IMG/VR virus record: IMGVR_UViG_3300022864_000001
Location: 32,001 to 96,000 of that record
Reading direction: 5' to 3' (one strand)
Length of the DNA stretch: 64,000 nt
Source: a virus
Part shown: positions 1 through 64,000 of the stretch, in pieces
How the letters are laid out: the number at the start of each line of letters is the position of its first letter
Numbering within the stretch: position 1 is the stretch's first letter
The notes under the pieces: model-generated
What the model saw: only the letters and a program-made list of their open reading frames with translations
Database searches by the model: none
Told to the model about the DNA's origin: nothing
Program-made: the position numbers and the translations under genes

Positions 1-12
1 ACAAGCACATTT

Positions 13-1638
13 ATGGCGAGTGCCATCCTGTGCGATCCGCCCTATCACCTAACGTCTGGATTCATGGGGGCCGTCTGGGATCAGGAAACAGACGGCACAG
101 GCATCGCCTTCCGTCCCGACACTTGGTCTGCGTTAGCCAAGCATCTTCTCCCTGGCGGGTTCATCATGGCATTTGCGTCGTCACGTGGCTGGCATCGGCT
201 TGCTTGCGCGTTAGAAGACGCTGGGCTCATCATCCAACCAAGTATCTTCAACTGGCATAGTGGGCAGACGATGGAAATTTCCATGTACGGCTGGGCTAGC
301 GGACAGTCGTTCCCGAAAGCGACGTCCATAGACAAGCAGCTAGACCGCGCTGCCAATGTTACAAACCATCGTAAGAAAGTGGGCAAGTACGAGCTTCCGG
401 AACAGCAGACGTGGAACCCAAAGCAGGCTACAGACGCCAACGCAGAAGCTGTCGGGGGTACATTTACGGCATCAGGTAGACGTACACTAGACATCGAAGA
501 ACCGGCTACGGAACTAGGCCGCACATGGGCAGGGCATCGTTACGGTGGCCAAGTCTTGAAAAACTTACTCGAACCCATCATCATCGCCCAGAAGCCCTAC
601 GAGGATGTCCCGTCAGACGCGTGGGCGACGTTCACTGGATGGCATTGGTGGCACTATCCCAAGAAAATCAAGAATACTCCAAAGGAGAGGCTCAAGCTGT
701 GGAAGAAACACGGCATCCGCATCCCTGCGGCTTATGTCGAGTACGACGCTTGGTTCATCAAGCGCAGGGCACTGCACGAGGGCATCGAGAGCGACGTACT
801 GCTAGTCTGGCGAGACCGAAGGCAAGATCGCCTCCGCTTGACGCGGGAACGGATACTGCATCGTGGCAACGTCAAGAAGTACAGGCGGTGGAAGATCAAG
901 AACAAATCTGCGTGTATAGCTATGACTGGAGCTGGAGCGTTCTGGATTGACGGGGGACGGTTGGGGACCTTCCAAGCCAATACGCCTAGCGGCATTGACC
1001 GGTACAATAAGGCGCTCGCGGAGCATGGATATAGGCCGGGTGAATACCAGAAAGGCAAACCACCATTGCCAACCGCTAGGGGCCGATGGCCTGCCTCACT
1101 TGTTTTATCTCACGTCCCACCCGACTCCGACGGAAACGGCGGCTGCGTGCGGCTGGGGACGAAGCGGGTGAAGGGAATACCCAATCGCCCCACAAACAGA
1201 ACCACTGACAAGTTTGGCAAGAACGTTTATCAACCTACCCATTGCCGCTCTGACAACGAAATGAGTGGTGGTTGCGCCGGCCCCGATGGTCGAGAAGTAG
1301 TAGATGACTGGCAATGCGTTGAGGGATGTCCTGTGAGGAAGATTGGACTCCAAAGTGGGGAGCGGAAAAGCGGCTACATGAAAGCAGGACAACAACGCCA
1401 AGCATCACAGGGACTGGGTGGATACCACGACGGGTTTCCTGATGAGGCAAGCGCTGGTGGGACTTACGGGGACAAAGGCACTTGCAGCAGATTCTTTTTC
1501 CAAGCCTCCTGGCACTACGAGGTAGCCGAGCGGCTGGCGCAAGCATCGCCTGTGGGGTACTGTGCTAAAGCTGGCAGACGTGAGAAAAGCGCCGGTTTAG
1601 GAGGCGGCGACGGGGTGCGTAATCTGCACCCCACCTGA
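13..1638 (+). CDS. DNA N6-adenine/N4-cytosine methyltransferase, N-terminal part (catalytic DPPY), probably 5'-partial
   Basis: ILCDPPY motif, GQSFPKA, LKNLLEPIIIAQKP, GRWPASLVL, SRFF; ends at RNLHPT; frame is open to the window start. Confidence 0.85.
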   Translation: MASAILCDPPYHLTSGFMGAVWDQETDGTGIAFRPDTWSALAKHLLPGGFIMAFASSRGWHRLACALEDAGLIIQPSIFNWHSGQTMEISMYGWASGQSFPKATSIDKQLDRAANVTNHRKKVGKYELPEQQTWNPKQATDANAEAVGGTFTASGRRTLDIEEPATELGRTWAGHRYGGQVLKNLLEPIIIAQKPYEDVPSDAWATFTGWHWWHYPKKIKNTPKERLKLWKKHGIRIPAAYVEYDAWFIKRRALHEGIESDVLLVWRDRRQDRLRLTRERILHRGNVKKYRRWKIKNKSACIAMTGAGAFWIDGGRLGTFQANTPSGIDRYNKALAEHGYRPGEYQKGKPPLPTARGRWPASLVLSHVPPDSDGNGGCVRLGTKRVKGIPNRPTNRTTDKFGKNVYQPTHCRSDNEMSGGCAGPDGREVVDDWQCVEGCPVRKIGLQSGERKSGYMKAGQQRQASQGLGGYHDGFPDEASAGGTYGDKGTCSRFFFQASWHYEVAERLAQASPVGYCAKAGRREKSAGLGGGDGVRNLHPT

Positions 1639-1640
1639 AT

Positions 1641-1982
1641 GTGAAGCCACTATCTTTGCTGAAATGGCTTTGTACATTGCTTACCCCTCCGCCCGAATAT
1701 GCGCCGCGACGACTCCTGGTTCCCTTCAGTGGCAGTGGAAGCGAAATAGCAGGGGCCATTCTATCGGGCGGATGGGAAGAAATCGTGGGGATAGAGCAAG
1801 ATGCTGAGTATTGCAGAATCGCAGAGGCAAGGTGCAGATTCTGGCAAGACGCTACGCAGGAGACAGGGTTGACGGAACCCAAGGAGATGCTCAAGATGCT
1901 GGCAGCAATTGAGGCCGAACGGAAACGCGCCGAAGAAGAGCGGCAGATGGGGTTTGACATGGAGGAGACTGATGAGCACTGA
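1641..1982 (+). CDS. DNA methyltransferase, C-terminal part (SAM-binding FxGxG)
   Basis: Starts VKPLSLLKWL, continuing the HPT-VKP motif; LVPFSGSGSE; GIEQDAEYCRIAEAR. Confidence 0.8.
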   Translation: MKPLSLLKWLCTLLTPPPEYAPRRLLVPFSGSGSEIAGAILSGGWEEIVGIEQDAEYCRIAEARCRFWQDATQETGLTEPKEMLKMLAAIEAERKRAEEERQMGFDMEETDEH

Positions 1983-2328
1983 ATATTACTTGCCGCAGTA
2001 TCCAATCACAGGATTAGAATTGGCTGAGTGCGCGGACTACAACATGCTCACTATCTGGGTACAAGACGGCCAGGCGGGTGTCCTGAATCTGCCGAAAGCG
2101 GTCACGGGGACGTTCCTGCGAGTATTGACACACGACGATGTAGGCATGGGAGTAATGCACACCTGGGGTAGCAGAGACGAGGGCATTATGGTAACAGACC
2201 CTGCCCACCTGCCTGACGACACCATTGTTATCTCGGGCAGTGGAGATTTGCTTACCGCGGGCCAGGTAAGAGCATTGGCCGGAAAGGGGGCGGCGGTAAG
2301 CGATGGCAATTTGGTGTTGCACACTTGA
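1972..2328 (+). CDS. hypothetical protein
   Basis: ORF with GGAGGAG RBS, overlapping the upstream gene end. Confidence 0.6.
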   Translation: MSTEYYLPQYPITGLELAECADYNMLTIWVQDGQAGVLNLPKAVTGTFLRVLTHDDVGMGVMHTWGSRDEGIMVTDPAHLPDDTIVISGSGDLLTAGQVRALAGKGAAVSDGNLVLHT

Positions 2329-2338
2329 CCTCTCCAAT

Positions 2339-2367
2339 TTGACAAATTCGCGAATCTGTGGTATACT
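2339..2367 (+). promoter_or_regulatory. sigma70-type promoter
   Basis: TTGACA-17 nt-TATACT with extended TG; ATTCGCGAAT palindrome in the spacer. Confidence 0.8.
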
Positions 2368-2373
2368 AAAAAA

Positions 2374-2505
2374 GTGAGGATGCGACATGAGACGGGTTGT
2401 TGCAAGACCCAATAGAATAATCGCGAAAGTGCCCCCAGGGCAGACCGTCTCATCTCCACATCCTCACAAGTGATGGCGTTGTAGCAGTTGCCTTGGGGGC
2501 TTTTT
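2374..2505 (+). ncRNA. structured leader RNA (c4 antisense-like architecture)
   Basis: Stem GCCCCCAGGGCA/TGCCTTGGGGGC encloses CCGTCTCAT and CATCCTCAC, which are complementary to upstream ATGAGACGG and GTGAGGATG. Confidence 0.5.
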
Positions 2506-2524
2506 GCGTCAAGGAGATAGCGAG

Positions 2525-3250
2525 ATGACGCAGGGAACTTATGAGATTAAGAACAGGTTGGACGGGAAAGCATATGGTGGAAGGTCAGGAAACATTGAGC
2601 AACGGTGGCAGAATCATCTTTCTACGCTTCGCAACGACAGACACCATTGCCAGTATTTCCAGAACGCCTGGAACAAGTACGGTGAGGACGTATTTGAGTT
2701 CATCGTACTTGAAGTTATTGAAGGCCCTGACGAACGAAGGGCGGCAGAGCAGAAGTGGCTTGACATACATCACGCCAACAAGACCTGCTATAACATTGCA
2801 ATTACGGCGGGGTTGGGTGGGCCGCTGTCTGAAGAACACAAGCATAATATAAGCATTGCAAACATGGGCAACCAAAGCGCGAAGGGCAGCAAGCGTACCG
2901 ACGAGCAGCTTCGCGCTCATAGCGAGCGCATGATGGGCAATCAAAACACCCTGGGCCACAAGGCTACTGACGCGACCAGGCAAAAGCAGAGGGACGCGCA
3001 CACGGGCAAGACGCTCAGTAAAGAAACCAAGCAAAAGTTGCGCGAGGCTGGCATGGGCAACCAGAACACCTTGGGTTACAAGCACCCCGAAGAGTTTGGC
3101 CAGGCGATAAGCGAGCGCATGATGGGCAATCAACACGCCAAGGGTAGCACGTACAAGCGCACTGACGAACAGAACCGCGCGAATAGCGAGCGCATGAAGC
3201 TGTGGTGGGCAAAGAAGAAGGCGGCTGAGGCCGAGGATAAAGGGCTGTAA
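2525..3250 (+). CDS. GIY-YIG homing endonuclease with NUMOD3-like repeats
   Basis: GTYEI..AYGGRS..R..H N-terminal domain; repeated MGNQ / HxEE.K.K+ units; AAGGAG RBS. Confidence 0.85.
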   Translation: MTQGTYEIKNRLDGKAYGGRSGNIEQRWQNHLSTLRNDRHHCQYFQNAWNKYGEDVFEFIVLEVIEGPDERRAAEQKWLDIHHANKTCYNIAITAGLGGPLSEEHKHNISIANMGNQSAKGSKRTDEQLRAHSERMMGNQNTLGHKATDATRQKQRDAHTGKTLSKETKQKLREAGMGNQNTLGYKHPEEFGQAISERMMGNQHAKGSTYKRTDEQNRANSERMKLWWAKKKAAEAEDKGL

Positions 3251-3280
3251 CTTGACAACTGAAACAACGGGAGGAACAAT

Positions 3281-3862
3281 ATGAGGGTCGTTCTACGCTC
3301 AATCACGCCTAGGGCCGAGAGCCTGGTAGCTGAGGCGTATGCAGCTTGTCGTGGCGGACGAGGGGAGACGGCAATTCCCCTAGAGAGTATCCAGGGGCTT
3401 GTAACCAAAGAGCCATTCCCGCACCTGTCCTGTCTTCGTCATGCCAAGGCAACATTTTATATATACGGTATTAGCAGGGTCTGTCACTCGCAATTGATAC
3501 GACATGGACTTGCAGCGTTTTCTGTAGAGAGCCAACGCAGCGTTGAGCCAGCGGGATTTGTACATCCACAGACCATTGAAGATAGTGAGTTTAGGGTACG
3601 ATACGACGCTCTTTTGCAGCACGCCAGGGTGCTGTATGGGGACATGGTAGAGGGCGGCATACCGCGCGAAGATGCCAGATATGGCCTGCCGCTATCTACA
3701 GAGACGTTTGTGGTGGCTAGCGCGAATTTTGAGCACCTGCGGTGGCTGATACAGATACGCGCATTGAATCCCCATGCACAGTGGGAGATACGCGAGATGT
3801 GCTTGAAGATGTTAGACATACTCAAGGAAGAAGCACCACACATTTTCGGTGACTTGGGATGA
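3281..3862 (+). CDS. thyX: FAD-dependent thymidylate synthase (ThyX family, variant motif)
   Basis: GISRVCHSQLIRH..FSVESQR, GIPREDARYGLP, AQWEIR. Confidence 0.85.
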   Translation: MRVVLRSITPRAESLVAEAYAACRGGRGETAIPLESIQGLVTKEPFPHLSCLRHAKATFYIYGISRVCHSQLIRHGLAAFSVESQRSVEPAGFVHPQTIEDSEFRVRYDALLQHARVLYGDMVEGGIPREDARYGLPLSTETFVVASANFEHLRWLIQIRALNPHAQWEIREMCLKMLDILKEEAPHIFGDLG

Positions 3863-4266
3863 ATGTCCCTCAGTGGCATACCATCCAGGGTAGTGAAGAC
3901 GATTGGTTTGACGTTGCTGACTGTGGTGATGATGGCAACTTCTCTGTCTGGATGAACGGCGCTAAACCACCACGTTACGGATGGCTACGAAGCGAAACTG
4001 TTGGTGTGCTTGGGGGGTGGGTATTGCTTTTGCTCGCGGGTTGCGGCTTTCTCTGGAGTAGTGGACAGCGCCATTTGCCATTAGCGGGCATTTGTGGTAT
4101 ACTGATGTTTGTTGGGGCGATAGTAGCCAGTAGTGTGCCAGATGGTACTACGATCCAAGATACGGTGCGATATAAAGAGGGGCTGTTCCGAGAGGCATTT
4201 AAGGATAAGGGATGGTCAAGGGGAGAGATGGAGAGGGAGTTTTTTGCAATCGCTGGCAGCATCTAA
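3859..4266 (+). CDS. hypothetical membrane protein
   Basis: Two hydrophobic segments; ATGA coupling to thyX. Confidence 0.6.
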   Translation: MNVPQWHTIQGSEDDWFDVADCGDDGNFSVWMNGAKPPRYGWLRSETVGVLGGWVLLLLAGCGFLWSSGQRHLPLAGICGILMFVGAIVASSVPDGTTIQDTVRYKEGLFREAFKDKGWSRGEMEREFFAIAGSI

Positions 4267-4329
4267 TCCTCGCTACGTAAAGGGCGGTAGAGGGGCAATT
4301 CTGAAAAGGATGAACAGGGGGAGATGGTA

Positions 4330-4536
4330 ATGGAAGACCTAATTGAGTCGCTACAGATTTTCTTGAAGTATGGCAACCCGCGAAGCCCAACAATTTGTGA
4401 ACACAACACACTGTACATTTGTGGCATTGACCCGTTCGCGATATCAGACGAAGACGAAAAACGGCTTGGCGAACTCGGGTTTGTCTACGAGTCTGCTGAT
4501 GAGACTTACGTATCGTACCGCTTTGGCTCAGCCTAG
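4330..4536 (+). CDS. hypothetical phage protein
   Basis: RBS, compact ORF (LQIFLKYGN..PTICEH..YRFGSA). Confidence 0.65.
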   Translation: MEDLIESLQIFLKYGNPRSPTICEHNTLYICGIDPFAISDEDEKRLGELGFVYESADETYVSYRFGSA

Positions 4537-4557
4537 AAAGCGAAACAGGAGGGGTAA

Positions 4558-4998
4558 ATGAAATTCACTGACGAACAGCTCTTGGCGTGTACGGATATGA
4601 CTGGTTCTGCTGCTGCACGCCACCTCGGTGTAACGCGGGCGGCTGTGTCGTCGCGCATCCGGGGACTGCGCGCCAAGGGGCACAGCATTACTATGGCTAA
4701 ACGCGGGGCTATTCTCAGCAAGGAAGACATGCTTCAGGCGGAGAAGGACAACCTCTCGACGGCAGAGACCTCGGTACTATACGGAGTACACTCGTCTACC
4801 GTTGCAAGCGCGGCTAAACGATATGATGTTAGCCTGCGCAGACACAACGCACCTGCTGACGATTGTATTCGCAAGGTGGTTACAATACCCCGTCGTATAG
4901 CAGAACAACTGGACGAACGCGCCAGGGCGGAAAAGCGCAGCCGGAGTTGGATTGTGTCTGATGCCGTCCGATTGTATCTAAATGGGAAGGAGAAGTAG
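4558..4998 (+). CDS. DNA-binding regulator (HTH_11-like N-terminus, ribbon-helix-helix C-terminus)
   Basis: GSAAARHLGVTRAAVSSRIRGLR; VTIPRRIAEQLDERARAEKRSRSWIVSDAVRLYL. Confidence 0.75.
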   Translation: MKFTDEQLLACTDMTGSAAARHLGVTRAAVSSRIRGLRAKGHSITMAKRGAILSKEDMLQAEKDNLSTAETSVLYGVHSSTVASAAKRYDVSLRRHNAPADDCIRKVVTIPRRIAEQLDERARAEKRSRSWIVSDAVRLYLNGKEK

Positions 4999-4999
4999 C

Positions 5000-5167
5000 A
5001 TGGAATGGCATCATAGAATCTTGCTCTTTGCATTTCTGTATTCTGGTTTTATCTACTTGGGATGCTTTCTTGGGCAATATAGCAGGTGGCCACAAGGTAT
5101 ATGGCTAGGGTTGATGATAATATTTGGCATCCTGTTCACTATCTTGCCACAGGAACGCCGCCCATGA
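5000..5167 (+). CDS. small two-TM membrane protein
   Basis: Two hydrophobic helices, GGAG RBS. Confidence 0.55.
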   Translation: MEWHHRILLFAFLYSGFIYLGCFLGQYSRWPQGIWLGLMIIFGILFTILPQERRP

Positions 5168-5901
5168 ATAAGTCTTTGTGTGCCGACCCAAAAACGCTGA
5201 CAAGTACAGACTTGGACGCCAACATTGAGCAGGCAGAGGCAAACGGCGATCTTGAGGCGTTGGCGCTATACGTCCCGCACAGGCTGGAACGCAACGGCCT
5301 GGTTAGCAGCGCTATCCTGTTGCTGATGGCAAGAGACCTACACTTTCTGTACACACATAACCTCTGGATGCAACACGGGTATGAAAGTTTCCCTGAGTGG
5401 GTGGCAGCAGAATTCACCCCCAAGCCCTACGGGAAGGATTACGGCACTGTTACGGCGCTCATTCGGGTGTGGCAATTCTGGCACGAGATGGCAGGGTGGT
5501 CTCTTGAAGAGATGTCTATCCCCGGCAAAGCCAAACTGGAACGAATGCTTGCCCTGGCCCAAAGTTCAACGAGGCGGGGTACACAACCCGTCGATGACGA
5601 TATACGCGAGGTGCTGTTAGACACAACCATTCCTCACCTGCGTGTCATGGATGCCTACAACGAACGTAAAGCAGTAAAAGCAGCACAGCAACAGTCTGTT
5701 GAGCCGCTGGTTGTGTCGCCCAACAGGCATGTAACATATTCTGCGGACAGTACAACGGGCGTGTTGAGCGCGTGGTTGCCGATCACTGGCCGCAACGGTA
5801 CAGCAGTGGGTGTGCAGTTGGGAGTGCTAGATTTCCGCTCTGAGAAAGCTAGCCCGTGGCTTCACGCCTTCCTGGCCAGGGCCAAGGCCAAAATCAGATA
5901 G
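5164..5901 (+). CDS. hypothetical protein
   Basis: Long ORF with ATGA coupling. Confidence 0.6.
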   Translation: MNKSLCADPKTLTSTDLDANIEQAEANGDLEALALYVPHRLERNGLVSSAILLLMARDLHFLYTHNLWMQHGYESFPEWVAAEFTPKPYGKDYGTVTALIRVWQFWHEMAGWSLEEMSIPGKAKLERMLALAQSSTRRGTQPVDDDIREVLLDTTIPHLRVMDAYNERKAVKAAQQQSVEPLVVSPNRHVTYSADSTTGVLSAWLPITGRNGTAVGVQLGVLDFRSEKASPWLHAFLARAKAKIR

Positions 5902-5903
5902 GC

Positions 5904-6338
5904 ATGAAGAGACTTTGGCTTTTTGCGCTGGCCTGTCTTCTAACGACAGGTTGGCTTTACGAAGACGGGGATAGCGTAGCAACCGTCTCGTTGGGACAAG
6001 TAACAGTAACGTGCTACCAGGCCGTGCCGGAGCAGACCGATGGAGCGCCTCATATAACCGCAGACGGAACGGATTTGCGGGAGACGGACGAGAGAATATG
6101 TGCCCTTTCCCGCGACTTGCTATGGCGTTGGGGTGGCCCAGCCCAGTGGGGTGACTTGGTGTGGCTGTATATCCCCAGACATCCTGAACTGTCAGGCCCC
6201 TGGACTGTCCGGGACACGATGGCAGAAACAATTTTTAGGAACGGGGAAGAAGTGCCCCTGGTGCGGCACGTTGACCTACTGACGGACACGATAGGCCGTT
6301 GGTCTAGCTATGCGTTGCTAATAGGAGAAGAGCAATGA
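5904..6338 (+). CDS. secreted 3D-domain (lytic transglycosylase-like) protein
   Basis: Signal peptide; VTCY..QTD..PHITADG, ICALSRDL, VRDTM, HVDL (three Asp). Confidence 0.75.
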   Translation: MKRLWLFALACLLTTGWLYEDGDSVATVSLGQVTVTCYQAVPEQTDGAPHITADGTDLRETDERICALSRDLLWRWGGPAQWGDLVWLYIPRHPELSGPWTVRDTMAETIFRNGEEVPLVRHVDLLTDTIGRWSSYALLIGEEQ

Positions 6339-6649
6339 CCAAACATTCACCGGGGCCGTGGCGGGCGAAGCGCATCCACCGGCACTCCAGCGACAGGGTT
6401 GTTTATGATGCCAAGGACAGCCTGGTGGCCCATATATGGATTGGCGATGATGACGAAGAGGGCCTAGCCAACCTGCGCCTGGTACTGAAAGCGACAGAAT
6501 TACTAGCGTTGGTGCAAAAGCTGCCAGGTTTTCGGTGTTACTACCCCAGCGATCAGTCCTGCCAGGATTGCCCAGAGGCAGTGTATTGTCCCCGCATGGT
6601 AGCACCCACATTACTCAAAGAGATTGACGGAGGCAAATCATGCGATTAG
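6335..6649 (+). CDS. hypothetical phage protein (KHTPGPW-type)
   Basis: MTKHSPGPW..ANLRLV..ELL pattern common in phages. Confidence 0.65.
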   Translation: MTKHSPGPWRAKRIHRHSSDRVVYDAKDSLVAHIWIGDDDEEGLANLRLVLKATELLALVQKLPGFRCYYPSDQSCQDCPEAVYCPRMVAPTLLKEIDGGKSCD

Positions 6650-7137
6650 AAGGAGCCACGCGCGTTGGCGCAGAGCGAATAGATAAAGATGCCCGCGATA
6701 CCTATATTCGCCGTCAGGCTAGTCGGGACAAGTTATTGTTCAAGCCCACGCCTGAACAGAGATGGTGCTATCAATGCGGATGTCGTATCATGCCCGGTGA
6801 CGCATACAGACAACATGGCCCCATGCGGCGCGTTCCAGGGCAAGACGCAAAGTCGAATTACGTTTGTTGGCAGTGCCCATGGGCAGGGGCATTAGACGCA
6901 CAGGCCGTGTTAGATAGCCTTACGCCAGATGCAAGGCGGTTGGCGCAGTTGTGGGCTGCACACATTGACCAACGTCACGTAACCCTAACGCGCGCGTGGC
7001 ACATTACGTCTGCGCATTTTGATTTTCACTCTTGGTGGAGCAGCGTAGAGTTGCTGGTTTCTAGCAGCGTGCTACGCATTCCTGTGGGGGTTGATGGTTG
7101 TATGATGCCACCGGCATACGTTAGGGCACTAATCTAA
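6640..7137 (+). CDS. hypothetical Zn-binding protein
   Basis: CYQC..CWQC motifs. Confidence 0.55.
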   Translation: MRLEGATRVGAERIDKDARDTYIRRQASRDKLLFKPTPEQRWCYQCGCRIMPGDAYRQHGPMRRVPGQDAKSNYVCWQCPWAGALDAQAVLDSLTPDARRLAQLWAAHIDQRHVTLTRAWHITSAHFDFHSWWSSVELLVSSSVLRIPVGVDGCMMPPAYVRALI

Positions 7138-7139
7138 GA

Positions 7140-7155
7140 GTCTTTGTACAAAGAC
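7140..7155. promoter_or_regulatory. palindromic operator-like site, copy 1
   Basis: GTCTTTGTACAAAGAC perfect 16-bp palindrome, recurring at 9840 and 56918. Confidence 0.6.
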
Positions 7156-7200
7156 CCGGGAGAAGACAGTGACGATGTAGAAGCATATGTAGTTGTTAAT

Positions 7201-7253
7201 GTGGGCAAAAGGGGTTCCTTAACATCCTTCTTAGATATATACCCCTCGCCCGC
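7201..7253 (+). ncRNA. repeated RNA stem motif, copy 1
   Basis: GTGGGC-AAA-AGGGGT-TCCTTA-loop-T-ACCCCT-C-GCCCGC. Confidence 0.7.
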
Positions 7254-7255
7254 CT

Positions 7256-7367
7256 GGGGAAGTAGCTCAATGGTAGAGCACCGGATCTGGACAATACTCT
7301 CCGCTGATGGCACAAAGAGTTCCTTATAAGTTCGGTGACGCGGGTTCAATTCCCGCCTTCCCCACTA
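7256..7367 (+). ncRNA. tRNA-like RNA whose anticodon loop is replaced by a permuted copy of the stem motif
   Basis: Acceptor GGGGAAG/CTTCCCC, D arm GCTC-AATGGTA-GAGC, T arm GCGGG-TTCAATT-CCCGC, stem CCGGA/TTCGG enclosing about 45 nt with ACTCT/AGAGT-TCCTTA. Confidence 0.8.
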
Positions 7368-7419
7368 GGGGCAAAAGAGGTTCCTTAAACAACTTTGTGT
7401 TTACCTACCTCTCGCCCCT
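7367..7419 (+). ncRNA. repeated RNA stem motif, copy 3
   Basis: AGGGGC-AAA-AGAGGT-TCCTTA-loop-T-ACCTCT-C-GCCCCT; compensatory change versus copy 1. Confidence 0.7.
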
Positions 7420-7447
7420 TTCAATAGGAAGTTACGAAGGAGATAAG

Positions 7448-9322
7448 ATGCATGCAGCAAGTTTGAGATTATTCAATGCCATTCAAGTGCGAAAGCGGGA
7501 GCCACTAGCCGTCCCACGGGGCGTCCTTGAGAGGACTATCAAGAACGGCTACATCCTTGATCCTGCAATCGAACCAAGCCCCGACCTGCTAAATACTATT
7601 GAGGGCATTGTGGGCATCTCTGGGGAGAAGGCCAGCGCTACCTTCCACAAATCTTGGGCAGTGGTGAGAGACAGCCCAATAGAGGTGCTTGTTTTGCAAC
7701 AGATATTCCATTACATCACAACCTATGGGTTTGAGGCACTGGGGGTGTACAGTGAAGATACCGTCTATATCCCCCGTGAGGCGCTGGAGCTCCCGGACAT
7801 TCAAGAAAACATCCCCCTCATTGTCATCAAGGCAATGACCGCCGGAGAGTTGTTGGATGTCACCGTTGGCCTGGGCTCGTCTGGCGTTGCCCTGATGCAA
7901 GAGACACTGGACGACATCATGGCCATCATTGAGGCTAACGAATACGACCCCGCTTTCATCGCCAAGATTACCAACCGCGAATTGAAGACCCTGCTCCTTG
8001 ACTTCTACCATGTCGTACCAGATGAACCAGTAGAGTACCTGCGCTGGCTGATCAGTAAGTTGACCGGGGAATCTCTACTGATTAAGAATGACTACCTCAT
8101 TAGCAAGATCAAGGATGCCAACGGAAAGTTCCTTGATCTATTGCTGGAGGACGCGCCTGACGACCTAGCCTCAATCTTCCTGCGCTACAAGCCGCTGTTC
8201 CTGGCGTTGAAGTCAATTTCCAAGGCTAAGCGCGGCTTTTTCAATCGCCTGCGGAAAGATGCGCGAAAGATGCACAAGCCACTGACGCCAGACTACCTGA
8301 ACAGCATCACGGCCCAAATCAAGCGCGGGGAATTGGATTTGACTACCCTGAAGCGCAGGTTAGAGACCGCAATTGTCTGGCGCAAGGCCCGCCTAGCCTG
8401 CGCCCTGCAATTCCGCCTCAATGCTGGCAATTCCACCATCTACCGTGTGCGTAACGGGCGTGGGTGGGCAACGGACTTTGAGTGGCCCGCTGACAAGGCA
8501 GAAACCGTCCAAGCTGTACTGGCCTTGGTCTTGGCCTCCATTGCCAATGACATTCGCCTGAACGTGGAGGGAAAGACCATCTACATTCCTGCTGATGTGG
8601 GCTATGCCCTCCCCGCTACAGAGAAGCAGTTCACTGGGCATTTCCCCAACGGGAGTTACGTTGCTGTTCCAGAGGATATGATTGTTGGTGTCCACTGGAC
8701 GAACACTGAGAACCGAGTAGACTTGGACTTATCAGTAATCAGCGCGTCGGGCAAGGTTGGTTGGGACAGTTCCTACCGAACTAGTTCCAGGGACGTGTTG
8801 TTCTCCGGGGACTTGACTGACGCGCCCAAGCCCAACGGTGCTTCTGAGCTATTCTACCTTCAGGCGGGGCAAACTCAAGCCAATGTTGTGATGTTGAATT
8901 ACTACAACTTCAGTGGCGGCGACCAGGTAGAAGCCAAGGTTCTGGTAGCGCATGATAAGCCAGATGTCTTTGACAAGAACTATGTAGTGGACGCAAGCAA
9001 CATTATTGCATCTGCCAACGTTAACATCGCGCAGAAGCAAAGCGTTCTGGGCCTAATCATCTGTGTCAACGCCAAGAACCGCTTTTACTTCGCCAACGCG
9101 AGCATCGGCAACTCCATCACATCTAGCAGCGGAGAACAGTCTGGACACGCACGGTCATTCCTAGTAGACAGCTTGGTGAACTCTGTGGGCCTTGGGGCAA
9201 TCTTGACAGCGGCTGGCGCGCACGTCGTTAATGAGAAACCTGGCGGAGAGTATTTGAACCTTGCCCCAGAGGCGCTGGATAAGACAACAATTCTAAATCT
9301 GCTTGGGGGGGGCAATGAGTGA
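7448..9322 (+). CDS. 624-aa protein with helical N-terminus and C-terminal TerD-like domain
   Basis: GAAGGAG RBS; TFHKSW..QQIFHYITTYG; VGVHW..VDLDLS..VGW..FSGDLTDAP..GASE resembles TerD-like stress-cluster proteins. Confidence 0.7.
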   Translation: MHAASLRLFNAIQVRKREPLAVPRGVLERTIKNGYILDPAIEPSPDLLNTIEGIVGISGEKASATFHKSWAVVRDSPIEVLVLQQIFHYITTYGFEALGVYSEDTVYIPREALELPDIQENIPLIVIKAMTAGELLDVTVGLGSSGVALMQETLDDIMAIIEANEYDPAFIAKITNRELKTLLLDFYHVVPDEPVEYLRWLISKLTGESLLIKNDYLISKIKDANGKFLDLLLEDAPDDLASIFLRYKPLFLALKSISKAKRGFFNRLRKDARKMHKPLTPDYLNSITAQIKRGELDLTTLKRRLETAIVWRKARLACALQFRLNAGNSTIYRVRNGRGWATDFEWPADKAETVQAVLALVLASIANDIRLNVEGKTIYIPADVGYALPATEKQFTGHFPNGSYVAVPEDMIVGVHWTNTENRVDLDLSVISASGKVGWDSSYRTSSRDVLFSGDLTDAPKPNGASELFYLQAGQTQANVVMLNYYNFSGGDQVEAKVLVAHDKPDVFDKNYVVDASNIIASANVNIAQKQSVLGLIICVNAKNRFYFANASIGNSITSSSGEQSGHARSFLVDSLVNSVGLGAILTAAGAHVVNEKPGGEYLNLAPEALDKTTILNLLGGGNE

Positions 9323-9560
9323 ATCTACTCCCTATCTAGGCCAAAAGGTTGTCTTGAACACATTGTTGTGCGAGGGTGATTTCCTGGGCGAGATAGTTGA
9401 AGTGCGCCCCGAACTCTTGCCCTACCCCCGTATGTGTGTTGTTAGGCTAGAATGCCAAGAAGCTCCTGTTTCTGGCGTGTTGTATTATGCTGAACGGCCA
9501 GAAGAGGTTTTAAATGTGTTGTGGCAAGTGTGTTGGCCTAGAAGCGAGAAGGGAGAGTAA
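9315..9560 (+). CDS. hypothetical protein
   Basis: ORF overlapping the upstream stop. Confidence 0.55.
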   Translation: MSESTPYLGQKVVLNTLLCEGDFLGEIVEVRPELLPYPRMCVVRLECQEAPVSGVLYYAERPEEVLNVLWQVCWPRSEKGE

Positions 9561-9561
9561 A

Positions 9562-9840
9562 ATGGACGAACGCGTGTGTGAGATATGGTTGCGAAACGAT
9601 GGACGTAATGAGCGCGTAGCCTCTTTGGCATATTGCCCTGGGGGCCCTCCAGAAATAGAGGTGTCGTTTAATCTGCGGACGTGGCGCCACCTAATGCTAT
9701 TGCTGGTGCTAGGTGCGCGATATGTTCTGAGCTGCAAGACCCGATTTGTCCTGCGAGACGAGCTGGTTATAGGCCGCGAGCAGGCTGGGCGGATTGCTGT
9801 ATTCCTAGGCAATTTCTTGGCGGATACACTAGTAGAGTAA
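9562..9840 (+). CDS. hypothetical protein
   Basis: GGAG RBS. Confidence 0.5.
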   Translation: MDERVCEIWLRNDGRNERVASLAYCPGGPPEIEVSFNLRTWRHLMLLLVLGARYVLSCKTRFVLRDELVIGREQAGRIAVFLGNFLADTLVE

Positions 9841-9859
9841 AGTCTTTGTACAAAGACTT
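9840..9859. promoter_or_regulatory. palindromic operator-like site, copy 2
   Basis: AAGTCTTTGTACAAAGACTT perfect 20-bp palindrome. Confidence 0.65.
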
Positions 9860-9876
9860 ACAAGGAGAAGAATAAC

Positions 9877-10125
9877 ATGAGGCCGAAATGTTGGTATCAC
9901 ACACTTCCCGGCGTCATTGCAGCCATGGGTTGGATGAGCATTTTCGTTTATGCTATGCTACGCGCCTTGTCGGGCCATTGGTGGATGATAGTGGCGACAC
10001 TTACCATTACACTATTGGCAGGCGCTTTCAACACGGCCATAGCAATGCAGGCCCAACAGAAGAAGGGGGCTGTCAAGAAGAGGCCGTCGGTTGTCCCATT
10101 GCTACGGCGGCCAGGGACACATTAG
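9877..10125 (+). CDS. small two-TM membrane protein
   Basis: AAGGAG RBS; two hydrophobic helices, basic tail. Confidence 0.6.
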   Translation: MRPKCWYHTLPGVIAAMGWMSIFVYAMLRALSGHWWMIVATLTITLLAGAFNTAIAMQAQQKKGAVKKRPSVVPLLRRPGTH

Positions 10126-10154
10126 CATAAAGTGTAAAGTTTGCCCGCGTACAT

Positions 10155-10421
10155 TTAATCTTGGCCTTGTGATACGTCGCGCACAAGCCAAAAGACGCGA
10201 CGCTCTCGCCCCTTTACGTATCTCAGGTCAGTAGCCAATTTCCCCTGCTTGACACCCTCGTTCAATCGCGTACGCCCAACAGACGGGGATAGCCTCTCGC
10301 CCGTCTTCTCCTCAACCCGATCCAGCCACTGGTCAATAGTATAGCTGTTGGGCGGGGCTATGCGGGGCGAGTTTAGCGCTATGATTTGGTCGAGTTCGTC
10401 TGTCCAAGCGTCTGGGTTCAT
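10155..10421 (-). CDS. hypothetical protein (possible winged helix)
   Basis: GGAGG RBS, ATGA coupling to the phosphoesterase. Confidence 0.6.
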   Translation of the reverse strand: MNPDAWTDELDQIIALNSPRIAPPNSYTIDQWLDRVEEKTGERLSPSVGRTRLNEGVKQGKLATDLRYVKGRERRVFWLVRDVSQGQD

Positions 10422-11317
10422 CCTCTATTCCCTCCAATTACTTCATGCCTGCGCAGGTCGTAGCGCTTGATTAGGGGTTCGACGCGTGCTATCTTCCCGT
10501 CCAGAATCTCTATAACCCACATCCCGACTACCAAATCGGAGGGGCTTTGCGCTACTTTACGCGCATGGCTACTGAGGCCACACATAGGCGGGAGAAGAAG
10601 CAACCAGGACGAGTGCATAACTTCTAGAAAGTAAATGGCCCTGAATTCGGGCGGAATAAATATGTGCCTATGCGCTCGCAGGAAGACTTTAGGAGGCGTC
10701 TTGCCACTATGGAGCAATTTGAGCATCGTGTCGCGCAGGTAAATGTTTCCGACATTCCCCTCCAGCCACTTCCTTTTGCCCGCTGAGGGCCCGTGGTGTG
10801 CGGCGTCGAAGGTGGCCCCGCCGATAGTCAGCACCGAGTGTGGGGTTGTTTTGATGTCACAGTCAGGGAATTCCAGCCGTAGCCTTTCAGCCACCAGTTT
10901 CTCAGTCCCCCCCCCCAGTGTGTGAACCCCCGTGCCAAGTACAAGCCGCATGGCCTCAACGTTGGAGATGGTAGTAAGCCAGGGGCGCAGGTTGGCCGTA
11001 GCGAGGCGGATTTGGTCGACGATGTCTACACACATAAGTTCGTCGACGTATTTGTTCCCGTGCGTTAAATCCCCGGCGTGAGACACTACTACTGGGTCAT
11101 CCTTGGCGAACCCCCGAACCCAGTCTATGCTCTGCGCGTAGAAGTCATATAAGCTGTGCTGGAATTTCGTCAGTGACGGCCCTCGCACACCAGGGCCATT
11201 AGGGTCGTCATCGCCAAGCACAGCTGACGGATTAGCCAAACACAGCCTGTGACCAGCATGGCTGTCAGCTAGGGCAACGTGAATGGTACGCATGGAATCT
11301 CCTTGTTGGCTAGACAT
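10418..11317 (-). CDS. calcineurin-like metallophosphoesterase
   Basis: ADSHAGH, GDLTHG, GTGVH, AHHG, RAHRH metal-binding motifs. Confidence 0.8.
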   Translation of the reverse strand: MSSQQGDSMRTIHVALADSHAGHRLCLANPSAVLGDDDPNGPGVRGPSLTKFQHSLYDFYAQSIDWVRGFAKDDPVVVSHAGDLTHGNKYVDELMCVDIVDQIRLATANLRPWLTTISNVEAMRLVLGTGVHTLGGGTEKLVAERLRLEFPDCDIKTTPHSVLTIGGATFDAAHHGPSAGKRKWLEGNVGNIYLRDTMLKLLHSGKTPPKVFLRAHRHIFIPPEFRAIYFLEVMHSSWLLLLPPMCGLSSHARKVAQSPSDLVVGMWVIEILDGKIARVEPLIKRYDLRRHEVIGGNRG

Positions 11318-11345
11318 TCATAGGGCAACGCGGTTTTACATTGCT

Positions 11346-11374
11346 ATTATAGCACACGCGGGGAATCTTGTCAA
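11346..11374 (-). promoter_or_regulatory. sigma70-type promoter
   Basis: TTGACA-17-TATAAT with TG on the minus strand. Confidence 0.8.
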
Positions 11375-11415
11375 ATGCGGGAGGGCACAAGGTGTAGTGT
11401 TCCCGCGAGGCCACT

Positions 11416-11601
11416 CTACTGTCTGTAGAACGCGTAGTACCAGAACACAGAAAACGTACAGGGGATCAGGCCGAATGTCGTAATGATAACCGGCATGGGC
11501 CAATCTCGCGCTAATCCCGCGTAAGTTAGGGCAGAGAACGCTGCCGCCAGCAGCCAGCACACCCCTGCCCGCCTCCTCCGTTGCCTATGTGGCATCAACA
11601 T
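11416..11601 (-). CDS. small two-TM protein (holin-like candidate)
   Basis: Basic N-terminus and two hydrophobic segments. Confidence 0.45.
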   Translation of the reverse strand: MLMPHRQRRRRAGVCWLLAAAFSALTYAGLARDWPMPVIITTFGLIPCTFSVFWYYAFYRQ

Positions 11602-11645
11602 GTTTTACCCCTGGGCTACGCCCTTGATGGCCGCGCTCAATTCCT

Positions 11646-12377
11646 CTACGCGCCCATCCCGCCGCCGTTGAGTAGCTTGATGAGCTTCTTTTCGACCCCG
11701 CCAATCCTTTCCGCTTGCTCCCCTTGCTCGCTCAGCATCCGGTCCATCCGATGTCCCATGCTGCTCATCTGCCGGCCCAGGTCGTCGAACCTGTCCATCA
11801 TGCGGCTCTCGCTATGTGCCACAGTGACGTCCGTGCCTGGATAGAATGCCGGTATCTGGAGCGAGTCCGTCAGCGTCTCCATCTGCTCCTGAGCGATTTG
11901 GTGGGCCCCGCGCAGGTCTGCGCCGTTAGAGAAGGCACGGACAAACTCGACATCGTAGATAGCTGCACCGTCATCGTCGACAGCGGTAGGCATAGCGATG
12001 ACGGAAAAGCCTGCCCTATTGATCTCCTCTGCCAAGCTGGTTTGCGTGCGCCTGCCGTGTCTGGCGCTGTTGCAGGATGACAGCAACACCACCTTTGGGT
12101 TGGCGGCAGAGATATACCGCGCCAGCCAGTGCGATGTTAAGCATCCATCGGCCACAAAAAACTTGCCCGGTTCACCATGCCCAGCGAACAGGAGTACGTC
12201 GCGGCCCTGCTTCAGCCTGGTCTGCACCCTGCTTCGGGTCACGTTCTTACCCACGAGGACATCCAGCGTGACGCCAGGCATGTCCCCAATTTGGTCAATC
12301 TCGTCCCACGTATTGAGTTTCGGCAAACCCTCAACTTCCGGGGCAATAAAGAGAACTTTCATGTTGTTGTGCCTCAC
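11646..12377 (-). CDS. CHAT (caspase-like) domain protein with C-terminal coiled coil
   Basis: LLFAGHG and VLLSSCNS His/Cys dyad motifs; VIAM..VDD..A..F..A. Confidence 0.75.
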   Translation of the reverse strand: MRHNNMKVLFIAPEVEGLPKLNTWDEIDQIGDMPGVTLDVLVGKNVTRSRVQTRLKQGRDVLLFAGHGEPGKFFVADGCLTSHWLARYISAANPKVVLLSSCNSARHGRRTQTSLAEEINRAGFSVIAMPTAVDDDGAAIYDVEFVRAFSNGADLRGAHQIAQEQMETLTDSLQIPAFYPGTDVTVAHSESRMMDRFDDLGRQMSSMGHRMDRMLSEQGEQAERIGGVEKKLIKLLNGGGMGA

Positions 12378-12721
12378 TACTCAATCGGTGGTGCAGCGCC
12401 CAGATACTCGGTACTGCACCAGCCACCGTTATCATCCCAAACCACGAATGACCAACCGTCATCGCGGTCGCACCACACCTCTACCACTTGCCCAGAGGCA
12501 ATAGAATGAGTGATCTTTACCTCTGGGCTTAGGCTTGGGAACTCGCGCACGTTCAGCGCGTCAGCCATTACAGTACGTATAGCTAATGGTATCTCCACGT
12601 CTACCAGAACATCAATGGCAGTCTCTTGTGCCTCGGCAAACGTTACCTCCGGCTTGTGCGAACACAACAGCGCAGCGAAATGGAGAACTTGATCGTTCAC
12701 CTGAGCAACTTTAGCAGCCAC
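12377..12721 (-). CDS. SH3b-domain protein
   Basis: ALNVREFPS..I..GQVVEV..GWSFV..GWCSTEYL. Confidence 0.75.
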   Translation of the reverse strand: MAAKVAQVNDQVLHFAALLCSHKPEVTFAEAQETAIDVLVDVEIPLAIRTVMADALNVREFPSLSPEVKITHSIASGQVVEVWCDRDDGWSFVVWDDNGGWCSTEYLGAAPPIE

Positions 12722-13236
12722 AGTACGAATCTCCGCAGGAGTAGTCGCAACCAGCCTGACCCGTCTACAATCTGGAAGACCATGAACAGAGGCCCTGCGT
12801 GGTTCGTACCGCCCAACATCCCTACACCAGCCAGGCCATCAGACGGATAAGATGGGCTGAGCACCCATACTGTATGAGGCCCACCCACCTCTAGGTCGTC
12901 GATGTACGATCCTGCCCCGATACCAAACCCGGTATGGCCGTTGCTGTTCGTCGTTTGCACACAGGCATAGTCTTTCCATAGAGTTTGGAGCCCGCCATCT
13001 CTCAGGTCTCTTAGCGTATCATCGGGCCAGTGATTCGCGATCGGTTGATCAGTCACGGGAAAGCCCTCTACGCTAAACACCTGGGCCTTGATGAGCGCAG
13101 GGCCGATAGTCTCGTGTATCTCTGTAAGGGCAAACTTGACCCTGCCAGGGGCTTCCAGGACCCTTACGTTGCCATACCGGGCCTGTAACCAAAGCAAATC
13201 CCTCTCTGCGCCACTTGTATCAAACACTTTCAACAT
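12697..13236 (-). CDS. hypothetical protein (lysis-region)
   Basis: GAGGAG RBS; amphipathic basic C-terminus. Confidence 0.6.
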   Translation of the reverse strand: MLKVFDTSGAERDLLWLQARYGNVRVLEAPGRVKFALTEIHETIGPALIKAQVFSVEGFPVTDQPIANHWPDDTLRDLRDGGLQTLWKDYACVQTTNSNGHTGFGIGAGSYIDDLEVGGPHTVWVLSPSYPSDGLAGVGMLGGTNHAGPLFMVFQIVDGSGWLRLLLRRFVLWLLKLLR

Positions 13237-13441
13237 TCTCTATCTCCTCCTCTAGTCTTAGAAGACGTTCCCACATAGGCAACAGTGTGATGGCTGCCAA
13301 TGGGACAGACCCGGCGGTAATGACAACAACTATGCCATCAGTTACAACTCTATCCAGCCACTCATCAAATTGCTCCTCAAAATCATCGAATTCTACACTA
13401 TACTCATTCACGTCAATCTCCCATGGGCCAGCATCTAACAT
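13220..13441 (-). CDS. hypothetical acidic protein
   Basis: ORF fills the gap between neighbouring genes. Confidence 0.4.
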   Translation of the reverse strand: MLDAGPWEIDVNEYSVEFDDFEEQFDEWLDRVVTDGIVVVITAGSVPLAAITLLPMWERLLRLEEEIENVESV

Positions 13442-16121
13442 CGCCCGTGTTTAGGTCTATCTCGCATCGCAGGCGCAAGACATTGCTTATTGGCGTTTCT
13501 GTTGGCACGCTAGTTGGCGTGTTTGTTGGTACACTAGTTGCAGTCGGGGTGCTCGTATGCGTTGGGGTGCTTGTTGGCGTATACGTTGGAGTGCTCGTAT
13601 ACGTTGGAGTGCGCGTTGGAGTGCTCGTTGGCACGCTAGTTGGCGGGACAGCGACTCTCTGCACCAACACAGCCCAATCGCTCGTAGGAGAATGCGGCGG
13701 GCTCAGCGATCGGCCTACTATCTCCGGCGTGCCCACAAATTGCCCTGTGCGTGGATTGTACCACCTTGCCTCAAACGTACCCAGTGGCAAGTTGAGGCGC
13801 AGCGTGCCGCCCAATGGCAAGTATAGAGCGTAGACCTCGCCGTGCTTGGCGAATACTTGCCCGTCGCCAGTCAATAGACTGTCAGCGGGTGTCATCTCCC
13901 AGAACGGCAACAGATCCATGAAGTCGCGGGCATAGCCTGCCCAGAGCCACAGGTCGTCATATATGCTGAAATTGTCCGTCTGCAGGAAGCTGTCAAGAAT
14001 GAACTCAACGTGTCCGCCTGACAACAGAATAGGCCATAGTATCTCGCGTCGTTGGTCGGCCATGTTATCTGGTGTTGTTACGCGCAGTTCGTCCAGACAG
14101 ATAGGCAACGCTCTACCTGATTGCTCCGTCAGTTCTCGCCACTTCTCCACCTCCCCTGTTCCTTGCCAGAATTGCAATGACGTTGTACTGAAGAGTGGAT
14201 CGCCCAGGAACGGTCGCCACGCAGGGTCGGGGTCATAACTATTGTGCACCGTAATCGGGTGATCATAGGGATCAAGTGCCTGTATCCATGCTGCCCATTC
14301 CTTCACCGTATCCGGTGTCAGCGGCAGGTCGTAGTTGTACTCTTCGCAGATATTCCACTGTAGAGCCAGGTGATGTCCGAAGCGTGCAACCAGCTCGCGG
14401 TAGAACAGCTTGCGCTCCACGCCCAACGTAGCGTTGTCCAAATATCTCTTGTTGGCCTCCTCCGCTTCATTCAGAACAACGTGCAGCATGATACCACGCG
14501 ATTGGGCGTGGTCGAAGATAGACTCCCATCGTTCCAATTCAGAGACGTTATAGCGCAACTTGTCGTTGCCGACAAATGGATGGGTGTCACCGTCTCCGTC
14601 GCCGCCGATGTTCATGGGCAAGAAGTAGATACTATTGACGCCATTGTTAGCAAGATAGTCCAACGCCCCCTGTGGCCCGCCGTGTGCTGTGAAGTCGTGT
14701 GCCAGGAAGTTTTCTGGTGAGCCTGTGCCCGTTTTGACAAAGTAATCGCCATCTCGATACTTGAGATAGTACCCGCCAACGTATTCTAGACGACTAGGGC
14801 TATTGCTTGGTTCTACCAGGAACGTCCCTGTCTGCCCATCGAAACCAACGGATGTTCCCGAATTGGGAACAACTGCGACTCCAGCCCCCTTACGGAAGCT
14901 CACCCGATACGCCCACGTACCAAGCTCGTCAGGGCTAAAGCGCACCTTCCAGGTGTTGTTATCGGCGTAGAAACCAGGCACAACATACTGACTGGACGGG
15001 CCAGTAAACGTCACGTCCAGACGATAATCTAAGAACGGATTGCCTGTCGGTTGGGCAGTAAACTCCAGTTCCAGCTTATTCCATTTGCCTACAATATTGT
15101 TTGGGGGTGGCGTAGGCATAGAGTCTTCCATTGCAGCATCAAAAGCGGCAAAGCCGGGCCACTGCGAGGCTGCTGTGAGCGTCTCCCCCCCCTGGAAACA
15201 CAAGAAGTCAGCTTCGGGTAATGCCCAGGCCGCGAGGTTGTCAAATCTCTCATTGAGCCAGTTACCATTGGCATCTTTCAGCAAGTCTGGATGTCCTATC
15301 TCGTATCCGAAACGACCGTCACGTGATTGGAACAGTTCGCCATAGGCCATATTAGACCTGTGCCGGATTTCATCTTTCCCATCCCCTACGTTGTCGGGAT
15401 CTAGTCCAGCCCACTTGAAACACACCCTGTCATTATTGGCAAAAGTGTTTACGAGGTGCTGGTCGGTATCCATCCGTCCTAACTGTACCATGATTGGCAC
15501 ATCTAGGTTCTGGAGGTACAGCTCTACCAACCCCTGTGTCGCTATAGCGTATGCGCTATCGAAGCCGTCTATGCCATAATAATCAGCGAGGTGTTGTTCC
15601 ATGTCGCATCGAAAAAGCTGTGTTTCGCCAAAAGCGCCGCCCGACATGGTTACAACGCCCGCTGCGCCACCCAAGTGCCCGTTGAGGGCTTGTAACAACA
15701 GTTCTAGCCTGTGCATATAAACAGGGTCAAACGGCGCGAAGATACCGTTCTGGTTGTTAGAACACGTCCCCGTATGCCATACCGCCCCCATGTCTACGAG
15801 CCAACTGGGCGCTTTGGGTACGTCGTATAGGTCTGCCCCCTCGGTTTGAATGGACAACCATACTTGTACGTCTGGATGACTATCGAGGAGATTGTCTATT
15901 CCGCTGAGGTCATAGCGACCAGGTTCGGGTTCGAGCTCACGCCAAAAAACGCCTTTGTTCATACACGTCTCATAGCCCCAATCCACACTGGTGGGTAATT
16001 TGCCCGGAATCCAGTGACATGCGCCTATGCCACTGACCGCGGGCGTATCATTGAGCGGGGCTATATTGCAGGCTGCCAGCAAGAATATAGCTACGATAGC
16101 CGGCCAGATGCGGCGCTTCAC
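13413..16121 (-). CDS. lipoprotein with tandem glycoside-hydrolase-like domains (GH-A-like, DUF5060/DUF4038-like, collagen-binding-like) and PT linker
   Basis: Lipobox LAAC; WRELEPEPGRYD; NPFLDYRLDVTFTGP..VPGFYA..WKVRFSP; WNICEE; ARWYNPRTG; Pro/Thr repeats. Confidence 0.8.
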   Translation of the reverse strand: MKRRIWPAIVAIFLLAACNIAPLNDTPAVSGIGACHWIPGKLPTSVDWGYETCMNKGVFWRELEPEPGRYDLSGIDNLLDSHPDVQVWLSIQTEGADLYDVPKAPSWLVDMGAVWHTGTCSNNQNGIFAPFDPVYMHRLELLLQALNGHLGGAAGVVTMSGGAFGETQLFRCDMEQHLADYYGIDGFDSAYAIATQGLVELYLQNLDVPIMVQLGRMDTDQHLVNTFANNDRVCFKWAGLDPDNVGDGKDEIRHRSNMAYGELFQSRDGRFGYEIGHPDLLKDANGNWLNERFDNLAAWALPEADFLCFQGGETLTAASQWPGFAAFDAAMEDSMPTPPPNNIVGKWNKLELEFTAQPTGNPFLDYRLDVTFTGPSSQYVVPGFYADNNTWKVRFSPDELGTWAYRVSFRKGAGVAVVPNSGTSVGFDGQTGTFLVEPSNSPSRLEYVGGYYLKYRDGDYFVKTGTGSPENFLAHDFTAHGGPQGALDYLANNGVNSIYFLPMNIGGDGDGDTHPFVGNDKLRYNVSELERWESIFDHAQSRGIMLHVVLNEAEEANKRYLDNATLGVERKLFYRELVARFGHHLALQWNICEEYNYDLPLTPDTVKEWAAWIQALDPYDHPITVHNSYDPDPAWRPFLGDPLFSTTSLQFWQGTGEVEKWRELTEQSGRALPICLDELRVTTPDNMADQRREILWPILLSGGHVEFILDSFLQTDNFSIYDDLWLWAGYARDFMDLLPFWEMTPADSLLTGDGQVFAKHGEVYALYLPLGGTLRLNLPLGTFEARWYNPRTGQFVGTPEIVGRSLSPPHSPTSDWAVLVQRVAVPPTSVPTSTPTRTPTYTSTPTYTPTSTPTHTSTPTATSVPTNTPTSVPTETPISNVLRLRCEIDLNTGDVRCWPMGD
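13490..13650 (-). repeat. Pro-Thr linker tandem repeats (12/18-bp units)
   Basis: Repeated GTTGGAGTGCTCGTATAC-like units. Confidence 0.75.
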
Positions 16122-16288
16122 TGTGCTTCCTCTTGCGGCGCTTCTTTCTGGCGTCGCAATTCGGCCAGCTCTTGTAACGCCCGCGCCAATACTTGTGTAG
16201 CCTGCCCCGCCGCGTCATGCGCCTCGCGGTTCATCTGCGTCCGTGCAGCGATGCTGTCTAGGATCTGAAGTGCCTGCAGCTCATTCAT
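16118..16288 (-). CDS. small helical hypothetical protein (56 aa, absent from the ORF track)
   Basis: MNELQALQILDSIAARTQMN..; AGGAG RBS; GTGA coupling. Confidence 0.6.
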   Translation of the reverse strand: MNELQALQILDSIAARTQMNREAHDAAGQATQVLARALQELAELRRQKEAPQEEAQ

Positions 16289-16330
16289 GTTATTCTCCTA
16301 TCAAATTGTATTTGCGTACTTTCTCGCGAC

Positions 16331-16359
16331 AGTTTACCATAAACTTGTGGGCCTGTCAA
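16331..16359 (-). promoter_or_regulatory. sigma70-type promoter
   Basis: TTGACA-17-TAAACT with TG. Confidence 0.65.
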
Positions 16360-16388
16360 GCCACAAGATTGTCATCAGCCTACAAGCC

Positions 16389-16781
16389 TCACTCTTTCAG
16401 CAACGCCAGCACAACCCTCGCGAGTTTCTTCAGAAACTCCTTGGCAGACGCCATGTCAGTCACGCGAGTCTGGATATAAGTATCAAGTTCGGCGTAAGTA
16501 AGCTGTGATAGGTTCGACAAGCTGATTGCGCTCTTGGCGTCCTGATACTGCGATGCGGCTTCACCGATGTCGCTGGTGTCCTGCTCGGCCTCGGCAGCAC
16601 GCATGGCAGCGAGGACTTTCGCTTTGGTAACGTTGCCGGTGATCCATGCTTCGTCGTATTCATACGCCGTTCGGGTTTTGCCGCCGTCGGTGACTTCTAC
16701 TTCGCGGATGTTGTATCGGTATAGTGTCTTGCCACGCGATGCGGCAAGTGTATCAGGGTATGTATCACTCATTGCTTTCAT
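16389..16781 (-). CDS. tail-fibre-associated small protein
   Basis: RYNIREVE..YEYDE pattern of genes that follow tail fibres. Confidence 0.6.
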   Translation of the reverse strand: MKAMSDTYPDTLAASRGKTLYRYNIREVEVTDGGKTRTAYEYDEAWITGNVTKAKVLAAMRAAEAEQDTSDIGEAASQYQDAKSAISLSNLSQLTYAELDTYIQTRVTDMASAKEFLKKLARVVLALLKE

Positions 16782-16806
16782 TATGCTGCCTCCCTAAATT
16801 GTTCAG

Positions 16807-16908
16807 TCACTTGCCCTCACGGGAACTGCATGGTTTTGGATATGACCAGATTTGCCCATCGTTTGTAACAGCATACCGTCCTTCATATCCAGCGATGTCT
16901 TTCATCAT
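16807..16908 (-). pseudogene. NUMOD4 endonuclease remnant
   Basis: MMKDIAGYEGRYAVTNDGQIWSY then TGA; GGAGG RBS. Confidence 0.7.
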
Positions 16909-16919
16909 TCCATTGCCTC

Positions 16920-18710
16920 CTACATAGCTAACCGGCCGCCGAAGTGCGCGGACACATACGCAGCAGCAGTATGCAGAGCCCAACAGAACCCGCCAGCAGC
17001 CGCGCCATCATGCGCAACCCCGCCCAACAGGGCCACCCGCCAAGCAGCAGCTTGGTAGTAATAGTCGGTAATTTTGGTCGTCGAAGTCCCAGTCACGCCT
17101 GCTGGCAAGAAGCCTTCGCTGATTTGCTCTAACGCGCCCTGATAGCCATTGACGTTGTGGAGCGTCACGCCAGGGGCGTCGTAGTTTGCAGCAGTATCGT
17201 CAGCGAAATCCGTGTCGGTGTTACAGAAATACGGGATATTGTTGTTGATGTTGAATCCGTCAACGAACTTCCAAATATGCCCATACCAGTTCTCGATGCC
17301 GCGGTAGCTCATGTACGAGCCAACAGTGGCGTCACCACCACTCGTATTGGCCGTCACGTTTCCATCTGAATTGCTGTTCCCCGTCGTCTCAATCGGATTG
17401 TAATTGCTCCACGCGGCCCAAGAAGCACTAACCCAGTCTGTCAACCCGTTGCCAATCATGCTCTGCGAGTAGAAGTCAGCATACTCCACGAGGTACAGTA
17501 GTTGAATGGCTGAAGCTAGATAGAAGTCGAACTGTCGCCACCCCGTGCCGCGGGTGTCAGCAACAGCACGAAAATTAGCTCGCGTGCCGTAGTTCATGGG
17601 GGCTTTGCCCGAAACGGAACCCAACACATCTCCGGTAGTTGCCGTCCAATCCCGTTGAACCTGGATTACACACTGGTCATTTGCCTGTGTTCCCGCCAGT
17701 GAGCCAGTTTGTAGGGTAATGACTGTATCGGTCACACTCTTAATATCATACGTGCCATCGTTCACCGTGCTACCACTAACCACTATTTTGTCAACTGTGG
17801 CCACCAAGTTGCTGAACGCGTGAGTGTTGGCATCGGATGTAATCGTATCGTCAGCCACCCCGTTGTCTGCAAAGGAAATCGTGTAAACGGCGCTGGAAAC
17901 CAAGTAAAGCCCATTTACATATTTACTTTCGGACGTGTCATATAGCACACCCTCATATGCACCGACGTAACGAAAGTCCACTTCTGCGCCGTTCTTGGTG
18001 AATGCTGGATGTACCACGTAGCCCGGTCTTTCGTGGTAAGAGATGTCCCAAGTATGTACGTTGGCAACCCAACTGTACTTGTAATAGAACTTGGGTATCT
18101 CCACCATTACTTGACCATCCGTGCCGGTTAGGTCTGACGCCGCGCCATTCTCTTTCAGCGTCGAGTCTGTCGCATTGAGGTAGTACTGCACGACACCGGC
18201 ATCGCTAATCACACAGCGACGCATGGCCGCCTGAATAGGCAATACTCCATCGCCTGGCGAACTAGCCAATGCCAATCCAGCCAGCGACCCTCGTCTCGTG
18301 TAAGCATCGGTGCTCTCGTTCCAACTCAGCCCCTGCCATTCGGAATACTGGTCAACGTAGTCTTTCGTAACCGCATCACTGGCATGGGTTGGTAGGGCCG
18401 GAAGACGTATGTTCTTGCTGACACTGAACGCGTCTTCGCTCTCGTCCCATTTCAATAGTGGCGCACCCGCTACATTGACTGTAATCAGATCCGCATCAGC
18501 GTCTCCCGCCGCCCCAATGTCTATGCCTGTAGTGTTTAGCAATATACTAAGAGCATTGGCGGTGATGGCCTTGTGTGTGTAATCGGCGTTGTGCTCGACG
18601 AAGAGGCCGGTGTCTAAGGCGTCCCAATCGTCATTCCAAGTCGTATGCCAATCGAGGTCACCCCCCGAAGGTTTGTCCCAGTTATAATTGGCGGTAGGTA
18701 CTGAGGCCAT
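16920..18710 (-). CDS. tail fibre/receptor-binding protein with C-terminal CLec (Mtd-like, DGR-target-type) domain
   Basis: GQVMVEIPKFY, HPAF, YVGAYEG, LYLVEYA, YRGIENWYG, RVALLGG..G..AG.F..FGGRL end. Confidence 0.8.
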   Translation of the reverse strand: MASVPTANYNWDKPSGGDLDWHTTWNDDWDALDTGLFVEHNADYTHKAITANALSILLNTTGIDIGAAGDADADLITVNVAGAPLLKWDESEDAFSVSKNIRLPALPTHASDAVTKDYVDQYSEWQGLSWNESTDAYTRRGSLAGLALASSPGDGVLPIQAAMRRCVISDAGVVQYYLNATDSTLKENGAASDLTGTDGQVMVEIPKFYYKYSWVANVHTWDISYHERPGYVVHPAFTKNGAEVDFRYVGAYEGVLYDTSESKYVNGLYLVSSAVYTISFADNGVADDTITSDANTHAFSNLVATVDKIVVSGSTVNDGTYDIKSVTDTVITLQTGSLAGTQANDQCVIQVQRDWTATTGDVLGSVSGKAPMNYGTRANFRAVADTRGTGWRQFDFYLASAIQLLYLVEYADFYSQSMIGNGLTDWVSASWAAWSNYNPIETTGNSNSDGNVTANTSGGDATVGSYMSYRGIENWYGHIWKFVDGFNINNNIPYFCNTDTDFADDTAANYDAPGVTLHNVNGYQGALEQISEGFLPAGVTGTSTTKITDYYYQAAAWRVALLGGVAHDGAAAGGFCWALHTAAAYVSAHFGGRLAM

Positions 18711-18743
18711 AATTTGTCCCCCTACTTAAGTGACATGCCCGAT

Positions 18744-18772
18744 TTGACAAGCATTGAGTGTTGTGCTATAAT
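18744..18772 (+). promoter_or_regulatory. sigma70-type promoter (moron)
   Basis: Perfect TTGACA-17-TATAAT with TG. Confidence 0.85.
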
Positions 18773-18822
18773 AAAGCCGTGAAAGATGAAGTGCCGAAAA
18801 CTGCACAGGAGATAATGTCGTT

Positions 18823-19176
18823 ATGAACTTGCCGCCCCTCATTGTAATAGTTACCATCGCATTTCTAGCACTTGCTACAATGTGCCCCGTTGACGGCTGG
18901 GGCTATACCTATGCTTGGCCGTCCCGATCCGCAGCCGTGAACATCCACGTGCTCTGCCCGCCCAATTACGACTGCGCGATAGTCATGGGGACAGAGTTGC
19001 GCCAAACCTATGTGGAATATAAAGTTTCCGATGAATGGCAAGAACAGAGATTCCACTTTGACCGGTGCATTGATGGCAAATGCACGCGCACGTTCTGCTT
19101 TGGCTGGCGCGGGCTTCTCTGCATATTCCATTGGCCCGAATACCAGTGGGCGTATATGCCACTTGTGTTGAACTGA
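18823..19176 (+). CDS. secreted Cys-rich moron protein
   Basis: Signal peptide, 7 Cys, C-terminal YMPLVLN; antisense to the late operon with its own promoter. Confidence 0.65.
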   Translation: MNLPPLIVIVTIAFLALATMCPVDGWGYTYAWPSRSAAVNIHVLCPPNYDCAIVMGTELRQTYVEYKVSDEWQEQRFHFDRCIDGKCTRTFCFGWRGLLCIFHWPEYQWAYMPLVLN

Positions 19177-19237
19177 AGCATTCATCCTGCCCAATCCCTC
19201 TATACCCCAACCAAAGTTTCCCGCCAGGAGGCTGAGA

Positions 19238-19495
19238 TTATGCCATTCCCTCTTGCTCAAGCGCTTTCTGCTTAGTCCAGTTGTCTATTTCTAATAGCGC
19301 CTGTACAATATCGTTAGGTATGTCGGGAATAGCAACGGTCTCAACGACACGGCTACCCGCTACCCCGACGAGCTCGTTGCCAAGTTCGTCAAGGAATACG
19401 TAGCGTCTCTCTATCTGCAAATCATTGCTCCTGCGCATGATTGTGAGCTTGCCAAGCCCCAGGTCGTGTGCCGTCCATGATTTTGGTGTAGTCAT
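19238..19495 (-). CDS. hypothetical tail-region protein
   Basis: GAGG RBS, position after the tail protein. Confidence 0.6.
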   Translation of the reverse strand: MTTPKSWTAHDLGLGKLTIMRRSNDLQIERRYVFLDELGNELVGVAGSRVVETVAIPDIPNDIVQALLEIDNWTKQKALEQEGMA

Positions 19496-19504
19496 CTTAT
19501 ATCC

Positions 19505-22486
19505 TCATTTCGCAGCAAATACTCGAATATATCCGGTATTCCCACCAACTTCTACTTCAATCCAATCTTGTTCCGTGGCCGCTGCTGATCCAGCGTCTAC
19601 GAATTCCAAGTTCTCGGTAGTCATGTTCCATTCCGTAAGGCTGTTAGGACCGGCAGCCCCGATGCCGAGCTTGCCAGTACTCGTGTTGCCATACAGTAAA
19701 TCCCCAATGTTGAGGTAATTGGAGGTATCTGCTGCTGGTGTGTCTAAGCTGTCGCCGATGAGGATATTCGATGAGCCAGTAGCCAAAGTGACAGCGCCAG
19801 TGAGGCTACCAATTAGTATGTTGTTGTCTCCGGTAGTTATCTCAAGGCCAGTTCCCGCGCCAAGCAGCGTGTTCTCCGTTCCCTCAGTTATCTTCCAGCC
19901 ACTTATATGCCCGACAGCAGTATTGCCGGTGCCAGTAGTCACTGCATACAATGCATAACGGCCGACTGCCACCAGATTGCCCGCTGTGGTCAGTCCAGCC
20001 GCGCCTGTACCCGCATAGGCCCCAAAGAGCGCGTTGCTTTGGCCAGTGGTGTAGCGTCCTGCCCAGTAACCAACTGCCGTGTTGAGATGGCCCGCTACCA
20101 CCCTAGAGAGGGCACTATCACCGACGCCGATGTTGAAACCCCCCGTGGTAACTGCGCCCAGACTATTAGCCCCAATCCCGATATTGTAGGTTCCAGAGCT
20201 TACCGAGTCCAGGGCGTGAAAGCCCACTGCAACGTTGTTATCTCCAGTCATGCCGCCTGCATCGCCGTACAATGCGGACACGCCCAGGGCGACGCAGGAG
20301 TCTGCTGTCGTTAGATAGTAGCCCGCCTTGAACCCCATTAGGACATTCTGCAGGCCCGTTGTCAAGGAGTAACCAGCGTTGGTCCCCGCGGCTATGTTTT
20401 GATGGCCCGTTGTCACTGCGTAGAGGGCCTGATAGCCCAGCCCTACGTTCCCATCGCCGGCCATCCCCCCCGCATCGCCATATATAGCTTGATAACCGAC
20501 GCTGACATTGTAATCGCCAGTCGTAATGTTATAACCCGCATCAGTCCCGAATAGCGTGTTATACGTCCCTGTGCTAAGATTGTCTCCGGCATCAGCTCCT
20601 ATAAGAGCATTGCTGCTTGCCCCACCAACCTCCATAATTTTGGTGGCCCCGTCAAACATTTCGATGTTGGTAGCAGACAACTTTATGTATTTATCAGATT
20701 GGTCTCCAAGGTAAACGACACTGCCTATAAATTGGCCGCGCACGACATCGCCGCTGTCCAGGAAGCGTATGCCATTCGTGGAGTCAATGGTCATATAGTC
20801 ATCTACGCTGTACTGTCCTAAACCTACACCAAACGTAGACCCTGTATAGCCGTAGTGCCCATTGAGGTCGCCCATCGCGGCCATCTCCAGGCCACCCTGG
20901 ACTATGATAAGTTTACCTGCTGGTGGAGTCTTGGTAGTATCCAGCCCCAGAATAACCCCCGTGGCGCTTCCATAGGACGGATTCCAGCTAAACCCGCTTG
21001 GCAAGTCTGCTGCTACTATGAGCGTGCCACCATATATTGCACTGGCTTCCTCTACGCCCACATTTCCGCCAGGGGGTAGTCCTACGACGGCGTTGTCATG
21101 CCACCCTGCGCCGCCCGATATTCCCCCTGTTCCCGCATCGCCGCGGGTCATGTCTCGCAATAACTCACCGAGGCTTGGTTGGAACTCAGCAAACGTAACA
21201 GAATGTTCTACCCCCCGCCTGCTGGGGCGTGTAGTGACTGTCTGTGTTACATAAGTATCGCCGCCACATCCTCCATATCCACATCCGCCAACGCCAGCGC
21301 CCCTGTCTGCGTCTAGCCCTATAGCTGTGCATGTTATCCCCAACGCCTCGCCAGAACCCAGGCCGTAGCGTTCTACGTTGACCCTGCCAGTGCGCCTGCG
21401 TATGGAATGTTCAGATAGATACGCATCGCCGTAAGCCTCGGCTTCCTCTACCGTGCTAATATCGCGATTGACTACGACGCGTGTTATTACTCGCCCGTAG
21501 TATGTCTGGCTGTTAACAGCATTGCGTGTGACAGCAACGGGTTGCCGATAAGTGTACTTGACGACGATGTTATTGACACCAACGGCAGGAGGGTCAGCAG
21601 CATCCCACCGGACTCTACCGCGATGGTAGTTGACCAATACGTCTACATCAGTGAATGTGTAGATAACGAAGTCTGTAGCCCATGTCTGGTGTGCGCCACC
21701 TACAGTGATGTTTACGATACTGCCAACGCCCGGATTGCTCAGGAAGAACTCTGCCTCTGCACCGTCGCCGCTGAAGGTGTCTGTCTGTATAGCTGAATCA
21801 CCTTGACCGCCACGGACGATGACGCGATTAACCAAGCCCTCTCCATCGTCTTCGATGCTCAGCGTGTCTTCTTGTGGCAGATACGACGTAGCCCAGTCAG
21901 GAGCATCGGTGTCTATCTCATACGCTGCCGAATCAGGTGTCGTGCCCTGCCAGTAATGCAGGTCCTTTGAGTAGTCAACGCGCCACTGGCTCCGAGTGCG
22001 TTTTGCTATTTGCTGTACTGCATCGTACAGCGTGATGTTGTCGAATACGAATGAGTGTACGCCTACGCTTGCCGTGACATTGACGGTTGTGATCTCGCCC
22101 AGATAGGTAGTGAATAAATCGTCTAGTACGGCCTCGTCAGTCTGGTCGGTGTAGTCCGAGTCAACCACTACCGTCTTTAAGAGTACCCCATAGTCCTGGC
22201 AGTATAGTGTTGCTCGTTGCTGCGAGATGCTTTTAGCGGCTTGGCGTTTCAGGCGCGTGCAGTATCCAGCAAACGCGCGTGTTGCGCCCTCGTCGACCAC
22301 GACCACTTCCTGCCACAAGTCTACCCGTGGCATCGTGCCGTCAGCGTCCTCTAGGACGAAATCCGCGACGTCGATTTCATGTGTTAGGGCACTCGTCATC
22401 TTTAATGAGTCGTGGACGAGATATGAAGAAACGTCATTCCCGCCAACGCTGATTCCAAAAACGTGCGCACTGTCAAGCACGGTCAT
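19505..22486 (-). CDS. tail hub/tip protein fused to a beta-helical repeat fibre
   Basis: Follows the tape measure; N-terminal hub-like region (WRVDY..LHY, NRVIVRG); about 14-aa NxAxGxxA repeats. Confidence 0.75.
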   Translation of the reverse strand: MTVLDSAHVFGISVGGNDVSSYLVHDSLKMTSALTHEIDVADFVLEDADGTMPRVDLWQEVVVVDEGATRAFAGYCTRLKRQAAKSISQQRATLYCQDYGVLLKTVVVDSDYTDQTDEAVLDDLFTTYLGEITTVNVTASVGVHSFVFDNITLYDAVQQIAKRTRSQWRVDYSKDLHYWQGTTPDSAAYEIDTDAPDWATSYLPQEDTLSIEDDGEGLVNRVIVRGGQGDSAIQTDTFSGDGAEAEFFLSNPGVGSIVNITVGGAHQTWATDFVIYTFTDVDVLVNYHRGRVRWDAADPPAVGVNNIVVKYTYRQPVAVTRNAVNSQTYYGRVITRVVVNRDISTVEEAEAYGDAYLSEHSIRRRTGRVNVERYGLGSGEALGITCTAIGLDADRGAGVGGCGYGGCGGDTYVTQTVTTRPSRRGVEHSVTFAEFQPSLGELLRDMTRGDAGTGGISGGAGWHDNAVVGLPPGGNVGVEEASAIYGGTLIVAADLPSGFSWNPSYGSATGVILGLDTTKTPPAGKLIIVQGGLEMAAMGDLNGHYGYTGSTFGVGLGQYSVDDYMTIDSTNGIRFLDSGDVVRGQFIGSVVYLGDQSDKYIKLSATNIEMFDGATKIMEVGGASSNALIGADAGDNLSTGTYNTLFGTDAGYNITTGDYNVSVGYQAIYGDAGGMAGDGNVGLGYQALYAVTTGHQNIAAGTNAGYSLTTGLQNVLMGFKAGYYLTTADSCVALGVSALYGDAGGMTGDNNVAVGFHALDSVSSGTYNIGIGANSLGAVTTGGFNIGVGDSALSRVVAGHLNTAVGYWAGRYTTGQSNALFGAYAGTGAAGLTTAGNLVAVGRYALYAVTTGTGNTAVGHISGWKITEGTENTLLGAGTGLEITTGDNNILIGSLTGAVTLATGSSNILIGDSLDTPAADTSNYLNIGDLLYGNTSTGKLGIGAAGPNSLTEWNMTTENLEFVDAGSAAATEQDWIEVEVGGNTGYIRVFAAK

Positions 22487-22507
22487 TGACAAACCCCTGT
22501 TATCATG

Positions 22508-25500
22508 CTACGAAATACCTGTCGTCCGTCGTATTTCGCGCCACAGCTCCTGCGCGAGAAGCGAAACATCTCTGTCATCCCTGATGGTCGTCCCGTTGAG
22601 GTTGATGGTAACGTTGGGGACAGATGCCATCCCCCCCAGCGCCTCACTCTCTCCAATGCCCAACGTGGGCGGCAGGCCAAAGCCGGGTAATCTGCCCAGC
22701 CCCGCTATGCCGTGGTTGAATGCTGCTGTAGTATTGGCCATGTAATCTTCAACCCACTTTTCGTCGGGCAGCTCAGAGAATGGCCCCCACTCGGCAGGCG
22801 ATGAGGGGAACAGTCCTGCTAGGGCTGCAATCTGCGCCTCGACTAGCCCAAGCCCCGCTGCTAGTCCACTTGCCAGTTTGTCCATGTAGTTATAACCAGG
22901 GTCCCACCAGGTGCTAGTGGCAGGCAAGTTTGAGACGCTTACTGCTGGTATTACAAAGTTGCTCATCATAGCCGCAATGCCTTGGTAATAATCTACAGCG
23001 CCAAACTTCAATCCGCCAGCCATGGCAGAGGCCAGCGCAAAACCCCAAGTATACCACTCATTCCACGCCACCGTCTTTGATGGCTGCACCTCTGTTTTAG
23101 TATCGCTCACTGCTGTTGTAACGTTTCCGAGATATTGGCCTATGCCAAGGGCCAGATTATCAGTATATCGTGCCCCTCGGTATTTCCAATCGTAATGGTC
23201 TACCAGGACACCCCCACCTGTATGCGGCACTGTTAATTTAGTGTTAACGACACCAACTGCTGTTGAGACAGTAGTCGCTGAGCCTGATAGCCCCCCCGCC
23301 AAAGCAATGCCGTAGCCGGCCCCAGCATCTGTCCATCCCTTCGTAGCGGGAAGAGCAGTTAAACCTCCGCCAATAGCGATGCCCACATCCGTTACAGCAG
23401 TATCTATATCTGTGTCCGCATCTCCCAACCCGTCTGCAAGCGCCTGGAACAATTGCAAGATGAGATCAAGATATTCGTCGAGCGTCTCGGTAGATGGCAA
23501 GTCGGCGTCTGTTAGTGCCGTCAAAAAACCCAGCGCGGCGGTAAGCCCCGTTACCATGGTCCCGATCTTCTCAGTAAACCATGTCACTGTGTTTACAGTA
23601 TCAGGGCCGAGGTCATCGACAATCCAGTTGTTCATTGTCGTGATAATGAAGCCAATGGCGTCTGTGAAGTGGCTGACCTTCTTCTCGAACCATATAGGGG
23701 GTGTGTCGCCCTCAAACTCTGGTAACGTGGCATCAGCCAGCTTGCCAATGACGGTCAGTCCTGCCGACAGTGCCGTGAATAGGTTGGTCATCACACCACT
23801 GAATGTATCGGTAATGGTGACTTCTTTTGCGTCAAGCCCTTGGGCAAACGTATGCATATCGCCAAATATGAGATTGACTTGGCGTATGAAGAACCTGATC
23901 TTCCCATCGGTTGGGCTAAACAGGCCGCCAATACCACTTACCAGCAAAAGGGCTTCGTTGAGGCCAGTCATCAGTGCCCCTAGCGTGGTGCCAAAAGACG
24001 TAGTGAGCAGTAATCCCTCTGCCGAGAAGTTGGCGCCCGCACCTACGTATTCGCCCGTGCCCGTGAGCCACTGGTAGAAATGGTTGAAGATGTCTTCTAC
24101 GTCTTCTATGAAGTCGTCTACGAAGGTATCAAGTGGGCTGGCGTAGTAGCCCAAGTTTTTGAATATGTCCATTGCCGCGGACAGCCCGCCAAAGATGGCG
24201 CTTAGCGCAGTGCCCCACGCTATTACAGAGTCAAACTGGCTGGCTTCTTCCTCGGTCTGCGGATAGGTTGTCGTAATGTGGGTATAGAGTTTGTCAAATA
24301 CACCCGTGGCCCACGTTGTAAATTCGGTCCATGCCTTGTCGGGGTCTACAAAGGTAGCAACATCGGCGGCAAGCGAGAGCGCCCCGCTCAGGCCAGACAT
24401 GATGCTGCCCAGGGCACTACCCCAGGCATTGACGAGGTCTAGCCCATCCTTCGTATAGACGTGTTGCCCATCGTCTGTTACGTGTTCTTCTGTGACCCAC
24501 AGGTAGACAATGTCGAATATGTCCGTAACCCAGGTAAAGAATGAGGACCAGATGGTATCGCTGGGTGCCGCCCAATCTTCGGACAGCGCGAACTCGGCGG
24601 CGGCTTGTATGCCTTGCACAAGCGCGGATAGTGCGTCACCAAACGCGCCGACCAGGGCCATCTCTTTATCTGTCCATTCAGTTCCCGCAAGCCAAAAATA
24701 AAATGAGTTGAAGACAAAAGTGACCCAATTGAAGAACTCAGACCAGACTTCATCGCCAGGGGCTACCCAACCTGCGGCCAGTGTAAAGTCGGCAGCAGCC
24801 TGCAAGCCCTGTACGAGCGAAGACAGCGCATTGCCCCATGCTTCGACTAGGGCAAACTCTGTTGCATCCCAGCCCCTAATCTCTAACCAGCCCTTGATTT
24901 TGCCGAGAAGTAACCAGACCCACTTGTAGAACGGGTCCCATATATCGGCGGCGGGCGCTGTCCAATCTTCTGCCAGCGTGAAATCAGCAGCGGCCTGTAA
25001 TCCCTGTATGAGCGAAGATAGCGCGTCACCAAATGTGCCGACCAAATTGAGTTGTTCCTCTGTCCAGCCCTGGCCCGTTAAGTACCCCAGGACTTTGCCG
25101 AAGAGCAATATAACCCACTTGTAGAATGGATCCCACACATCAGCGGCGGGGGCTGCCCAGTCTTCTGATAGCACAAAGTCAGCAGCGGCCTGTAAGCCCT
25201 GCATGAGTGAAGACAATGCGCCTGCAAATGCGCCGACTAAATCAATCTGGTCTTTCGTCCACTCACTCCCGTCTAGCCAGCCGTAAAAGTCTGCGAAGAC
25301 CTCTTTGACCCACGCAACCAATTTGTCCCATGCGTCTTCTGGCGGCTTCGTCCAGTCGGCGCGTAATTCAAATTCCGCGACTGTAGTCAGTCCCTCCATT
25401 AGTCTAGACAATGCGCCTGCAAATGCGCCGACTAAATCAATCTGGTCTTTCGTCCACTCACTCCCGTCTAGCCAGCTGTAAAAGTCTGCGAAGACCTCTT

Positions 25501-28500
25501 TGACCCACGCAACCAATTTGTCCCATGCTTCTTCAGGTGGTGGCATCCAGTCGGCGCTTAAGTTGAATTCTGCAGCCACCGCCAAGCCCTTCATCAGGTT
25601 TACAAGTGCTTCAGCAAACGCGCCAACAAGTTCTACTTCCTCTAGCGTGTAATCTGTTTCAAGCCAATCGTAGAACTCTTCAAAGACCTCCTGTACCCAC
25701 TCTACAAAGTCATCCCATATATCTCCCCCTGGCAATGTGGCACTCCAGTCCTGAAGCACATCAGCAGCCTCAGCCAAGCCGCTCATCAAGCTACCAAGCG
25801 CATTCCCAAACGCCTCTACAATCTCCAGAACCGCGTCTTCTAGGTTTGCCCCTTTGCCTTCCCACTCGCCACGCCCGGCTATCCAGTCGTACAGTTTCAG
25901 GAACATATCTTGTACAGCGGTCATAAAGGCGTCAAGCGCTGTATCAGCAGGGGCGCTAAAGTCTTCTAGGCCCGTCAACACCTTCATTGCTTTGTCCAGG
26001 GCTTCGGCAATGGCCTCTAGTGTCTGGGCAAACTTGCGCACCTCATCGTCCAGTAGATATTCCGTGTCTTTGCGCAAAGCATCGAACTCTTCAATGATTT
26101 GCTTCCATGCTTTGCGGAAGGCGACCATTTGCTCTTGAACGTCGTAGACGAGCTTCCATGCTTTCATCTCAGTGAGCAGTTTCATGCCCTTGCTTACTAC
26201 ATCAATAAGGGTGTCTAGATTTTCGGCAAAAGCCACAGCGTCAGCAAGCAACGCTTTGTCTATTTGCCGCGCTGCCATACCCAATTCCCTGGCTACGGTT
26301 GTCAAGCGCATAGACATGGCGCGGGCTTGTTGCTGAATCAATGGGCCTGGTATCCACTTTCCAAGCGCCACGAGTCCCTCTATGCCTGACTTCAGGAGGC
26401 CAACAATGCTTTCCAATCTCTCCGCGAACTCTTTAGCATTTTCAACAGCTTCTGCGGGGATGGTCTTGGCGGCGTTCTTCAATTCGCGCGCCACCGTGGT
26501 AAGACGCATAGCAAGTGCGTGGGCCTGTGGCGCAATGGCCCCCTCGCCACGGACACCAAGTTCCCATTCGCCCAATTTGATTACCAAATCCAGCGCAGGC
26601 TTGATGCTCTTAACTATAGCCCCCACTCTTGAGGCAAACTCTTGGGCGTTTTTGACCGCTTCTGTTGGAATCGTCGTGGCGGCATTCTTTAGTTCGCGGG
26701 CAACTGTAACAATGCGCATAGCAAGCGCGTGTACTTTGTCCTCTATGCGCTTGCCAACCGTCCACAGCCCAAGTGCCGACACGCCATCTACCGCTGATTT
26801 TATAAAACCGATTATTGTTCCTGCGCGTTTGGCGAACGCCTCGGCATTTTTGACTGCTTCTTCAGGAATGGTCTTAGCAGCAAAGTTTAACTCGCGAGCA
26901 ACTGTAACAATGCGGTTGGCAAGCGAAGCTATCTTGTCAATGATTCTTTCGCCAACTTCCCATTCGCCAATGGAGACAAAGGCCTTAATCGCATTGCTGA
27001 TAAGTGAGAATACTGTCCCCATAGCAGAGCCAAATTGCTTGATTGCGTCATATTTATCTTTGTCAAAGCCCAACTCGCCCAGCTTGGCAACCATACTGCC
27101 AACGCTTGTAACAATGAGTACAATTTGCTCTTTGAGACGACCCCATCCCTCAGCAACGTCGGGCATTGGCACGGCATATTCAGCCAGTTCCTCAAACGCC
27201 TTCGACGCCTTCTCTACCATTGAGGCTAGTTTGCTTACCGTGTCAGCAGCAGCTTTGATGGGATCGGCTAGTTTGGCAGTACTGGTAGCGCCCTCGCGTG
27301 CCGAGCGCCCCATGTCGTCAATGCCATCTGTGAGGTCGTCTGCAACTTCTTGGCCTGCACCGAACTCGTCCCAGACGCCGTTTATGGCCTCGCGCGCGCC
27401 GTCTGTTAGGTTGTCAATCTCGGACAGCGCTGCATCCGTTGCGCCCTCAATTGAAGCTATTATCTTCCTGATCTTTGCCTCTGCAAGGTTGTCTGGCATG
27501 CCACCAGCTATTAGCGCCCGCATCATGTCGTTCAAGAACGCGTTCAGATGGTCTTTGTATGCCGTCATGCTGATCTTCAGCGTTTCCATGACGAACTTAT
27601 AGCGTTCTGTAGCCGATGCCCCCTCAAGCACCATGCGGGTATCCTGCTCAGCTATCCAGAGCGCCATCTTCTGTTTGGTCTGTTCTCTGAGCTGGTTGCG
27701 TTCTATGGTATAAAGACCCTGTGTATGCCCAATCTTAACGCCCCAGAAGTTCTTGAGTGCAACATCTTGGTCAGCGTAGTTCTTGTCCAATATAGCCAGG
27801 CGGTCTATTGCGCCTTGGCTCACTTCGCCCGTGGCTTGGTTCGTTCCCCAGGCGATTATCTTGCCGCGTTCTTCTTCGTAGGATTGTAGCGAGCTCGCCA
27901 AATCCTCTTGCAATCCTACTTGTAGTTCAGCAATGGCAATCGCTTCTTCATCCGCCAGCGTCTGGCGTTCGTCTCTAGCTCCCAGGAGAATATTGTTATA
28001 TTCTTCTTGCGCCGCAGCTAGAACCTTATTCATTTCTATATGGGCTTCTGCTATCTCTTGACTGGTCTCTTCCGTCGCGACAGCATACCCCCTGGTAGAT
28101 AGGCCAAGTTCTTCCATGGTGTCCATTACTTCTTGGCTTACTATTACCACGTCTTCTCTTAGTTTGTACCATGCCTTACTAGCTTTGACGCCTAGCTCGT
28201 GGTCAAGCGTAAAGCTGAGTTCAAATACTTTATCTCTAAGCCACGGTACGCGCTCAATGAGCAGGTCTAGATTCTTTTGATACTCCTTCGCTGAATGCGT
28301 GGCGCGATCCAGCCCGCCTGTCATATCCTCCGTTATATCGTAGGCTTTTCTCGCCGCGGCATCGTATAGTTCCCATTTCGTCATAAGGCCAGCGACCAGC
28401 GGGGTTAACCTCCCCGTTGATACTGCCAACGCGCGGAAGAGGGGGTCAGCCTCAGCCAACAATCGCATTCGCTCGTCAAGTTCTTGCGGGGTTTCGCCGA

Positions 28501-30235
28501 AGAGCACCCAGCCTTGCCATCCGCGCTTTAGAACCTCCTGTGCCTTTGCCCACGCGAGCAATGCGGCCTGCATCTCCTCGGCTTTTTCGATAGCCATCTC
28601 TTCAGCTCTGACGGCTTCATAGAGAGCTTCTTCGAGATGCCGCGTGGCAGGGACAGCCTCAGTTTCTAGTATTCGGGTATATGCCTCATAGGTTCTGCCA
28701 AGTTCAATAGCTTTCTCTTGGGCCGCGACAATGGCGCGTTCTTTCTCCTGTATGACTGTTATCAAGCCGCCAATCGCTAGTGAGAGGATGGCAATTATCG
28801 CGATTGGCCACCCAATAGCTATCCCGAGGCCCCCTATTGCGGTAGTGAGCGCCGGTATGGCAATCTTGACTAACAGAAGAGCGCCAGCCAGCGCCGTCAG
28901 TGCCGTAGAAGCAGCGAGGGTAAACGCTATCATCTTTTGCCATTTGGGTTCAAGCAGCGTATATCCCTCTAGCACCTTCCAGATGGTATTGACAACCGCT
29001 TCCATTATGGGGATGAAGTGTTGGCCCAGTGCGTTGTTGAATTCTTCTTGTAGCCGGGGCAACGAGGTAACGGTTTTGCCAACAAACCCCATAGCGCGTT
29101 CATATGCCCCCGCGAGTTTAGCCCCCTCGCGAAGCACGGCGTTCAGCGCAGCTTGGTGTCGGTCGTGGACGGTCAACTCACCAACGATCTTGCCCTCTTG
29201 TTCTGCATATCGCGCATACTCGTGGTTGAGGTTAATCATAATGCCACGATTACGCAGAAGTCGAGTATTGAGCGTGGTGATACCGTAGACGAGCTTGTCG
29301 AGGGTCTCAGAGGTGTTTTCGTCGGCAATGACTGCCGCGTTCCGTGCGACATTTGCCAATTCAGTGGCCTTGGACAGGTCTAGCTCATACTGTATCATGC
29401 GTATGAGCGCTTGGTTTGCGACCTGTGTGGTAGTGCCGAGGTCTTTGACGCGGTCGCGCAGTTGGTCTACTTGTTTGGCAGACTTGCCCGCATTTTCAGC
29501 AATGAGTTGTAGGACTTCGTTGGTGACTTCGGTGCGCGCTGCATACTTCGTAGCTTCGGCCAGGCCCTTCGTTACGACACCGGCGTAAGCTACCATTGCG
29601 GTGGCAGCGGCGGCGACCAATACTGTATTCTGTTCTATGTATTGATTGAAGGTCTTGGTTTGTTCAGAGGCTTCTGCGAGGGCTTTGCTGTGGGCGGCGA
29701 CGACGAAGTTGCCCTGTTCCATGACAGCCCTGAACATCTCCTCCTGCTTGGCCGTGGTACTGGCGTCGTTCCCCAATTGTCCCGTTACGGCACTGACGTC
29801 GATGAGCATCCCGTACTGGTCTAGGCCCGCCGATGTCAGATTGAGGACACTGTTGGTTAGCGTCCCCATTGCCTGGTCAGCGGTTTGGCTCGATATGGCC
29901 GCGCCTGCCATCGCGACATCAGTGAGCTGTAGGGCCTTGCCAAGGTCCATCTCCGCCATAGCAAAGCGCCCGACAGTCTGGGCGGAAGCCTCGGCGGATA
30001 TGCCCGCTGCCTGCATTAGCCCCTGCGTAGTCGTCAAATGCTCTGCTGTAAGGCCCGCCTGCGTGCCGACATGTACCATAATGTCGGAGAAGGCGGTCTG
30101 TGATGCTATGCCCTTAACTGTGGACGCGGCAAAAGCCTCCGCAGACGCGGAGGCACTGGCCAGCCCGGCGGCATAGCCTTTTACATCGGCAATGAGATGG
30201 AGCGCTATTGTACCTAAATTTATTGAGGCAGCCAT
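22508..30235 (-). CDS. tail tape measure protein
   Basis: 2575 aa, Ala-rich helical, TM segments, internal repeats, C-terminal PSSPAEWGP and VTINLNG; follows the chaperones. Confidence 0.92.
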   Translation of the reverse strand: MAASINLGTIALHLIADVKGYAAGLASASASAEAFAASTVKGIASQTAFSDIMVHVGTQAGLTAEHLTTTQGLMQAAGISAEASAQTVGRFAMAEMDLGKALQLTDVAMAGAAISSQTADQAMGTLTNSVLNLTSAGLDQYGMLIDVSAVTGQLGNDASTTAKQEEMFRAVMEQGNFVVAAHSKALAEASEQTKTFNQYIEQNTVLVAAAATAMVAYAGVVTKGLAEATKYAARTEVTNEVLQLIAENAGKSAKQVDQLRDRVKDLGTTTQVANQALIRMIQYELDLSKATELANVARNAAVIADENTSETLDKLVYGITTLNTRLLRNRGIMINLNHEYARYAEQEGKIVGELTVHDRHQAALNAVLREGAKLAGAYERAMGFVGKTVTSLPRLQEEFNNALGQHFIPIMEAVVNTIWKVLEGYTLLEPKWQKMIAFTLAASTALTALAGALLLVKIAIPALTTAIGGLGIAIGWPIAIIAILSLAIGGLITVIQEKERAIVAAQEKAIELGRTYEAYTRILETEAVPATRHLEEALYEAVRAEEMAIEKAEEMQAALLAWAKAQEVLKRGWQGWVLFGETPQELDERMRLLAEADPLFRALAVSTGRLTPLVAGLMTKWELYDAAARKAYDITEDMTGGLDRATHSAKEYQKNLDLLIERVPWLRDKVFELSFTLDHELGVKASKAWYKLREDVVIVSQEVMDTMEELGLSTRGYAVATEETSQEIAEAHIEMNKVLAAAQEEYNNILLGARDERQTLADEEAIAIAELQVGLQEDLASSLQSYEEERGKIIAWGTNQATGEVSQGAIDRLAILDKNYADQDVALKNFWGVKIGHTQGLYTIERNQLREQTKQKMALWIAEQDTRMVLEGASATERYKFVMETLKISMTAYKDHLNAFLNDMMRALIAGGMPDNLAEAKIRKIIASIEGATDAALSEIDNLTDGAREAINGVWDEFGAGQEVADDLTDGIDDMGRSAREGATSTAKLADPIKAAADTVSKLASMVEKASKAFEELAEYAVPMPDVAEGWGRLKEQIVLIVTSVGSMVAKLGELGFDKDKYDAIKQFGSAMGTVFSLISNAIKAFVSIGEWEVGERIIDKIASLANRIVTVARELNFAAKTIPEEAVKNAEAFAKRAGTIIGFIKSAVDGVSALGLWTVGKRIEDKVHALAMRIVTVARELKNAATTIPTEAVKNAQEFASRVGAIVKSIKPALDLVIKLGEWELGVRGEGAIAPQAHALAMRLTTVARELKNAAKTIPAEAVENAKEFAERLESIVGLLKSGIEGLVALGKWIPGPLIQQQARAMSMRLTTVARELGMAARQIDKALLADAVAFAENLDTLIDVVSKGMKLLTEMKAWKLVYDVQEQMVAFRKAWKQIIEEFDALRKDTEYLLDDEVRKFAQTLEAIAEALDKAMKVLTGLEDFSAPADTALDAFMTAVQDMFLKLYDWIAGRGEWEGKGANLEDAVLEIVEAFGNALGSLMSGLAEAADVLQDWSATLPGGDIWDDFVEWVQEVFEEFYDWLETDYTLEEVELVGAFAEALVNLMKGLAVAAEFNLSADWMPPPEEAWDKLVAWVKEVFADFYSWLDGSEWTKDQIDLVGAFAGALSRLMEGLTTVAEFELRADWTKPPEDAWDKLVAWVKEVFADFYGWLDGSEWTKDQIDLVGAFAGALSSLMQGLQAAADFVLSEDWAAPAADVWDPFYKWVILLFGKVLGYLTGQGWTEEQLNLVGTFGDALSSLIQGLQAAADFTLAEDWTAPAADIWDPFYKWVWLLLGKIKGWLEIRGWDATEFALVEAWGNALSSLVQGLQAAADFTLAAGWVAPGDEVWSEFFNWVTFVFNSFYFWLAGTEWTDKEMALVGAFGDALSALVQGIQAAAEFALSEDWAAPSDTIWSSFFTWVTDIFDIVYLWVTEEHVTDDGQHVYTKDGLDLVNAWGSALGSIMSGLSGALSLAADVATFVDPDKAWTEFTTWATGVFDKLYTHITTTYPQTEEEASQFDSVIAWGTALSAIFGGLSAAMDIFKNLGYYASPLDTFVDDFIEDVEDIFNHFYQWLTGTGEYVGAGANFSAEGLLLTTSFGTTLGALMTGLNEALLLVSGIGGLFSPTDGKIRFFIRQVNLIFGDMHTFAQGLDAKEVTITDTFSGVMTNLFTALSAGLTVIGKLADATLPEFEGDTPPIWFEKKVSHFTDAIGFIITTMNNWIVDDLGPDTVNTVTWFTEKIGTMVTGLTAALGFLTALTDADLPSTETLDEYLDLILQLFQALADGLGDADTDIDTAVTDVGIAIGGGLTALPATKGWTDAGAGYGIALAGGLSGSATTVSTAVGVVNTKLTVPHTGGGVLVDHYDWKYRGARYTDNLALGIGQYLGNVTTAVSDTKTEVQPSKTVAWNEWYTWGFALASAMAGGLKFGAVDYYQGIAAMMSNFVIPAVSVSNLPATSTWWDPGYNYMDKLASGLAAGLGLVEAQIAALAGLFPSSPAEWGPFSELPDEKWVEDYMANTTAAFNHGIAGLGRLPGFGLPPTLGIGESEALGGMASVPNVTINLNGTTIRDDRDVSLLAQELWREIRRTTGIS

Positions 30236-30271
30236 TTAACCCCGCCTATTAGCGGGGCCATCTGCGTGGCT

Positions 30272-30583
30272 CTATTCGTCTTGCTTTTTGACAATTTGCA
30301 CCAACCCTGGCATTCCGAGTGCTATGAGACTAGCCGCCCCAGTAGGCAAGCCACCCGCTTTCCTCTTCGCGGGCGCGACACCACTGGCGAGGCGTTGTAG
30401 TCGCCGTAACGACCGCTTCTGCGCACGCTTCTCCTGGTGCGGAATCGCCGCAGCCTGTACAGCCGCCAACGTTTCCTCTGCACGCACAGCAGGTATCTGC
30501 TTGACGTAGGCCAGGAAACGCCTCATGGGCATTGCCATGATAACGGGGTCTGGATCGTTGTAGAAGCGCTTGTATCTAGCCAA
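30272..30583 (-). CDS. tail assembly chaperone, frameshift extension (gpT-like)
   Basis: -1 frame relative to the upstream gene, open through the GGGGGAA slippery site. Confidence 0.75.
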   Translation of the reverse strand: MARYKRFYNDPDPVIMAMPMRRFLAYVKQIPAVRAEETLAAVQAAAIPHQEKRAQKRSLRRLQRLASGVAPAKRKAGGLPTGAASLIALGMPGLVQIVKKQDE

Positions 30584-30597
30584 GAGGTGGGCAACGT

Positions 30598-30954
30598 CTA
30601 GCCCACTTCCGCTTCCCCCGATTCCTCCCCTTCTTCCTCTTCGCCAGACAGACCCAGTTCACCACCGACAAACTCTGCCAGTTTCATTAGCATGGGCAAC
30701 GTAAGCCCCTTTAGTTCTGGCTTGATGCTTGGGCAAGCCATGCTGATGATTTCCATGTTGAGTTCAAGCAGCCGCGCAGGGTTGTCTTCGGTAGCTTTTG
30801 TCGCCTCTTCCGCCAGTTGCTCGCGGCGCTGCAAAATCTGTAGTGCCACCTCGACAGACCGGGCAATGACGGGATATTCTTTGCCCCGAAGCATCACCGA
30901 CGCTGGGGCGGGAAGTAGCTCATCGAGCGACAGGATTCTCTTGTTGTCAGTCAC
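30598..30954 (-). CDS. tail assembly chaperone (gpG-like)
   Basis: Between tail tube and tape measure; acidic end with slippery site. Confidence 0.8.
   Translation of the reverse strand: MTDNKRILSLDELLPAPASVMLRGKEYPVIARSVEVALQILQRREQLAEEATKATEDNPARLLELNMEIISMACPSIKPELKGLTLPMLMKLAEFVGGELGLSGEEEEGEESGEAEVG
30613..30619 (-). other. programmed -1 frameshift site GGGGGAA
   Basis: TCG GGG GAA; -1 frame reads GSGSGLDVAHLLARYKRFY. Confidence 0.75.
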
Positions 30955-30982
30955 TTTTCCTCCGTTTTGTGCGTTGCTTTAT

Positions 30983-31011
30983 TTGACTCTTTCCTCGTTT
31001 TGTGGTAAAAT
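30983..31011 (+). promoter_or_regulatory. sigma70-type promoter
   Basis: TTGACT-17-TAAAAT with TG. Confidence 0.7.
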
Positions 31012-31042
31012 GCTACTACTACAATATCGAGGAGGATTAACT

Positions 31043-31219
31043 ATGAAAGACTACGTTGGTTTCTCACTACGGCTTCCGCCCGAATTGCATCGGCAGATAA
31101 AGGCGCTCGCCAAACGCGATGTGCGTTCTCTCAACGGCGAGATGGTATACGCGCTGTGGCTATTCACTGACAGGCGACGTGTGTATCCCGACGAAACCGG
31201 GAAAGATGATGGCCGTTGA
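31043..31219 (+). CDS. Arc-family ribbon-helix-helix protein
   Basis: FSLRLPPELHRQIKALAKRDVRSLNGEMVYAL; GGAGG RBS. Confidence 0.85.
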   Translation: MKDYVGFSLRLPPELHRQIKALAKRDVRSLNGEMVYALWLFTDRRRVYPDETGKDDGR

Positions 31220-32168
31220 ATTGATTTGTCAACAATGTGGCAAGAGATACCTTGTTAAGCCGTCTGTTGCCAGAAAGGGCCGCAGGCATTGTTCCAAGAA
31301 ATGCCACAACGAATCTATGAGACGACGTGTCCAATTGGTATGTAAACACTGCGGTAAAAACTTCAGTGTTATTCCCTCAAGAAGCCACCAGCAATACTGC
31401 TCGCGTCGTTGCCGCGATATGGTTTGGAATAAGAATCTTACGCCTGACCAGCGGCGGAAATACCCAGTCAATGATAATGCGCTAAATGAGTGGACACCAT
31501 TTTCCAGTTATGTGCTGGGATTGTTGGCTGCTGACGGCTGCATACGTGATACTCGGGGCCGCCAAGGCAGTTACATTACTATTTCAAACATAGACAGGAT
31601 TCTACCAGAGATTGTTCGGGAACTTCTCGCCCCGACCAAGCCTCTCTATGAGCACAAAACTGCAACAGGAACCCCGCTATACCGTTGCGATGTACATTCC
31701 AAACCCCTCGTCGCGCGGCTAATCCAATTGGGGCTTGTCCCTCGCAAATCTTCCGTTTTGCGCTTTCCCCCTGTTCCCAATCACGTGCTTGGGCATTTCG
31801 CAAGGGGGTATCTCGATGGCGACGGGACAGTATGTATTATCAAAGGGCAACGGGTAAAAGGAAAAGACTATCCGCGATACCGCGGTCTCCTTATGAACTT
31901 TGTAGGAACGCCCGAATTCTTAGGTGAACTATCTTCAAGGCTGTCTGCCGCCACGGGAGTCCGGGCCAAAAATCTCAAGCACAGGCCCGAAGCCAAGAAT
32001 TGCGCGGTGCTCCAATATCGTAGCAAAGAATCGTGTCGTCTATTTCACTATCTTTATGGGCCTACCTCCGAAGACCCGTCTGGTATCCCCCACCTCCCGC
32101 GTAAGTGGCAAAGATTTATGGATTTCAAAGATTATGCTCTGGCGAAGGGCTATTGGAGGATGGAATAG
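31206..32168 (+). CDS. LAGLIDADG homing endonuclease with N-terminal Zn fingers
   Basis: YVLGLLAADG and FARGYLDGDG; CxxC..CSxxC repeats. Confidence 0.88.
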   Translation: MMAVELICQQCGKRYLVKPSVARKGRRHCSKKCHNESMRRRVQLVCKHCGKNFSVIPSRSHQQYCSRRCRDMVWNKNLTPDQRRKYPVNDNALNEWTPFSSYVLGLLAADGCIRDTRGRQGSYITISNIDRILPEIVRELLAPTKPLYEHKTATGTPLYRCDVHSKPLVARLIQLGLVPRKSSVLRFPPVPNHVLGHFARGYLDGDGTVCIIKGQRVKGKDYPRYRGLLMNFVGTPEFLGELSSRLSAATGVRAKNLKHRPEAKNCAVLQYRSKESCRLFHYLYGPTSEDPSGIPHLPRKWQRFMDFKDYALAKGYWRME

Positions 32169-32209
32169 ACCACCCCCCAATAGCGTCCGGTAATTCTAAG
32201 CCTGTAATT

Positions 32210-32734
32210 CTAAATCTCTATTGTGATCCGCGAGGGCAAAACAGCAGGGTGCGCGGGGTCAAAACTTCCTGTGAATTCTACCTCGTACTCGCTTATTTCG
32301 CTATCGCTCAGTGTCACATTGACTGCCGAGCTCACATACGCGTAGGGCATAGTGATTACTACGCTCTTGTTCCCACACGTTGACATACCTGTGGCGATGA
32401 TCTCCTGGTAATCGGTAGAGGCCAGTTGGCCCAGCGTTCCAGACCCATACCACCTACTGTTAGCATCCGAAGACGCGCCCAGGTGGTCCATCAGGACGGA
32501 AAGCTGGAAGTAACTTGTCTCCGCCATCGTGGTGGTTATGCGCGCCACAGCACCAATTACGAAGCCCGTACCGTTGATGTCTCCCCATGCTCCGTGCAAA
32601 TCTGGGTGATAGCGCTCCACGTCAACCGTGAAGACAGTCTCGCCCGTCATTGCTCCAATATCCACGGTGGCAACCGTTACTGTTGCACCCGAGGCCAGCA
32701 TCATATTGCCAGCCGTATTCGCTCCCATTGTCAT
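32210..32734 (-). CDS. major tail tube protein
   Basis: Size, beta-rich composition (DIGAM.G..YEVEFTG), position upstream of chaperones. Confidence 0.75.
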   Translation of the reverse strand: MTMGANTAGNMMLASGATVTVATVDIGAMTGETVFTVDVERYHPDLHGAWGDINGTGFVIGAVARITTTMAETSYFQLSVLMDHLGASSDANSRWYGSGTLGQLASTDYQEIIATGMSTCGNKSVVITMPYAYVSSAVNVTLSDSEISEYEVEFTGSFDPAHPAVLPSRITIEI

Positions 32735-32873
32735 TTTATACCTCCGTCGCGAGCCTTAATCTCGCATTCTTGATTCTGGGCTCTCGCGTAGCTCGTTCGC
32801 GCTCGGAGGCGCTGTAGTCATCTCTCCTGTTTTGTGTTGAGCAAAGGTCGCATAACGACCTTTACGTTACACG

Positions 32874-33146
32874 CTACGGAAAGTCATTCATATGCCCGCA
32901 ACGCGGACACTTTACTTCTAGGCAAGCCTCTGATTCGGCACGGCATAGCAACTTACGGCACACGCCCCCCCTGTAGTCGGGGTTCTTGCATCTCCGCTCC
33001 TCAAGAATGGGCGGGAATGGTCCGCGCAAGGCCCGCGCTAACCCCGCGAGGACTGCGGCTAAGCTCCTCATCGCCCGGTTAGTACTGGTATACGCTGGTG
33101 CTCTTGTAAGTTCTTCTCCGTCTGCGGATGCCGTTTGCTTGCTCAT
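32874..33146 (-). CDS. Com-like Zn-ribbon protein
   Basis: RC..CRKLL..LEVKCPRCGHMN. Confidence 0.7.
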   Translation of the reverse strand: MSKQTASADGEELTRAPAYTSTNRAMRSLAAVLAGLARALRGPFPPILEERRCKNPDYRGGVCRKLLCRAESEACLEVKCPRCGHMNDFP

Positions 33147-33200
33147 TCTTGTTCCTCAGAATAATTAGATGAGACCATTGTCAATATATTCCTACTATAA

Positions 33201-33470
33201 TCATGCAGTTCCCCTGCGCCGATTCTCAAACTTGTGGGCGGTAAACTGGGATATGGGCCACCGCAGACCAAGTTCCTTTAGCAACTCAGGCAGGTATATC
33301 AGCCAGTCGCATGTCCAAACCACGTGGCCCCGCCACACAGTCCCAAACTCCCAATGGACAAGACCGCCCGCCGGTGGGTGGTACATGAACCACAAAAGAC
33401 CTACACGTAACGACCAACACCCATGTGGAAGACGATTATATGGCTTTCTCAAGTTTGTCCCCCCTGGCAA
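33201..33470 (-). CDS. hypothetical protein
   Basis: ORF in operon orientation. Confidence 0.35.
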   Translation of the reverse strand: MPGGTNLRKPYNRLPHGCWSLRVGLLWFMYHPPAGGLVHWEFGTVWRGHVVWTCDWLIYLPELLKELGLRWPISQFTAHKFENRRRGTA

Positions 33471-33693
33471 GTCGCCAGATATGTTTTAATATAAGCGGCA
33501 ATGCAACGGGCCATGCAGGCAATGAAACTTTAAGGCGTCCCACAGCAATGGCAAGGCGCAAGGCCCTGCTTTGTCGCACAGCCTCTCTGAACCACAGGGA
33601 TAGAAATGATGGATGCCGCGTATTTATGCGCACCAATACATTGCTGCCTGCTTGCTGAACTGTCATGTACTTAGGCAGGTGAATTTTAGCCAT
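33436..33693 (-). CDS. hypothetical protein
   Basis: GGAGG RBS. Confidence 0.5.
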   Translation of the reverse strand: MAKIHLPKYMTVQQAGSNVLVRINTRHPSFLSLWFREAVRQSRALRLAIAVGRLKVSLPAWPVALPLILKHIWRLARGDKLEKAI

Positions 33694-33696
33694 ATC

Positions 33697-34728
33697 CTAA
33701 TCCCTCCACGTTCCTAACTTGCGCAGCATCTTGGCTGCACGATGTGCAGCATGTTCCCACGTCCAGTTGTCGTAGACATACTCAGAAGCGCGTTGGCCTA
33801 TGAGATAAGCCTCGTGCTGATTATCATAACACCACTGCATCATATCTGTCATAACGTCTTTGTCCGGCGTATGGCCAAATTGGTCACACTCATAAGACGC
33901 GCTAGACGTAACGACGCGTTCTTGTCCTACAATGGGTATCACCAAGTTATGTTCTTCTCGGACAAACTCAGCCATACCACTAGCTTTAGGGGCGATTACA
34001 CACAAACCTGTTGCCATTGCCTCTAGGGGCATTAGCCCAAAGCCCTCACCGCGAGAAGGATATACCATCGTATCGCACATGGCCATGGCTTGGACCAGCT
34101 CGTACCAGGACAAGTTGCCCTGCAAGAACTTGATCTTGTCATTCTTGGTCTTGTATGGCACGCCGTCCTGTGACATCTTTACGACCAATTCACAATCGGG
34201 CAGGTTCAGTTTGTCAAATGCCCGCATGACGTCTACTGGCCCCTTGCGCGAGGGTAGGCCGTCAGTCCAGGCAAAGAACCTGTATGGTCTATCACCACGC
34301 CTGGCGGGTCGTTCAGGGTCTTCCCTGTCAATGAACGGGTATCGGTTGGGCTCGAAGCCGTATCCGCTTACCAAGATAGGCAAGTGTTTATCTGCTTCTA
34401 GCATTACGTCACGTACAAACTCGCTAGGAACCCAGATGTGACGGGCCAGTCTGTATAGCGGCAGAAGCGCTTTTGGCAACGGTCGGCACTCTACCATTGT
34501 GTGCCAGATTAAATCTGGGTTGTAGCGAGGCCCGGTGAGCCACGCATAAGGCACAGCTACGACCACACGCCAGTCGTGGTCCAGCGAAAACCTGTCACAC
34601 AGCGAGATGTCGTCAACGTACTTTTCCAGAGAATGCGCGAGCATCATTCCCACGCGCCCGTAGCCACCTGCTTGGCTCGTCATTAGACTGCCCCAGGCGA
34701 GCTTCATTGGTTGCAGTCCATAACCCAA
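33697..34728 (-). CDS. glycosyltransferase, GT4/GT-B fold
   Basis: GYGRVG, IWVPSEF, RKG, PSRGEGFGLMPLEAMATG. Confidence 0.9.
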   Translation of the reverse strand: MGYGLQPMKLAWGSLMTSQAGGYGRVGMMLAHSLEKYVDDISLCDRFSLDHDWRVVVAVPYAWLTGPRYNPDLIWHTMVECRPLPKALLPLYRLARHIWVPSEFVRDVMLEADKHLPILVSGYGFEPNRYPFIDREDPERPARRGDRPYRFFAWTDGLPSRKGPVDVMRAFDKLNLPDCELVVKMSQDGVPYKTKNDKIKFLQGNLSWYELVQAMAMCDTMVYPSRGEGFGLMPLEAMATGLCVIAPKASGMAEFVREEHNLVIPIVGQERVVTSSASYECDQFGHTPDKDVMTDMMQWCYDNQHEAYLIGQRASEYVYDNWTWEHAAHRAAKMLRKLGTWRD

Positions 34729-34958
34729 CAGCTGGAGTCGTCCAACAGGCCCATATGGTTGTCGCCTGGCGCTAAACGTTCTAGCGGCGCTAAGCGTTCT
34801 AGGGCCGTAGCAATGCGTTCCAACGCGCTAGCTATCCTGTCTTCTGGCGTTACTGCTGTTGTTACTTCACCAAGAGGCCACGCCTCCCACGCATTTGTCC
34901 CGTAGTACTGCCGACCACTGTCGCGAAATTCGTCGTAACCCTGAACTGATACCGACAT
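34704..34958 (-). CDS. hypothetical protein
   Basis: GGAGG RBS; ALERIA/LERLAP repeats. Confidence 0.5.
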   Translation of the reverse strand: MSVSVQGYDEFRDSGRQYYGTNAWEAWPLGEVTTAVTPEDRIASALERIATALERLAPLERLAPGDNHMGLLDDSSCWVMDCNQ

Positions 34959-34998
34959 CTAACCCTCCTCAACGCTCACGGCGTTCTTTTCGTTAGTC

Positions 34999-35220
34999 TC
35001 AACAACTCAGCGCGGGGGCTTCTACCCCCGGTACAAACTTGCACGCAATGGGTTGCCCAACAGGCCGCCCCTGTCGCGCCAGCAATTCTGTCATGGCAGC
35101 ATATGTCGCATGGGCGTCCCCGCACATCTCTGGGCCAAGAACGTTATACATCCAGCGCGCGCAACCAATGAAGAGACAAGCCCTCTCTAGCGTTAAGACA
35201 TCAGCTCGCGACAGGGTCAT
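34999..35220 (-). CDS. hypothetical protein
   Basis: ATGA coupling. Confidence 0.45.
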   Translation of the reverse strand: MTLSRADVLTLERACLFIGCARWMYNVLGPEMCGDAHATYAAMTELLARQGRPVGQPIACKFVPGVEAPALSC

Positions 35221-35912
35221 AGCCGATAGCCGCGCCCCCTCATTTCCTCAACATCTTCTGTCAGCAACCCAGATACGTCTGCGATGCTATTATTGCCGCG
35301 CCTGTACACAACTGAGTGTCGAACAGGCCATTGCCGAGTGCCAAGGACTATATCGTCGGCATCTCTTGATAGGCGGCGAGTGCCTCTGATCTCAACGTCC
35401 CAAGGCGATTCGCCCGGAATGAGATGCTTCAATAGCAGTTCCTTTCTCCACAAGCCCGTTAGCAAGCTCATGTGGTACGGTGATGCTGGGTCTGACTTTA
35501 CGAGATCCAGCCGATCAGTCCAGCCATGCTCTGACATATTCGGGGCATAGAGGCGGTCGGTGCATAGATCAATCTTTAGAACGCCCCTGTGTTGGTGCAT
35601 GTAGTTATACAGGATTCTAATTGCCGCATCATCTACCGGTCGTACTAGCCAGTAGTCTTCAAGCATGAAGACGAATACTTCTTCGGACACCATCCCCAGG
35701 AACTTGATGAATGCGTCCGACCACTTGTCAATCGGATAGTCAGCCATGTCGCCCAAGGATACGAAGCTAAAGTTCGGCGGCAGCATGAAGTCGGGGTGCT
35801 TGAAACCGCCAACTACGACCCGCTGCACTGGACTCCAGTATCTATTAAACAAATACGCGAAGGGCTGCAAGGCGTGCAAATAGTGGTCACAGGTGAGTAC
35901 AAGGACCCCCAC
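35217..35912 (-). CDS. putative glycosyltransferase (GT-A-like)
   Basis: VLVLTCD.Y, MLEDYWL, GLWRK..L, ESPWDVE. Confidence 0.65.
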   Translation of the reverse strand: MGVLVLTCDHYLHALQPFAYLFNRYWSPVQRVVVGGFKHPDFMLPPNFSFVSLGDMADYPIDKWSDAFIKFLGMVSEEVFVFMLEDYWLVRPVDDAAIRILYNYMHQHRGVLKIDLCTDRLYAPNMSEHGWTDRLDLVKSDPASPYHMSLLTGLWRKELLLKHLIPGESPWDVEIRGTRRLSRDADDIVLGTRQWPVRHSVVYRRGNNSIADVSGLLTEDVEEMRGRGYRL

Positions 35913-37267
35913 AATTCATCCATATACGAACGGCTCCGCACGCCCGCCCAAACATCGAAAATGCTACCTATGTCAAACGCAACCCCGCCCCTCTCTTTTA
36001 CCCGCGCTGCATACATCTTCCCCAGGGGCCCCGCGCCTATGAGGAAAAGATGCCCAGGATATGGCACTTTGATTTCGTCCATTAGCTCATGGTATCTTGT
36101 AGGCCAATGGTAGTTGGCCCGCCGCTCGCGCATTGTCTGTGCCTCTACCGGAACAGGATACCATCGCACAGAGCCAATACCATACTCTGCTTGCAGTTGG
36201 CGCCCTATACCGCGGCAACCGATGATACTAATGCTCTCTCGGCCTTTCAGCAATGGTTGAAAGAGGCGTTGTTGATAAAACTCAATGTGCAAATCGCCAT
36301 TGGCCAGCTTGCCCCCGGGCGCAACGAGATTGTATGCCTTTAGGTAGAGTTCTACTTTGTCCCAGTCCCCAGGTCTGCGTCTGTGCTCCTCGTCTGGTAC
36401 GCCAATGATATCGGCCTGCCTTGCTGCTTGGCGAAGGTTGTTTGCCATGTTGGTTAAGTCGCCCCAGCTAAACTGTTGCGGCCCAAACCAATAGTCCAAT
36501 GACCGGAATAGCGGCGTCCGCCTTTCGGTAAACTCCGGCCAGGCCAGCAAGCGTGCTCCACCATCGTTTATCCTAATTACCGACAATGGTCGCCCGCTGT
36601 CTATACAATCACACAGCCTGTCTAACACCTCTACGGCATTGACATAGACAGGCTTAGGCCCAGCAGGCAGCAGATAGCCCTCTCGCATTGGTGGCATATT
36701 GCGATAGACCGGGAAACGCCATGCGGCCCAGGCCGCATCAAAGAATGCTCGGCCCAGATTGACCTTCCAGTAGATGTCGTCTACGACAATGACGCCCTTT
36801 GTATGCGCCACATTCATAATGTCCGTGTAGCACACATCATAACGGTGCAGGCCATCTACGAATGCGAAGCACAGCGGGCGTGCTTTCAATGCCGCCACGG
36901 TATCTTTGTTCGTTGACGCAGTGCGGAAGATGTCTATAATGTCTGCGTACTCCGCCGTGTTCTCTAGGAACGCGTCGTACTCCCATCCCTCGCATTCTGG
37001 CGAACCAGGCCCCCAGGGGTCTACGACGACAACGCGACGACCATACTTTTGCGCTACCTCAGCTAGTATGCAGGTTGTTACGCCGGTCTTCGCGCCAATT
37101 TCTACGAAGTCGCCAGGGAATTGCCCAGCGCATAACTCAGCGACCCAGCGCAATCTATCTGGCTGACAGTGCCCGCCGCGGCCCTTCTTGGCACATTCTG
37201 GCGCCATCGGTTCGTCGAATTCTGCTGTGATGGCTTTTACGTCGCCGTATAGGGATAATGTGTTCAT
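35813..37267 (-). CDS. class I SAM methyltransferase fused to a GT-D-like domain
   Basis: VEIGAKTG..VDPW..FVDGLH.Y; SVIRINDG..ADIIG..LIGAGPLGK..DIGSIFD. Confidence 0.75.
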   Translation of the reverse strand: MNTLSLYGDVKAITAEFDEPMAPECAKKGRGGHCQPDRLRWVAELCAGQFPGDFVEIGAKTGVTTCILAEVAQKYGRRVVVVDPWGPGSPECEGWEYDAFLENTAEYADIIDIFRTASTNKDTVAALKARPLCFAFVDGLHRYDVCYTDIMNVAHTKGVIVVDDIYWKVNLGRAFFDAAWAAWRFPVYRNMPPMREGYLLPAGPKPVYVNAVEVLDRLCDCIDSGRPLSVIRINDGGARLLAWPEFTERRTPLFRSLDYWFGPQQFSWGDLTNMANNLRQAARQADIIGVPDEEHRRRPGDWDKVELYLKAYNLVAPGGKLANGDLHIEFYQQRLFQPLLKGRESISIIGCRGIGRQLQAEYGIGSVRWYPVPVEAQTMRERRANYHWPTRYHELMDEIKVPYPGHLFLIGAGPLGKMYAARVKERGGVAFDIGSIFDVWAGVRSRSYMDELWGSLYSPVTTICTPCSPSRICLIDTGVQCSGS

Positions 37268-37467
37268 GTGACAATTCCCGACATCTCTTGCACCTCTTCT
37301 CTGGCGCACCAAGCCACAAAGCCCCGAAGCCTTCCCTCTGTAAGTTCGTAGCAACTTCCGCAAAGGTTTTCTTCGGAATCCTCTAGCATAACCAGGTAGC
37401 GATTGATTGCAAAGCGCAGCCTGTCAACGAAGCCAAATGTTATTAGAACCATGTTGTCAGTGCCCAT
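37264..37467 (-). CDS. hypothetical protein
   Basis: GGAGG RBS, ATGA coupling. Confidence 0.5.
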   Translation of the reverse strand: MGTDNMVLITFGFVDRLRFAINRYLVMLEDSEENLCGSCYELTEGRLRGFVAWCAREEVQEMSGIVT

Positions 37468-37543
37468 GTCCCCTCCAATACCATTGTTACGATACCTCAG
37501 AAGTTACAGACATCTTGCGATGAATTGTAACATCATTGAAACA

Positions 37544-37753
37544 TCACAGCCTAACAACGCGAGCGCCATCGGGCACACGGGGCAAATCCCTCCGTGGCGG
37601 GCCAAGGTTGCCATCCTCGTCCCTAGAGGCTACAAAGCAGCCCATCAGAGATTGCCATGTCCCGTGGGCAGCGATCCAGACAGCATACTCGCCACTCTCC
37701 GTTTGGCGTATTTCCCAATTTGTGAATTGCTCTGTCGCAACATATTCATTCAT
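37544..37753 (-). CDS. hypothetical protein, tandem paralog A
   Basis: MNEYVATEQFTNWEIRQ..WQSL. Confidence 0.55.
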   Translation of the reverse strand: MNEYVATEQFTNWEIRQTESGEYAVWIAAHGTWQSLMGCFVASRDEDGNLGPPRRDLPRVPDGARVVRL

Positions 37754-37950
37754 GGGAGTATCACTGGCTGACAACGCGGGCCTTCAGGGACAAGCGGCAA
37801 ATTGACGGGGCCGTCGCCCTCCTTCCAGGTGAGAGCAGCGCCAGCCAAGGATTGCCACCCGTCACCGTTCCAGACAAACAGTTGTCCGCTCTTCTTCTGC
37901 CGCACTTCTCCAACTGTAAATTGCTCTGTCGCAATATCTTCATTTAGCAC
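37750..37950 (-). CDS. hypothetical protein, tandem paralog B
   Basis: LNEDIATEQFTVGEVRQ..WQSL. Confidence 0.55.
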   Translation of the reverse strand: MLNEDIATEQFTVGEVRQKKSGQLFVWNGDGWQSLAGAALTWKEGDGPVNLPLVPEGPRCQPVILP

Positions 37951-38596
37951 GGAACATCTCCTCTCGGTGCTCAGACCGCCAGAACATATCAGGCGCAAGC
38001 CCGGGCCACAAGTTGGCAGGAATAATCCCACACTTCATGTCCATCTTCCATAAGCAGTAGGGAAAACTGAGTTGGTCTCTGAGCGTGTAGTGTAGCATCT
38101 CGGTCCACCACGCCTCGTTGAAAGTTGCTATAGTATCGGTGTTGCGGCGGACAAGTACTCCAGTAGCAAACATTGGCCCTGCGTACCCCTCTTTCAAATA
38201 GGCGGCAAGCTGTCCATAGACTGCATCGATGCTGCCACGCCCCGCAGTCACTATTGCCTTAGCTTCCTCGCGAATATCTTTATGCCACGGATGTTTGAAC
38301 GCTGCCATGTCATGTCCGTCCAAGAAGCACGCTACCTCGTCGGGCAATACCTTTAGCCCTATGTCGCCGTCGTGCCAAATAGTTGTGTCGGTATTGGGGA
38401 ACCATCTGTGGGGCAATGCCTTGTACATGCGCGCCTCGCGTCGCGGGTCTTTATGCTTTCTCTCTACAATGCGTATGTCCCAACCACGGGAGTTTACGTT
38501 AGCATCAGTGAAACAGACGTGGTGAGCATGGGCTGTTTTGTTGGGGATGAGAAAGTCGTAATTGCCGAATATGGCTGTATATACGACGGTCTTCAC
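37940..38596 (-). CDS. DUF616/TOD1-MUCI70-like glycosyltransferase
   Basis: VVYTAIFGNYD, CFTD, KALPHR, RDQLSFPY. Confidence 0.8.
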   Translation of the reverse strand: MKTVVYTAIFGNYDFLIPNKTAHAHHVCFTDANVNSRGWDIRIVERKHKDPRREARMYKALPHRWFPNTDTTIWHDGDIGLKVLPDEVACFLDGHDMAAFKHPWHKDIREEAKAIVTAGRGSIDAVYGQLAAYLKEGYAGPMFATGVLVRRNTDTIATFNEAWWTEMLHYTLRDQLSFPYCLWKMDMKCGIIPANLWPGLAPDMFWRSEHREEMFRAK

Positions 38597-39180
38597 AGCA
38601 TCCCCTCTAGCACCTTGAACCTCAACGTCGCGCTATCTTGCAGCTTCCAATCGCTTATCGTTGCCCCCACCGCATGCTCGACAAATACGTGTTGCGCCAG
38701 AACGCTTCGCCATCCCTTCTTGTATGCCTGAAGAGTAAGCCAATTGTCTGAACCGTAATGGACAAAGTCGGGGTCAAGCAGCCCCACATCGGCGAAGACT
38801 TCGCTCTTTATGAGCGTACAGAAGAAAGACAATAGAAATACGCGCCTGTGACCAAACGGCATCCCCGGCCAGCCAGAAGATTGTATCTCACCCCGACACC
38901 TGCCACTAGGCCCAGCGAAGCCGTATTCAGGCTTGCTATCTATGGCCTCCCTGAGCAGTACAAGCCAGTTGTCCGTTATTGGAACAGCGTCGTCGTTGAG
39001 CAAACACACATAATCGGTATCAAGCCGACGCAGCCCCTTATTGACAGTCTTGGTAAATCCATCCCCGTCTACATCATGGACAATATCTAGCTTGGCCTCA
39101 CACCCAGCATTGGCTAAGGCAGCCCGCCCAGTTGCTGCTGCAACATCAGGGCGCAACGTGGGGATGATGATGGTTATCAT
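38593..39180 (-). CDS. glycosyltransferase family 2
   Basis: IIIPT, GF..VNKG, LLNDD, GLLD..F..YGSD. Confidence 0.88.
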   Translation of the reverse strand: MITIIIPTLRPDVAAATGRAALANAGCEAKLDIVHDVDGDGFTKTVNKGLRRLDTDYVCLLNDDAVPITDNWLVLLREAIDSKPEYGFAGPSGRCRGEIQSSGWPGMPFGHRRVFLLSFFCTLIKSEVFADVGLLDPDFVHYGSDNWLTLQAYKKGWRSVLAQHVFVEHAVGATISDWKLQDSATLRFKVLEGML

Positions 39181-39758
39181 TTCCTTACGTACCATACTGT
39201 ATCAGGCAAAAACCATACGTCTTCAAGCAATTCGTCTACCGCCCGTATTACGCCAAGATACTGTGGCTCGTAGTCATGGCCCGCCAAGATGCCTCCCGTC
39301 CGTACAATGGGCAACCACGCCCTAATGTCGTCCTTTACTGACCGATACGAGTGATTGCCATCAATATACACCAAATCAAGCGATTCTGGCTCAAATAACT
39401 TCGCCGCCCATACTGACGGCAGCCGCCATACGTGAACTATTTCGGGGTATTGTGCTCCAAACCGCAACGCGTGTTGAAAATCGCCCTCCCAATCAATAAC
39501 ATGCCCTATCTCACAACCAACGCGGTCCTCGCCCACAGCGCCCTCAACCGCATATGACCGCCATGGGTCAATAAGATGGTAAGCATCGAGTTGCTCCGCG
39601 CACGTAGACAATACCATTTCTGAACTATAGCACTTGTGTACACCCACTTCGGCTACGGTTCGGCACTTACCGACTCGTATGAGGCCCACGAGTGACTGCG
39701 TATGCATTCCAGGTACGCGGTAGCGCTGGGCAGCTGCTTTCCGCCTATCGCTCACCAC
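39177..39758 (-). CDS. class I SAM methyltransferase (Methyltransf_24-like)
   Basis: AEVGV, IDPW, DLVYIDGNHSY..V..DI..W..GGILAGHDY. Confidence 0.88.
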   Translation of the reverse strand: MVSDRRKAAAQRYRVPGMHTQSLVGLIRVGKCRTVAEVGVHKCYSSEMVLSTCAEQLDAYHLIDPWRSYAVEGAVGEDRVGCEIGHVIDWEGDFQHALRFGAQYPEIVHVWRLPSVWAAKLFEPESLDLVYIDGNHSYRSVKDDIRAWLPIVRTGGILAGHDYEPQYLGVIRAVDELLEDVWFLPDTVWYVRK

Positions 39759-39973
39759 TCAATATCCTCGCTTATCGTGCGTTCTTCTTCCCACCAAAAC
39801 AGCGCCCGGTGGGCGTCTCGGACATGGCCCGCCGCGACATCTACCGCATCGAGGAATGGATTGTCTTCGTCGCGACCCTGATTATCCTGCCACGCCTCAA
39901 TATCACCCAAGAGGGTGAAGAGTTCGTCTTGCCAACGACCAGCGCGGCGCTCTGCATTAAGGGGCACTCGCAT
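39752..39973 (-). CDS. hypothetical protein
   Basis: ORF in operon. Confidence 0.45.
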   Translation of the reverse strand: MRVPLNAERRAGRWQDELFTLLGDIEAWQDNQGRDEDNPFLDAVDVAAGHVRDAHRALFWWEEERTISEDIEW

Positions 39974-40265
39974 CGTCCACAACCCCAATGAACTCATCTA
40001 AAAACCCGCGCATCTCCTGCGCCTTATCCTTGCTAATGAGAACACAGTCCCAATGTCCATATTTACAACGATAACCGAACACGTAACGTATGGCCGTCCA
40101 TAAACGACGGAAGATATTCTCCCACGTTATCAAATGCGGTTCCATGTACAACTCGTCTTCATCACCGCCATAACCGGGCCAATAGGTCAGGATAAACTGG
40201 TGTTCTGGCGAACCGCAACTGCAACTGATTAGTTTTTCGCGCGGGCTTCCATCTCGTCGAGCCAT
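39957..40265 (-). CDS. hypothetical phage protein
   Basis: C.CGSPEH..RLWTAIRYVFG..YGHWD. Confidence 0.6.
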   Translation of the reverse strand: MARRDGSPREKLISCSCGSPEHQFILTYWPGYGGDEDELYMEPHLITWENIFRRLWTAIRYVFGYRCKYGHWDCVLISKDKAQEMRGFLDEFIGVVDDASAP

Positions 40266-40504
40266 TGGTAGAATCCTTTCGCAGACATGTCGCGCTTGCT
40301 TGGATCGTCATGCCCATCGCACGCTAGGAAGATTGCCCAAACTGCCCCATTCAATGTCCCTGAAAGGTCGTACAGGTCTTCGCTGAACTTGAAGGCGCCA
40401 ACAATGTTCTCGGCATGCCTTTCGGCCCACTTCTGGAACTCGGCGGCGAGCGGGGCCATTTCTTCTGAAGGGCTTTCTTTGCCCCCAATAGGGTTAGCCA
40501 TCAC
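40229..40504 (-). CDS. hypothetical protein
   Basis: AGGAG RBS. Confidence 0.5.
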   Translation of the reverse strand: MMANPIGGKESPSEEMAPLAAEFQKWAERHAENIVGAFKFSEDLYDLSGTLNGAVWAIFLACDGHDDPSKRDMSAKGFYQWLDEMEARAKN

Positions 40505-41286
40505 ATATTCTCCTTTACAATTTCCCAAAATCGCCCTGCGCTGTTCTCCAGGGCAGCAGGGTCATTCTCTAAATACCATTGCGACCCGATTAAGCCATTC
40601 AAGATTAACTCACATCCTGCGGCATCGGCCTCCACCACGGTTCTTCCAAAGCCATCAAGTACACGTGGCAGATACAGGAACTTCTCATAACCCGCCATTA
40701 GCTTAGGAACATCATCGTACCCAACGGGCCCGCGATACCACACATACTGTTCTTGACTCGGTATCGCCGTACCAGCACCATAGAAGTGGACAATCTCTTT
40801 GTGCGCCCTGGCCCAATGTACAGCCTCTAGAGTGCCCTTGTGCCGGTGCATTGCCCCAATCCAGATAATCCCTTCTCGCCTAGTGCTCCGTCTAGCAGCT
40901 TCTCTGAACCGCCCCAAGTCTACTGGCGGCGGGACGACTTCTGTTGGCACGTTTACAGGATACATGAAGTAAGACCCGTGAACCGGACTGTTGAAAATAA
41001 CAACTTTGCTGTTGCCAAGAAACCACTCGCGTAGTTCGTCGTCACCTTCTGGCCACTGATCCCTTACCGATTTCACGACAGGTCTTTGTACAAAGCATTC
41101 GATGGCCGACGCATCGTATTCAGTCACATTCAGGGCAACGTAGGCGCCTACATCTGCCGCAATATCGTTTGGCGGGCAGGGAACAATTTCTGCCCAAGCA
41201 GGAGCCGCGGCAACAAGGGCGTCGCCAGAAAGCTCAGCGCCGCCGCGGAAACCAACTACCCCGTCCGCTACCCATCCTATGCGCAT
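40501..41286 (-). CDS. glycosyltransferase, GT4-like
   Basis: GGAELS, HKG, DGFGRTVVEA. Confidence 0.82.
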   Translation of the reverse strand: MRIGWVADGVVGFRGGAELSGDALVAAAPAWAEIVPCPPNDIAADVGAYVALNVTEYDASAIECFVQRPVVKSVRDQWPEGDDELREWFLGNSKVVIFNSPVHGSYFMYPVNVPTEVVPPPVDLGRFREAARRSTRREGIIWIGAMHRHKGTLEAVHWARAHKEIVHFYGAGTAIPSQEQYVWYRGPVGYDDVPKLMAGYEKFLYLPRVLDGFGRTVVEADAAGCELILNGLIGSQWYLENDPAALENSAGRFWEIVKENM

Positions 41287-41633
41287 GTTTGCCCAAACCG
41301 AGCTTCTGGAATATCAAGTTTCAGCAAGTCTGTTGAACCATATCGGTCAATGTGTATCTGTACAATGTTGTCGCGCTCAGCACGAATCACAATGTGCGAA
41401 TCCCGGTAAGTGGCGATGCCAAGACTCTCTAGCTGGTTAAATAGCTCCTCGCGACTAATGCCTATTATGGCCGTCGTGCCAATATGGTCAACGCGTATCC
41501 GCACAATTTCTTCGTTGATGCTAAGGGAAATCTCTACACACCGTGTCTCGTAGGGAACAATGCCCCTTCCCCACAACCAATAGATGAACTCCTGGCCCAA
41601 TATGGGGTCTGCGCGCGTGTCTGTTTCAGCCAT
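41277..41633 (-). CDS. hypothetical protein with internal duplication
   Basis: Two LGI..IV.I.+D..G+T units. Confidence 0.55.
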   Translation of the reverse strand: MAETDTRADPILGQEFIYWLWGRGIVPYETRCVEISLSINEEIVRIRVDHIGTTAIIGISREELFNQLESLGIATYRDSHIVIRAERDNIVQIHIDRYGSTDLLKLDIPEARFGQTCA

Positions 41634-41654
41634 CTAGTGACTCTCCCTACAATC

Positions 41655-41891
41655 TCAACTTCTCAACCTATGACTATTTGATTCATGAGACCTCGCCCAC
41701 CTCGTTACAGCGGCAACACGGCCGTCATTCTCTTGTTGTTCAGGATGCTCTTGAGCCTCGTACTCAGCATCGTCAACGGCATCATCAATAGCATCGCGTT
41801 CTGCGTCGCTAACTTCTAGTTCTTCGTCTGTGACTTTGGCCCATGCCTTGTTGCCCTGGCGGGGCCCAAACCCGTAAGTGCCTGGTGTCAT
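41655..41891 (-). CDS. hypothetical protein
   Basis: ATGA coupling. Confidence 0.4.
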   Translation of the reverse strand: MTPGTYGFGPRQGNKAWAKVTDEELEVSDAERDAIDDAVDDAEYEAQEHPEQQENDGRVAAVTRWARSHESNSHRLRS

Positions 41892-42310
41892 GTTATGACG
41901 CTCTCCGCCCAAATTACATTAAATGCCGCCCACGCGTACGGCCACCCAAATTCTTTCTCATACATTATCGCAGGCCCGCCCACCAGGAAGGCTTGCATAA
42001 TTCTCCTCGTCGTGGATACTGATTGCAGCCCTGCCCTATGTAATGCGTTGAATAGTTTTCTATAAATTTGCCAAGCCGCGAGGGGCGTTGAGCCATATGC
42101 GTATATATCATTACGCTCCGTATATACCGGAACGCTAATCTCTGCAATCGCGCTGCTAGGGATGAGTAGTACGGCATCCCGCGGCATACTGGAAAACTCA
42201 TCGTCAGGCAATTTTGCTGCCCAGATACGATTTGACACAGCAGTCGCCAATGTAGAATCGCTTAGCAAAAATGTACGCAATAACGCAGGCGTGTTAATGA
42301 GATCGGTCAT
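41888..42310 (-). CDS. tail terminator/completion protein
   Basis: L..D..L...V.NRIW...P; synteny. Confidence 0.7.
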   Translation of the reverse strand: MTDLINTPALLRTFLLSDSTLATAVSNRIWAAKLPDDEFSSMPRDAVLLIPSSAIAEISVPVYTERNDIYAYGSTPLAAWQIYRKLFNALHRAGLQSVSTTRRIMQAFLVGGPAIMYEKEFGWPYAWAAFNVIWAESVIT

Positions 42311-42756
42311 TTGGCTAACTTGCCCGCGAGCACATGGTAAAGTCTCTTGGCAACATTACTGAACCCTTGCACGGCTGCTTGACTCGACGGATAGAGCCAC
42401 GGGTAAATATATCGATTTCCTTTGTGGCTCTGCCACCCCAGTTCGAGATCGACGTCGTAGGTTTGTCCGCCAGGCAACTTACTGAATACAGCAGCCTCAG
42501 CCAGGTGCTCAGTATCACGTATTACAGCCATCCCGATAGCGTCCCGCAATTGGCCTGTGTCCACATTCGGGAGAAAGCCCGGCCAGGTTTTGTGCGGATG
42601 TGGGCCTGGGCCTACCCCCGGCGAGACATTGTGCTTGGCTTGTGTTTGGACGGCTTTAGCAAGCTCTGTGACTACAGCTCGGGCGTACTTACGGCCCCCA
42701 AGCTTTAACTCCGCGGTATTTAATTGCACCGTAACGCTGCCAGCGATTCTTGTCAT
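42307..42756 (-). CDS. HK97 gp10-like neck protein
   Basis: VDTGQLRDAI, LELG, YPWLYP. Confidence 0.75.
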   Translation of the reverse strand: MTRIAGSVTVQLNTAELKLGGRKYARAVVTELAKAVQTQAKHNVSPGVGPGPHPHKTWPGFLPNVDTGQLRDAIGMAVIRDTEHLAEAAVFSKLPGGQTYDVDLELGWQSHKGNRYIYPWLYPSSQAAVQGFSNVAKRLYHVLAGKLAK

Positions 42757-42781
42757 GGATTATCTACCTTGCCCACGATAC

Positions 42782-42810
42782 ATTTTACCACAGAAGCGAT
42801 AACTTGTCAA
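42782..42810 (-). promoter_or_regulatory. sigma70-type promoter facing the downstream late genes
   Basis: TTGACA-17-TAAAAT with TG. Confidence 0.75.
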
Positions 42811-42851
42811 GTGGGAGATACGAGATGTTTTGCACGCTTGTACTCTGCGAT

Positions 42852-42880
42852 TTGACAAAATATCGATTATGGTGTATACT
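42852..42880 (+). promoter_or_regulatory. sigma70-type promoter (near-leaderless mRNA)
   Basis: TTGACA-17-TATACT; ATG 9 nt downstream. Confidence 0.75.
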
Positions 42881-42889
42881 ACCAGCACT

Positions 42890-43099
42890 ATGAATAAACA
42901 AACAAACCTCGTTACGACTGCGCAAGCTGCTACCCAACTGGGCCTCACCTACTATCGCGTGATACAATTCATCCACGGTAGTCGTCTCCCCGCCGTGAAG
43001 CTGGGACGAGACTGGCTCATCCAACAGAAAGACCTCGATAAGTTTGCGGCTATCCCCCGTAAGACGGGAAGGCCGAGAAAGGCGAAAAATGATGGCTAA
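42890..43099 (+). CDS. HTH_17/excisionase-like DNA-binding protein with AT-hook
   Basis: TTAQAATQLG..RLPAVKLGRDWLI..GRPRK. Confidence 0.82.
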   Translation: MNKQTNLVTTAQAATQLGLTYYRVIQFIHGSRLPAVKLGRDWLIQQKDLDKFAAIPRKTGRPRKAKNDG

Positions 43100-44021
43100 C
43101 AAGCGTCGCCGCCGCCCTATTGTCTGTGGTGTCTACGAGATAAGAAATCTAACCACACAAAAACGATATGTTGGAAGTTCAAAGAATATTTTCCGTCGTT
43201 GGCAAGACCACAAATCTAGATTGGTTCGTGGTTTCCATCACTCGAAATACTTGCAGCGCGCCTGGTACAAACATGGGGCAGCAGATTTTGTACTCTCCAT
43301 TCTAGAACTGGTTGATAGCGAGACCCACCTAATAGGGCGAGAACAATATTGGATGGACACCCTGCAATCCTTTGAGCGCGACAAGGGCTACAATGCTGAC
43401 CCCATTGCTGGCAGCGAGCAGGGCATTACTGCCAAGGCCATTGGTTCCAATCACGGCCTGACAACGTTGACTGAGGCACAGGTAGCGATTATTAAACAGC
43501 GCCTTGCCCTTGGTGACACCCTGAATATGATTGCTAAGGATTATGGCGTTTGTTTTCAAACCATTAGCAATATCAAGCGCGGGCTTGTATGGCTACATGT
43601 GCCCAATCCCATACTAAGCGATGCCCAGAGACAAGAAGCAACAAGCCGCCACAAAAGACTGCGCAGTCTTCTAAGCCCCAAGACCAAGCTCGCCGAAGAA
43701 GACGTTATCGAAATTCGGCAACGCGCTGCCGCAGGCGAAACAGGCGTTTCCATCGCTAAAGACTACCCCGTTGGCTTTGGAGCAATTTGCGCCGCTATCA
43801 GCGGCAAGACTTGGAAGTCCACGCCAGGGCCCATCATACCTGATAGGAAGCGCGGCGAGGGTTCATCCTATGCCAAACTTACCGCTAAGGCTGTCTGCGA
43901 AATTAGATGCAGGCTAAAGAATGGCGAATCCGCGGGGTCCATTGCCAAAGATTATCCGGTAACAAAGTCCGCTATCGGACGCATAAAACTAGGACAAACA
44001 TGGAGACGCCTTATCTGTTAG
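43092..44021 (+). CDS. GIY-YIG homing endonuclease with three C-terminal HTH repeats
   Basis: GVYEI..YVGSS..R..H; three KL..V.EIR..G..IAKDY.V..I..G.TW units. Confidence 0.88.
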   Translation: MANKRRRRPIVCGVYEIRNLTTQKRYVGSSKNIFRRWQDHKSRLVRGFHHSKYLQRAWYKHGAADFVLSILELVDSETHLIGREQYWMDTLQSFERDKGYNADPIAGSEQGITAKAIGSNHGLTTLTEAQVAIIKQRLALGDTLNMIAKDYGVCFQTISNIKRGLVWLHVPNPILSDAQRQEATSRHKRLRSLLSPKTKLAEEDVIEIRQRAAAGETGVSIAKDYPVGFGAICAAISGKTWKSTPGPIIPDRKRGEGSSYAKLTAKAVCEIRCRLKNGESAGSIAKDYPVTKSAIGRIKLGQTWRRLIC

Positions 44022-44416
44022 GGCACGGCCCTGTTGCAATAAACTTCAAGGTGCGAATCTGATCTCGCGCCAGTTCTTACAGCGACTAGCTCCGCGTTCA
44101 GGGTTAGCGCGCCATACGGTGAACTGCTAAATACAAGCCGGGCTTGTTCGCCGAACGTTGGCGCACCCGAGGAGTATGTGTCGCTATCCAGAGCTATGAA
44201 CACCTGAAATTCTGCGGCCACCATCTCACCCCTCGTGGGCGAAAAAACCTCCCACGGGCGGCCTGCTTCAAGGGTCCTAAGTCTACACTTTACGTCTGCC
44301 ACCAGAGTGCCCCAAACTTTTACCGGCTGTCCAAAGTCGTCGTCAGCAACGGTCGTCCACGTCTCTATCGTACACTTGTGCGGCAGAATGGCCTTAAACC
44401 AACGACTTGTGCCCAT
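44018..44416 (-). CDS. head closure protein
   Basis: DDFGQPV..W..VKCR..HLEVYC; synteny. Confidence 0.7.
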   Translation of the reverse strand: MGTSRWFKAILPHKCTIETWTTVADDDFGQPVKVWGTLVADVKCRLRTLEAGRPWEVFSPTRGEMVAAEFQVFIALDSDTYSSGAPTFGEQARLVFSSSPYGALTLNAELVAVRTGARSDSHLEVYCNRAVP

Positions 44417-45267
44417 CAGAACCTATTCCAATAACTGCGGTATTTGTATTCCTCAATGATGAGGCCCACATCGTATGGGGCGGCCTCGCGTATGTCACGG
44501 CTGAGGAAAAATCCCATCGCTTGCTCAAAATCACCCTGCCTGACACGCGACACGCCTATTGTTTCCGCGTAATTGAGCAGAAAAACAACCCACCCGTTAG
44601 CCGCCCTCGTGATAGGCCCTTCCACGAGCCAGATACTAATCGCGTCGCCGTTGGCGTGAGCGGCAGCGGTCGTGCCGTTGATCCCCCGCGTGACAGTTAG
44701 CACTTCAGTAGTGGTATCTCGGTCCGTGATGAGCATCTGCTCGTCGTTGACCTTGATTGTTTGGCGTGTAGCAAAGACGGCAGCATCGACTACGGTAACA
44801 CTAGTCACGGCAGCGGTAATACCACCAACGTCCTGTACCGTATCGCCGCTATCGGGCCAGGAGTTGCTATAGTCGGTGGAATAGCCCCATTTGCCTGCCA
44901 ACGACAATGCCCTTTGCAGCGAACCTGACCACTGGAACAGCGTGCCCGTATCGGTGCGGATATGCAGGCGTCGGTACGGAGGGCCGTTGAGTGGGTAAGT
45001 ATAGAAATCCGTGCCATCGACAAGCACATCGTCGTCCCCATTGGTGAACGTCGTGACAGCCAAGAGGTCGCGGTCTAGAATAAGTCTCCAATGGTCCTGA
45101 AAGTCGTAGTATCTGGTGCTAGACAGCTCATAGAAGAACCTATGCGTAAGAGCGTCTATCTCGCGGCTTACGACGGGTATGAGAGCCGAGATCGCCGAGT
45201 CGTCGTCTGTCCCAGATATGCCTGCGTATAATTTTGCAGAGGCCAACGTGGTGTAGTCACTAAACAT
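44416..45267 (-). CDS. head-tail connector (gp6-like) with inserted domain
   Basis: YTTLASAKLY..DD..I..LI..SREID..T.RFF; GKWGY; RGINGTTAAAH insert. Confidence 0.75.
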   Translation of the reverse strand: MFSDYTTLASAKLYAGISGTDDDSAISALIPVVSREIDALTHRFFYELSSTRYYDFQDHWRLILDRDLLAVTTFTNGDDDVLVDGTDFYTYPLNGPPYRRLHIRTDTGTLFQWSGSLQRALSLAGKWGYSTDYSNSWPDSGDTVQDVGGITAAVTSVTVVDAAVFATRQTIKVNDEQMLITDRDTTTEVLTVTRGINGTTAAAHANGDAISIWLVEGPITRAANGWVVFLLNYAETIGVSRVRQGDFEQAMGFFLSRDIREAAPYDVGLIIEEYKYRSYWNRF

Positions 45268-45276
45268 AGTCTATCC

Positions 45277-45756
45277 TCAGTCGTCGGGTTTGCCATCCAG
45301 AGACGCCAGCGCCGTGTCTTCCAGGGCCTCTTGGGCCGCTTCGTCAGCAATCTCTTGTAATGCCACTACGAACCGATTGTCCACAGCCGCTTGCACGTCA
45401 GCTTTAGTAATACGTTCGTTGCGTCCCGTGCCCGTAACTTGACGCAAATCTATCGAGAATTCTCCTGCGAGCTTTCTTGCCGCCGCGGTGGCTTCTGGTT
45501 CGTCGGGTTCAGGAATGACAGGGACTTCTGTATCCAACGTTACAAAGCCCTTCTCGACCAAGCCGCGAGCATACCGGCCACCAGCTACAATAACAATTTC
45601 GTCAGGCTCGACCCAACCTATAGCTTTGTGGTCAGGCCCGGCCAGGACACTCCTGACGAGTACCCTCACTCTTACGCCGCGTGTTTCTTGCTTCTTCGGT
45701 TTCGCTAGGGCGTTGATTCCGTCTACCCACTGCTGGGGTGTCATTCTCTTGGGCAT
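45277..45756 (-). CDS. protein with E3-binding (PSBD-like) domain
   Basis: ATAAARKLAGEFSIDLRQVTGTGRNERITKADV. Confidence 0.75.
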   Translation of the reverse strand: MPKRMTPQQWVDGINALAKPKKQETRGVRVRVLVRSVLAGPDHKAIGWVEPDEIVIVAGGRYARGLVEKGFVTLDTEVPVIPEPDEPEATAAARKLAGEFSIDLRQVTGTGRNERITKADVQAAVDNRFVVALQEIADEAAQEALEDTALASLDGKPDD

Positions 45757-45823
45757 CTAGTGTCTCCTCTTGGCCATTGTGCGTTTTGTTATCAAAAGCG
45801 TCACATTCAGTGTCTCACGTAAG

Positions 45824-45892
45824 GGGTTGATTGTGTGTGCAATATGTTGCCGAAAACGGCACGCCTTGCACACATTGTCAACAAATCAATCC
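45824..45892. other. long imperfect intergenic hairpin
   Basis: TTGATT/AATCAA, TGTGTGCAA/TTGCACACA, TGCCG-AAAA-CGGCA. Confidence 0.6.
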
Positions 45893-45934
45893 TGGTTGTT
45901 TGCAGATGCTTACCCAACAGGCAACATCCTGCAC

Positions 45935-46759
45935 TCATGAGTCGCGACGATACCAAAAGTTAAAACGCAATACCTCGTCATCGCCGGCCGCATCATTGAG
46001 GTCTTGGGCATCGGTCAAGAACCATACGAAGTACAACGTACTCAGGGGGTGGAAATGTACGGGTTGGTTGTAGACGAATACGCTGCCGCCATTGGCGTCA
46101 AACCGCCAATCCCCCGCGGCTACGGTTATTTCCCCAATTATCGTAACCCTATCAGCAGCGGTCATTAGCGTGTCCCCTACGGCTATTGTTGGATTAGCAT
46201 CAAAGATGTATAGAATCCCCGCGCTGTCTTGAACTGCCCCGGCGCCGTCCTCGGTGGCGTAGAAACCAAAGTTCACGATTTCGCCACTGTGTGTCCCGGC
46301 CAAGGCTACGCCAACCGAACCCCCATAATCATCAGTGTTGACCTCTTCATCAATCCCGACCAATTCTGTCAGTCCCCCCTCTAGCAAAGCCGAAAATGGC
46401 TGAGTGTTCGCCACAGACATGCCCGCGGAATTTAGCACACCCTTGCCAGTAATCGTGATTGTGCCTGCGCTATAGATACTGACGCGGCAGCGGAATTGAC
46501 TTTCCCCTGCTATGGGGAGATAGAACAGGCCATCAGCAGTCGCGGTGGTTGATCTCACTCCTGTAGTGCGATTTATGGCCTCAACAGAATACCAGGTAGT
46601 CCCATCGATAGTAGCCTCAAAGGTTATCGTGTCCCCGCTTATGCCCTCTATCTGAAAGCCCACGCCCGCGATGCCGCCCGCGTCTATGGCGGTGCCATTC
46701 CCAACGCCCGTCGCAGCAGCCTGGAATGTGCAATTAAATGTTGTTACTTGATCTGCCAT
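45935..46759 (-). CDS. putative virion structural protein
   Basis: Beta-rich two-domain protein (ITFEATIDG..W). Confidence 0.6.
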   Translation of the reverse strand: MADQVTTFNCTFQAAATGVGNGTAIDAGGIAGVGFQIEGISGDTITFEATIDGTTWYSVEAINRTTGVRSTTATADGLFYLPIAGESQFRCRVSIYSAGTITITGKGVLNSAGMSVANTQPFSALLEGGLTELVGIDEEVNTDDYGGSVGVALAGTHSGEIVNFGFYATEDGAGAVQDSAGILYIFDANPTIAVGDTLMTAADRVTIIGEITVAAGDWRFDANGGSVFVYNQPVHFHPLSTLYFVWFLTDAQDLNDAAGDDEVLRFNFWYRRDS

Positions 46760-46776
46760 CAGTTATCTCCCTACTA

Positions 46777-47472
46777 TCATTCATGCCACTGCCGAATCTC
46801 TGGAAGTTCCCAGTTGCCTGCCCAAGCCCAGCCATTTCTGTGTTTTTGCCTACCAACATTCTTCACCCGTGGCACAGCGGGATAAATCTCATACAGCCCA
46901 TTGTCCTGCACGTGCCTCAGTATATGCTTGTCCCAACTTACGCCCGGTAGTGCCCATCCGACTTTCTGCCACCTGTCTTTCCACGTTGCCCATCCCCACG
47001 GATGGAAAAAACATCTTCGCCTTGCGTCCGCCCAATGCCTCTCGCTATGAGCAGCAAGTTGATCAGGCGTCATTGGTTTTGTGCCGGGCCGATGATAGGC
47101 TGTGACAGAGAAGACGGTTGCGTCCCGTTCGTATTCGTCTAGTGCCCACTCAAAATATCTTAGACTATCTGGCCCTGGTATACAATCATCCTCAAGAACA
47201 ATTACTCGGTCTCTTTGCGCAAAGACTTTCGTTAGCGCCTGCTGCATGTTCAGGCGAATGCCCATACGCTGTTCGTTGAAGAACCAGTGGTGTGCCCTAA
47301 AGAAGCCTGCGTCGCGTGCCCATTCAAGATGTTCGATAACCTCTGGCGGCCCAGGCTCAACAAATGCCCAATAGGTATACTCGCCTACGCCGTCGCATCT
47401 GGATAGTGCCTCAAGCAACTGGCGCGTGAAGCCGGGCCGATTATACAATGTAGACACAATGACGTTATCCAT
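46777..47472 (-). CDS. glycosyltransferase (GT-A, GNT-I-like)
   Basis: YNRP, VIVLEDD, WGWATWKDRW, RVKNVG. Confidence 0.82.
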   Translation of the reverse strand: MDNVIVSTLYNRPGFTRQLLEALSRCDGVGEYTYWAFVEPGPPEVIEHLEWARDAGFFRAHHWFFNEQRMGIRLNMQQALTKVFAQRDRVIVLEDDCIPGPDSLRYFEWALDEYERDATVFSVTAYHRPGTKPMTPDQLAAHSERHWADARRRCFFHPWGWATWKDRWQKVGWALPGVSWDKHILRHVQDNGLYEIYPAVPRVKNVGRQKHRNGWAWAGNWELPEIRQWHE

Positions 47473-47593
47473 ATATGAGATGCCACAGCAACAACGCCAA
47501 CAGGACAGTCAACGGAAGCGTGCCTATAGCCACAGCAAACACCTGCCGCCAAAACGGCGAGATTAGTTGCTTGCGCGATCTGTTTCTAGCCAC
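47465..47593 (-). CDS. small single-TM protein (42 aa, absent from the ORF track)
   Basis: GAGG RBS; MARNRSRK..LALLLWHLIYG. Confidence 0.45.
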   Translation of the reverse strand: MARNRSRKQLISPFWRQVFAVAIGTLPLTVLLALLLWHLIYG

Positions 47594-48344
47594 TTCTATC
47601 CTCATAATGTCCCGTGACACAGGCCCTCAGAATCAGAAGCCCAGACAAATCATCTTGTACAACAAAGCGCATCTTGTCTTCATCCTCTGCCCTCAATACA
47701 GTATCCCGCCCAAATTGCAACGATATGGTCAGGAACGTATTCGTTCCATCGTGAATGGCATTGGTTAACTCGGCACGTGGAAACCATAGCCAATCTGCAA
47801 GCTGCTTGAACGTATTTGAGAACGTTACCCCGCCAGCGTTGATGCGCTGATAGACTAACCCGCTTGCCAAACTCACGCCCAATAAATCGTCATACGCAAT
47901 TCCCGGCAGTGTGCCACCTGCCTCGTCGGTATCGTACGCAGCGGCGACCGAGATTTGCATGTTAGTTAGCCACAACCAAGTGCCCTTGTCAGCTTCTAGG
48001 CAAAACTCAATCGGCGTTCCTGTCTGCTCGAACTGAATATCATCCAGATAAAACTTGGGCGACTTGCCTTCTTTGGCAACGATGCGTATTCTCAGAGCGT
48101 CTATCGTCCCCGATATGAGACCCATATCTGTCAGGGGGATAGCCAACTTTATCCACGTGTCAAAGTTGCTCCAGTCAAAATAGTCTTCTAAGTTGACTGC
48201 TGTCCCGATAACCGCGCTTGTTCCTGTATCCCACCCATATACTTCAATGCTGTCGCCATTCTTCCAGTCTTTGTCTACGTAAATCCACGCACTGAGCGCA
48301 ACATAGCCCGAAACTGTTAGGTTGCTGCCCTTGTCAAATTGCAT
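47586..48344 (-). CDS. putative structural/carbohydrate-binding protein, probably 5'-truncated
   Basis: W.KLAIPLTD..FYLDDIQF; abuts the IscB fragment with no clear RBS. Confidence 0.55.
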   Translation of the reverse strand: MQFDKGSNLTVSGYVALSAWIYVDKDWKNGDSIEVYGWDTGTSAVIGTAVNLEDYFDWSNFDTWIKLAIPLTDMGLISGTIDALRIRIVAKEGKSPKFYLDDIQFEQTGTPIEFCLEADKGTWLWLTNMQISVAAAYDTDEAGGTLPGIAYDDLLGVSLASGLVYQRINAGGVTFSNTFKQLADWLWFPRAELTNAIHDGTNTFLTISLQFGRDTVLRAEDEDKMRFVVQDDLSGLLILRACVTGHYEDRSG

Positions 48345-48730
48345 AACATCGTTGACGGCGGCAATCTTCCACTGCGCTTGCTAGAAGCACGATTGTTGAA
48401 CCTCGGCGGACGATACCACTTTCTGCTGCGTCGCGCACGCCTGTTGGCCCGTCTGGCATCCATCTTTTTCTTGATGTCCAGGCGATGTCTCAATATGCCT
48501 GACATCAAGACTTGCCCATTCCCTACGCAACAAAACCCGGTGTGGTGACTGCCTTTGTCAACCCCCAATGTTACATCTTGCACATTCTCTTCGCAATCCC
48601 AGGTTAGTTGGATTGTGAATGGCTCGCGGTTGACTACGCGGGCTTTACCAGCTTCTAGTAAGTGACGCGCTTTAGCTGGCTTGCAGGGCATTAATTTGTT
48701 GCCATTCTTGTTGATTACGTATACTAACAT
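48317..48730 (-). pseudogene. iscB: truncated IscB (PLMP/RRXRR, RuvC-I and bridge helix only)
   Basis: VYVINKNGNKLMPC.PAKARHLL, PFTIQL, LGVDKGS, RRANRRARRSR, RFNNR..RLPPS, then unrelated sequence. Confidence 0.88.
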
Positions 48731-48952
48731 TCTGTCCTTACGACCTCCGTTAGTTAGAGTGAGTTGCTCCTCGCGGCTGTTAAGTAGGTTTGTCGCGCCT
48801 AGCACACATTCGCCTTTCGACTACCCTTAATGCTAGGCCACAGAGCTGAAAGCTGGAACAACACTCGCAGGTGTGATAGCCTACCTAACTTCTGCTACAA
48901 AGTAGCCCGCTGTTGGCCCCATACCCATGTCTGTCTATAGGTTTAGGGGCCA
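48731..48952 (-). ncRNA. omegaRNA (HEARO-type) of the IscB element
   Basis: About 220 nt structured region upstream of iscB: GGCCCC/GGGGCC hairpin, CACACCT..TTCCAGC..CTCTG, CCTAGCA/TGCTAGG, CGCGAGG. Confidence 0.78.
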
Positions 48953-49035
48953 TTACTCTTTCTACACATGGTAGATGAGCTATTCTTCGTTAGAAACGTC
49001 ACCGCCCCCCGTTGGCGGGCGTCGGGCTGGAGATG

Positions 49036-49653
49036 CTATCTCCAGGGGGGTTCAGCAAGCGCCGCTGTCTCACAGACGGGGGCTGCGGTTGCCGGATGGG
49101 GGTTGGCACAGCAACCCACCAGTTCTGCTTTTGCCTGCTCCCAGGGCACGGTCTCGCCAGCTCTATAGGCTTGCACGGCCTCACGTGCGGCCTGGGCGTC
49201 TTCCAGGTCTTCAAGTACCTCAACGAGAGCGTGGGCTAGTTTTCTATGTAGGCTAACCCGATATGGCGCCCTTGCCTTTTTTAGCGCCTGGTGAGCAGCG
49301 TCAAGCTGCATGAAACAAGCCTCACACCTCGCAATCATACCCTTGCTATCCGTGATGTCATAGATTGAAGAGGCCGCAGCAATATACACATCATAGTCGC
49401 GGTAAGCCTCTTCAATGCCGCTAAGGGCACGGTCATACTCTTCATAAGCAGGCTCAGTAGCTAGGCGATAGCGAGCCCTGTCTGGGCCGTGCAATAGATG
49501 CGAAGCAATCCATCCTACATTCAGCCCCAGTTCAGCAGCCCGCAACATATTGTCCAACGTTACTTCTGCGCCATCAGGCCACTCAGATTCAAACGTGAGA
49601 GCCTCGTCTTCCCAGGTATTGTGCTCCCGTAGAAACCCCGATGTGATTTTCAT
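49036..49653 (-). CDS. hypothetical protein
   Basis: GAGGGG RBS; helical; C-terminal antitoxin-like tail. Confidence 0.6.
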   Translation of the reverse strand: MKITSGFLREHNTWEDEALTFESEWPDGAEVTLDNMLRAAELGLNVGWIASHLLHGPDRARYRLATEPAYEEYDRALSGIEEAYRDYDVYIAAASSIYDITDSKGMIARCEACFMQLDAAHQALKKARAPYRVSLHRKLAHALVEVLEDLEDAQAAREAVQAYRAGETVPWEQAKAELVGCCANPHPATAAPVCETAALAEPPWR

Positions 49654-49674
49654 ATTCCCCTCAACGTTGTCTAA

Positions 49675-49746
49675 TAGGGCAGGGCGGACTTGAACCGCCG
49701 ACCGCGCCCTTATCAGAGGCGTGCTCTACCGCTGAGCTACTACCCT
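49675..49746 (-). tRNA. tRNA-Ile(GAT)
   Basis: Cloverleaf; CGCCT-CTGATAA-GGGCG; TTCAAGT T loop; CCA not encoded. Confidence 0.9.
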
Positions 49747-49753
49747 CGGTAAA

Positions 49754-49825
49754 CAGGCCAGACAGGATTCGAACCTGCATCCCGCGGTTTTGGAGACCGC
49801 TGCTCCGCCGTTGAGCTACTGGCCT
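49754..49825 (-). tRNA. tRNA-Trp(CCA)
   Basis: Cloverleaf; GCGGT-CTCCAAA-ACCGC; G discriminator. Confidence 0.9.
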
Positions 49826-49842
49826 AGCGCCATTGATGGCAA

Positions 49843-49917
49843 AGCCGAGAGCGAGATTTGAACTCGCGGCCTGCAGGCTACAAAGCTGCTGCTCTTGCCA
49901 AACTGAGCTATCTCGGC
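49843..49917 (-). tRNA. tRNA-Thr(TGT), atypical
   Basis: GCCGAGA/TCTCGGC acceptor; GCAGC-TTTGTAG-CCTGC with C.C mismatch. Confidence 0.7.
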
Positions 49918-49920
49918 ACG

Positions 49921-49949
49921 ATTATACCTAAGAAAGTGATATATGTCAA
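49921..49949 (-). promoter_or_regulatory. sigma70-type promoter for the tRNA cluster
   Basis: TTGACA-17-TATAAT. Confidence 0.75.
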
Positions 49950-49951
49950 AT

Positions 49952-50812
49952 CTACCAGTCCTCGAAATCGAGTCGCTTGAGCCAGTTGTCGGGGTCGGTC
50001 TCTTGGAAAAGCCTCACATGCTCTGGCGTAAAGACATCCCGCCACCCACCTACCAGCCCCTTACGAAATGTCGGGGACTTCTTCGTGTCCTGCCCAGAAG
50101 CAACCATCGCCGTTACGACACGATCCATCGTCTTGTCATCAATCTTGGGCGGTGCGACTTCCATACAGCCCGCCAGGCGCTTCATGCCGTATTCTACGAT
50201 GCGTTGTGCTGTCTCTGCCGGATGTAACCGAGCGTCTTTGTACCGAACTGAGCAAACCCAGTCTTGGTCTAACCACGGCGCGTACAGTTCCCAACGCTCC
50301 ATCACGCCAGGATAATATACAGGGCCATACTTGCTATCATCCACCTGAAGTCCAGTGATAACTGCTGACAACGCTTCGTTGAAGCCGCCAAGTCTTCGGT
50401 ACGCCGCTTTGTCTAGGTGTCTGTCCTGCTCGCGTTTGCTGAGAATATGGTGCGTCTGCGACACGGCCACGTCTCTGAGGTCGCGGTAGATGAATGTCAT
50501 GGCCAAACCAGCATAGTCCAATATGGCACTTATTTCCGTGTTGTACCCACAGTGCCCGAAGTGGTAGTATCCAGGTCTCGTTTGGCATAGCGCATAGGTC
50601 ACGTATCTTACGTTGTGCCAGTCGTTCGTCCAGGCGTGATAGGCGAATGAGCTGATCATCGTGCCCAACTTGGCGTACCGGCGAGCTGGCATCATGCGCG
50701 CGAAGGGCTGCAACATGGATTTGACCAAGTGAAGTCCGGCTTTGGGAAAACCGTTGCAGTACCAGCTCGGAGCTAAAATTGTCTCCGGTGGTGTGTCGGC
50801 CATGCCGCGCAT
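49952..50812 (-). CDS. PAPS-dependent sulfotransferase
   Basis: GFPKAGLHL (5'PSB-like), YRDLRDVAVS (3'PB), TFRKGLVGGW. Confidence 0.85.
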   Translation of the reverse strand: MRGMADTPPETILAPSWYCNGFPKAGLHLVKSMLQPFARMMPARRYAKLGTMISSFAYHAWTNDWHNVRYVTYALCQTRPGYYHFGHCGYNTEISAILDYAGLAMTFIYRDLRDVAVSQTHHILSKREQDRHLDKAAYRRLGGFNEALSAVITGLQVDDSKYGPVYYPGVMERWELYAPWLDQDWVCSVRYKDARLHPAETAQRIVEYGMKRLAGCMEVAPPKIDDKTMDRVVTAMVASGQDTKKSPTFRKGLVGGWRDVFTPEHVRLFQETDPDNWLKRLDFEDW

Positions 50813-50823
50813 TTCGACGGATT

Positions 50824-51168
50824 TCAAAGGGCTGCCTCTAACCGCTGCCATAGCTCCATTGCGCTTGCGATGATACTCCGGATCGCCGTCACAGTTTCCA
50901 ACCACCCCTCAAATTCGGGTTCAGCAGGCATGGTGTCCATATAGTATTCGATCGCGGCAACAGGGTCTGGCGGCGGAATGCTATGATGCTTCTCTTCGTA
51001 GGCATCTAATAGAATGGTAAGCACCTCAAGTCTGTCGGCATCAGGCGCGTCGGCCTTCGTCTCCCACAGCTCGTCGATCTGAGCCATGGCCCAGTCATAG
51101 TCCTCTTTAGTCTTGATTGGCCTAACGTCCACAGCCACCCCTAAGCAGTTATTTGATTTGTTTCCCAT
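50824..51168 (-). CDS. HigA-like antitoxin N-terminal domain lacking the HTH
   Basis: RPIKTKEDYD.A...IDELW..DRLEVL.ILL.AYE..H..IPPPDPV.AI. Confidence 0.75.
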   Translation of the reverse strand: MGNKSNNCLGVAVDVRPIKTKEDYDWAMAQIDELWETKADAPDADRLEVLTILLDAYEEKHHSIPPPDPVAAIEYYMDTMPAEPEFEGWLETVTAIRSIIASAMELWQRLEAAL

Positions 51169-51173
51169 GTCTC

Positions 51174-51261
51174 ACCTCTTGTTTGAAACTATCTCTTGGT
51201 TTGGAAGGGGCGGGCAGCGAGCCAAGAGGTTCTCGCGTTTAGCCGTCGCCTAGCCCGCCCC
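51174..51261 (-). ncRNA. structured leader with anti-RBS loop
   Basis: GGGGCGGGC/GCCCGCCCC stem enclosing ACCTCTTGG, complementary to downstream CCAAGAG and CAAGAGGT (RBS). Confidence 0.55.
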
Positions 51262-51275
51262 GTATTTTCTAACTC

Positions 51276-51303
51276 ATTATACTTATGTTCGTAATTCTGT
51301 CAA
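51276..51303 (-). promoter_or_regulatory. sigma70-type promoter
   Basis: TTGACA-16-TATAAT. Confidence 0.7.
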
Positions 51304-51319
51304 ATCGAGCAAGCTAGAC

Positions 51320-53848
51320 TCACCCACGCAGTACGCCCGCGTAGACGAAATCCACGTCTGCAGATTTTGACGTAGTAGTCGTTGAGTTGACCACTACTGT
51401 AGCGAAGAGATTCACGTCAGGCGAAACGCCCACGTCTCCCGTCAGCGTGCCCTCAAGCACTCCGTCTATGAAGAATTTTATTTCTGAGCCGTCTGCAGAA
51501 ACCTCGATCCTCAAGAGATTAAACACGTCAGCCACTGGCGCGGTACCCGTAGTCGCGTTGCCTGCGTCTTGCACTGTACTATCAACTGCGCACATAAAAA
51601 ATTGATCGACGGTCGAATCCGTGTCATATGTGAAGCAAGCTGCGTCATTGGCGACAGCGGTTACGGTTCCCGCGGCGATTGTGAACGGCTCTTCCAGTGC
51701 GGTAGAGTCGGTAAACCCTGCATTCACAGAGATGTCCGTGATGGCGGTGTCGATATTCAGCCTAGTTTCAAAGACCAGTCCGCCGTTATCGGCCTGCATC
51801 GGGATATGGCATACTATTTGCGAAGCATCAGCAGCCGTTACGCCAGAAGCATCACCAGTTGTTAGCCGGATAACGCCGTTCTCCTGTGTAGCGAGAATCG
51901 CGGCGTCAATAGCCTCGGTATCCGTACCAGCATTGAGTATCCACGGCGTGTCGTTTTCGGTAATCGCTTGATACAGGAAGTCGTCGAATATCTCGAAGTA
52001 CGTCTCGTGCTTCTGCCCTAGTTCCATATCCACCGGCACACCGAACTCAACTTCCTCAAAGTCATTTAGTGTATTGACGGTGATATAGTCGTTGGTCGCT
52101 TCCTGGATGTCCAGGGCCGTTGCTACGTTGTCAGATAGTGCGACGATCAACGACTGTCCTGCTACTGCGTCGATAGTGCCGTCGCCGGTACCAGGTTGGT
52201 CAGAGAAAGTCGTAGTGCCATTGAGCGTGATGCTCCCTACTGTGCCAGCACCTACGCCGGTAGCGCCTGCGGTTATGACGATTTCACCAGCAGCGCCCGC
52301 GGTTGCTCCAGCGGTTCCGCCTGTGATAGTAACGCCGCCGCCAGCAGCAGTGCCCGAAGCAGGCGTGCCGCCGTCAATTGTAACAGCGCCACCAGCCCCA
52401 GCTGCTCCGCCAGCTCCACCGTCGATGTCGATTGCGCCACCGGCGTTCGCTCCGTCGCCAGCGCCGCCTGTGACTGCTACCGCGCCGCCAACGTCTGCCG
52501 CGCCTGCTCCGCCATCGATGTCGATAGCCCCGCCTGCGCCTGCTGTAGCGGATGCTCCGCCTACGATGGTAACGTCTCCGCCGATGCCAGCCGTTGCTCC
52601 GGCTGCGCCGCCTGCGACACTGACGTCTCCGCCAGCGGCAGTGGCAGTCCCGACACCGCCAACGATGTCTACGGCCCCACCTGCGCCATCAGCCCCGCCG
52701 ATCCCGCCATTTATCGCTACTGGGCCGCCAGCTCCGGCTGCCCCGCCAGTTCCACCGTCGACGTCGATTGTGCCACCAGCGAAGGCGCCGTTTCCTGCGC
52801 CGCCCATGATTTCTACGTTACCACCGAGGGCTCCGGTTCCTGCCCCGCCGTCGATGTCTACAGCCCCACCAGCGCCTGCTGTAGCTGACGCTCCGCCGAC
52901 GACGTTTACGTCGCCGCCGACGCCCGCTGTCCCAGCCGCGCCGCCCGCGATATCGACAGCGCCGCCATTAGCGGCAGTATTGCCTATACCGCCGGTGACT
53001 GTAACTGGGCCACCAGCCCCATTTACTCCGCCAAGGCCGCCGTCGATGTCTATCGTACCACCGGCAAAAGCGGCATTTCCTGCGCCGCCTGTGAGCTCAA
53101 CATTTCCGCCAACGGCAGCTGCTCCAGCGCCAGCATTAATGTCCACGTCCCCACCGGCGCCTGCGGTATCCCCTGCACCGCCAATGATGTTTACGTCACC
53201 ACCATCGCCGGCGGTTGTAGCATCAGTGCTTTGTAGCCCAAGGTCTTCTCCCTCTACTGTGACGATAGAGCCTGCACCCGTTCCCGCTGCGTCTGAAAGC
53301 GTCAGGCCCGCGTTTGCCGTGATGCCACCACTAGCATGGAGTATCATCGTTGGCAAAGTAGCATGGCTTGCAAGGGTAATCATATCCTCGTAAGTTGTTA
53401 CGCCAACGTCGTAAGCCTGCAAGTTCAGAGCATCGCCAGCCACAAGGCCGCAGCGGATGTCGATGTCGTTGCTGCTTCCTACTAGGGCGATGTCGTCACC
53501 AGAACTTCCCAACGTCATATAGTTATCCGCGTTGGCATCATAGATGATGATTTGCGGATACGTGGCGGCTGCCAACGCTTTGTCGGCAGTCATGTCAGCC
53601 TTTTCCAGGACGATTAGCGTATTACTGGCCCCAAGGCCCAAAAGCAAGGCGTCCTGTGTTTGGTTAGTATCCCATTCAAGCGCGCAATCAGTGCCTGTAC
53701 CGATGATAAGCTGGGTGTCGTCTATGAAAGTCACGCTACCCTGAAAATCTACAGTACCACCCGATTGCACCTCAATTTCTCCGCCGGAGGCTATAACTAA
53801 CTTGTCGCCTCCCGTTTCCAAATATACAGTCGTATTATATTGACTCAT
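51320..53848 (-). CDS. Gly-rich repeat head fibre/decoration protein with C-terminal lectin-like domain
   Basis: Directly after the capsid genes; about 20 GGxVxIxGGxG repeats; FDDF..W..KFFIDG C-terminal domain. Confidence 0.7.
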   Translation of the reverse strand: MSQYNTTVYLETGGDKLVIASGGEIEVQSGGTVDFQGSVTFIDDTQLIIGTGTDCALEWDTNQTQDALLLGLGASNTLIVLEKADMTADKALAAATYPQIIIYDANADNYMTLGSSGDDIALVGSSNDIDIRCGLVAGDALNLQAYDVGVTTYEDMITLASHATLPTMILHASGGITANAGLTLSDAAGTGAGSIVTVEGEDLGLQSTDATTAGDGGDVNIIGGAGDTAGAGGDVDINAGAGAAAVGGNVELTGGAGNAAFAGGTIDIDGGLGGVNGAGGPVTVTGGIGNTAANGGAVDIAGGAAGTAGVGGDVNVVGGASATAGAGGAVDIDGGAGTGALGGNVEIMGGAGNGAFAGGTIDVDGGTGGAAGAGGPVAINGGIGGADGAGGAVDIVGGVGTATAAGGDVSVAGGAAGATAGIGGDVTIVGGASATAGAGGAIDIDGGAGAADVGGAVAVTGGAGDGANAGGAIDIDGGAGGAAGAGGAVTIDGGTPASGTAAGGGVTITGGTAGATAGAAGEIVITAGATGVGAGTVGSITLNGTTTFSDQPGTGDGTIDAVAGQSLIVALSDNVATALDIQEATNDYITVNTLNDFEEVEFGVPVDMELGQKHETYFEIFDDFLYQAITENDTPWILNAGTDTEAIDAAILATQENGVIRLTTGDASGVTAADASQIVCHIPMQADNGGLVFETRLNIDTAITDISVNAGFTDSTALEEPFTIAAGTVTAVANDAACFTYDTDSTVDQFFMCAVDSTVQDAGNATTGTAPVADVFNLLRIEVSADGSEIKFFIDGVLEGTLTGDVGVSPDVNLFATVVVNSTTTTSKSADVDFVYAGVLRG

Positions 53849-53901
53849 ATTTCACCCCTAAGTCTAAGGGGCATCTTCATACCCCCCATTATTCTGTTGT
53901 A

Positions 53902-53933
53902 AGCCGGGGGCGAACAGAAGCCCGCCCCCAGCC
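53902..53933 (-). terminator. GC-rich hairpin after the capsid genes
   Basis: GCTGGGGGCGGGC-TTCT-GTTCGCCCCCGGC; weak U tract. Confidence 0.45.
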
Positions 53934-53939
53934 CAAGGT

Positions 53940-54386
53940 CTATCCCACGAGTAGCACTGAGTTTCCAGATGGGAACGTGCCCGGTTGCGTTACGGGCAGG
54001 GTCTTGGCGTTCCATCCATAGAACACCACACACCCATAGTCGTTAGCACCAGCAACGCCAGTGACATCCAGAGTCACATAGTCAAAGCCGTCACTGAGCC
54101 GCTCTGTAGCGAACTCAAGGACGAACACCTGATCGTCGTCGTCGGCCGCGATGACATCTGTCGCCCCAGTCAAGTCTTTGATGCTCGCTGTTTCGGTAGC
54201 ATCAGTATCCTGCTCAACCTGTAGTGTCAACGCGCTATCCAATGCTCCCAAGTAAACAACAAAGGCGCAGTGGGTATAGTTACCCACATAGATATACGAC
54301 GCGCTAAGCGGATAGTGCTGGTTGACCAGCGTATCCTCAGTATTAAGCAGGAGCGTGTACATGTGTCTGTACCAGTTTTGTCGCAT
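53940..54386 (-). CDS. capsid decoration/cement-like protein
   Basis: Follows the MCP; GAGGAG RBS; beta-rich. Confidence 0.6.
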   Translation of the reverse strand: MRQNWYRHMYTLLLNTEDTLVNQHYPLSASYIYVGNYTHCAFVVYLGALDSALTLQVEQDTDATETASIKDLTGATDVIAADDDDQVFVLEFATERLSDGFDYVTLDVTGVAGANDYGCVVFYGWNAKTLPVTQPGTFPSGNSVLLVG

Positions 54387-54425
54387 TTTCTTATCTCCTC
54401 AACAGACATTCCTGTCTGTTATATT

Positions 54426-55853
54426 CTAGGCACTAACTTTTTGGACTGCCAGTTTGTACGTCTCAACCAACTGCCCACCAAGCCTGCGCCGCATTACGAA
54501 CTTGACCGTGTTCAACTCAGCCTCTGTACCACCCAGGAAGCGCTCGACAGTCATGCCCACGCGGTCGGCGATGTAGTACGCACTGAAATCGCCAAACAGG
54601 ATGGGATATGCATCAGCAGCGATGCTCGGCATACCTTCTTGCATGTACACGGGATAGCCAAGCAGCATAAGCGGTTGTCCTGCTTGCTGGTCGGGTTCCC
54701 AGAGGTAGTTGCCCGCGCCATCCTTCATCGTGCGGATCTCCTCAACAGTCGCCCGTTCCATAAGCCATCTGGCCCTGGGCAGATACTGCGACGCGATAGC
54801 ATAAACCATTCCGATCAGGCCGTGCTTGGTAACCGCAGCGCCTGCGCCGTCCCACGTTAGGGCGTTGGCATTGCCAGTATCCTCTTCAGTCAGCCCCCCG
54901 ACGTTAGCACTGCCAGGCAGGATGCCCAAGGGGCTCGCGCCACCAGCGCTCGTCAAGAATCTGTTGTCCTCATCAATCCCCGCCGCCTCTGCATACTTCG
55001 TCGCCAAGAAGTCCTCAACGTCGAAGAAGGCATCCTCAAGCATGTTCCGAGAGATTGGCGTAGTTGCCATAACCGTATGAATGGCAATGTTTTCCATGCC
55101 AAACGTCAGGTTCGTTTCTGATTGGCCCGCCGTGGGCGTCTCGTCAACCCATGTTACTCGGACAGCGGACGTATACTGGTCATCACCCCCAGTACCTACA
55201 GGGATGCTAACCATGTCGCGGCTGGTCGTCAGCTTGAATGCCCACGGGCGGATCATCGTAAATCCTGGCATACGCTCGATGACGCGGGAGTTGAAGTCTA
55301 TTGGGACGGCGTAGCCGCCTAGCACATCACTCCCCTCGACCATCGTAGCTTTTAGGACCTTGACGTCATAGATGCCCTGGGCCAACGCGTCCTTGATAGC
55401 CGCGGGCGTATAGACGATGTTGCGCATTGCTTTGCGCTCAATCGAGTCCATATCGTCCAGCCCAACACGCAAGTACTTGTTGAACGCTGCTTTCTGGGCC
55501 CAGTATTTCCCTACATAATCGTGGCCGTGAAGATTGGTCAGGAGGGACTTGACCATATTGTCGGTATCCCCGAATTTGGTTACATAAGCAGCCTTATGCA
55601 CCATCTGTGCTGGTGTCTCAGTCGGCTCTACTGGATCGGGTGTCGGCAGATTGCCCCCACCCATCATCGGCAGTGGCGGGCGTACGGGTTCAGGTGTAGC
55701 CGCCTTGATATTGTCTACTTTCTGCATTTCCTCAATGGCCTCGGCAGTGCCCTCAGCTTCCTCGCGGAGCCTGCGACCGTTTTCCAAGTCGCCGTCCTCC
55801 AGGGCCTTGTGCGCTTCAATCTTGAGAGATGCAAGTTTCTCTTGCAGATTCAT
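54426..55853 (-). CDS. major capsid protein (HK97 fold)
   Basis: GGYAVP, WVDE, ISRNMLED, KDGAGNYLW, LLGYPV, ILFGDF, RLGG. Confidence 0.95.
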   Translation of the reverse strand: MNLQEKLASLKIEAHKALEDGDLENGRRLREEAEGTAEAIEEMQKVDNIKAATPEPVRPPLPMMGGGNLPTPDPVEPTETPAQMVHKAAYVTKFGDTDNMVKSLLTNLHGHDYVGKYWAQKAAFNKYLRVGLDDMDSIERKAMRNIVYTPAAIKDALAQGIYDVKVLKATMVEGSDVLGGYAVPIDFNSRVIERMPGFTMIRPWAFKLTTSRDMVSIPVGTGGDDQYTSAVRVTWVDETPTAGQSETNLTFGMENIAIHTVMATTPISRNMLEDAFFDVEDFLATKYAEAAGIDEDNRFLTSAGGASPLGILPGSANVGGLTEEDTGNANALTWDGAGAAVTKHGLIGMVYAIASQYLPRARWLMERATVEEIRTMKDGAGNYLWEPDQQAGQPLMLLGYPVYMQEGMPSIAADAYPILFGDFSAYYIADRVGMTVERFLGGTEAELNTVKFVMRRRLGGQLVETYKLAVQKVSA

Positions 55854-55855
55854 AA

Positions 55856-56884
55856 CTATCCTCCTACTTCTAGGTCTAACAAGGCCAGCCGTTCGCGTTC
55901 CACAGCGATTTCCCATTGGCGCGCTTCTTCATCAGCGCCTTCGCCATCGTCAATCTCTGGGAACTCCAATCCGGCAGCCTTGTAAACTGCTTTCAATTCT
56001 GATACTGGGCGCTCCAGCATCCGATATTCCATGGGGGTTTGCGTCATAGAAACATCTACGATGCACCACTGTTCTAGCCACCCATCTTTCGCAACCTTTC
56101 GATGCCCAGAAAGACATCCCGTACTCGTGTGCAGGCTGCCTTCCGCAATCATGGCCGCGATGGCCGCGCGGTACTCATTGCCTTTCTTCATCTCGGCTTC
56201 GTACCACAAGCCCACGTCGTCAACTAGCATGATGTCTACTAGGCCCACGACGCTGGCCTTCATTGTCTCATCCGCCCCGTGGTGGTAAAACAGTGGCAAC
56301 TTGCCCACGGCATCGTATACATTCAGCATCTCGCCAGTTTTGTCCGTGAAGTATTCCTTAACCAAATCCCTGCGGTCTGGCCCACCCCAAAGAGCAGCGT
56401 AAGCACCGAGGCGGTGTTGGCCTAATGCCTTGATCGCCAATCCAACAGGGGCGCCGCAGTTGCCCTTGGGGATTACGGTCTTGGTTTGAGCCTTCACTAC
56501 ATCAGCGCTGCTACTCGGCGCGCCCTTTGCCGCAACAGTTGGTTCAATCGCTTCACCGCCTATATGCTCACCAACGCTAGGCGCGTCGGGAATAGCCTTC
56601 GTTACTTCTACCCATTCGCGTTCGACTTCTGGGCGTTCCACTTCAACCCACTCGTCTTCATCAGCGAATGTCATTCCCCCACCAGCCTGGGTAAAGGGGA
56701 CCTTGAAGTTCTTCGTTCTTTCCACGATTACGTGCTCGTCCCACACTTCTCTTACCCATACACCTTCTGCCCCAGACCAATACGCTTCCTCCTCGCCGCT
56801 CACTGTGTAGAACTGCTGCCGGATCCGCGAGGTCAGCTCGTCCAGGTTTTCAGCCTTGTTCAAATCAATTATTTCTTCACTCAT
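55856..56884 (-). CDS. prohead protease with N-terminal extension
   Basis: DLVKEYF, PLFYHH, DDVGLWYEA, STG, SMTQTP. Confidence 0.8.
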   Translation of the reverse strand: MSEEIIDLNKAENLDELTSRIRQQFYTVSGEEEAYWSGAEGVWVREVWDEHVIVERTKNFKVPFTQAGGGMTFADEDEWVEVERPEVEREWVEVTKAIPDAPSVGEHIGGEAIEPTVAAKGAPSSSADVVKAQTKTVIPKGNCGAPVGLAIKALGQHRLGAYAALWGGPDRRDLVKEYFTDKTGEMLNVYDAVGKLPLFYHHGADETMKASVVGLVDIMLVDDVGLWYEAEMKKGNEYRAAIAAMIAEGSLHTSTGCLSGHRKVAKDGWLEQWCIVDVSMTQTPMEYRMLERPVSELKAVYKAAGLEFPEIDDGEGADEEARQWEIAVERERLALLDLEVGG

Positions 56885-56917
56885 ATCTTTACCTTCCTTA
56901 TTGTCCAGCCAGAAAAG

Positions 56918-56931
56918 TCTTTGTACAAAGA
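56918..56931. promoter_or_regulatory. palindromic operator-like site, copy 3
   Basis: TCTTTGTACAAAGA upstream of the protease gene. Confidence 0.55.
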
Positions 56932-57036
56932 GAAAGCGCCCATGCATCGTGGACACGTTGGTCCAAACACATGGGCGCAAGGGGCGCAGCTTATTCGTAT
57001 TATGTGACCATTTCGCGAATAGTCGGTTTCTTATTC

Positions 57037-57267
57037 TTATAGATGCATGTTACACAACGCCGCCAACCGTGACAACGCACGTTCGTCCATTAACCCAAAG
57101 TCTATAGCTAGGCGCACCAGATGAGCCAAGCCCAAGATATTCGTATGCTTTTGGCCGTGATGCCTTGACGTGATGCTGATGCGTCCCCCAGGCAGCAAAT
57201 AACCGCAGGGAAGAACACACCCTGAAGCGTGCGCACACGTCAACGGGATTCTTTCTTCGTTAGCCAT
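57037..57267 (-). CDS. small putative Zn-binding protein
   Basis: C....C...C..SRHHG..H. Confidence 0.5.
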   Translation of the reverse strand: MANEERIPLTCAHASGCVLPCGYLLPGGRISITSRHHGQKHTNILGLAHLVRLAIDFGLMDERALSRLAALCNMHL

Positions 57268-57350
57268 GATAGCGTGGCGGGCGCCGCGGGCGTAGCGAGA
57301 GTAAAATGGCAATAATTATCGCTATGACCAACAGCGCCCGCTCCCACATG

Positions 57351-57731
57351 CTAAAGCGTGAAAGCCCGGCTACCCATGACCGCCCGTTGGGCAACGGCCA
57401 TATCGACCGCGTCTAGCGTTTCGACGAAGCGTCCCCATTGCTCCCAACAAAGGGCCAGGTACTTATCCTTGTTGATGAAGAAGCGCAGGAATCTAATTTC
57501 AGACAAGTAGTTATCCCAAAACGGCCCGGCAATGGCCCACACGTCCTCTTGGCTAACTTCCTGTAGGGCATCTTCAGCAAACTCCATGACGAGTTCTCGC
57601 ACCCACACCCAGACGTCCGCGAGTAGGCCATCTTTGTGCTTCTTCGCGAGATATATGGCCAGCCCGGCTAGGACGACTACTACCTGCCAAATCTCACCGA
57701 GGTTCTCAATGATCCAATTCCACCATGCCAT
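57351..57731 (-). CDS. membrane protein (holin-like candidate)
   Basis: AAGGAG RBS; N-terminal TM helix followed by a basic patch. Confidence 0.55.
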   Translation of the reverse strand: MAWWNWIIENLGEIWQVVVVLAGLAIYLAKKHKDGLLADVWVWVRELVMEFAEDALQEVSQEDVWAIAGPFWDNYLSEIRFLRFFINKDKYLALCWEQWGRFVETLDAVDMAVAQRAVMGSRAFTL

Positions 57732-57763
57732 GCTCTTTCTCCTTTACTTTAGCAAATTCTATG

Positions 57764-58600
57764 CTATTCTGTTCCGCCTTGTGTCTGTACTGCGTCAAGC
57801 AGTATCCACCCCTTATGGTGGGGCAGCTTGCCGTTCTTTACGCTGCCCATGTGGCCGTTGTGAAGCCCGCGCCCTTGACACATGCGCTTGAGGTTCACGC
57901 CAGCGGGGATAATCTCGCCGGTATCCCTGTGGATGAACGCGGGGTATGGCTTAGCCATAGCCGCGCCTATTTTGAGCCTTGTCCCCTTCGTGAGATGTTT
58001 CCCCCAGTTGTGGTTAAGCTCGCCTGTCAGGGATGCGCCTATCTTCTGTTTGTGGCCTTCAGTAAGGATATGGCCTAGACAGTTTTGGTTGCCCATCTTA
58101 CGCTCGCTCTGCTGGCGCTTAAATTCGCCAGTGTGCTTGTACCCCTTGCCGTTTTGATTGCCTAGGCCATATTGATTGCCCAGTAGAGATATGCTTATCT
58201 TTTGTTTGCTTTCCTCTGTGTGATTACGCCCTAACCAGTGTTGGTTGCCCATCTGTGAAGCACTCATTTTGAGCCTTGACTTTTCTGTATGCTTACGCCC
58301 CGCCATTGACGATTTGGCATTTTGTGCAGTATTGTAGCTTTTTCCCTCAGCAATGCGCCTGTCAATCCACTTTTGTTCTACTGCAACAAGCAAAGCAGGG
58401 TCTTCTACTACTTCCAGAATATGGAACTCAAATATATCCTCGCCGTCCTTGTCCCAGGCCGCTTGGAAGTCTACGCAATGGTGTCTCCCATTACGGAGCG
58501 TATAAAGATGCTGCTTCTGCCGTTGCTCAATGTTCCCCGAGCTTCCAGTATATGCATACCCGTCCAGCCCGTTCTCAAACTCGTAAACACCCTGTATCAT
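57764..58600 (-). CDS. GIY-YIG homing endonuclease with NUMOD3-like repeats
   Basis: MIQGVYE..AYTGSS.NIE.R; MGNQ repeats. Confidence 0.85.
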   Translation of the reverse strand: MIQGVYEFENGLDGYAYTGSSGNIEQRQKQHLYTLRNGRHHCVDFQAAWDKDGEDIFEFHILEVVEDPALLVAVEQKWIDRRIAEGKSYNTAQNAKSSMAGRKHTEKSRLKMSASQMGNQHWLGRNHTEESKQKISISLLGNQYGLGNQNGKGYKHTGEFKRQQSERKMGNQNCLGHILTEGHKQKIGASLTGELNHNWGKHLTKGTRLKIGAAMAKPYPAFIHRDTGEIIPAGVNLKRMCQGRGLHNGHMGSVKNGKLPHHKGWILLDAVQTQGGTE

Positions 58601-58613
58601 GCCACAATATACG

Positions 58614-58835
58614 TTACGAAAACGCATTGTGTGCCTCGGAAAATATAGCTTTTACGCTATTGGTATCTTTGGCCCCTTGCAGTTTTGCGAGTATGTCTAC
58701 AACTACCATCTCTGGTATCAGTGCCGCCACGAATTCTCTCTCATTAGGCAGCTTACCCCTCTCCATTTCCCCGAGGGCTACTTTGCGCCACCTCTTCAAC
58801 TCGCCCCGTACAGCTACACGAAGTGCTTTGTCTTC
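58614..58835 (-). CDS. in-frame C-terminal continuation of the portal beyond a TAG
   Basis: EDKALRVAVRGELKRWRKVAL..GK.P..REF in the portal frame. Confidence 0.55.
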   Translation of the reverse strand, partial: EDKALRVAVRGELKRWRKVALGEMERGKLPNEREFVAALIPEMVVVDILAKLQGAKDTNSVKAIFSEAHNAFS

Positions 58836-60230
58836 CTATAAGACATCACCCTGATCCTCCGGTTCTTCGGGCACATCATCGCCCCCTCCCCCAGCAAGAC
58901 GATTCGTCAGCCTCTCCGGCGCTTCAGAACCCGTCAGCGTGCCAACTCTTTGTCTCAATACCTCAACGCCACCAGGGGCAGCCAAGTGCTTCAGCAAGCG
59001 GACGGGTATTTTGCAGACCTCGTAGCCTATGGGTTTTAAATCCAATACCGCGCGGTTCTCGTCTATCGTCCTGTCCTGGGAATATTGCGCGTATTCTTGC
59101 ACGCTTATTGCCCTATCAGTGGGAATGACGTTCGGCGACTTGGCCAGGAAATCATCACCGTAGAATTGCCGCATTACCAGCGTCCACTGGGCAGCAAAGC
59201 TGTCTAGTATGGGTTGCGTAGTGTTCTGGGCAAAACTTGCCAATACAGCATACAGATTCTCGCTGGCTACTTCGCCCGTTACTAAGCCGTTTGGTATGCC
59301 AAAAATCTGGTAAATCTGTCCACGGTTGAATTCGCGACTGAGCCGCAGTTGCATCTCCTCCATTGACTGTTGGATAATTTCAACAGAGAGGTCTCCACCA
59401 CGAACGATGGCCGATGCGCGACCTTGCCCAAATTGCTCGTGGATTGCCTCTTTAGCCTCAACAAAATCAGTATCAGAGATTTCAGGTGGCAACGACAAAA
59501 TAGCGGTCGGTACAGCGTTGTCTTCGCCATAGAACTGCTGTTCCCAATCTGCCTGGGCCAAGTCTGTTCTAATAGGCGAAAGCGCTGCTGTCAGGCTGCT
59601 GAGTCCCTCCCAATAGCTCCAGAAATTCGGGAAGCGCAGACAGAATACGTTCTCGCCAGGCAACTGGTGCTTCTGCCCGTCAATGGTAATGACGTAATCA
59701 ATGATAATGCGCCCTGTTATCCGCGACCTGTGCAACGTTTTGGGCAATGGAGACACTTTGTTCGATGGCAGGGGCCAAAGTTCCACCGGCTCGCCACGGC
59801 CTATCTTGGGCGTTGAGATAAAAATGTGTGCGTTCCCACGTAGAAGATACCAGCCCAAAGTATATCGCGCGATATAGTCGTAGCTGAACATATCGTTCGG
59901 CATACGAAGCAGTTTGTCGAACGCGTGGTTTGGCGTCGCAACAACTTCCCCGTCTGCCTCCTGTTTGGCCGCAAATGGCCGCGAGTCCTGGCGAGCTACC
60001 GCACTTCCAATGACACGTAACGCAGTCCAAACCGCGTATGATGTAATCGCAATAAGTTCAGCGTCAGACGAATCCACGGTTTGCCCGGCCCGCGACTCGG
60101 CCAGCTTCCCCATCAGGTTCATAATTACGCGCTGAGAACTGGTATTGCCGTGCAACGGCGCCCGCGCGTATGCCCACGCGGAAGACCAATAGTGTAACCA
60201 CCGCCCTAATGTGTTGGGAGGCCCTGTCAT
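58836..60230 (-). CDS. portal protein (HK97 family)
   Basis: LLRMPN, LRGNAHI, ELWPLP, GLSSL, IFGIP..L, TIDENRA..L.P. Confidence 0.92.
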   Translation of the reverse strand: MTGPPNTLGRWLHYWSSAWAYARAPLHGNTSSQRVIMNLMGKLAESRAGQTVDSSDAELIAITSYAVWTALRVIGSAVARQDSRPFAAKQEADGEVVATPNHAFDKLLRMPNDMFSYDYIARYTLGWYLLRGNAHIFISTPKIGRGEPVELWPLPSNKVSPLPKTLHRSRITGRIIIDYVITIDGQKHQLPGENVFCLRFPNFWSYWEGLSSLTAALSPIRTDLAQADWEQQFYGEDNAVPTAILSLPPEISDTDFVEAKEAIHEQFGQGRASAIVRGGDLSVEIIQQSMEEMQLRLSREFNRGQIYQIFGIPNGLVTGEVASENLYAVLASFAQNTTQPILDSFAAQWTLVMRQFYGDDFLAKSPNVIPTDRAISVQEYAQYSQDRTIDENRAVLDLKPIGYEVCKIPVRLLKHLAAPGGVEVLRQRVGTLTGSEAPERLTNRLAGGGGDDVPEEPEDQGDVL

Positions 60231-60280
60231 GTTTTTCTCATAGTCTCAATGCTCTTCTTCTGACTCTAAGTAATCAGACT

Positions 60281-61000
60281 TTAGCATTTCCTATATTGTT
60301 CGTTGAAGTTCAATGTCGCGTTGCACTTCTCGCAGATATAATTCCCAACAGTTGTTGCCCCGCAATGCCAACATTCCCGTGTAAGATTCTGCAACTCTTT
60401 CTCTGGCAAACGGTTGCCACCACAGAACTTGCAGGTGTGGCTATTCCAATCGCATAGAGCGCCGCACCAAGGACACAAACGCGCCTTGGGCTGGCTTACA
60501 AAGCCCACGTCGCCCAACATTGCACCCCAATCAGGCACGCGTTCCTCATTCGTGGTGAAGCAGAAACCTGGCCCTAGCAGCAACGTAACCTTTATTGCAG
60601 GCCATGTCTCGCTGTTAAGGGTGCGGTCAATGCCCACTAACCATCCAGTCCACTTAGCGCGCTCTACAGCCTTGTCCAACAAATCTGTTCCACCGCCACA
60701 TTGCGGGCAAGTCAAAACGCCTGTTGTATAGGTCGTGCCACAATAACGACAAACATGCCCCCATCCAATGTCGCGGTAGCCAATATGCGAACCGCATTCT
60801 AGGTGGTTCATCGTTGCCGCGCTGTAGCCAAGTTCCAGTTCCATGTGCGCGGTTACGCCCGTAGAAACTAGGGCAAACGAGCCGTCAAATGTTGGCATTC
60901 TTACCGTATCGTTTTCAACGCTTAGGTTGGCCGCATATATGTGGCTCCCCAAGAACTTGCCACCAACGGGCAAAAAGTGGCGCATCTGTGTTGTCGCCAT
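60281..61000 (-). CDS. multi-Zn-ribbon protein
   Basis: Six CxxC motifs. Confidence 0.65.
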   Translation of the reverse strand: MATTQMRHFLPVGGKFLGSHIYAANLSVENDTVRMPTFDGSFALVSTGVTAHMELELGYSAATMNHLECGSHIGYRDIGWGHVCRYCGTTYTTGVLTCPQCGGGTDLLDKAVERAKWTGWLVGIDRTLNSETWPAIKVTLLLGPGFCFTTNEERVPDWGAMLGDVGFVSQPKARLCPWCGALCDWNSHTCKFCGGNRLPEKELQNLTRECWHCGATTVGNYICEKCNATLNFNEQYRKC

Positions 61001-61017
61001 GAAAAACTCCTGTTAAT

Positions 61018-61857
61018 CTATATCTCTGGCATGCAGTAACGCATTTCGGGCTTGGTGGGAATCGCGGCGGCTAAACCAGCGTAATATTGCAATAGGGCGC
61101 CGCGCCTTGCAAGCTTAATTATGCTTATCTTCTGCTTGGTTGCGTCACTGTGCTTATGGCCCAGGTGGTATTGGTTTCCCCTTTTGGCATCGCTCATCTT
61201 TTGCTTGGCCGCGAGGGTGTGGTGTTTCCCCCACATGGGATGAAGAGGGCCCTTAACGGCATCGCCTATTTTGCGTTTGTGGTCTTCGGTGAGCTTCTTG
61301 CCTAAGTGGGCCTCGCGGTTTTTGCGGTTGGCTTCTTCAGTGTGGTGTTTCCCCCACATGGGGTTGCCCTCACCCGTATTGTTATCGCTCATCTTCTGCC
61401 TAGACTCTGGGGTATGCTTATAGCCCCGGGTGTTCTGGTTGCCCATCATGCGTTCGCTTTGCTTGCGGCAAAACTCCTCAGTATGCTTGTAGCCCAGGCA
61501 ATATTGATTGCCTGTCGAGGCCTCGCCTATTTTTCTCTTGTGGTCTTCTGTAAGGGTGCGCCCCCGCATCGGCGCGCCGGCGAAAGGTGCAACGTTATAG
61601 CAATTTCCCCAAAATGCATCCAAATACTCCTGCTCTATCTCTGTGAGCAGGCTGGTGTCTTCAATTACTTCCAGGACACAGAACTCAAACGCGCCTTCAC
61701 CATACTTGTTCCAGGCGCGCTGGAGATGAATGCAGTGATGCTTCCCATGGCCAAGTGCGCGGCGGTGCTCCCCCCAACGCTTCTCAATATTTATTGAACC
61801 TCCTCTATACGCTTTCCCGCTCTGGCGATGCGTAATCTTGTAAATGCCCTGAGTCAT
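61018..61857 (-). CDS. GIY-YIG homing endonuclease with NUMOD3 repeats
   Basis: MTQGIYKI..AYRGGS.NIE.RW; GNPMWGKHHTEE. Confidence 0.88.
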   Translation of the reverse strand: MTQGIYKITHRQSGKAYRGGSINIEKRWGEHRRALGHGKHHCIHLQRAWNKYGEGAFEFCVLEVIEDTSLLTEIEQEYLDAFWGNCYNVAPFAGAPMRGRTLTEDHKRKIGEASTGNQYCLGYKHTEEFCRKQSERMMGNQNTRGYKHTPESRQKMSDNNTGEGNPMWGKHHTEEANRKNREAHLGKKLTEDHKRKIGDAVKGPLHPMWGKHHTLAAKQKMSDAKRGNQYHLGHKHSDATKQKISIIKLARRGALLQYYAGLAAAIPTKPEMRYCMPEI

Positions 61858-61878
61858 ATTTTCTCCAAAAGCGGACAG

Positions 61879-63552
61879 CTAGAAAAAGTCAATGAGGACT
61901 TTGCGTGCCGGTGCGAAGGTCAGCATCAGTGCCTCAAACCGATCAGGCGAGCGCTTGAGCTTCTCCCGCAACACCCGCTTTTTTGTTACCTGGAGTCCGA
62001 AATCTGTGTTGTCATACCGCGGTGCCAAAAGTTCCTCCAACAAGAGCTCGTCGGGCGGCAGCATCGCGCCCTTGTCCGTAGCGAGCCACTCTGCCACCTC
62101 GAAATAAAGCTGATCCCGTAATCGCCGGAACTTGAGCCGCGCCTCGTTTTGCGTCGGGGTTTTCGTCGGCTTCTCGCTGACCTTCACGCCCTGAGCGCGC
62201 GCTCCTTCTTTCCGCATAGCAGGTGCGACGCCTGCACCAATCCCAATCGCGTCTACGTAGGCTACTTGTGCCCCGACGTCCTTGTAAATCTGGGTAGCCC
62301 TTAGAGCGCTCTCTCCTGTATCGACGCCCCTCCACGACAAGAGTCGCGCCACCCATCCGCCATAACGCTTGCACAAGACTGTAGCGTCGGGGCCTTGCTC
62401 CCCAATGTCTAGCCCAATTATAGGACTCGTCCCCTCTGGTGGCTTCTCACCGTGTACTGCAACGTAAGCATCCCAGCGCGCTCTCGCAGCATCAACATCG
62501 GCCTGTGGAATAAGCTGCTGCTCTTCCTGGGACGGATACCTCGCCAATACCATATACGCGAGCTCAGGTATTTTGACCGCCCGCCATCCAGCAGCCAACG
62601 GTGCATACGTACCGCCATCGTCTCTCTTGGCAGTTGTACCCACCAAGCAATCGGGCACTTGGAAGCAATTGCTGTCCGGCTCTTCACCTTCTACCAACGG
62701 TCGAGACCACTCGTTGATGCGCCTTACGGTCGTTTCGCGAGATACTGCGCCTGGAATGATGTCTCGTCCAGTTACGACGTTGATGTGGTCCAAAGCTGAA
62801 ATCTTTACGACGTTGGCCTTGCCGTCTCGTATCATTCGATATACCGCGCCCATCTTGGCACGGGGATTGAACATGACGAGCAATCTATCGTGCGACCCGC
62901 TCATGCAGCTCTCAATCCCCCGGTAGACCTCGTCAGGGACTGCGTCGCCCTCGTCCACCACAAAGAGCAAGTGGGGACTATGCCGCCCTGAAAACTTGGC
63001 CTCTCGTTGTGCCGCTGTGCCGCTCTGGGGTATGGTCACACCTGTGAGAAAAGACGGTTCGGGTTGCGCCGATGTTGCTGTTCGCTCAATGTGCAGGTTC
63101 AATATCTTGCTGCCAGAAAAGAGCCAGGGCGACCGGTTGTTCACAGCCCCGATTTCGCCCCAAAGCAGTTGTTTCAAGTTGCGCTCTGGCGGGGCCGCAG
63201 TGCTGTAGACTTTGGAATCAGGGAACATGGTAAAGAACCACGCGCAGATGTGTGCTGCCGCAAAGGTCTTTCCTGTCGAATTGCCGCTCATGGCAATGGT
63301 TATGCGGTTATCCCTGACAGATTCCATCAGGCGCTTAATATCGTCGGTCAGCACTCCTACACCTAGCGCTTGTAAGCAAAACCCGACAGGATCGTCCACG
63401 TATTTGCTGCGCAGGGCGTCTAGGGTTTTCGCCCTGGCAGCCGCGGCGCCGCTTGGTAGAGCCACGCCCTTTTCTTTCGCTATCGCCTCGATCAGCGCGA
63501 GGTCGCGCAGCAGGCGGAGTCGATCAGTATCGTCATTCGGCATCATCAACAA
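61879..63552 (-). CDS. terL: terminase large subunit
   Basis: SGNSTGKT Walker A, FVVDEG Walker B, MFNP, IGLDIG, VDAIGIG, RSPDRFEAL. Confidence 0.92.
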   Translation of the reverse strand: MLMMPNDDTDRLRLLRDLALIEAIAKEKGVALPSGAAAARAKTLDALRSKYVDDPVGFCLQALGVGVLTDDIKRLMESVRDNRITIAMSGNSTGKTFAAAHICAWFFTMFPDSKVYSTAAPPERNLKQLLWGEIGAVNNRSPWLFSGSKILNLHIERTATSAQPEPSFLTGVTIPQSGTAAQREAKFSGRHSPHLLFVVDEGDAVPDEVYRGIESCMSGSHDRLLVMFNPRAKMGAVYRMIRDGKANVVKISALDHINVVTGRDIIPGAVSRETTVRRINEWSRPLVEGEEPDSNCFQVPDCLVGTTAKRDDGGTYAPLAAGWRAVKIPELAYMVLARYPSQEEQQLIPQADVDAARARWDAYVAVHGEKPPEGTSPIIGLDIGEQGPDATVLCKRYGGWVARLLSWRGVDTGESALRATQIYKDVGAQVAYVDAIGIGAGVAPAMRKEGARAQGVKVSEKPTKTPTQNEARLKFRRLRDQLYFEVAEWLATDKGAMLPPDELLLEELLAPRYDNTDFGLQVTKKRVLREKLKRSPDRFEALMLTFAPARKVLIDFF

Positions 63553-64000
63553 CAGTAAAGGACATAGACAACTTTGCGATAGTAACCTGGTATTCGGCCT
63601 TCAGTTGTTCACTCGTCATGGTCAATAAATGTGCCACATCAGGCAGCCCCGCCGAGTCTCTCTCCATCTGCATGCTGATGTGGACAGCCCGCAACGCAGC
63701 GGCCGATGTCTCGAAGCCCTCGAGGCGGATGTGTGCCATCCCCTTTTTTTGAAGTTCAATGAGAGAAGACTTGTGCCTGGTGAGCATCTCTTCCAGATAA
63801 TCGGCCTCTGCACCCATGAGAGCGCGTCGGACGTGGTCGTCAAAAGCGCGCGAGCGAGCGGGCCAATCAAACGCGGTTTCCCAAAACGCCCAGTCGCGTG
63901 GAACCGCGGCACGTCCTTTGTACGCGGCGAGTCGCTCAGGGTTGCGCACCATGAGCATTTGCCTGTACGCCTTTTCACGGCTGCGCTTGCCGGGGAGTAG
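63533..64000 (-). CDS. probable terminase small subunit, 5'-partial
   Basis: Overlaps the terL start; W..R.RAFD motif; frame is open to the window edge. Confidence 0.6.
   Translation of the reverse strand, partial: LLPGKRSREKAYRQMLMVRNPERLAAYKGRAAVPRDWAFWETAFDWPARSRAFDDHVRRALMGAEADYLEEMLTRHKSSLIELQKKGMAHIRLEGFETSAAALRAVHISMQMERDSAGLPDVAHLLTMTSEQLKAEYQVTIAKLSMSFTVVDDAE

What the first reader, a model, noticed from the sequence alone, without database searches (positions are those of the whole stretch)
7256..7367. tRNA body whose anticodon loop is replaced by a circularly permuted aptamer-like stem
Seen: intact acceptor, D and T arms; the anticodon stem encloses about 45 nt instead of 7. Inside it the motif halves are in swapped order (TACTCTCCGC first, then GCACAAAGAGTTCCTTA, closed by a short TGATG loop), so the tRNA sits where the variable loop sits in copies 1 and 3. 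The 3' end is A-CTA, not A-CCA. Inference: this is a natural tRNA scaffold. RNase P and 3' processing would release it and the two flanking hairpins as separate stable RNAs, or it acts as a decoy for tRNA-targeting nucleases. Topologically it is a permutation of the YrlA design.
Basis: partly seen in the sequence, partly recalled or inferred. Interest (0 to 1): 0.85.

Follow-up and report, generated by a model that had tools for sequence, protein, structure and literature searches.

The report
tRNA body carrying a permuted protein-partnered handle
This phage encodes a complete tRNA-shaped RNA whose anticodon loop is replaced by a circularly permuted copy of a conserved RNA "handle"; the handle marks a large family of small RNAs, apparently undescribed, that sits beside one uncharacterised TerD-domain protein gene in phages, bacteria and archaea, much as Y RNAs sit beside Ro60.

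Summary
Window 7256-7364 is a full tRNA cloverleaf (Rfam tRNA, 62 bits) with 45 nt (7286-7330) in place of the 7-nt anticodon loop. The insert is a circularly permuted copy of the hairpin motif found at 7200-7255 and 7366-7421.

The motif is a real structured RNA. It has 94% pairing and strong covariation in 63 sequences. It gave 288 covariance-model hits in 155 homologous loci, all on the strand of a conserved ~620-aa gene (here 7448-9322), nearly all within 600 nt upstream of it and a few just downstream.

The tRNA-embedded form recurs about 34 times in about 30 loci, with covariation in every helix. Other loci carry the opposite, YrlA-like topology: handle outside, permuted tRNA domain inside.

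No conserved anticodon or splice motif exists, so this is not an intron-bearing decoding tRNA.

The protein is a helical domain plus a TerD fold. Kinship to Ro60 could not be shown.

Best reading (inferred): a Y-RNA-like particle whose RNA displays a tRNA body with an open acceptor end, cut free by RNase P.

The family is not in Rfam 15 or in the literature I searched. This scan has noted it before on other DNA; the inside-out topology is the new point here.

The parts
7200..7255 (+). Handle hairpin 1, linear form. P1 is 7203-7206 with 7248-7251. The 5' internal loop is AAA (7207-7209) and the bulged C is 7247. P2 is 7210-7215 with 7241-7246. The conserved single-stranded UCCU is 7216-7219, followed by a variable loop.
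   Evidence: Covariance model R1 scores 56.7 bits, E 1.6e-13. This sequence was in the seed alignment.
7256..7364 (+). tRNA-like body with a 7-bp acceptor stem, D arm, 5-bp anticodon stem, 4-nt variable loop, T arm and discriminator A7364.
   Evidence: Rfam RF00005 scores 62.2 bits. Model R2 scores 93.8 bits over 7255-7366. The cloverleaf is the minimum-free-energy fold.
7286..7330 (+). 45-nt insert in place of the anticodon loop; it is a circularly permuted handle. In order: linker 7286-7295; P2 3' strand 7296-7300; CC 7301-7302; P1 and closing loop 7303-7311; internal loop ACAA 7312-7315; P2 5' strand 7316-7320; UCCU 7321-7324; linker 7325-7330.
   Evidence: Read directly. The same arrangement in 27 homologs is 94.7% paired, and 19 of 29 pairs show changes on both sides.
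7365..7367 (+). 3' trailer CUA after the discriminator. CCA is not encoded here, but it is encoded in about a third of the homologous elements.
7366..7421 (+). Handle hairpin 3, linear form. P1 is 7368-7372 with 7414-7418. The internal loop is AAA (7373-7375) and the bulged C is 7413. P2 is 7376-7381 with 7407-7412. UCCU is 7382-7385.
   Evidence: R1 scores 59.2 bits, E 3.2e-14. This sequence was in the seed alignment.
7437..7442 (+). Shine-Dalgarno-like AAGGAG, 5 nt before the ATG at 7448.
   Evidence: Read directly.
7448..9322 (+). Gene for the partner protein (624 aa). It has an N-terminal helical domain (about residues 1-375), a TerD-fold domain (about 407-572) and a small C-terminal domain.
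   Evidence: More than 1570 homologs. No Pfam or PHROG family. AlphaFold model with pLDDT 87.6. TerD fold at Z 10.4 to 2qz7_B and Foldseek probability 1.0 to 3ibz.

Best explanation
The element is one of three small RNAs encoded directly in front of a conserved ~620-aa gene. The protein has a helical domain and a TerD domain.

**The shared handle**
- All three RNAs share a conserved, covarying 'handle'.
- Helix P1 is GGC/GCC.
- An asymmetric internal loop has A-N-A on the 5' strand opposite a bulged C.
- Helix P2 ends in a G-C pair and a U-A pair.
- A single-stranded UCCU follows.
- I take the handle to be the binding site for the protein.

**What is different in this RNA**
- In the two flanking RNAs the handle is an ordinary hairpin.
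- In this RNA the handle is circularly permuted and mounted on the anticodon stem of a complete tRNA body.
- The RNA's ends therefore lie at an open, tRNA-like acceptor stem.

**Proposed working**
1. The array is transcribed with, or just ahead of, the gene.
2. RNase P cuts at 7255/7256, and 3' trimming with CCA addition frees the tRNA-shaped RNA from the two hairpins.
3. The protein binds the handles.
4. The resulting particle displays a tRNA elbow and acceptor end to tRNA-recognising host or phage factors, as YrlA does for Ro60/Rsr.

**Shown versus inferred**
- Shown: the structure, its conservation and covariation, the permutation, and the exclusive genomic linkage to the gene.
- Inferred: protein binding, processing, and the adaptor or mimic role.
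- The confidence given is for the whole inferred mechanism. The shown parts alone I would put at about 0.95.
For: **The structure is real**
- Rfam tRNA scores 62.2 bits, and the fold is as described.

**The handle is a structured RNA**
- In 63 sequences, 94.2% of cells pair. The covariation score is 0.598 against 0.197 in shuffles, with 0 of 500 shuffles reaching it. Sliding the partners drops pairing to 36-55%.

**Linkage to the gene**
- Model R1 gives 84 hits in 75 genome loci and 204 hits in 80 viral loci. All are on the gene's strand. Nearly all lie within 600 nt upstream, and a few lie just downstream.
- 130 of 140 loci with enough upstream sequence carry the motif. Its density is 1.59 per kb near the gene against 0.05 per kb elsewhere.
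- In four whole genomes of 2.7-12.5 Mb, the only R1 hits are those beside the gene.
- No other gene is conserved in the neighbourhood.

**The tRNA-embedded form recurs**
- About 34 hits score 89 bits or more, including loci not used for the model: L095, L089 and L137.
- Covariation is seen in the acceptor, anticodon, P2 and T helices.
- The order hairpin, tRNA form, hairpin, gene recurs with almost the same spacing in loci binned to Anaerolineae, Desulfobacterales and Kapaibacterium and in viral contigs.

**Signs of tRNA-type end maturation**
- CCA is encoded after the discriminator in L009, L010, L018, L019, L022, L077 and L082.

**Same family, other topology**
- YrlA-like versions have identical connectivity between P2 and the anticodon stem.

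**Context**
- The phage carries a T4 Rnl1-type RNA ligase.
- In the cultured cyanophages S-CRM01 and S-CBWM1 the homologous gene sits inside the tRNA gene cluster, with handle RNAs beside it.
Against: - No expression, processing or binding data exist for any member. All functional steps are inferred.
- The protein has no recognised RNA-binding domain.
- Its helical domain gave no significant fold match. The best score was Z 7.3 over a helical hairpin. Ro60 scored only Z 5.7 over 68 residues and Foldseek E 0.4.
- No sigma-70-like promoter or intrinsic terminator was found around the array.
- The conserved UUCCU is complementary to Shine-Dalgarno-like AGGAA/AGGAG. A cis role for the copy nearest the start codon is therefore not excluded.
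- This copy has a weakened handle: P1 is 2-3 bp and one P2 pair is mismatched.
Confidence: 0.55

Rival explanations
1. Cis-regulatory leader. The handles are operator sites in the 5' UTR through which the protein represses its own translation. The conserved UUCCU could do the same by pairing with the Shine-Dalgarno region. On this view the tRNA body only stabilises or punctuates the leader.
For: - Nearly all copies lie within 600 nt upstream on the gene's strand.
- The last copy ends about 25-40 nt before the start codon in many loci.
- UUCCU is complementary to AGGAA/AAGGAG at 7427-7442.
Against: - Arrays also lie downstream of the gene: L137, L145, L110, L089, and one copy in S-CRM01.
- Copy number varies from 1 to 7 or more.
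- Many copies are fused to full tRNA mimics with RNase-P-type acceptor stems and encoded CCA. A leader operator has no need for these.
Confidence: 0.15
2. Protein-independent tRNA mimic or processing punctuation. The tRNA body acts by itself, either as a sponge or decoy for enzymes that read the tRNA elbow or acceptor end, or simply as an RNase P/Z cutting signal that separates the hairpin RNAs. In that case the insert does not matter for its function.
For: - The full set of tRNA tertiary-contact nucleotides is present: U8, A14, G18G19 and the T loop GGUUCRANYCC.
- The phage invests in tRNA repair, with an Rnl1-type ligase.
- A quarter of the loci sit in tRNA clusters.
Against: - The insert is as conserved as the tRNA body and covaries.
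- It is the same motif as the free hairpins.
- tRNA-less arrays are common, so punctuation is not required.
- There is no anticodon loop, so the known anticodon nucleases have no target.
Confidence: 0.12
3. Intron-containing decoding tRNA. The 38-45 nt are removed to give a normal tRNA.
For: ARAGORN with introns allowed can force a tRNA call. The body is a very good tRNA.
Against: - No conserved anticodon exists. Homologs give about 13 different 'anticodons' with intron positions from 30 to 39.
- The fold has no bulge-helix-bulge motif.
- 45 nt is far below the size of a group I intron (established knowledge).
- The insert is a conserved covarying motif shared with non-tRNA hairpins.
- The carriers are mostly bacteria and their phages, which lack a tRNA splicing endonuclease (established knowledge).
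Confidence: 0.03
4. The handle is a small self-cleaving ribozyme or a mobile repeat that has inserted into a tRNA gene. Permuted forms are known for hammerhead and twister ribozymes.
For: - Natural circular permutation and tandem arrays are typical of small ribozymes (own knowledge).
- The insert holds CUGAUG, which resembles the hammerhead box.
Against: - No Rfam ribozyme family matches at E up to 10.
- CUGAUG is not conserved in homologs.
- Copies are confined to one gene's flank and one strand, and are not dispersed.
- The own phage genome has no further copies.
Confidence: 0.04

Closest known systems
Ro60/Rsr with Y RNAs, especially YrlA (Rfam RF02553; Chen et al. 2014, PMC4201824)
   Same: - A modular small RNA made of a protein-binding stem plus a tRNA-like domain with T arm, D arm and acceptor stem.
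- It is encoded next to its protein partner, and is found in bacteria and phages.
- The handle joins the tRNA mimic at the anticodon stem.
- Relatives of this element have exactly the YrlA topology.
   Different: - The YrlA model scores only 15.3 bits against a threshold of 69.
- The handle sequence (GGCA-N-A-R ... GUUCCU ... UAC ... YCGCC) differs from the Ro-binding GNCGAAN0-1G motif quoted in PMC4201824.
- The partner is a helical plus TerD protein, not TROVE plus vWA.
- No TROVE gene is present in this phage or in 5 carrier genomes.
- In this element the chain ends are at the acceptor stem and the handle is closed by a loop, the inverse of YrlA.
[quoted passage not shown]
   Same: A Y-RNA-type tRNA mimic that ends up with an open acceptor stem carrying CCA. 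[quoted passage not shown]
   Different: In M. smegmatis the open acceptor arises by cutting a closed loop, which gives a two-piece RNA. Here the open acceptor is the native transcript topology and the RNA stays in one piece.
Engineered 'tRNA scaffold' for recombinant RNA (Ponchon and Dardel 2007; recalled from my own knowledge, not checked here)
   Same: A foreign structured RNA replaces the anticodon loop of a tRNA. The cell's tRNA processing and stability are thereby lent to the insert.
   Different: That scaffold is a laboratory design. This one is natural, conserved across phyla, and paired with a dedicated protein gene.
tmRNA, including two-piece permuted tmRNA (RF04321), and the T4 stable RNAs C and D in the tRNA cluster
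   Same: tRNA-like non-decoding RNAs. Natural circular permutation is known for tmRNA. In T4, small stable RNAs are co-processed with tRNAs (own knowledge).
   Different: - The permuted-tmRNA model scores 13.8 bits against a threshold of 47.
- There is no tag reading frame.
- There is no G3:U70 alanine identity pair.

Membership tests
tRNA (Rfam RF00005), as a decoding tRNA | Cloverleaf with acceptor, D, anticodon and T arms, scoring above the gathering threshold | tested here: met
   62.2 bits against a threshold of 29, with model positions 1-71 all matched.
tRNA (Rfam RF00005), as a decoding tRNA | 7-nt anticodon loop with U33 and an anticodon, either direct or after removal of a recognisable intron | tested here: not met
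   The loop is 45 nt. No anticodon is conserved among 27 homologs, and ARAGORN's intron calls are inconsistent. The fold has no bulge-helix-bulge motif.
YrlA Y RNA (Rfam RF02553) | Covariance-model score at or above the gathering threshold | tested here: not met
   15.3 bits against a threshold of 69, E 3.6.
YrlA Y RNA (Rfam RF02553) | Encoded next to a Ro60/Rsr (TROVE) gene | tested here: not met
   No TROVE match in the whole 116-kb phage or in 5 carrier genomes. The neighbouring protein has no Pfam TROVE hit.
YrlA Y RNA (Rfam RF02553) | tRNA-like domain with T arm, D arm and acceptor stem joined to a protein-binding stem | tested here: met
   Here the topology is inverted (open acceptor, closed handle). 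The YrlA topology is present in relatives.
YrlA Y RNA (Rfam RF02553) | Ro-binding motif GNCGAAN0-1G in the stem (PMC4201824) | tested here: not met
   The handle reads GGCA-N-A-R-G in 63 of 63 aligned copies. The motif is quoted.
Handle RNAs partnered with the TerD-domain protein (a family defined in this scan; model R1) | P1, the A-N-A internal loop with bulged C, P2 ending G-C and U-A, then UCCU; on the strand of, and adjacent to, the ~620-aa gene | tested here: met
   Hairpins 1 and 3 score 56.7 and 59.2 bits but were in the seed. The insert carries all elements in permuted order and scores 93.8 bits with R2. The gene lies 81 nt downstream.
Ro60/TROVE protein family (for the partner protein) | TROVE domain by sequence | tested here: not met
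   No Pfam TROVE hit at E 0.01 or better. A profile of 42 homologs finds no PDB chain, Ro60 entries included, at E 10 or better.
Ro60/TROVE protein family (for the partner protein) | HEAT-repeat ring fold plus a C-terminal vWA domain | tested here: inconclusive
   The N-terminal domain model gives only Z 5.7 over 68 residues to 1yvp_A and Foldseek E 0.4 to 9nep_A, which is within noise for helical proteins. The C-terminal domain is TerD, not vWA.
TerD domain (for the partner protein) | TerD beta-sandwich fold with acidic Ca-binding motifs | tested here: met
   VIA Z 10.4 (143 residues, rmsd 3.0) to 2qz7_B and Z 9.3 to 2kxt. Foldseek probability 1.0 to 3ibz, 2kxt and 2qng. D425, D427, D455 and E467 are invariant. 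Pfam TerD itself gave no hit.
Permuted tmRNA (RF04321) | Score at or above the gathering threshold | tested here: not met
   13.8 bits against a threshold of 47.

The most novel reading that the evidence does not exclude
The module may be a ribonucleoprotein system that is unrelated to Ro60 but convergent with it. The same protein-binding handle is wired to a tRNA body in at least three interchangeable topologies. The open-acceptor version found here would be matured like a tRNA (RNase P, CCA addition) and possibly aminoacylated. The particle could then engage, sense or block factors that act on tRNA 3' ends, such as CCA-modifying or acceptor-targeting toxins of anti-phage defence, EF-Tu, or repair enzymes.
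Probability: 0.25. Interest if true: 0.9.

Novelty: new variant of a known kind. Interest (0 to 1): 0.8.

Why it matters
**A possible second Y-RNA-type system**
- If the inferred particle is real, it would be a second, widespread solution of the Y-RNA type: a protein plus a tRNA-mimic adaptor RNA.
- It is carried by hundreds of phages and by bacteria and archaea of many phyla.
- Its protein has no annotated family.

**What this element adds**
- It shows natural circular permutation within one RNA family.
- The handle and the tRNA body keep the same junction, while the chain ends move from the handle to the acceptor stem.
- That is direct comparative evidence that the two modules fold and act independently.
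- It also shows that a free acceptor end is wanted in some lineages.
- It is a natural counterpart of the engineered tRNA scaffold.

**Practical consequences**
- Genome annotation currently misses these RNAs. Default ARAGORN finds nothing.
- Gene callers start the protein inside hairpin 3, or place spurious antisense ORFs over the array.

**Model systems**
- Cultured carriers make the question testable: cyanophages S-CRM01 and S-CBWM1, Marinicella meishanensis, and Cyanobacterium and Geminocystis strains.

Tried and rejected
**Searches that found nothing**
- blastn of 6600-9400 against GenBank phages: no match.
- Exact-pattern and single-protein scans of viral contigs: nothing.
- The profile-based scans then worked.
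- Rfam at E up to 10 over 6900-7600: only tRNA is significant. No ribozyme, riboswitch or other family appears.
- Pfam, PHROGs and PADLOC give nothing for the protein. NCBIfam gives only a partial match, in the TerD-like region, to the MXAN_6230/SCO0854 RING family.
- The ESM Atlas lists only 'hypothetical protein' clusters, mostly viral.
- Literature searches on YrlA, TerD, tRNA-like, TROVE and phage found no description of this family. Subscription journals are not covered.

**Tests for kinship with Ro60**
- A sequence profile against PDB found nothing.
- Whole-model and N-domain fold searches gave no significant match for the helical part.
- I tried to collect TROVE proteins for a profile-profile test. 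None were found in 81 sampled genomes, so that comparison was not done.

**Other checks**
- Conserved neighbour genes: none.
- Sigma-70 promoter and terminator scan around the array: nothing above shuffles.
- My first 'permuted' regex set was contaminated by adjacent tandem hairpins. I replaced it with the covariance model R2.

Full report
**Setting**

The window is bases 32001-96000 of a complete 116,028-bp IMG/VR phage record with direct terminal repeats. Genes around the finding are phage-like: thyX, a GIY-YIG homing endonuclease and an HTH/RHH regulator. The window also holds three ordinary tRNAs about 42 kb away on the other strand.

**The observation**

- Rfam's tRNA model matches 7256-7364 on the + strand at 62.2 bits, covering all 71 model positions. 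The extra bases sit at the anticodon loop.
- Reading the sequence gives these parts:
  - acceptor stem 7256-7262 with 7357-7363;
  - D arm 7265-7279;
  - anticodon stem 7281-7285 with 7331-7335;
  - T arm 7340-7356;
  - discriminator A7364, followed by CUA.
- The anticodon stem encloses 45 nt (7286-7330).
- Default ARAGORN misses the element. With introns allowed it forces an arbitrary 'tRNA-Tyr(ata)'.
- The minimum-free-energy fold of 7190-7430 is hairpin, cloverleaf with a long anticodon arm, then hairpin (z = -3.2).
- The insert holds the same motif as the two hairpins, with the halves swapped. ACUCU-CC-GC comes first, then a short loop, then GGC-ACAA-AGAGU-UCCU.

**The motif is a real, conserved RNA structure**

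- The downstream gene (7448-9322, 624 aa) has more than 1570 homologs at 35-69% identity.
- With a profile of 16 of them I fetched 75 loci from prokaryote genomes and 80 from viral contigs.
- A simple pattern for the two motif halves showed 1-7 copies just upstream of the gene in almost every locus.
- In 175 distinct hairpins, the three P2 positions left free by the pattern pair in 98-100% of cases and use up to four Watson-Crick types.
- On a 63-sequence alignment (A3):
  - 94.2% of cells pair;
  - the covariation score is 0.598 against 0.197 for shuffles (0 of 500 reach it);
  - sliding the partners drops pairing to 36-55%.
- Consensus structure:
  - P1 is GGC/GCC, extended by variable pairs;
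  - the 5' internal loop is A-N-A opposite a bulged C;
  - P2 is R-NNN-G-U with A-C-NNN-Y;
  - single-stranded UCCU follows, then a variable loop.

**Linkage to the gene**

- The covariance model R1 finds 84 copies in the genome loci and 204 in the viral loci.
- All 288 are on the strand of the gene. Nearly all lie within 600 nt upstream, and a few lie just downstream.
- 130 of 140 loci with at least 300 nt of upstream sequence carry the motif. Its density is 1.59 per kb near the gene against 0.05 per kb elsewhere.
- In four whole carrier genomes of 2.7-12.5 Mb, the only hits are those beside the gene. Only 150 candidates per genome were scored.
- The phage itself has only the two linear copies.
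- No other gene is conserved nearby. The unit is the RNA array plus this one gene.

**The tRNA-embedded, permuted form is itself conserved**

- ARAGORN with introns found tRNA-like genes of 111-133 nt at the same place in about 30 loci.
- An alignment of 27 of them (A5) shows the same order in every case:
  - tRNA 5' half;
  - U-rich linker;
  - UAC-NNN-YCGC;
  - short loop;
  - GGCA-N-A-R-NNN-GUUCCU;
  - linker;
  - tRNA 3' half.
- The full structure is 94.7% paired. 19 of 29 pairs change on both sides, spread over the acceptor, anticodon, P2 and T helices (0 of 500 shuffles reach this).
- Model R2 scores the window element at 93.8 bits.
- It finds about 34 elements at 89 bits or more, including non-seed loci L095, L089 and L137. 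In the last two the element lies downstream of the gene.
- Ordinary tRNAs score 65 bits or less.
- The order hairpin, tRNA form, hairpin, gene recurs with nearly the same spacing in MAGs labelled Anaerolineae, Desulfobacterales, Desulfobacteraceae and Kapaibacterium and in viral contigs.
- About a third of the elements encode CCA after the discriminator. The window does not.

**Other topologies in the same family**

- Some R1 hits have loops of about 85-95 nt.
- These loops fold into a permuted tRNA domain: anticodon-stem strand, T arm, acceptor stem closed by a loop, D arm, then the other anticodon-stem strand.
- This is seen in L026, L069, L047, L044, L128, L130, L107, L092 and L115.
- That is the YrlA architecture described by Chen et al. 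2014 (PMC4201824).
- The connectivity between P2 and the anticodon stem is the same as in the window element. P2's 5' strand, UCCU and a linker lead to the 3' strand of the anticodon stem. The 5' strand of the anticodon stem and a linker lead to P2's 3' strand.
- So the two forms differ only in where the chain is open.
- Three further variants were seen:
  - L082 3620-3744 carries a whole collinear tRNA attached through its acceptor stem;
  - L006 has two permuted handles and two T arms in one acceptor frame;
  - L022 has three tRNA-embedded units in tandem, each ending GCCA.

**Not an intron-bearing tRNA**

- No anticodon is conserved. ARAGORN's calls span about 13 amino acids with intron positions from 30 to 39.
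- No bulge-helix-bulge motif forms.
- 45 nt is far too short for a group I intron (established knowledge).
- The insert is under the same structural selection as the free hairpins.

**The protein**

- No Pfam, PHROG or PADLOC family matches it.
- NCBIfam gives only a partial match in the TerD-like region.
- The AlphaFold model is confident (pLDDT 87.6, pTM 0.88).
- Residues about 407-572 are a TerD fold:
  - Z 10.4 to 2qz7_B and Z 9.3 to 2kxt;
  - Foldseek probability 1.0 to 3ibz;
  - the acidic residues are invariant.
- The helical N-terminal domain, folded alone (pLDDT 80), has no significant match. Ro60 appears only at noise level: 1yvp_A at Z 5.7 over 68 residues, and 9nep_A at E 0.4.
- A 42-sequence profile finds no PDB chain at E 10 or better.
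- Kinship to Ro60/TROVE, proposed in other notes of this scan, is therefore unproven here.
- The phage and five carrier genomes have no TROVE gene.

**Context**

- The phage has a T4 Rnl1-type RNA ligase about 12 kb upstream of the module and no RtcB.
- About a quarter of the loci hold canonical tRNA genes within 4 kb, and 247 of 254 of those are on the gene's strand.
- In cultured cyanophages S-CRM01 (g174) and S-CBWM1 (gp22) the homolog lies inside the tRNA cluster. R1 finds handle RNAs beside it. Neither is annotated.

**Interpretation**

- The structure, conservation, permutation and exclusive linkage are shown.
- By analogy with Ro60 and YrlA, I infer the following:
  - the handle binds the protein;
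  - the tRNA body is an adaptor or mimic;
- A decoy for anticodon nucleases is unlikely, because no anticodon loop exists.
- Rivals are a cis-acting leader, a protein-independent mimic or punctuation signal, a spliced tRNA, and a ribozyme. They are weighed in their own sections.

**Novelty**

- The family is absent from Rfam 15 and from the literature I could search.
- Earlier notes of this scan describe the same handle-plus-TerD-protein family on at least eight other genomes, mostly in the YrlA-like topology. I confirmed that family independently here.
- This report adds two points: the inside-out, open-acceptor topology is a conserved variant, and both topologies share one junction.

Noticed in passing
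window 7140-7155 and 9840-9859: Perfect palindromes built on GTCTTTGTACAAAGAC (16 and 20 bp). Each lies directly after a stop codon: the stop of the ORF ending at 7137 and the stop of the ORF ending at 9840. Together they bracket the RNA array, the 624-aa gene and two small ORFs. Neither is followed by a T run. They could be operators, RNase III sites or atypical terminators.
   Followed up: partly
window 7307-7447: The longest ORF starts at ATG 7307, inside the tRNA-like RNA. The database gene product P0001 (641 aa) starts inside hairpin 3. Homolog alignment and the AAGGAG at 7437-7442 support ATG 7448 as the real start. Automatic gene calls therefore overrun the RNA array.
   Followed up: partly
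G000:C1:27197-27766 (outside the window, about 12 kb upstream of the module): A T4 Rnl1-type RNA ligase (PF09511, 44.9 bits; open frame of 355 aa). The phage has no RtcB and no TROVE gene.
   Followed up: partly
L160 (Synechococcus phage S-CRM01) 2246-2473 and 4327-4383; L161 (S-CBWM1) 2419-2476: Handle RNAs flank the homologous genes g174 and gp22 inside the tRNA clusters of two cultured cyanophages. In S-CRM01 the annotated antisense ORF g173c (locus 2291-2437) lies over the RNA array and is probably spurious.
   Followed up: partly
L006 3752-3928; L022 3564-3978; L082 3620-3744: Unusual relatives. L006 has one acceptor/D frame enclosing two permuted handles and two T arms. L022 (Marinicella meishanensis) has three tandem tRNA-embedded units, each ending GCCA. 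L082 has a linear handle whose loop is a complete collinear tRNA attached through its acceptor stem.
   Followed up: partly
window 2504-3250 and 3281-3862: A GIY-YIG/NUMOD3 homing endonuclease gene lies immediately upstream of thyX (Thy1, E 4e-39).
   Followed up: no
window 7448-9319, protein residues 398-476: A partial NCBIfam match (E 3.4e-9, 35.5 bits against a cut-off of 600) to the MXAN_6230/SCO0854 RING-domain family. The ESM Atlas likewise lists Prok-RING_4 clusters as the nearest named neighbours. These probably share the TerD-like domain.
   Followed up: no
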